Both the position numbers and the translations under genes were made by a program. Shown piece after piece: positions 1-20,000 of a stretch of 20,000 nucleotides of DNA; position 1 is the first letter of the stretch, and each line of letters opens with the position of its first letter. The notes under the pieces were generated by a model. The model made no database searches, was not told the origin of the DNA, and saw only the letters and a program-made list of their open reading frames with translations. The DNA is from an uncultured virus (IMG/VR IMGVR_UViG_3300035034_002688) (taxonomy: Duplodnaviria; Heunggongvirae; Uroviricota; Caudoviricetes): the IMG/VR virus record IMGVR_UViG_3300035034_002688; one strand, 5' to 3'.

Positions 1-2180
1 TCATAAGGCACAGCGCGACCCGAGAGCGCACCTGAGATGCGCACGTCGGTCACGTCCGTCTCGATACCCTGGCTGGTCGTATCAAAGCTGAGCTGACGCT
101 GGGGTGTGTTGGCGTAGCCCCACTCCTGTACGACCTGGATGGCGTCCACGACCGCGTTTGACGGGAAGCCAAGCGCCACGTGAGCGTTACCAAGACCAAA
201 GTACAGCTCTCCAGTCGCCTGGATGCGTACACGATCTCCGGTCGCGTCTGTGATAGCCTCCGAATCGAAACGCTGAGGCGTCAACCCCAACGCGGTCTCG
301 GCAGCGGTGTAGGCTGCCAGGAGGTCCCCGGCAAGATCTGCGGCCGAGGGCGCAGCTCCCGGTGCGATGGTGAACGAGAAGTCCACGCCGTTGGCCGTGA
401 TCTCGATGCCATCGTTGGTATCCAGGACCACGACGGGCCATATGCCATCGTTGGACGAGAGCGTCTGCTTGAGGCCCTCGCTCATACGCACGTCGTACAG
501 GTTCGTACCGGAGAGCGTCGGACGAATCACCGTACCAGCCCTACGAAGCTCCGTATCGGCCAGACCCAGGGCCACGTCCGTGCGAACCGCTCGCGCCGAC
601 GTACGGTCACGTGAGAGCGACTCAAGGCGGACTCCCTGACCTCCGGCGAACGTCGAACCTGACTCCACCAGGAGACGCTCCTGTGGGGGCGTGTCATGGT
701 AGATGTCGGCAGCCGACGTGGAGGGCAAAGAGGCCTCCAGACCTCGCTCACCGACCTCCAGACGTACCTTTCGGTGACCACGGAACGCGTTGAGGCTCGG
801 GTCGGTAGAGAAACCCTCGACCCCCTGAGCGACCTTGGGGAGTGTCTGCCCATCAAGTGCGGCAAAGACCGCGAAGAGACGCGGCGCGCCGTCGGCATCC
901 ACGTAGTTGTTGGGGTTGAGCTGCCCACCCGCTGCCGGGATCGGCGTAGAGAGACGCAACACGCCCTGAGGCCAGTCGACGAAGATCTGGTCGTCTCCCG
1001 CGCCGGCAGGGTCGATGGTCAGGCCTTCCAGATCCGTAATCGGGTTTGAGAGGTCCGCCAGACCTCCCGCCGTGGCGGGATAAAGCGTGAGCCCGTAGCC
1101 CGGCGTGCCGGAGGTACCTGAGAAGAGAGCCAGCGACGCAGCAACACCCTGTCCCACCATTTGAGGAGAGATCAGGCTCTTGACGCGGAGCGTGTCCAGG
1201 ATGTCTCCACCCTCGGCCTCGAACACGGAGTCTCCAAAGAACTCGGCGCGAGGGACAAAGGGGGCGCCTGCAAGCTCTCCCACCGTAAAGGCCTTCTGCA
1301 CGGCGGAGGGCACTCCATCCTGTGCGCGCGGAAGCTCCACGCCAAAGAAGGGAGAGAGCACCACGTCCTCGACGTTGGTACCTCCCGGAGTGAAGGCCAC
1401 GCTCTCCACGTAGTAGAACGCGCTGTTGTAGACGGCCCAATCACCCGCCGTGAAGGTCTGAGCGTCCGTATGCTCCGCGACCACGTTGAGACGACCCTCG
1501 GCCGTGATCGTGGCGGTTGCAGACGAGCTATCCATGGAGACCGAAGAGATCCTCACGGGCCACGAGTTCGGCTTACGTGCGAGGTACACCCGCGAAGCCG
1601 TCTCATCGCGGCCCGGCCACGGGAGCAGCTCGACGGGCTGAGCGATCACGACCTGCCAGTACACGTCATTGAGCGTACCCAGGACCGAGCTGTAGATGCG
1701 GTCGAGCGTGAGGTCTCCGCCCACGACGTTGGTGATCTCATAGGTGCCGACAACGGCCGACGCACTTGAGATGTTGGCGACGTTGGAGACCACCAGACGC
1801 AGGTTGGCCAGACCAAAGGTACCCGTAAGGTAGGTCATGTCTGCCAGATTCGTATTGAACAGGGACGAGCCGTTGTTGAGCGTACCCTCGGTACCCTCTG
1901 CGACCACGCGCGCGCCAAACACCTGCACCTGCTGGACCAGACGACGGTGACGCCTTGGTGCCGTGGCCGGTGCGGACTGAGCAAAGAGGGCGTAGTCGTC
2001 TACATCCCCCAGGAAGCGCACGTCGGCGCTCGCTCCCAGGAGGTCGCCAAGGTCATGAAGCGCGGGTGCGGGGATAGCTCCCGACATGAGCGGCTCATCA
2101 CGAACGCTCAATGCGTCGTCTGTGCTCGTCTTGCCTTCAAGGGCCTTGCGAATGATGTCGTCGTTGAGGCTGCTAGACAT
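1..2180 (-). CDS. Large putative virion structural/tail-associated protein, 3'-truncated by window edge (>=726 aa)
   Basis: ATG at 2180 directly follows the TAA of the 658-aa gene. Manual translation MSSSLNDDIIRKALEGKTSTDDALSVRDEPL...GIETDVTDVRISGALSGRAVPY stays open to base 1. It is absent from the ORF track because there is no stop in the window. Composition resembles the neighbouring structural genes. Confidence 0.8.
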   Translation of the reverse strand, partial: MSSSLNDDIIRKALEGKTSTDDALSVRDEPLMSGAIPAPALHDLGDLLGASADVRFLGDVDDYALFAQSAPATAPRRHRRLVQQVQVFGARVVAEGTEGTLNNGSSLFNTNLADMTYLTGTFGLANLRLVVSNVANISSASAVVGTYEITNVVGGDLTLDRIYSSVLGTLNDVYWQVVIAQPVELLPWPGRDETASRVYLARKPNSWPVRISSVSMDSSSATATITAEGRLNVVAEHTDAQTFTAGDWAVYNSAFYYVESVAFTPGGTNVEDVVLSPFFGVELPRAQDGVPSAVQKAFTVGELAGAPFVPRAEFFGDSVFEAEGGDILDTLRVKSLISPQMVGQGVAASLALFSGTSGTPGYGLTLYPATAGGLADLSNPITDLEGLTIDPAGAGDDQIFVDWPQGVLRLSTPIPAAGGQLNPNNYVDADGAPRLFAVFAALDGQTLPKVAQGVEGFSTDPSLNAFRGHRKVRLEVGERGLEASLPSTSAADIYHDTPPQERLLVESGSTFAGGQGVRLESLSRDRTSARAVRTDVALGLADTELRRAGTVIRPTLSGTNLYDVRMSEGLKQTLSSNDGIWPVVVLDTNDGIEITANGVDFSFTIAPGAAPSAADLAGDLLAAYTAAETALGLTPQRFDSEAITDATGDRVRIQATGELYFGLGNAHVALGFPSNAVVDAIQVVQEWGYANTPQRQLSFDTTSQGIETDVTDVRISGALSGRAVPY

Positions 2181-4157
2181 TTATCCCTCGATCAGTTCAA
2201 TCTTGTAGAGCGCAAAGTCGCCACCTGTGGCGGCCGTCGAAGCATCTTCGATTCCAACCGCGAAGAAATACGAGTACAAGCCCGTCGCAGCGTTGAGCAG
2301 CGGGTACGAACCCATGCGGAGCGTAAAGAGCACCGAATTGGCCGACTCTACCACGTAGTCTACAAGGGCACCACCGAGTTCCACGGACTGACCCACGTTT
2401 ACGATGTTGGGCCCCGCGAAGAAAGACATCACCACACCAGAGGGTGAGTACGTCTCACGGCCCACGATCAGCAAGTCCTCACTCAAGTCCGCAGCGCCCG
2501 CCGTCGGGTTCCCGACCACTCGAAGCTGGAAGTCCCTGGAAGGGGTCAGCATGCCAAAGGCTCGCAGGTAGTTTCGGTTGCCCGAAGCACCTGAATAGTT
2601 CGGCTGGGAGTTGCCACCTGGAAGGTTAGGGAGGTGGTTAGTCGTGTAATCCGTGTCCGGGTACGCCAGCTCGCCACCCAGGCCCGTGATCCCCGCAGGA
2701 ACGGGATGGCCCGAGGAGATGCCTCGAACCTGTAGCTCGGTAGCTCCCAGCGCAGCGGTGGGGTCAAAGGTGGACGAGGTGCCGCGAGGGTCGGGCGCGG
2801 AGGCGTTAGCCAGATCAGCTCCCGAGTACCTCGTGACCTCATCCGCGAAGTTCTCCACCTGAGACCTACCCGCTGATGGAACATCTCCCGGCACTTGGTA
2901 GCCTGCCGCCGTGTGGACCAGCAACACGTTCGTGTCGGAGTTGGCTTGCGTGTCCTGACGACCAAAGGGGTCCGTCGCCTGGAGAGCTGGAGACCCTGCG
3001 AGCACCAGTCCCCCGGCGTCCGGGTTCAGGAACAGGCCCGCAGAAGCGTCGGAGCCCACCAGGATGGGGTTAGGCGAATAGTCGGTGTACGTCGGAGTCT
3101 GGACGGCGCCCTCGGTGTACTCAAGCGTGAGAGCCTCCTCAAGGAAGGAGTCCGCGTAGACACCCGTGACTTCGGCATCCCAGGCGAAGTCGTCCACCGG
3201 CCCATAGTACGTGACGCCGCTGAGCACGCGCGGAGTCCCCTCTGCCGTGTCGAGTACGTTGTCCGGGGCCAGCGTGTGCGAGTTGATCACAACCGTGGTA
3301 GCCGTGTCCGCGTCACGATAGAGCGTCTCGGGGAAGAGCTGGAAGTCCGCGAAGGACTCATAGGGGGCCGCCACCTTGTCCGCGAAGTAATCTGCCGAGG
3401 AGCGGTAATGTACCAGCTCCAACGCGCCGAGATCCCCGGAGGAGAGACCGGTATCTACCGAGATCACCACGCGCGCGATCTGGTATCCCGCATAAGCGAC
3501 CGCAGCCGCATCATACACCGGATCAGGTCCCGCGCCGAGGAAGGCGAAGCTTGCGCGCGTGTATGAGGTGAGCTGTGGGAGCCGGTCTGTCAAGGCGAAG
3601 CCAAGAGGGAGGCCGTCTACTGCCGCCTCGGCTCCGGGAATGAGCAGATCGTTTTGACCGACTACACGAGCCGGGACCGCAGAAGCCTCCGGTTCCCCCT
3701 CGGTGAAGACGTTTGAGAGGTTGATGGCCTGCACCACCACACCATCCAGCTTGACCGCGAGCACGCCTCGATCTGCCGGGTAGAGGATACCCGAGATCTC
3801 AAGCGCGTCCACGTTGATCACGCGGGCAAGGGTCCCTGTGGCGGTACCATCCGGGAAACGCCCAAGGACCGGCTCGGGAGAGTAGGACAGGGTAGACGGG
3901 TTGAGCGCGTTCAAGCTCTCATCAAGGCGATTAGGGCGAGGCTGGGGCGCCAGCTCGTTGATCACGTTGAGGTTGGTCTGGACATCTTGCCCCCCAAGGA
4001 GGGGAAGCTCGTCCGAACGTACGTTCTCCGCCAGGATGTCGGGCTGAAGGGCCGGGTCACCGGTGGCCGTGAAGTTGAGCGACGAAGCCGTGACCGACCC
4101 CTGACCGGCACGACCGGACCCTACGACGATCTGAGTTGGGTCTGTATTACGAGGCAT
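2181..4157 (-). CDS. Putative virion structural protein (658 aa), function unknown
   Basis: Long ORF with AGGAG RBS upstream of the ATG, in an operon with tail/baseplate-like genes; acidic, Gly/Ala/Thr/Pro-rich, beta-rich look. Confidence 0.75.
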   Translation of the reverse strand: MPRNTDPTQIVVGSGRAGQGSVTASSLNFTATGDPALQPDILAENVRSDELPLLGGQDVQTNLNVINELAPQPRPNRLDESLNALNPSTLSYSPEPVLGRFPDGTATGTLARVINVDALEISGILYPADRGVLAVKLDGVVVQAINLSNVFTEGEPEASAVPARVVGQNDLLIPGAEAAVDGLPLGFALTDRLPQLTSYTRASFAFLGAGPDPVYDAAAVAYAGYQIARVVISVDTGLSSGDLGALELVHYRSSADYFADKVAAPYESFADFQLFPETLYRDADTATTVVINSHTLAPDNVLDTAEGTPRVLSGVTYYGPVDDFAWDAEVTGVYADSFLEEALTLEYTEGAVQTPTYTDYSPNPILVGSDASAGLFLNPDAGGLVLAGSPALQATDPFGRQDTQANSDTNVLLVHTAAGYQVPGDVPSAGRSQVENFADEVTRYSGADLANASAPDPRGTSSTFDPTAALGATELQVRGISSGHPVPAGITGLGGELAYPDTDYTTNHLPNLPGGNSQPNYSGASGNRNYLRAFGMLTPSRDFQLRVVGNPTAGAADLSEDLLIVGRETYSPSGVVMSFFAGPNIVNVGQSVELGGALVDYVVESANSVLFTLRMGSYPLLNAATGLYSYFFAVGIEDASTAATGGDFALYKIELIEG

Positions 4158-4169
4158 GAGAGGCTCCTA

Positions 4170-6746
4170 TCAGGTCAGGGGGTTGCCCTTGAGGCGGTAG
4201 ACTGCGGCACAGGTGGTGTTGCTCGTATCAGCAAAGCCTACGCGGTTCTGAGCGCTCGCCTGCACGTAGTCAGCGACCACCACGAGCACAAGAGAGCCTT
4301 GACGTGCGAAGTCCGTCTCCTGCTCAATACGGCCGATGAAGGCGATGAACATCTTGTGCTCACTGATCGCAGACAGCGACTGGGCGAGGGCTGCCGGGCG
4401 ATAAGCCGTCAGGTCCACGCTCGTGTAATGGTCAAGGAACTCGGCGTTCTCGGTGGTGACGTTGATCGGATCTCGGAAGGTGAACGACTCGACCGGGACC
4501 AGAGGCACCAGCGTGTTCAGCTCCACAAAGCCCGTCGTCGCGTCGAAGTCATCAATCGAGATGGGCCCCGGCGCGCTAAGCTCGGCCTCCGAATCATACG
4601 GAGCGTCCACGTGCACCGGGATCTGAGCCATCGGCGCTTCGTACGGGTAACTCGTCAAAGGAGACCCGGACCCCGTAGTCCCCACGCGCATGCGGGGCGA
4701 GATCGCGAGAGGCTTGACCACCAAGTCGTTGTTGGGCGTGACGTTCTGGAGGAACTCGAACTGAATCGTCTGCACCGAATGCGTCAAGTAGTAGAGCGTG
4801 ATCGGTGTACCGTTGGTCGAGAACGCGCGCGCCGGGAAGAACGTGACATCCACCTCCTCATCCGGATTGGGCAGGACGCCACTAATACCTACCTGACGTC
4901 CCGCCGTCCTCGACGCATCCACGACGTAGACCGGACCTCCGCCCGTACCCTGAACCGAGACCACACCATTGGTCGAACCTCCAGCCGCCTCATAGAGGAA
5001 CTCAGGCAAGATCACCGTGGTCGTGTCGCTGGCGAACACCGTGAGGGTCACGGCGGCGTCCGTCGTATAGGTTGCCGAAACCTCTCGATGCGGGCCGTCC
5101 TCATAGTCGACCTGGAGGTAGGGACGAATCGCCGCCTGCCCCGCTGCGTTGTTCGTGAAGACGACCCCAATTGCACCGTTGAAGGCGGTGGGGTCGTGCA
5201 CCGTAGCCACGAAGTTCGAGGGCACGCCGTCAACGTGTGCGTTAAGCCCAGCTCCCACGGGGTAGAGGACCTCGAAGGTTACCCAAAGGTCTGCCGTCGA
5301 TGCCACGGTAGGAGGCGCCCCCAGGGTCACCTCGACCGTCTGTGTACCCAGGCCCGTGATCTGCTCGAAGACGTAAGGCTGCGTGCCCGTCGTGGGGCCC
5401 GCCTCATTGAGGGTGACCTCCAGGACATCTATGATCACCGTACCGGCCGGCTGCTCATCCGAGAGAGGCTGACCCAGGGTCGAGTTGGCGGTCAGGTCAA
5501 GGGCCACCGTATCTCCCGCCGTCCAGGTCCCGCCAGGAGGCGCAAAGACGACCACGTGCTGCTGCGCCACGGGTCGGTCCGAATAGATCGTACGGATACC
5601 GTCCGGAGAGCCGAAGGTGTTACCCGAAGACGGGTCCGACGGGATCGCCGTTGAGGGGATGAGGTCGTCAGCCTTGAGAACTTGCGTACCTGCCAGCTCC
5701 GAGCCTCCCACGTAGAAGCCCGTGCTCGCAGTGTTCGTGGCCCACGTACGCAGGTTGTGGTCCATCAAGAGGCCCAGTGAGCGTTCTACCTCGTGCCCAA
5801 GGTCAAACCCCGTAAACGAGACGCGGTTTCGCATATCCTGGAGGTCACCAAAGACGACCTCATCAGAGTAGCGGCCATCCGGACGGTCTGGGGTCCCCGA
5901 GACGATCTGAGAGCCCCCGTTACCATTGCCCGTGAGGTCGAAGGGCTGCGTGTTGAGGCGGTAGACCAGGGTGATGGGGATCGAGTAAACGTAGCCATCG
6001 GTCGTGCCGAGAGCGTTTGCCGGGTCACCGTCTCCAGCGCGCCACAGTCCCGCATCACCATCTACCCCGGTGTACGCGAAGGCGGACAGGGCGCCCAGAG
6101 GACCCTGTGCAAAGACGTTAGCGTCCGTGTAACCCAGCTTGTTTGCCGTGGAGGAGAGACGCTGTGAGGTGATCCTGTACTGAATCTGGACCCGACGTGT
6201 CGTCTCGGTGTTGATCACGGGATCTGTATCAATCAGATCGTCTGTGAGCCACGTCGCAGCCAAGGCCTCAACGTTGCCGTTCGGGTAGACCTGAGTGGCG
6301 CTTGGCTTGTTGTCGGTCGAAGGATTGGGAGCGACCACCGCGCGCCATACCTCAAGATACACGAAGTCTACGGCAATGGTGCCCGCTGAAGCAGGAGGAG
6401 CTGCCAGCGTGATCACGTTCTCGGAGGCGGTGTCCGTGCCCGTGTACTCCAGGGGGAGGACCCAGCCGTTGACGTGCACCACGGGGCGGTTGATCAGGTG
6501 CAGGGTGTTCGACTCGGTGCGGAAGTCAAAGGACGCGTTCGTGTCAGACTCGAAGTCTCCGGTCAAGAACCCCGAGGGGGTCTGCTGGCGGAGTACTTCG
6601 CGAGCCTTGTGCGACGCGATGTCCTGGTTGAGAATCAGCTCGCTGTCGAGCACCCCCTTTCCCTTCTGGAAGACCACCACGTCATACCCCGTCCCCTCAG
6701 GGTCGAGGAATCGGCTCACGCCTGTGCCATAATCGTTATCAGCCAT
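4170..6746 (-). CDS. Putative baseplate/tail-associated protein (858 aa) with DUF4815/DUF6519-like N-terminus
   Basis: N-terminal YDVVVFQKGKGVLDSELILNQDI resembles the 'V.FQ.G...(L/Q)..ELN..Q' start of large myovirus baseplate/adsorption proteins (recognised by eye). Also carries DFVYLEVWRAVV and ETTRRVQIQYRI motifs seen in such proteins. Confidence 0.7.
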   Translation of the reverse strand: MADNDYGTGVSRFLDPEGTGYDVVVFQKGKGVLDSELILNQDIASHKAREVLRQQTPSGFLTGDFESDTNASFDFRTESNTLHLINRPVVHVNGWVLPLEYTGTDTASENVITLAAPPASAGTIAVDFVYLEVWRAVVAPNPSTDNKPSATQVYPNGNVEALAATWLTDDLIDTDPVINTETTRRVQIQYRITSQRLSSTANKLGYTDANVFAQGPLGALSAFAYTGVDGDAGLWRAGDGDPANALGTTDGYVYSIPITLVYRLNTQPFDLTGNGNGGSQIVSGTPDRPDGRYSDEVVFGDLQDMRNRVSFTGFDLGHEVERSLGLLMDHNLRTWATNTASTGFYVGGSELAGTQVLKADDLIPSTAIPSDPSSGNTFGSPDGIRTIYSDRPVAQQHVVVFAPPGGTWTAGDTVALDLTANSTLGQPLSDEQPAGTVIIDVLEVTLNEAGPTTGTQPYVFEQITGLGTQTVEVTLGAPPTVASTADLWVTFEVLYPVGAGLNAHVDGVPSNFVATVHDPTAFNGAIGVVFTNNAAGQAAIRPYLQVDYEDGPHREVSATYTTDAAVTLTVFASDTTTVILPEFLYEAAGGSTNGVVSVQGTGGGPVYVVDASRTAGRQVGISGVLPNPDEEVDVTFFPARAFSTNGTPITLYYLTHSVQTIQFEFLQNVTPNNDLVVKPLAISPRMRVGTTGSGSPLTSYPYEAPMAQIPVHVDAPYDSEAELSAPGPISIDDFDATTGFVELNTLVPLVPVESFTFRDPINVTTENAEFLDHYTSVDLTAYRPAALAQSLSAISEHKMFIAFIGRIEQETDFARQGSLVLVVVADYVQASAQNRVGFADTSNTTCAAVYRLKGNPLT

Positions 6747-6785
6747 GTGTCGTCACCCGTGTATCAGGACCATCAGAGGAGGGAA

Positions 6786-7436
6786 TCAAAACGTCAGCCG
6801 CCACGTCAGCGTGAGCCGCGCCGTGGCCGGCTTGTTGATCACGGGGAACGTCAGATAGTTGCACAACATATCACTCCCCGTCACGTCGACGGCCGCATCA
6901 TACGCCCCGTTGGCCGGAAGGATCGGGTTGGTCACGGAGAGGTCCTCGTTTACGTCACCACCAATCAGCCCCATCTCCACGAGCGTACCGACCGCCTCAC
7001 TTTGAGCGAACGTCGCCGTGAAGTCGATCACGTTGGTAGGGTAGAGAACCGGTGATCCGCCCGAATCTACAAAAGTCGTGGACGAGAAGGTCTTGCGTGA
7101 CAGCTCCGAGTAGAGGGAGCGCTGCGTGTTCGTCTCGGCGGGAGGGTTCTGGAGATCCCAGCCCACATCTCCCGTGCCAATCGCCAGCGCGTAGATGCCG
7201 TGGCGGGGCTCCAGGGGGTTGACCGCCAACCGCGCCAGAAGAAGGCTCAGGTCGAGCGTGACCACGTTGTGCACCTCGAAGGTCTCCACGCGGCCGTCGT
7301 CATGCTCCAGGCGAAAGAACACATTTCCACGGATACCCTGCTTACGCTTGCCGAGGTATCGGTCCTCATAAAGAGAGCCGAGCGCGGACCGCGCCGAAGC
7401 GACCAGGGCACGGAGCTTGTCTTGGTAGGTGGGCAT
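6786..7436 (-). CDS. Putative baseplate/tail-collar-like structural protein (216 aa)
   Basis: Likely start ATG 7436 (MPTYQDKL...) with GAGG upstream; the ORF-track extension to 7727 runs through the CRISPR array. Motifs NVVT, ALAIGTG, EAVGTLVEMGL and TFPVINK...LTWRLTF are typical of phage tail-collar/baseplate-proximal proteins. Confidence 0.75.
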   Translation of the reverse strand: MPTYQDKLRALVASARSALGSLYEDRYLGKRKQGIRGNVFFRLEHDDGRVETFEVHNVVTLDLSLLLARLAVNPLEPRHGIYALAIGTGDVGWDLQNPPAETNTQRSLYSELSRKTFSSTTFVDSGGSPVLYPTNVIDFTATFAQSEAVGTLVEMGLIGGDVNEDLSVTNPILPANGAYDAAVDVTGSDMLCNYLTFPVINKPATARLTLTWRLTF

Positions 7437-7454
7437 GGCGACAATGACCTCAAA

Positions 7455-7494
7455 TGTAAGAGACTCGGGGCGGTTACACTCCGAGTCTCTTACA
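7455..7494 (-). terminator. Perfect 14-bp inverted repeat; possible terminator or insulating hairpin downstream of the CRISPR array
   Basis: TGTAAGAGACTCGG (7455-7468) / CCGAGTCTCTTACA (7481-7494). On the minus strand it is followed by TTT and then the GAGG RBS of the 216-aa gene; the U-tract is short. Confidence 0.5.
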
Positions 7495-7585
7495 AGTGAA
7501 TTAGAGAAGCCCCTACGCCGACGGCTCAAGCACCTCCGCGATACATTCGCAAAGGTCGTCACAGAAGACCGGCCCCCCGTCCTGC

Positions 7586-7979
7586 GGGAACATCCCCACG
7601 TGCGTGGGGAAGGGACCTGATGCCCGCGCGTCATGATCTCGGCCACGGGGACATCCCCGCGTGTGCGGGGAAGGGTCGTGTGCCCCCTTCGCGAAGGTCT
7701 TTCCGACGGGGACATCCCCGCGTACACGGGGAGGGGCTAGCGGCCTCACCCGCGCCCGTTGAATGGACGGGAACATCCCCGCGTGTGCGGGGAGGGGCTC
7801 TAGGATACTATGATACTTCTTTTCAAAGTGGGAACATCCCCGCGTGTGCGGGGAGGGGGTGCCTGCGGCTCCCGCGAGGCTGACGAAGCTGGGGACATCC
7901 CCGCGTACACGGGGAGGGGGACGGCTCGACCGGGACAGCCTCCGGGACCGGGGGACATCCCCGCGTACACGGGGAGGGG
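7586..7979 (-). CRISPR. Orphan CRISPR array, 7 x 29-bp repeats, 6 spacers (5 x 32 bp, 1 x 31 bp), type I-E-like
   Basis: Repeats start at 7586, 7647, 7708, 7769, 7830, 7891, 7951 (period 61/60). Minus-strand repeat CCCCTCCCCGCACACGCGGGGATGTTCCC aligns without gaps to the E. coli I-E repeat GTGTTCCCCGCGCCAGCGGGGATAAACCG, with a 7-bp stem and 4-nt loop. Spacers are unique; the most divergent repeat is leader-distal. Confidence 0.97.
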
Positions 7980-8130
7980 TCTGTGCCAAGAAGTCACATG
8001 AGCGGAATCACGTAAGTATTCGGTTTTCAAAGACTTTCAGAGTCCAGTGCCAAACAAGGTCACCCTTGGGCGACACTCTCGACGTCCTTATGGTAACCTT
8101 GAGGGTGGAGGCGTGTCAAGAGAAATCCCA
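7980..8130 (-). promoter_or_regulatory. CRISPR leader with sigma70-like promoter and boxA-like element
   Basis: Minus strand: TTGACA (8119-8114), 18 nt, TACCAT (8095-8090), then GTCTTTGAAAAC (8034-8023) about 45 nt before the first repeat. Region is AT-richer and non-coding. Confidence 0.7.
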
Positions 8131-8133
8131 AGC

Positions 8134-8463
8134 TCACAGCTTCCGAAGAATCGTACGTGAGGTCGCGTCCCCCACGATGGTACAAAGATCAAGCCCGACC
8201 CTCCTGAACGACCTCTGGATCTCATCGTCTGTGATGTTTTCAGGGAGCTTCCAGTCCCTCTGGTCCCACATCACCTTCGAGATTTGAGCGCCTAGAGGAG
8301 TCTCCAGATCCTCTTCGCTACGGATCAGGGCGAGGTCCCCCATGAGCAACTCCAGACCTTCCTTATCGGTCTGATCTCCTGATGCCGTGTACGCGTCGTA
8401 GATGCTGGCGGCGGCGCAGTAGATGGGGTCCGTATACGTGGCGTTGGCGTAAACGTAGGACAT
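8134..8463 (-). CDS. Hypothetical acidic protein (109 aa)
   Basis: ATG at 8463 (MSYVYANATY...) with AGGAG RBS at 8475-8471 and the repeated promoter-like motif just upstream. Confidence 0.75.
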   Translation of the reverse strand: MSYVYANATYTDPIYCAAASIYDAYTASGDQTDKEGLELLMGDLALIRSEEDLETPLGAQISKVMWDQRDWKLPENITDDEIQRSFRRVGLDLCTIVGDATSRTILRKL

Positions 8464-8486
8464 GTCGTATCTCCTGTAGTGTCGGA

Positions 8487-8531
8487 TTGTCTTGCACACT
8501 CTATATACCACAAGCATGGTGGTTCGTAAAA
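8487..8531 (-). promoter_or_regulatory. Repeated promoter-like motif, copy 1
   Basis: TTTTAC-N11-CTTGTGGTATATAGAGTGTG; 8487-8514 matches 9128-9155 at 27/28 nt. Confidence 0.7.
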
Positions 8532-8767
8532 GCCATCACGCGTTGGTAGGTCTTTTGAACCTCCTCCACAAGCCTTCGACAGTAGGCTCTCTCAAGGTCA
8601 GCGTCGCTAGCCTCTGGAGGAAGATCCAAGGTCTCGTCGGACCGCAAGGCGGCGAGGAGGAGCTGGCTCGAAGGATTCTGCCTAATGTAGTGCTGGTAGA
8701 AGTCTCCAGGGACGTCGTGACTCCTCAGAGCTGCCAAGGCCTTCTTGTAGTTTTCAGAATCGGCCAT
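8501..8767 (-). CDS. Hypothetical protein (88 aa)
   Basis: ATG 8767 with GGGAG RBS, helical-looking sequence; its stop codon lies inside the promoter-like motif. Confidence 0.65.
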   Translation of the reverse strand: MADSENYKKALAALRSHDVPGDFYQHYIRQNPSSQLLLAALRSDETLDLPPEASDADLERAYCRRLVEEVQKTYQRVMAFTNHHACGI

Positions 8768-8791
8768 CCTATACTCCCAGTCGCAAGGGGC

Positions 8792-9103
8792 TCAGTTACC
8801 GGCACGAGCGATGCGCCTATGGGCGAACTCCCAGGTGGGGCGGGTCACCCGAGGCATGAGGTCCTTTGCGGCGGCGAAAAACGCCTCGAAGGCCTCTTGC
8901 CCGGAACAGTTCAACTCTATGTCGTGGTCTTCCCACAGCTCTTCGATGATGCTCTCTCCGAACTCAGATTGGGACAGACCCTCGCCGGGGTCGAGTCGCC
9001 AGTCCGAGCACATGGCGCGGAGCCCAACGTTGGCACTCCGGTCGCTTCCTCGCACGCCGAATGCGTGCTGTATCTTCTGGATCAATTCGGCTTGGTGGTT
9101 CAT
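8792..9103 (-). CDS. Hypothetical protein (103 aa) with acidic core
   Basis: ATG 9103 (MNHQAELIQK...) with GAGAGGAG RBS, downstream of promoter-motif copy 2. Confidence 0.75.
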   Translation of the reverse strand: MNHQAELIQKIQHAFGVRGSDRSANVGLRAMCSDWRLDPGEGLSQSEFGESIIEELWEDHDIELNCSGQEAFEAFFAAAKDLMPRVTRPTWEFAHRRIARAGN

Positions 9104-9127
9104 GAGGTCTCCTCTCGGGTCGGTGTG

Positions 9128-9180
9128 TTGTCTTACACACTCTATATACCACAAGAGAGGTGGGAGGTAAAAAGAATCTC
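9128..9180 (-). promoter_or_regulatory. Repeated promoter-like motif, copy 2
   Basis: GAGATTCTTTTTAC-N11-CTTGTGGTATATAGAGTGTG; shares GAGATTCTTTTTAC with copies 3 and 4, and its downstream part with copy 1. Confidence 0.75.
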
Positions 9181-9191
9181 CCCCCGGACGT

Positions 9192-9587
9192 TCAGGCCTT
9201 GCGCCGCTCCATGGCCAGAACAGCCTCACGGTCGATGCGCTCGGACTGGCGGGCCTTGAGGTAGGCACGAGCGCGGGTCACCACTGCGAGGGTCGGGTGC
9301 TTCTTGCACGCGAAGAACAGGACCTCCACGATCACCGGGTCTTCGAGTCGCACGGTGTCGCACGCGTCGAGGACCGTCTTGGAGAGCATGAGCGTCACCA
9401 GATCCTCATCCAGGACCTGAGGATCAAGGACCGCGCGAAGGCACAGCATCACCAGCTCACGGGGGTCTCCCAGGGCGAACTGTATCGTCGCCTCCGAGAA
9501 GTTCAAGGCGTCGGGCTTGACCATGCTCGACATGACGTCATGCAGGCTATCAGGAGAGAGGGATGCTTTGGCTCGGAGTAGTGCCAT
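9192..9587 (-). CDS. Hypothetical alpha-helical protein (131 aa)
   Basis: ATG 9587 with AAGAGG RBS; Leu/Ala-rich; no recognised motif. Confidence 0.7.
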   Translation of the reverse strand: MALLRAKASLSPDSLHDVMSSMVKPDALNFSEATIQFALGDPRELVMLCLRAVLDPQVLDEDLVTLMLSKTVLDACDTVRLEDPVIVEVLFFACKKHPTLAVVTRARAYLKARQSERIDREAVLAMERRKA

Positions 9588-9616
9588 GGGTACTTCCTCT
9601 TACTTGATTTGGTAGG

Positions 9617-10018
9617 TCAGGAGTTCTTGACAGCGGCTCGAATCAGCTTGCGCATGCCGACGACGCCCTTGATGCCCTTGCGACCGCGACACGCTGCGAA
9701 GAATCGCTCGACATGTACGGACCGGTCCTTCCCCTGCAAGGACGCACAGGCCTCGATCAAGACCTCATTGGTGAAGAGCCCCATGAGCACGGCCTGATCC
9801 GCATCCTCATCGCGCATCAAACGCGTCGCCGCCTCCACAAGCTCCAGGGACGTCAGCTCGGGCAACGGTTGAAAGAGGTCAACCGTGCTGGTCAGAGTCT
9901 GTAGAGCTGCATGCACCAGCGTGGCCGGAGACAGACCCGTCTTCTGCTGGAGCGAGGAGAGGAGTTGCTGCACCTCTGAGGGCAGCGTGAGAGAGACGAG
10001 AGGTTCTTTGGCAGACAT
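9617..10018 (-). CDS. Putative DNA-binding protein with N-terminal ribbon-helix-helix (CopG/Arc-like) segment (~133 aa)
   Basis: LVSLTLPSEVQQLLSSLQQKTGLSPATLVHAAL fits the RHH pattern (alternating hydrophobic strand, helix, G-x-S turn, helix). Start is ATG 10018 or TTG 10024; RBS is weak. Confidence 0.55.
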   Translation of the reverse strand: MSAKEPLVSLTLPSEVQQLLSSLQQKTGLSPATLVHAALQTLTSTVDLFQPLPELTSLELVEAATRLMRDEDADQAVLMGLFTNEVLIEACASLQGKDRSVHVERFFAACRGRKGIKGVVGMRKLIRAAVKNS

Positions 10019-10089
10019 GGGCAACTCACGGCTTGAGGGAGGTTCTCAAAGGGTATCTTGCTCGGGCGGTGACCCTGCAAGTGAGACTC

Positions 10090-10119
10090 CTTATAGAACG
10101 CTTTACTCAAGGCCGTCAA
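10090..10119 (-). promoter_or_regulatory. Putative sigma70-like promoter at the island's upstream boundary
   Basis: TTGACG (10119-10114), 18 nt, TATAAG (10095-10090), immediately after the stop of the 1276-aa gene. Confidence 0.5.
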
Positions 10120-10125
10120 GTGCTA

Positions 10126-13100
10126 TTAGGGGAAGTTGACAGGAGTGGTAAAGTCGATGTTGGTGTCCACGCTCGTGATGCTGTTGGCCGTGAAGATCAC
10201 GGAGTCGGGCTCTCCCACCTGCGCGACGGGAGCATTGAGCGTAGCCTTGAGGTTGTTCAGGAGACTCGATCCGTAGAAGTCCGAGTACACGCTCGCCCCT
10301 CCCGTGAGAGCTTCATCCGTCACCGCACCCAGCGCATCCTCTTCGACCACCTCACACTCGACGAGGACGGCCGCGCTCAGGCACAGGAGGTTGGCTCCTG
10401 GAGTGTTGAGCACGGTGTCCACGTCATTCAGGTGCAGGATCTGCCCACGATGGCGAAGGTAGTCGTCCTGCTCCGGGATCGTGTAGACGTCCTCGTAGGG
10501 GTCCAGGAGGGCGATGTCGCACAGGCTGTCACACGCTGCGGAGAGGAGCCCGGTAGTCCCGAGGACAGACTCGGAGCACAGATCAAGCGATGCCAGGAAG
10601 GCGTCCGCGTCCCGTCGAAAGACGACCGTAACGCCATCCTCCGTGATCGCATAATCACCGTTCCCCAGGAGACGGTCCAGCGGGTCGTTGAGCGTGTCGT
10701 CAAACTCCTCCGTCGCTGTGAACGTCGCTTGGTGGGTGAGCGCGAACGGAGGCGTCCCCTCTCCCAGGCGGATCACCGGGCGGTTGTTCTTGAGGTACGC
10801 CTTGGTGTACGGCTTGCGATGAAAGAGAGTGACCTTGAGCGCGGTCTCCAGGTCCGTCAGCGGAGTCGCGAGCGTGATCTCGTTGGTGTCGCGGTCATAG
10901 GTGAACGTATAGCTCGTGAGACCGTCCTGAGAGGTCACTGAGAGGATGCGGTCTGCAAACATGCCGACCTGACCCACCCGCAAGATCTGGGACGTGTAGG
11001 GCGTGATCTCGACGATCTCCGGGTCCAGGTCCTCGGTCGGCTCGGGGGAGGTGAGCGTGTTGGACTGGTTGAGGTACGCGTGGGGTAGCGTGCGCTGGTC
11101 TTCCCGCTGATTCACGATCTCGTAGCGTACGTAGTCCCACTGAGCCTCCGTGTAGGCCTGCGGGTCAAGCGTGCCGAACTGGATGTAGCCGAAGTCCGTG
11201 TCGACCCCCTCGCGGTCCGACCTCAGGGGCAAGTCGAGGTAGGGCACTGAGAGTGCCGGCGTTGCCGATCCTCCCAGGTACACGTCCACCGTCGACGTCG
11301 TGTGGACGCGGAGACGGACCTCCAAGAATGAGCCAAAGAACTCCGCGTCCTCCACGTCGTACTGGCTGGCGTCGAGCAGCGAACCGGACCCGGTGAGCAG
11401 GCCTACCTGACGAGGCTCGTGTGCCGCCTGATGAGCCACGAAGTAGTCGACCTCAAAGGTGCCTTGGCCGTCCAGGACACCAAAGCGTGCCGAGACGTCT
11501 GCCGACCCTGAAGCCGGAGCAACGAGCACGTCAATCAATCCCAGGTACACGCCGTCCACAAAGACCGTGAGGTTATCGCCTGTACGGACCATCTTGACGT
11601 TCTGGAGGCCTTCAACCTGCCAGTCATAGGTGAGGCCCACAACAGACCCACCGTCCAGTACAAGCGATCCTGCGCCGTCTACGAGTACGAGCTGAGGTGT
11701 GCCGTCGTCGTACGGGGCGAGGTAGATCTCAAACTCACCATCGTCCACGCCGAATCGCAACGGACACAGGCCGTCCACATCGAGCGTGTAGTCCAGAACA
11801 GAGAACCTCGTTTGGCATACCCAGTCGGTGATTGAGCCCTTGCCCACCTCTACCGCAGACGCATCCGCGAGCACGCCGTCATGCGTGATCCGCAAGCGAT
11901 GGTCTAGGTACGACAGCTCGTTGGGATCAAACGTCGAGGTGAAGCCCGCGTCCTCCGGGCTCGTCACTCCGCCGTAGCCGTACAGGAACGCGTCTCCGAT
12001 GATAGGTGCGTTGTAGCCGTTGAGGTAGCCCCTGGTCGCCAGGGAGATCGGGTTGACCTGCGACCAGAAGCCTTGAGTGAGCTTGGAGAGCGTATCCGCT
12101 CCCTGGAACTGCGCTGGGGTGCCTCCGTCGAAGAGGCTCACAACGGCCTCTCGGGTCGCGTCTGCCAGCGTCACCGTGGCAGCCAAGCCGCTCGCCCACG
12201 CGCTCACGCGCACGCGGAAGCTCACCTCGTACAGGTTGGATTCCTGGATGAACGGCTCAATGCGTACCCAGTTGTAGCCTCCACCCACAAGAGGTTGCCC
12301 GGCAGACTGCGACTGCACCAGTCCTCCTGCCAGCGTCCCCGCCCACCCCTGATTCTGTGAGACATACCAGGGGGGATCGTCCGCCTCCGGAAGCACCGTC
12401 ATGTCTGTATCAACCGAGACCCGACGTGCGACCTCTCGCCCTTGAGCAGGCAGGACCGAGTATCGAACGAAGTCCCAGCCCGACTCATTGACCGCGCGGC
12501 GCGAGAGCGACCCGAAGAAGACTGAGTTCTGACGCAGGAGAGAGAAGATCTCCGGTGCCACGGCCGCGTCGACTTCAGCCACGCGAGCCAGGGCCGGTGC
12601 GAAGCCGAATCCAAAGACCTCCAGGTCTCCGGTCGGGCTCTTCGCGGCGCGGTAGGAGGTCAACTGCGTGAAATCCGCTTCCACGAAGAGGTTCACAGGC
12701 CCAAGAGAAGGGAAGGCCACATCAACGGTCACGTCGTACCCGTCGACCCCTTCGTCGTCGACGTCGAGGACCGTATAGATCACGCCCTCGCTCCAGATAC
12801 GCGAGCCCACGATCAAGGGAGGCTCTCCCGTGAAGCGTAGGGACGTGTTGACTCCCAGGGGAGCCTCAACCGTTGCGGTCAAGCCGCTCCAGCTCTCCGC
12901 CAGGGTCTCATCCCCGGCTGACGTCAGCACTCCCACCGTACGGAAAGAGCCAGACAGCTCCAGGAAACCGGTCAGGTAGGCCCTCTCGGTGTCTGCCCAG
13001 CCCGCTCCGAGCCCCGTAAAGACTCCATCTGCCGTGTAGCTCAAGACACGCGTGCGCCAGTTGAGCGTTGAGGTCTGCTCAAAGGTCAGGTCGAGGACGC

Positions 13101-13956
13101 GGCGAAAGAGAGAGGCGAGCCCCTGAGAGTTGTCCACTCCTGTAGACACGTCCTCGATGATGTAGAGGCTGTCTGGCGAGGTGAACGCAGGCGCGCCGAG
13201 CGTGGGGCCCGTATAGGTGAAACCCTCCGGGTGGTCGTCACCCTCAAAGAACACGGCCGTGGGGAGCGTGTTTCGCTGGAACGGAGGCAAGGAGCCACGA
13301 AAAGACGGCTCGTTGAGCACGAGAGACGTGGGATCGTTCAGGACAGCGCTGTACTCATAGTCAAACGCCGTCCACTGGTGACCGATCACCTGCGGCTGGG
13401 GTGCTTCGTAGGGCGCCAGGACCGTCTGGAAGGGGAACGGGTGGCCTTGGGCGTTGGAGCCGTACTGGTTGAGCAGGTAGTTCGAGTTGTTGAGCGCTGC
13501 GAATGGGATGGTCGGGTTAGAGACGTAGCTGTAGTCGAGCAGGACCACATCCCCCGGATCAAGCAGGTCATCCAGGACGATGATACCGGCCACCGGGTCT
13601 ACAGCGAAGACCACGACCTCCACGCCATTGACCTGGACAGTCACGTCCTCGATGTCTGCAAGCTCACCGGAGCCGTCCCCCGTCGTCAAGGGGCCAAACT
13701 CGGTATAGATCAGCGTCGTCTCGAACGGCGTGATCGGCCCTCGGGAGATCAAGTACCCCGAGGTCGCCACGCTCATGAGGTCAACGTTCGCCCAGACACC
13801 ACGTGTAGGCAGAGAGGACCCCAGGGGCCCCGCGTTGAAGACCTCAACCGGAATCAGGGCCGCGAGCCCGGAGTCGGTCGCGGAGATCTTGGCCGCCGCC
13901 CCTTGCGGATTTGGCCTACGGTGGACCGTAGGGAAACTAAACGTCAAATCACTCAC
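10126..13956 (-). CDS. Large putative virion/baseplate structural protein (1276 aa)
   Basis: Very long acidic, beta-rich ORF; GTG start overlaps the TGA of the upstream gene (GTGA coupling); recurring LNxxxxxLN motifs. Confidence 0.75.
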   Translation of the reverse strand: MSDLTFSFPTVHRRPNPQGAAAKISATDSGLAALIPVEVFNAGPLGSSLPTRGVWANVDLMSVATSGYLISRGPITPFETTLIYTEFGPLTTGDGSGELADIEDVTVQVNGVEVVVFAVDPVAGIIVLDDLLDPGDVVLLDYSYVSNPTIPFAALNNSNYLLNQYGSNAQGHPFPFQTVLAPYEAPQPQVIGHQWTAFDYEYSAVLNDPTSLVLNEPSFRGSLPPFQRNTLPTAVFFEGDDHPEGFTYTGPTLGAPAFTSPDSLYIIEDVSTGVDNSQGLASLFRRVLDLTFEQTSTLNWRTRVLSYTADGVFTGLGAGWADTERAYLTGFLELSGSFRTVGVLTSAGDETLAESWSGLTATVEAPLGVNTSLRFTGEPPLIVGSRIWSEGVIYTVLDVDDEGVDGYDVTVDVAFPSLGPVNLFVEADFTQLTSYRAAKSPTGDLEVFGFGFAPALARVAEVDAAVAPEIFSLLRQNSVFFGSLSRRAVNESGWDFVRYSVLPAQGREVARRVSVDTDMTVLPEADDPPWYVSQNQGWAGTLAGGLVQSQSAGQPLVGGGYNWVRIEPFIQESNLYEVSFRVRVSAWASGLAATVTLADATREAVVSLFDGGTPAQFQGADTLSKLTQGFWSQVNPISLATRGYLNGYNAPIIGDAFLYGYGGVTSPEDAGFTSTFDPNELSYLDHRLRITHDGVLADASAVEVGKGSITDWVCQTRFSVLDYTLDVDGLCPLRFGVDDGEFEIYLAPYDDGTPQLVLVDGAGSLVLDGGSVVGLTYDWQVEGLQNVKMVRTGDNLTVFVDGVYLGLIDVLVAPASGSADVSARFGVLDGQGTFEVDYFVAHQAAHEPRQVGLLTGSGSLLDASQYDVEDAEFFGSFLEVRLRVHTTSTVDVYLGGSATPALSVPYLDLPLRSDREGVDTDFGYIQFGTLDPQAYTEAQWDYVRYEIVNQREDQRTLPHAYLNQSNTLTSPEPTEDLDPEIVEITPYTSQILRVGQVGMFADRILSVTSQDGLTSYTFTYDRDTNEITLATPLTDLETALKVTLFHRKPYTKAYLKNNRPVIRLGEGTPPFALTHQATFTATEEFDDTLNDPLDRLLGNGDYAITEDGVTVVFRRDADAFLASLDLCSESVLGTTGLLSAACDSLCDIALLDPYEDVYTIPEQDDYLRHRGQILHLNDVDTVLNTPGANLLCLSAAVLVECEVVEEDALGAVTDEALTGGASVYSDFYGSSLLNNLKATLNAPVAQVGEPDSVIFTANSITSVDTNIDFTTPVNFP

Positions 13957-15041
13957 GGCTCACGTACCATCGTGTAAGAGGTCAACTGGTTGTCGGGATT
14001 GTAGACCGCCACGATCGTGTAGGTCTCCGAGACGTTGGTATCCGCCAGCACGTCGGCCCTTGAGGGGTACAGTCTCACCGTCGCCCCCGTCAAGTTGTTG
14101 CTGCCGTCGTACGTCTGCCCCGTCAAGCTGAAGTTCTCATGGGTGAGTCCCAGGATGCGCGTCGTCGCCTCCGTGATCGCATCCACCTTCCCATCAAGGG
14201 CCGTGACGTCACCCTGAAGCGTCGTCACGTCCGTAGTCAGCGTCCCAACGTTCGTAGTCAGCGTGCTGACGTCTGTTGAGATCGCGGCTACGTCCGTTGA
14301 GAGCGTCCCCAGGTCCGTACCGGTGTTGGCACTCAAGACCTGCAAGGAGTCTGTGAGCGTATCAAAGCCCGCGCCTTGGATGTCCGTGACCTCCAGCGCG
14401 AGAGCATCGACCTTCCCATCGGTCGTGGCGATGTCCAGAAGAGCCGTGTCGACGTTGCCGTCCACGACTGCGAGATCTGAGGTCAGAGTGTCGACCTTGC
14501 CGTCCGTGGTCGCAAGGTTCGTGAGGACTGTATCGACCTTGCCGTCCGTAGTCGCAATGTCCGTGAGGACCGTAGCGATGTCCGTGAGGACCGTATCGAC
14601 CTTACCATCGGTAGTCGCGAGGTCAGTGAGGAGGGTATCAACGTTGGCATCCACGACCGCAAGATCGGTGAGGACCGTATCGACCTTACCATCCGTGGTC
14701 GCAACCTGAGCGCTCACGTCGTCCAGGACGTTGGCGGCGATGCTCGCGGAGAGGTTGTACTGGTCGAAGGTGCCCAGAGCCAGAGGGTCCTTGAAGGAGA
14801 TCACCAGGAGGCCGAGCGTGTCGGTCTCCCCGGCTCCCAGATCCACGGCGTAAATCCCCGGCATGTTGGCCGCGCTCAGCTCCGTGAAGTTGAGACCCGT
14901 CAAAGCAAACGCAGCCGGGACGCCTCCGTCCTTGGATACGTAGGCCTCCACGTCTGTGTCGGTGAGCCCCGTTACAGACGTGCCGCCTGCTGCCAGAATG
15001 ATCACCACAGTCGCGGCGGTGGATTGCTTAAGCTGAAGCAT
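13953..15041 (-). CDS. Putative fibre/whisker-like virion protein (362 aa) with heptad-repeat stalk
   Basis: GAGGAG RBS; N-terminal domain (ELSAANMPGIY), long 7/14-aa repeats (TTDGKVDTVLTD(L/I)A), and a C-terminal domain paralogous to the 1157-aa protein. Confidence 0.75.
   Translation of the reverse strand: MLQLKQSTAATVVIILAAGGTSVTGLTDTDVEAYVSKDGGVPAAFALTGLNFTELSAANMPGIYAVDLGAGETDTLGLLVISFKDPLALGTFDQYNLSASIAANVLDDVSAQVATTDGKVDTVLTDLAVVDANVDTLLTDLATTDGKVDTVLTDIATVLTDIATTDGKVDTVLTNLATTDGKVDTLTSDLAVVDGNVDTALLDIATTDGKVDALALEVTDIQGAGFDTLTDSLQVLSANTGTDLGTLSTDVAAISTDVSTLTTNVGTLTTDVTTLQGDVTALDGKVDAITEATTRILGLTHENFSLTGQTYDGSNNLTGATVRLYPSRADVLADTNVSETYTIVAVYNPDNQLTSYTMVREP
14195..14705 (-). repeat. 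Imperfect 21/42-bp coding tandem repeats (coiled-coil heptads)
   Basis: Recurrent GTGAGGACCGTATCGACCTTACCATC-like units encoding DGKVDTVLT and LTTDV repeats; boundaries approximate. Confidence 0.75.
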
Positions 15042-15058
15042 AGAGGCTCCTCAAGAGT

Positions 15059-18000
15059 TCAGGCGCGGCGGATAGAGTAATCATCGAGTCGGTTGGACAC
15101 GTCATACACAGCCTCAAGTACGTAGGAGGCGATCGCGTTCGTCTCGTTGGCCACGTCTACAGCGGTGGGATAGGTGCGGATCGTGGCACCGATGAGGTTA
15201 CCTGAGCCATCATACGCGTGGTCCGTGATCCTAATGTTCTCCTGGCTGAGTCCCAGGATGCGAGTAATGAGGATCTGAATCTCCCCAAGGTCCGTCGAGA
15301 TCGCCCCAACGTCCGTGGTCAGGGTCCCAACGTCCGTGGTCAGCGTTCCCACATCGGTTGAGATCGTTCCTACCTCCGTGGTCAGCGTCCCCACATCCGT
15401 GGAGAGCGTCCCCACGTCTGTTGAGATCGCCGTCACATCACCCTGAACGGCGGTGAGGTCCGTCTGAACCGTCCCCACATCCGTGGAGAGCGTCGAGATC
15501 GCCGTGGACTGCGTGTCCGCGCCGTCACTCAGGATCTTGAGCGAGTCTGTCGCCGTGTTGAAGCCCGCACCCTGTATGTCCGTCAAGGCGTCCGTAACGG
15601 GGGAAAGATCCACCGCAGCACCTGACGTGACCCGATAGCGCAGGGTCACGGGATCTATCGCCGCCGAGAGTGCGTCAATGCGCAGGATGTAGACGTCACC
15701 ATCGGACTGTCCCGTGGCCCATAGCACTCCGTTGGCGCCATCAATCGAGTCCAGATCCGCGACGGGAGGTCCTGCCGTGATCGCATCCACTACGCCCGAA
15801 GACTGCCACGTCGTGCCGCCATCCTGCGTATACAAGACCACCCCCGCAGCTCCCACGACCCACGCCTGCGTGGTCGACACCGCGATCACCCCGTTGAGGG
15901 TAGTCGCCACTCCGGAGGTTTGAGCGCTGAAGCTCGCGCCTCCGTCCACCGTCTTGAAGATCTGCCCGTTCTGCCCCACGACCCAACCCGTCAAGGTACC
16001 AGACACGAAGTCCACGTCGGTAAGAATGTCTGTGGTTGGCATGGGGACTGTCGCCCACGACGCACCCGAGTCATCACTGCGAATCGCGAATCCGTCCGTG
16101 GTGCCATCGTTACCAACTGCCAGGATGGTCCCGGAGAGCTGAGCATCAATGCCCGTGAAGAACTGGCCGAAGGAACCCAAATCCCCTTCATTGTAGAGCA
16201 CGACCTGGAGGTTCGCATTCACCGTTCGATCGACGACGACCACGTTACCTCCCGCGACTCCATAGAAGAGCTGCGTAGAGGGCGCGGCCATGTCTCGAAT
16301 TGACGCGAAGACCGCAAACGAATCCTCCGTGGCGAGATCAAAGTTAGCTCCTGCGTCGTCTGAGAACGAAATGTAAGGCTGGCCCGAGTCCTCCCCGCCT
16401 ACCAGGAGGAAGTCCGTACCAGGGACACCCTGAACACAACGGTCCGTGAAGTTGACCCCCCCAAGGCTTGTCCAGGCCGTACCGCCATTGATAGTCGAGA
16501 TAACCTCTCCACCTCCAAAGCCGTTGCCCCTCGCGATGTACGCGACCGTATTGGAGACCGCGTACACGCCATTGCCTGAATCCTCCACGCCCCCAGGATC
16601 GGACTGCTGCTCCGCGTTCGTGATCGCCAGACCTCCAGCTCGAAGATCAAGCACGAGGTCTCCCGCGACGTTCGTATCCCCCACGCCCAAGGTGACGGAG
16701 TACCAACCGGGAAGCGCCGCGTCGTCCAGCTCCGTCAACGTCGTGTTGACCGTGTTGACCGCCGAAGCCCCCGCCTTGAACAGAAGGCTCGTGAGGGCGG
16801 ACCCGCTTACGCCCGTGTTCGGCTCCCCGTCTCGGGAGAGGTAGAGCGTAGACACGTGCTCAGTCTCAATATCCAGGACGTACCCAGGACGCTGACGAGA
16901 CAGCTCCGCTCGGAGCGTGCCGATCACCGTATCAAGGGCGCTTGCCGGCTCCAGCTCCACCCACAACCTCGCCGCGTCGAAGTCTGCCGCCTGCTTACCC
17001 AGCTCCAGCCTGTCACCTGTGTTCGCTTGCGGCAAGAAGACCGCCGAGTCTGCCACGTACGTGTCCTGAATCGTCAGGCCAATCGCGGCCGCCTCAGGAG
17101 GTACGCTAAAGGTCGCGCCCGCGTCATTGGTGTAAATGAGCGTACCCGACTCGCCCACCACATACGCCTCAGTCGCGCTGACCATGTGCACGCCGGTCAA
17201 GGCCTGAACCGTGCCCGTGTTGGCCGTCACGTCCGTCCAGTTGTCTCCAGTATCGGTCGTGTAGATCACCGTTCCGTTGTCGCCCACCGCGAATCCCGAA
17301 CCCGAACCCGGAAACAGATGCACGGCTCGAAGGCCGTCAACAGCCGGGAGGACTGAGGGTGCAACCAGAGCGAACCCTCCCGTAGCGCGCCGGACATACG
17401 CTGCGCCGCCGCCCGTCTCCCCAACCAGCACGATCGAGTTGGAGGTAGGCACGTCCACGTCATAGACCTCAATACCCACGTGCGTCGAGCTGGCGGACAA
17501 GATCGGGGAGAAGAACGCCCCCTGATAGAGAATCCCATCGCCCCCGGCAGTCTGGCCGATCACGAAGAAGGCCGTACCTCCCGGCTGAACCGCACAACGC
17601 CGCGTCGTCGTGAGGGTCGCGGGAGCAAAGAAATCAACAGCCTCCGTCCAGGTCTCCCCGCCGTCTTCCGTGTAGTACGCAAATCCCAGGTCGCCGTTTG
17701 ACTCCCACGCCGCGACCACGATGCGGTCCGGATCTTCTACGTCACCAGCTACACCAGAAGGCCTCTTCGTGAAGCCGCCACCCGATCGAAACTCGATGTT
17801 GGTGAAGGTATCCCCACGGTCCGACGAGAAGGCCACCTGATCCGTATCAAAGAAGTCCGTCACCCAGACGTCCACGGCATTGCGCGTACGGGAAGCCGCC
17901 CACACCGACGTTGCCGAGGTCAACGAGTAGCCAAGGTCCACCAGATCACGTGGGATCGGGTTCAGTGGCCGCACCTGCGTCACGACCGTTCCCGGCTCCT

Positions 18001-18532
18001 GCGTGAAGGCATCCCCCAGGGTCACCGTGTAGAGACCCTGACCCACCTCAGTGAGCGAGTCGAACACCGTGTTGACCGCCGACGTGCCGTTGATTACGAC
18101 GTCCGTTGACACGGAGGCCCCCGTAAGGCCCGTCACAGCCGTCCCATCTCTTACCAGGGGTACGAGCAAGGTCAGCTCGCTGCCGACCGTCTCCGAGCGA
18201 GTATAGAGGCTCTCACCCCCTGCGACGGATGCCCCGATCTGAAGCGTTTGCGTGTACTGCGCCACACCGGAAGCGCCAACCTCCGTGATCACAAAGGTGA
18301 ACTCCCCTCGCGTGTCGAACTCCAGAGCGGTAAACGCCACCTCATACACGCCGGGCATGTTGGTCGCGTCCAGCTCCGCGAAGTTGTCGGAGGTGAGCGT
18401 CTTTTCAACGGGCGAGCCCGCGTCTTTGCGGTAATAGAGGGCAACGTCTGCGGCCACCAATCCCGTCAAGGGGGCGCCCGCCGCGTCGACGAGTAGCATG
18501 GACACCGTGTCAGCGGAGTTGAGCGCGCGCAT
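15059..18532 (-). CDS. Putative tail fibre/receptor-binding protein (1157 aa) with BNR/Asp-box (YCF48-like) beta-propeller repeats
   Basis: Nine (S/T)xxxGxx(W/F) Asp-box-like motifs (SSDRGDTF, TEDGGETW, TTDTGDNW, TNDAGATF, TINGGTAW, SDDAGANF, SDDSGASW, TVDGGASF, TQDGGTTW) with AVGDNG/VVGQNG blades; C-terminal heptad repeats; GAGGA RBS. Confidence 0.75.
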   Translation of the reverse strand: MRALNSADTVSMLLVDAAGAPLTGLVAADVALYYRKDAGSPVEKTLTSDNFAELDATNMPGVYEVAFTALEFDTRGEFTFVITEVGASGVAQYTQTLQIGASVAGGESLYTRSETVGSELTLLVPLVRDGTAVTGLTGASVSTDVVINGTSAVNTVFDSLTEVGQGLYTVTLGDAFTQEPGTVVTQVRPLNPIPRDLVDLGYSLTSATSVWAASRTRNAVDVWVTDFFDTDQVAFSSDRGDTFTNIEFRSGGGFTKRPSGVAGDVEDPDRIVVAAWESNGDLGFAYYTEDGGETWTEAVDFFAPATLTTTRRCAVQPGGTAFFVIGQTAGGDGILYQGAFFSPILSASSTHVGIEVYDVDVPTSNSIVLVGETGGGAAYVRRATGGFALVAPSVLPAVDGLRAVHLFPGSGSGFAVGDNGTVIYTTDTGDNWTDVTANTGTVQALTGVHMVSATEAYVVGESGTLIYTNDAGATFSVPPEAAAIGLTIQDTYVADSAVFLPQANTGDRLELGKQAADFDAARLWVELEPASALDTVIGTLRAELSRQRPGYVLDIETEHVSTLYLSRDGEPNTGVSGSALTSLLFKAGASAVNTVNTTLTELDDAALPGWYSVTLGVGDTNVAGDLVLDLRAGGLAITNAEQQSDPGGVEDSGNGVYAVSNTVAYIARGNGFGGGEVISTINGGTAWTSLGGVNFTDRCVQGVPGTDFLLVGGEDSGQPYISFSDDAGANFDLATEDSFAVFASIRDMAAPSTQLFYGVAGGNVVVVDRTVNANLQVVLYNEGDLGSFGQFFTGIDAQLSGTILAVGNDGTTDGFAIRSDDSGASWATVPMPTTDILTDVDFVSGTLTGWVVGQNGQIFKTVDGGASFSAQTSGVATTLNGVIAVSTTQAWVVGAAGVVLYTQDGGTTWQSSGVVDAITAGPPVADLDSIDGANGVLWATGQSDGDVYILRIDALSAAIDPVTLRYRVTSGAAVDLSPVTDALTDIQGAGFNTATDSLKILSDGADTQSTAISTLSTDVGTVQTDLTAVQGDVTAISTDVGTLSTDVGTLTTEVGTISTDVGTLTTDVGTLTTDVGAISTDLGEIQILITRILGLSQENIRITDHAYDGSGNLIGATIRTYPTAVDVANETNAIASYVLEAVYDVSNRLDDYSIRRA
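15284..15505 (-). repeat. Imperfect 21-bp coding tandem repeat (TL(S/T)TDVG heptads)
   Basis: Units such as CCCAACGTCCGTGGTCAGGGT / CCCACATCCGTGGAGAGCGT repeat about ten times; boundaries approximate. Confidence 0.75.
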
Positions 18533-18561
18533 AGATGCGTTCCTCGTGGGGGGTGCAGAAA

Positions 18562-18579
18562 GAGGACCCGGAGGTCCTC
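18562..18579 (-). terminator. Small hairpin with short U-tract between the small-gene region and the structural operon
   Basis: Minus strand GAGGACC-TCCG-GGTCCTC followed by TTTCT. Confidence 0.45.
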
Positions 18580-18609
18580 ACTCGCTTTCCCCCCGCTATA
18601 AGTGGATTC

Positions 18610-19068
18610 TCACCCCCAGCACACCGACTCCCAACCCTCCTTCTGGGCGCGGGCCACGTAATCTCGAATCTCGGAGACTCGACCGTGGAGGTAGCCCGCA
18701 GGCCGGAGCTGGCGAAGGACCGAAGCACCCCGCACGATCTCGCTCACGCCGTCCGAGCGGACCTCTACGCGGCGAGGACCCATCTCAACCGAACCCTGTA
18801 TGGCCGGGTCCTGCTCACGGCTCAGAAACCGCATGCACGCTCTCCGGACGCGGGGGTAATCCTCCGGGCCCCAGGACCCGCCGTACTCGCTCGGCTCTCC
18901 GAGGCACTGGAGCAACTCCAGTGCGTTGGAGTTGGACATCTGGATGTCCTCCTGAAACTCGATGCGGTCGACGCCGCTGCCGTCGCAGTGGCGGCAGGAA
19001 GGCCTGTCGCAACACTCGAACTCCTCAATCTTAACCGGCGCATCGTTGGAAAAAAAGCTGATGGACAT
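18610..19068 (-). CDS. Hypothetical phage protein (152 aa) with a Cys cluster (CC...CxxCxGxG), probable Zn-binding
   Basis: ECCDRPSCRHCDGSG motif; GAGG RBS; downstream of promoter-motif copy 3. Confidence 0.75.
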   Translation of the reverse strand: MSISFFSNDAPVKIEEFECCDRPSCRHCDGSGVDRIEFQEDIQMSNSNALELLQCLGEPSEYGGSWGPEDYPRVRRACMRFLSREQDPAIQGSVEMGPRRVEVRSDGVSEIVRGASVLRQLRPAGYLHGRVSEIRDYVARAQKEGWESVCWG

Positions 19069-19123
19069 GAGGTGCCTCGTGATCTGGTGCGCCGTTTCGG
19101 CGCGGTGTGTCGTTGTCTGTCTC

Positions 19124-19185
19124 GTCTCTCACCTCTCATGTACCACAAGGGGTGGAGAGCGTAAAAAGAATCTCAGAAAGGCCGC
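19124..19185 (-). promoter_or_regulatory. Repeated promoter-like motif, copy 3 (62-bp direct repeat with copy 4)
   Basis: 60/62 identical to 19729-19790; contains GAGATTCTTTTTAC-N11-CTTGTGGTACAT on the minus strand. Confidence 0.8.
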
Positions 19186-19210
19186 AAAAAAGATCACGCA
19201 AGAACGAAGC

Positions 19211-19240
19211 GACCCCCTCCCCGCAATGGGTGAGGGGGTC
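19211..19240 (-). terminator. Probable terminator hairpin after the 138-aa gene
   Basis: Perfect 9-bp arms GACCCCCTC / GAGGGGGTC about 20 nt downstream of the stop, followed on the minus strand by a broken T-rich tract. Confidence 0.6.
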
Positions 19241-19262
19241 GGTGAGTCAGCTCAAGAGAGGC

Positions 19263-19679
19263 TCAGGAGAAGTGGGTTCCGAGGACCTCAGGGTTGATGC
19301 GGACCCCGTTCGAGCCCTTACCCTTCAGGCTCTCATCGGCTCGGCACTCGCGGCACCAGCTCTGGAGGTAGGTCTTGCCCCGAGCCTTGTAGAACCGGAG
19401 TCCGAAGGTCTCCTTGATCCCCTGGAGACCTTGAGCCTCCAGTCCACAGCAAGGGCAAGCGTGGACGATGTTCTCCCAGGGCTGGAGCCTTCCGACGAGA
19501 CCCCTGTGGTCTCCGCGCGTCACCTCCGGCCAGCGGCTCACCAGGAGGTCGTAGAGGCTGCTCACCGCCTCCTCAGGGATCTCAGGGTTGGCGTGGGTCC
19601 AGCAGGCGATGAAATCTTTGCGGAGGTTGAGGCTCTTGGCGTTCTTGAGGCTCTTGGCGGCGGCGTTCTGGACTTTCAT
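19263..19679 (-). CDS. Hypothetical Zn-finger-like basic protein (138 aa)
   Basis: CPCC...FGLR...QSWCRECR (two CxxC pairs); AGAGGA RBS; flanked by promoter repeat and hairpin. Confidence 0.75.
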   Translation of the reverse strand: MKVQNAAAKSLKNAKSLNLRKDFIACWTHANPEIPEEAVSSLYDLLVSRWPEVTRGDHRGLVGRLQPWENIVHACPCCGLEAQGLQGIKETFGLRFYKARGKTYLQSWCRECRADESLKGKGSNGVRINPEVLGTHFS

Positions 19680-19728
19680 GACTTCCTCTCTTTCGTGTTG
19701 CGCCGTGATCCGGCGCCGTGTCTCTCTT

Positions 19729-19790
19729 GTCTCTCACCTCTCATGTACCACAAGGAGTGGGGAGCGTAAAAAGAATCTCAGAAAGGCCGC
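19729..19790 (-). promoter_or_regulatory. Repeated promoter-like motif, copy 4
   Basis: 60/62 identical to 19124-19185. Confidence 0.8.
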
Positions 19791-19797
19791 CGAAATC

Positions 19798-20000
19798 TCA
19801 AACGTGGGGGTCCTGCTTGATGACCGCGCCGCTGAAGCCCAGGCCCGAGTAACGGATAGCCTTGATGCTATCACCCTTGGTGGCCCATCCACGCTGGCCG
19901 TTGCCCCGCTTCTGACGTCGGGTCCAGCACTGAGCGGGGATGTCCTCAAGAGCGACGCCCTCCTCCAGGGCCTGACGCGCCGATCGGAGGTCCGCAACCC
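19798..20000 (-). CDS. 3' end of a hypothetical protein (5'-truncated)
   Basis: Open frame ...VADLRSARQALEEGVALEDIPAQCWTRRQKRGNGQRGWATKGDSIKAIRYSGLGFSGAVIKQDPHV* ends at TGA 19800-19798, just before promoter copy 4. Confidence 0.55.
   Translation of the reverse strand, partial: VADLRSARQALEEGVALEDIPAQCWTRRQKRGNGQRGWATKGDSIKAIRYSGLGFSGAVIKQDPHV

Follow-up and report, generated by a model that had tools for sequence, protein, structure and literature searches.

The CRISPR array A4, seven repeats and six spacers in the genome of a huge phage of lake water, very probably serves the phage's own type I-E Cascade and Cas3 as an outlying array of a system whose cas3 gene lies 56.4 kb away on the same contig. 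The stretch of DNA in which the array was noticed (the window, 20,000 nt) forms the final 20 kb of G000, a viral record of 125,429 bp with an estimated CheckV completeness of 27%. The argument for this assignment draws on the architecture of the array itself, on a conserved promoter and leader shared with sister arrays, on a cas operon with the complete set of I-E signature genes, and on comparison with a second record (G001) and with a complete relative (G002). The features are collected in Table 1.

Table 1. Coordinates of array A4, its surroundings, its sister arrays and the cas operon
Feature	Sequence	Coordinates	Strand	Remarks
216-aa gene	Window	6786-7436	minus	Downstream of A4; phrog_5417 (function not known), E 6.5e-20
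13-bp perfect hairpin (GTAAGAGACTCGG ... CCGAGTCTCTTAC)	Window	7456-7493	minus	Between A4 and 216-aa gene; preceded by motif AATTCACTTGTAAG
CRISPR array A4	Window	7586-7979	minus	7 repeats of 29 nt, 6 spacers
A4 repeats	Window	7586-7614 (terminal, R7), 7647-7675, 7708-7736, 7769-7797, 7830-7858, 7891-7919, 7951-7979 (leader-proximal, R1)	minus	
A4 spacers, leader to distal	Window	7920-7950, 7859-7890, 7798-7829, 7737-7768, 7676-7707, 7615-7646	minus	
Leader-repeat junction block CATGTGACTTCTTGGCACAGA	Window	7980-8002	minus	Adjoins repeat 1; nearly invariant in 6/6 class-1 leaders
Leader block GAAGTCTTTGAAAACCGAATACTTACG	Window	8011-8036	minus	24/26 columns invariant among 6 leaders
Small hairpin GTCGCCCAAGGGTGAC then CTTGTTTGG	Window	8059-8074	minus	In leader transcript; 4/6 leaders
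Promoter	Window	8090-8119	minus	-35 TTGACA 8119-8114, 18-nt spacer, -10 TACCAT 8095-8090
Three small ORFs	Window	8134-8517, 9192-9587, 9617-10024	minus	Upstream of leader; no Pfam/PHROG match
Array A1	G000	22770-23416	plus	Class-1 leader
Array A2	G000	57295-57628	minus	Class-1 leader; solitary repeat at 57800
Array A3	G000	59761-60358	plus	Class-1 leader
Array A5	G000	48083-48538	minus	8 repeats; 120 bp downstream of fusion gene; second leader class
Single repeat-like hairpins	G000	27752, 52456		52456 between cas7 and cas6e
Solitary repeats with leader	G000; G001	27752, 57800; 15180		
cas3e	G000:C1	53984-56614	minus	PADLOC E 3.3e-140
cas7e	G000:C1	52490-53836	minus	PADLOC E 9.3e-59
cas6e (243 aa)	G000:C1	51682-52413	minus	PADLOC E 6.8e-24; TIGR01907 72.4 bits (cut-off 45.2)
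cas5e	G000:C1	50907-51653	minus	PADLOC E 4e-42
cas8e::cas11e, one 735-aa ORF	G000:C1	48658-50865	minus	Cas8e residues 4-500, E 7.3e-21

A4 has the geometry of a type I-E array: a ~29-nt repeat whose G+C-rich stem of 7 bp is closed by a tetraloop, spacers of ~32 nt and a period of 61 nt. The original prediction of seven repeats and six spacers with this geometry is confirmed, each spacer at exactly the coordinates claimed for it. Start-to-start distances in a repeat search of the window are 61, 61, 61, 61, 61 and 60 nt; five spacers are 32 nt long and the one next to the leader is 31 nt long. Read on the minus strand, the repeat is CCCCTCCCCG(C/T)(A/G)(C/T)ACGCGGGGATGT(C/T)CCC, a sequence with the type I-E hairpin UCCCCGC-NNNN-GCGGGGA. 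On minus-strand RNA the A4 repeats fold into hairpins of a 7-bp stem and a 4-nt loop at -12.2 to -14.3 kcal/mol (three variants with the same stem and loop have fold z-scores of -2.3 to -3.3), and all seven are intact, their changes being compensatory or wobble only. Over the 19 distinct repeat variants of the phage, 98.5% of stem cells are paired: one stem pair shows a G-C to A-U double change in five variants, the terminal repeat of A4 among them, and another is U-G in six. Wobble pairs of this kind exist solely in minus-strand RNA, and they set the crRNA strand of A4 as minus independently of the promoter. They bear out the orientation that had been proposed, and the fold energies bear out the I-E hairpin.

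Upstream of repeat 1 lies an A+T-richer leader with its promoter. The TTGACA-N18-TACCAT element is the single sigma-70-like site that a promoter scan places between 7200 and 8600 (10 of 12 matches); since shuffled sequence yields 0.5 such sites, the A4 site alone is not significant. The claim that the array has a promoter of its own is nonetheless upheld, because the hexamers are conserved in all six paralogous leaders. A promoter-leader of ~170 nt is common to A4, A1, A2 and A3, and its alignment with the corresponding sequence upstream of two G001 arrays has a mean column identity of 69%. TTGACA is identical in all six of these class-1 leaders; in the -10 hexamer the T, the A and the last T are fixed and the inner bases vary (TACCAT, TACCGT, TACAGT), and the sequence between the two hexamers has diverged. 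The junction with repeat 1 is of the form TGTGAC...CAGA, which is also found upstream of five arrays of G002. Hexamers and junction blocks kept so strictly amid drifted sequence argue that promoter and leader are under selection. The small hairpin farther up the leader transcript looks like a terminator or attenuator; two of the six leaders have a GAGCGGTG tandem repeat in its place.

The cas genes were sought by running Pfam on 110 further ORFs of G000, followed by PADLOC and NCBIfam on the region so located. They form one minus-strand operon in the order cas3e-cas7e-cas6e-cas5e-cas8e::cas11e, and Pfam and NCBIfam agree with PADLOC on its genes. The full I-E signature set (Cas8e, Cas11e, Cas7e, Cas5e, Cas6e and Cas3) is present, with Cas11e matched at residues 580-729 of the fusion protein, or 597-728 in a narrower delimitation (E 1e-08; TIGR02548 scores 38 bits, above its cut-off of 28.5). 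Alignment with 4q2c shows the HD, HHG, GxGKTE and DEVH motifs of Cas3 to be kept; alignment of Cas6e with 1wj9 (Thermus Cse3) and 2y8w shows its C-terminal glycine-rich loop to be kept and leaves the catalytic His unaligned. This 243-aa protein is the cognate Cas6e available to A4 on the same contig, and it is predicted to cleave the A4 transcript. The predicted Cas8e::Cas11e fusion is rare, not unique: 70 phmmer matches were obtained among 1.84 billion representatives, three of which, besides the query, span both parts (726, 718 and 688 aa). A word search with the fusion returned the protein itself only, its relatives surfacing through exhaustive phmmer, and a search of IMG/VR by peptide patterns found no relatives of Cas7e.

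The existence of this operon changes the standing of the claim from which the analysis began, namely that A4 is a Cas-less orphan. None of the 15 ORFs of the window matches a Cas family, and it is literally true that there is no cas gene within 7.5 kb on one side of the array and 12 kb on the other, but this is an effect of the size of the window; cas3e, cas7e, cas6e, cas5e and cas8e::cas11e stand elsewhere on the same replicon, which is what the original prediction had itself named as its refutation. With a cas operon on the same contig, a need for a host Cascade, or for the array to be a decoy, is unsupported, and the proposals that A4 must be one or the other fall with the orphan claim. A functionally orphan A4, furnishing crRNAs to the Cas6e and Cascade of a host I-E system for use against competitors or host genes, or serving as an RNA decoy, is accordingly very unlikely. 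Virus-borne mini-arrays that use host systems and RNA anti-CRISPRs that mimic repeats are documented (PMC11656645 and PMC10651486), and the core of the A4 repeat is common to many bacterial I-E arrays: it occurs in 63 stretches in a repeat-pattern scan of one genome for each of 185,579 species, and it also occurs in 70 plasmid records. The stretches come mostly from Actinomycetota, with others from Deinococcus, Deltaproteobacteria, Verrucomicrobia, Kiritimatiellae and Lentisphaerales MAGs. However, no array repeat in that scan is identical to that of A4: the closest consensus departs from it by 2-3 of 29 nt, and no leader match is longer than 11 nt. Six spacers of exact I-E length also exceed what a decoy would need, and the phage has its own Cas6e, Cascade and Cas3 with cognate arrays. 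A4 may, in addition to serving the phage system, make use of a host I-E system.

Matching of the repeat to bacterial arrays, which had been suggested as a way to the host, thus ended without an identical repeat among the species covered. In the Atlas, most of the Cas7e clusters nearest to the phage protein come from Actinomycetota, which is a lead to the host and no more than that; the relatives of an IF-1 homologue of the phage are ~75% identical across several phyla and do not decide on a host.

The genome that carries A4 is large. Exact search of a metagenome collection with the leader-proximal A4 spacer finds one place, on a 365,960-bp contig that is 99.95% identical to the window over 2031 bp and is therefore the same phage; this self-match is the sole match of that spacer in metagenomes, and it places the phage genome above 200 kb. 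The fusion protein is also recorded from a 373,477-bp contig, and it led to G002, a genome of 437,490 bp with direct terminal repeats, rated 100% complete. Proteins of G000 match G002 colinearly (66 of 121, at 403-437 kb and 1-94 kb), and all 20 tested proteins of G001 (127,707 bp, 29% complete) find matches at 132-277 kb; by this colinear placing both fragments fit one genome type. G000 and G001 have in common their leaders, their arrays and one or two short stretches only. The phage context that had been claimed for the array is supported by Baseplate_J in G000, by an HK97-type capsid match (PF05065) above cut-off in G001 and G002, by 10 tRNA genes in G001, by the usual accessory genes of huge phages and by the terminal repeats of G002; terminase families PF17289 and PF03237 have no match in the three genomes. 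The habitat is lake water: the runs listed for the stretch are two DNA metagenomes from two studies, none of them RNA, with the phage at a depth of ~16x in one and two pieces of the stretch at 2-3x in the other.

A4 is one of five arrays in G000, a record in which 46 repeat units were counted in crRNA orientation, along with 34 spacers of 24-32 nt. An unrelated leader of a second class, ending in TGAACATTTGAAGA, belongs to A5 and to the solitary repeat at 27752. Some decay shows in the irregular units of A1 and A3 (such as a partial duplication of a repeat and gaps of 24-56 nt). G001 holds a nine-repeat array with an A4-type leader, a leader followed by one repeat only, and a two-repeat array of the second class. 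In G002 there are 63-64 repeat units in about 20 clusters, all on one strand, at 13-31 kb, 110 kb, 123-128 kb, 149 kb and 405-408 kb, and both leader classes recur there, recognized by the junction motifs TGTGAC...CAGA and TGAACATTTGAAGA. Arrays of G002 also stand between its cas genes, in the order cas3-cas7-[array]-cas6-[array]-cas5-cas8::11-[array]; the single hairpin between cas7 and cas6e in G000 stands where G002 has an array. Near its cas genes, G002 has arrays that correspond in position to A2, A3 and A5, but it has no counterpart of A1 or A4.

The order of repeat variants in A4 bears on how the array came about. Counted from the leader, the repeats are of variants a, a, b, b, a, c and d, which differ from one another in the tail and at three positions of loop and stem: R1, R2 and R5 are CCCCTCCCCGTGTACGCGGGGATGTCCCC, R3 and R4 have the loop GCACAC and the tail GTTCCC, R6 is the repeat variant of A2, and R7 is the A-U stem variant typical of A3. 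The same variants dominate A1, A2 and A3. A mosaic of this kind is impossible by stepwise copying of repeat 1 and is explained by the exchange of repeat-spacer blocks between arrays. Base composition sets one A4 spacer apart: five have 62-77% G+C, the phage as a whole has 61%, and the third has 31%, which hints at a different source.

The search for spacer targets that had been called for brought no protospacer for any spacer in the collections covered. The 34 G000 spacers, taken as array regions, have no spacer-specific match in 50,697 GenBank phage records: near-90% matches were rejected as due to a GTTCCT simple repeat behind A3, and further ones as falling downstream of A1 or on repeats. 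Against plasmids the A4 region gives repeat-to-repeat matches only (to I-E arrays of Streptomyces, Acetobacter and Thermus plasmids), with no spacer match. Four of the 43 spacers were also sought in IMG/VR by exact scan, and none had a match. On the related virus, the 43 spacers of G000 and G001, which find no target in G000 or G001 either, have no match in G002, nor have the 43 spacers of G002 in G000 or G001; within the phage, the 27 class-1 spacers have no second match in G000 within six substitutions, and the G000 spacers none in G001.

A cassette that is mosaic for variants dominant in other arrays, that stands at a site not conserved in G002, that has sisters with broken units and whose targets do not come to light might be a decaying duplicate, spread by recombination and without a present role. 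This is unlikely in view of how well A4 is kept: its hairpins are intact in seven of seven repeats, with nothing beyond compensatory or wobble changes, its spacer lengths are exact, and its promoter hexamers and junction blocks are fixed where the neighbouring leader has diverged. In the second lake run, which comes from another study, the pieces 7747-7919 and 7948-8167, containing two spacers and the leader, are unchanged letter for letter; no spacer variants were seen across the two runs.

The immediate surroundings of A4 suggest a further possibility. The 216-aa gene downstream is on the same strand and starts 150 nt from the last A4 repeat. (An ORF listed as 6786-7727 is an artefact of start choice that overlaps the array.) The gene is 77% identical to an orthologue in G002 (tblastn match at G002 85014-85556) and has a weak match to a baseplate wedge protein (E 0.0014, below the Pfam cut-off). 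The other flanks of A4 encode coiled-coil and BNR-repeat proteins, and a gene for a beta-helix protein enters from upstream. The statement that the flanking genes look like virion genes is weakly supported, by phrog_5417, the sub-threshold baseplate-wedge match and these coiled-coil, BNR-repeat and beta-helix proteins. The three small ORFs upstream of the leader have no tblastn match in G002, and with the array they make up a 2.7-kb block of G000 that is missing from G002, where the orthologues of the 216-aa gene and of a 1276-aa gene are ~570 bp apart with one unrelated small gene between them. The motif AATTCACTTGTAAG ahead of the 13-bp hairpin has one copy in G000 and one in G002, at the orthologous site upstream of the orthologous gene. 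Single copies at orthologous places led to its rejection as a general promoter motif, and they place the A4 cassette upstream of a conserved gene-proximal element. An Rfam search of 60 kb gave no match at gathering score and, at E <= 1, just a chance-level match in the array.

The leader promoter could, on this layout, mainly drive the 216-aa gene, with the repeats acting as elements of RNA processing or stability. Strand and proximity are compatible with that, no T-run terminator was found between array and gene, and the location of G002 arrays between genes inside the cas operon implies that read-through from arrays into genes is normal in the lineage. Yet the G002 orthologue has neither array nor leader upstream and keeps its own upstream motif, and in G000 the 13-bp hairpin separates A4 from the gene. 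That A4 exists for the sake of this gene is therefore highly improbable, and an array that supplies the phage's own effector complex is the reading on which the remainder of this account is built.

Within that reading, expression and function of A4 would follow the I-E scheme. Transcription of the minus strand would start at the array's own sigma-70-type promoter, as the conservation of its hexamers suggests. By the I-E rule, the phage Cas6e would cut the pre-crRNA at the base of every 7-bp repeat hairpin, on its 3' side, generating 61-nt crRNAs in which an 8-nt AUGUYCCC 5' handle and a 21-nt 3' hairpin enclose a 32-nt guide; the handle AUGU(U/C)CCC that had been predicted follows from this cleavage rule. 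The handle of E. coli crRNA is AUAAACCG, as compared with AUGUYCCC for the phage. The crRNAs would load into a Cascade of Cas7e, Cas5e, Cas6e and Cas8e::Cas11e, which would recruit the helicase-nuclease Cas3e for the destruction of matching DNA. Likely targets, if the system resembles those of other huge phages, are competing phages, other mobile elements or host DNA. Blocks of repeat and spacer also move between the phage's own arrays.

Canonical I-E systems (E. coli K-12, Thermus thermophilus, Thermobifida fusca) share the 29-nt repeat, its UCCCCGC-NNNN-GCGGGGA hairpin, the 32-nt spacers and the 61-nt period, and their Cas3e, Cas7e, Cas5e, Cas6e, Cas8e and Cas11e all have homologues in G000. 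Unlike them, the phage has no detected cas1 or cas2, encodes Cas8e and Cas11e in one ORF, and has five or more arrays with two classes of leader. The canonical gene order is cas3-cas8e-cas11-cas7-cas5-cas6e, from which the order in G000 differs. A canonical Cascade contains two Cas11 copies.

Among systems already described, those of huge phages (Al-Shayeb 2020, PMC7162821) come closest. In the passages of that paper considered here, almost all such systems are without Cas1, Cas2 and Cas4, the compact arrays have six repeats at the median (A4 has seven), and some spacers match other phages or host genes; the A4 system shares with them a genome well above 200 kb and an interference module without Cas1 and Cas2. 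Those passages treat a type I-C variant, types II and V and Cas-phi, and the term 'I-E' is absent from the main text. The phage system differs from the types named there in being I-E, in the order cas3-cas7-cas6-cas5-cas8::11 and in the Cas8e-Cas11e fusion, and differs also in its many arrays, which are scattered through the genome and each carry a copy of the promoter-leader. Among the literature titles and abstracts searched, none describes a phage type I-E system, a Cas8e-Cas11e fusion or a promoter-leader cassette copied to many loci. By its predicted gene content the A4 system fits the described huge-phage type of CRISPR-Cas, and the architecture around it is unusual. Viral mini-arrays (Faure 2019; Medvedeva 2019) and solitary repeat units (Racr RNAs, PMC10651486) are treated in a review (PMC11656645), where mini-arrays are characterized by 1-2 spacers and host-identical repeats without viral cas genes. 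A4 resembles these in being a short array far from cas in a virus genome, and solitary repeats with leader occur here too; it differs from them in having six spacers, in the lack of an identical host repeat in the scan, in spacers that have no match in the related virus G002, and in belonging to a virus with effector genes of its own.

How such a system would obtain new spacers is less obvious. Cas1 (PF01867) has no match in G000, G001 or G002, in a search whose control was detected in 9 of 14 genomes; Cas2 (PF09707) has none in G000 and G001, with a weak control that exceeded the cut-off in 1 of 14 genomes. The search for adaptation genes covered 253 kb of a phage genome of at least 366 kb, and cas1 and cas2 could lie in the third or so that is outside it. 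The lack of cas1 and cas2 in these 253 kb, and of cas1 in the complete G002, makes it most likely that new spacers would be brought in by a host's adaptation complex, working in trans at the conserved junction between leader and repeat. Leader-repeat junctions are in fact conserved between genomes that are ~50-75% identical in protein. Type IV-A3 plasmids provide a precedent: they likewise combine effector and arrays without an adaptation module, and acquisition of spacers in trans with host I-E Cas1-Cas2 has been shown for them (10.1101/2023.06.23.546257 and PMC11656645). The effector is of a different type and the carrier a plasmid, not a phage, and trans acquisition is extended to the phage by analogy.

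A more comprehensive proposal can be offered tentatively, as a possibility more doubtful than the assignment of A4 itself. A lineage without an integrase of its own might keep mobile cassettes of promoter, leader and array, in which the junction docks host I-E Cas1-Cas2; spacers would be farmed in trans, blocks shuffled between arrays, and new cassettes seeded at new loci, of which A4 would be an example. The placement of arrays among virion genes and in the cas operon might then tie the supply of guides to stages of infection.

The view through a single window made a phage's own remote array look like an orphan, and the finding corrects that misreading. To the specialist, the interest lies in an I-E system devoid of detected Cas1 and Cas2, in the Cas8e-Cas11e fusion, in two classes of leader, in arrays set between the cas genes of G002, and in the copying of cassettes to new loci; builders of tools could also find interest in the compact effector set and the natural multi-array layout. 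If it is true that the leader-repeat junction is a landing pad for host adaptation enzymes, then phages of this kind would update their CRISPR memory without possessing an integrase.

In the phage's own cas operon, Cas8e and Cas11e are fused in a single ORF. Immediately ahead of its Cas11e match lies an in-frame ATG, at residue 564, which is itself preceded by a purine-rich stretch; this arrangement suggests that free Cas11 could be made by internal initiation within the fusion ORF. Full-length fused relatives are represented by 3 of 70 phmmer matches. The gap between cas7e and cas6e holds a repeat-like hairpin and, after it, another G+C hairpin that carries a T-run. In the relative, the complete 437,490-bp phage genome, the same gap is occupied by an array of 5-6 repeats. 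The repeat-like hairpin may be a vestige, or else a site for the processing endoribonuclease Cas6e inside the cas mRNA.

Features and their coordinates (G000:C1, the 125,429-bp record; L081 and L084, stretches of G001, a second fragment that fits the same genome type)
Feature	Coordinates	Location
Cas8e-Cas11e fusion, 735 aa	G000:C1 48658-50865	outside window
Repeat-like hairpin (CCTTTCCCCGCTCACGCGGGGGTCCCCTC) between cas7e and cas6e	G000:C1 52420-52490	outside window
Irregular units, sister arrays A1, A3	G000:C1 23128-23177; 60127-60211	
Solitary repeats	G000:C1 27560-27780; G000:C1 57800-57828; L080 401-430	
tRNA, anticodon CUA (amber suppressor type)	L081 13973-14046	G001
DnaB-like helicase split by intein with LAGLIDADG domain	G000:C1 87714-90656	
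421-aa protein, actin-like Volactin family match (E 5e-78)	L084 5789-7054	G001
1157-aa protein, BNR/Sortilin-type repeats, C-terminal coiled coil	15059-18532	window
362-aa coiled-coil protein	13953-15041	window

The tRNA of amber suppressor type is one of ten tRNA genes, and the standard code leaves the long ORFs of the window open. GroEL, Lon, gyrase B, RecA, IF-1, sigma factors and a histidine kinase are also phage-encoded. Within the window, the adjoining 1157-aa and 362-aa proteins, both conserved in the relative, may be fibre or decoration proteins.

The third spacer of the window array (7737-7768) is 31% G+C, as against 62-77% in the other five and 61% in the phage; one repeat of array A1 contains an internal 21-nt duplication, and a GTTCCT pentamer-like run lies behind a degenerate repeat in array A3 and again at the end of array A1. 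The solitary repeats have a full or partial leader ahead of them and no second repeat behind; they may serve as cr-like regulatory RNAs or as repeat decoys.
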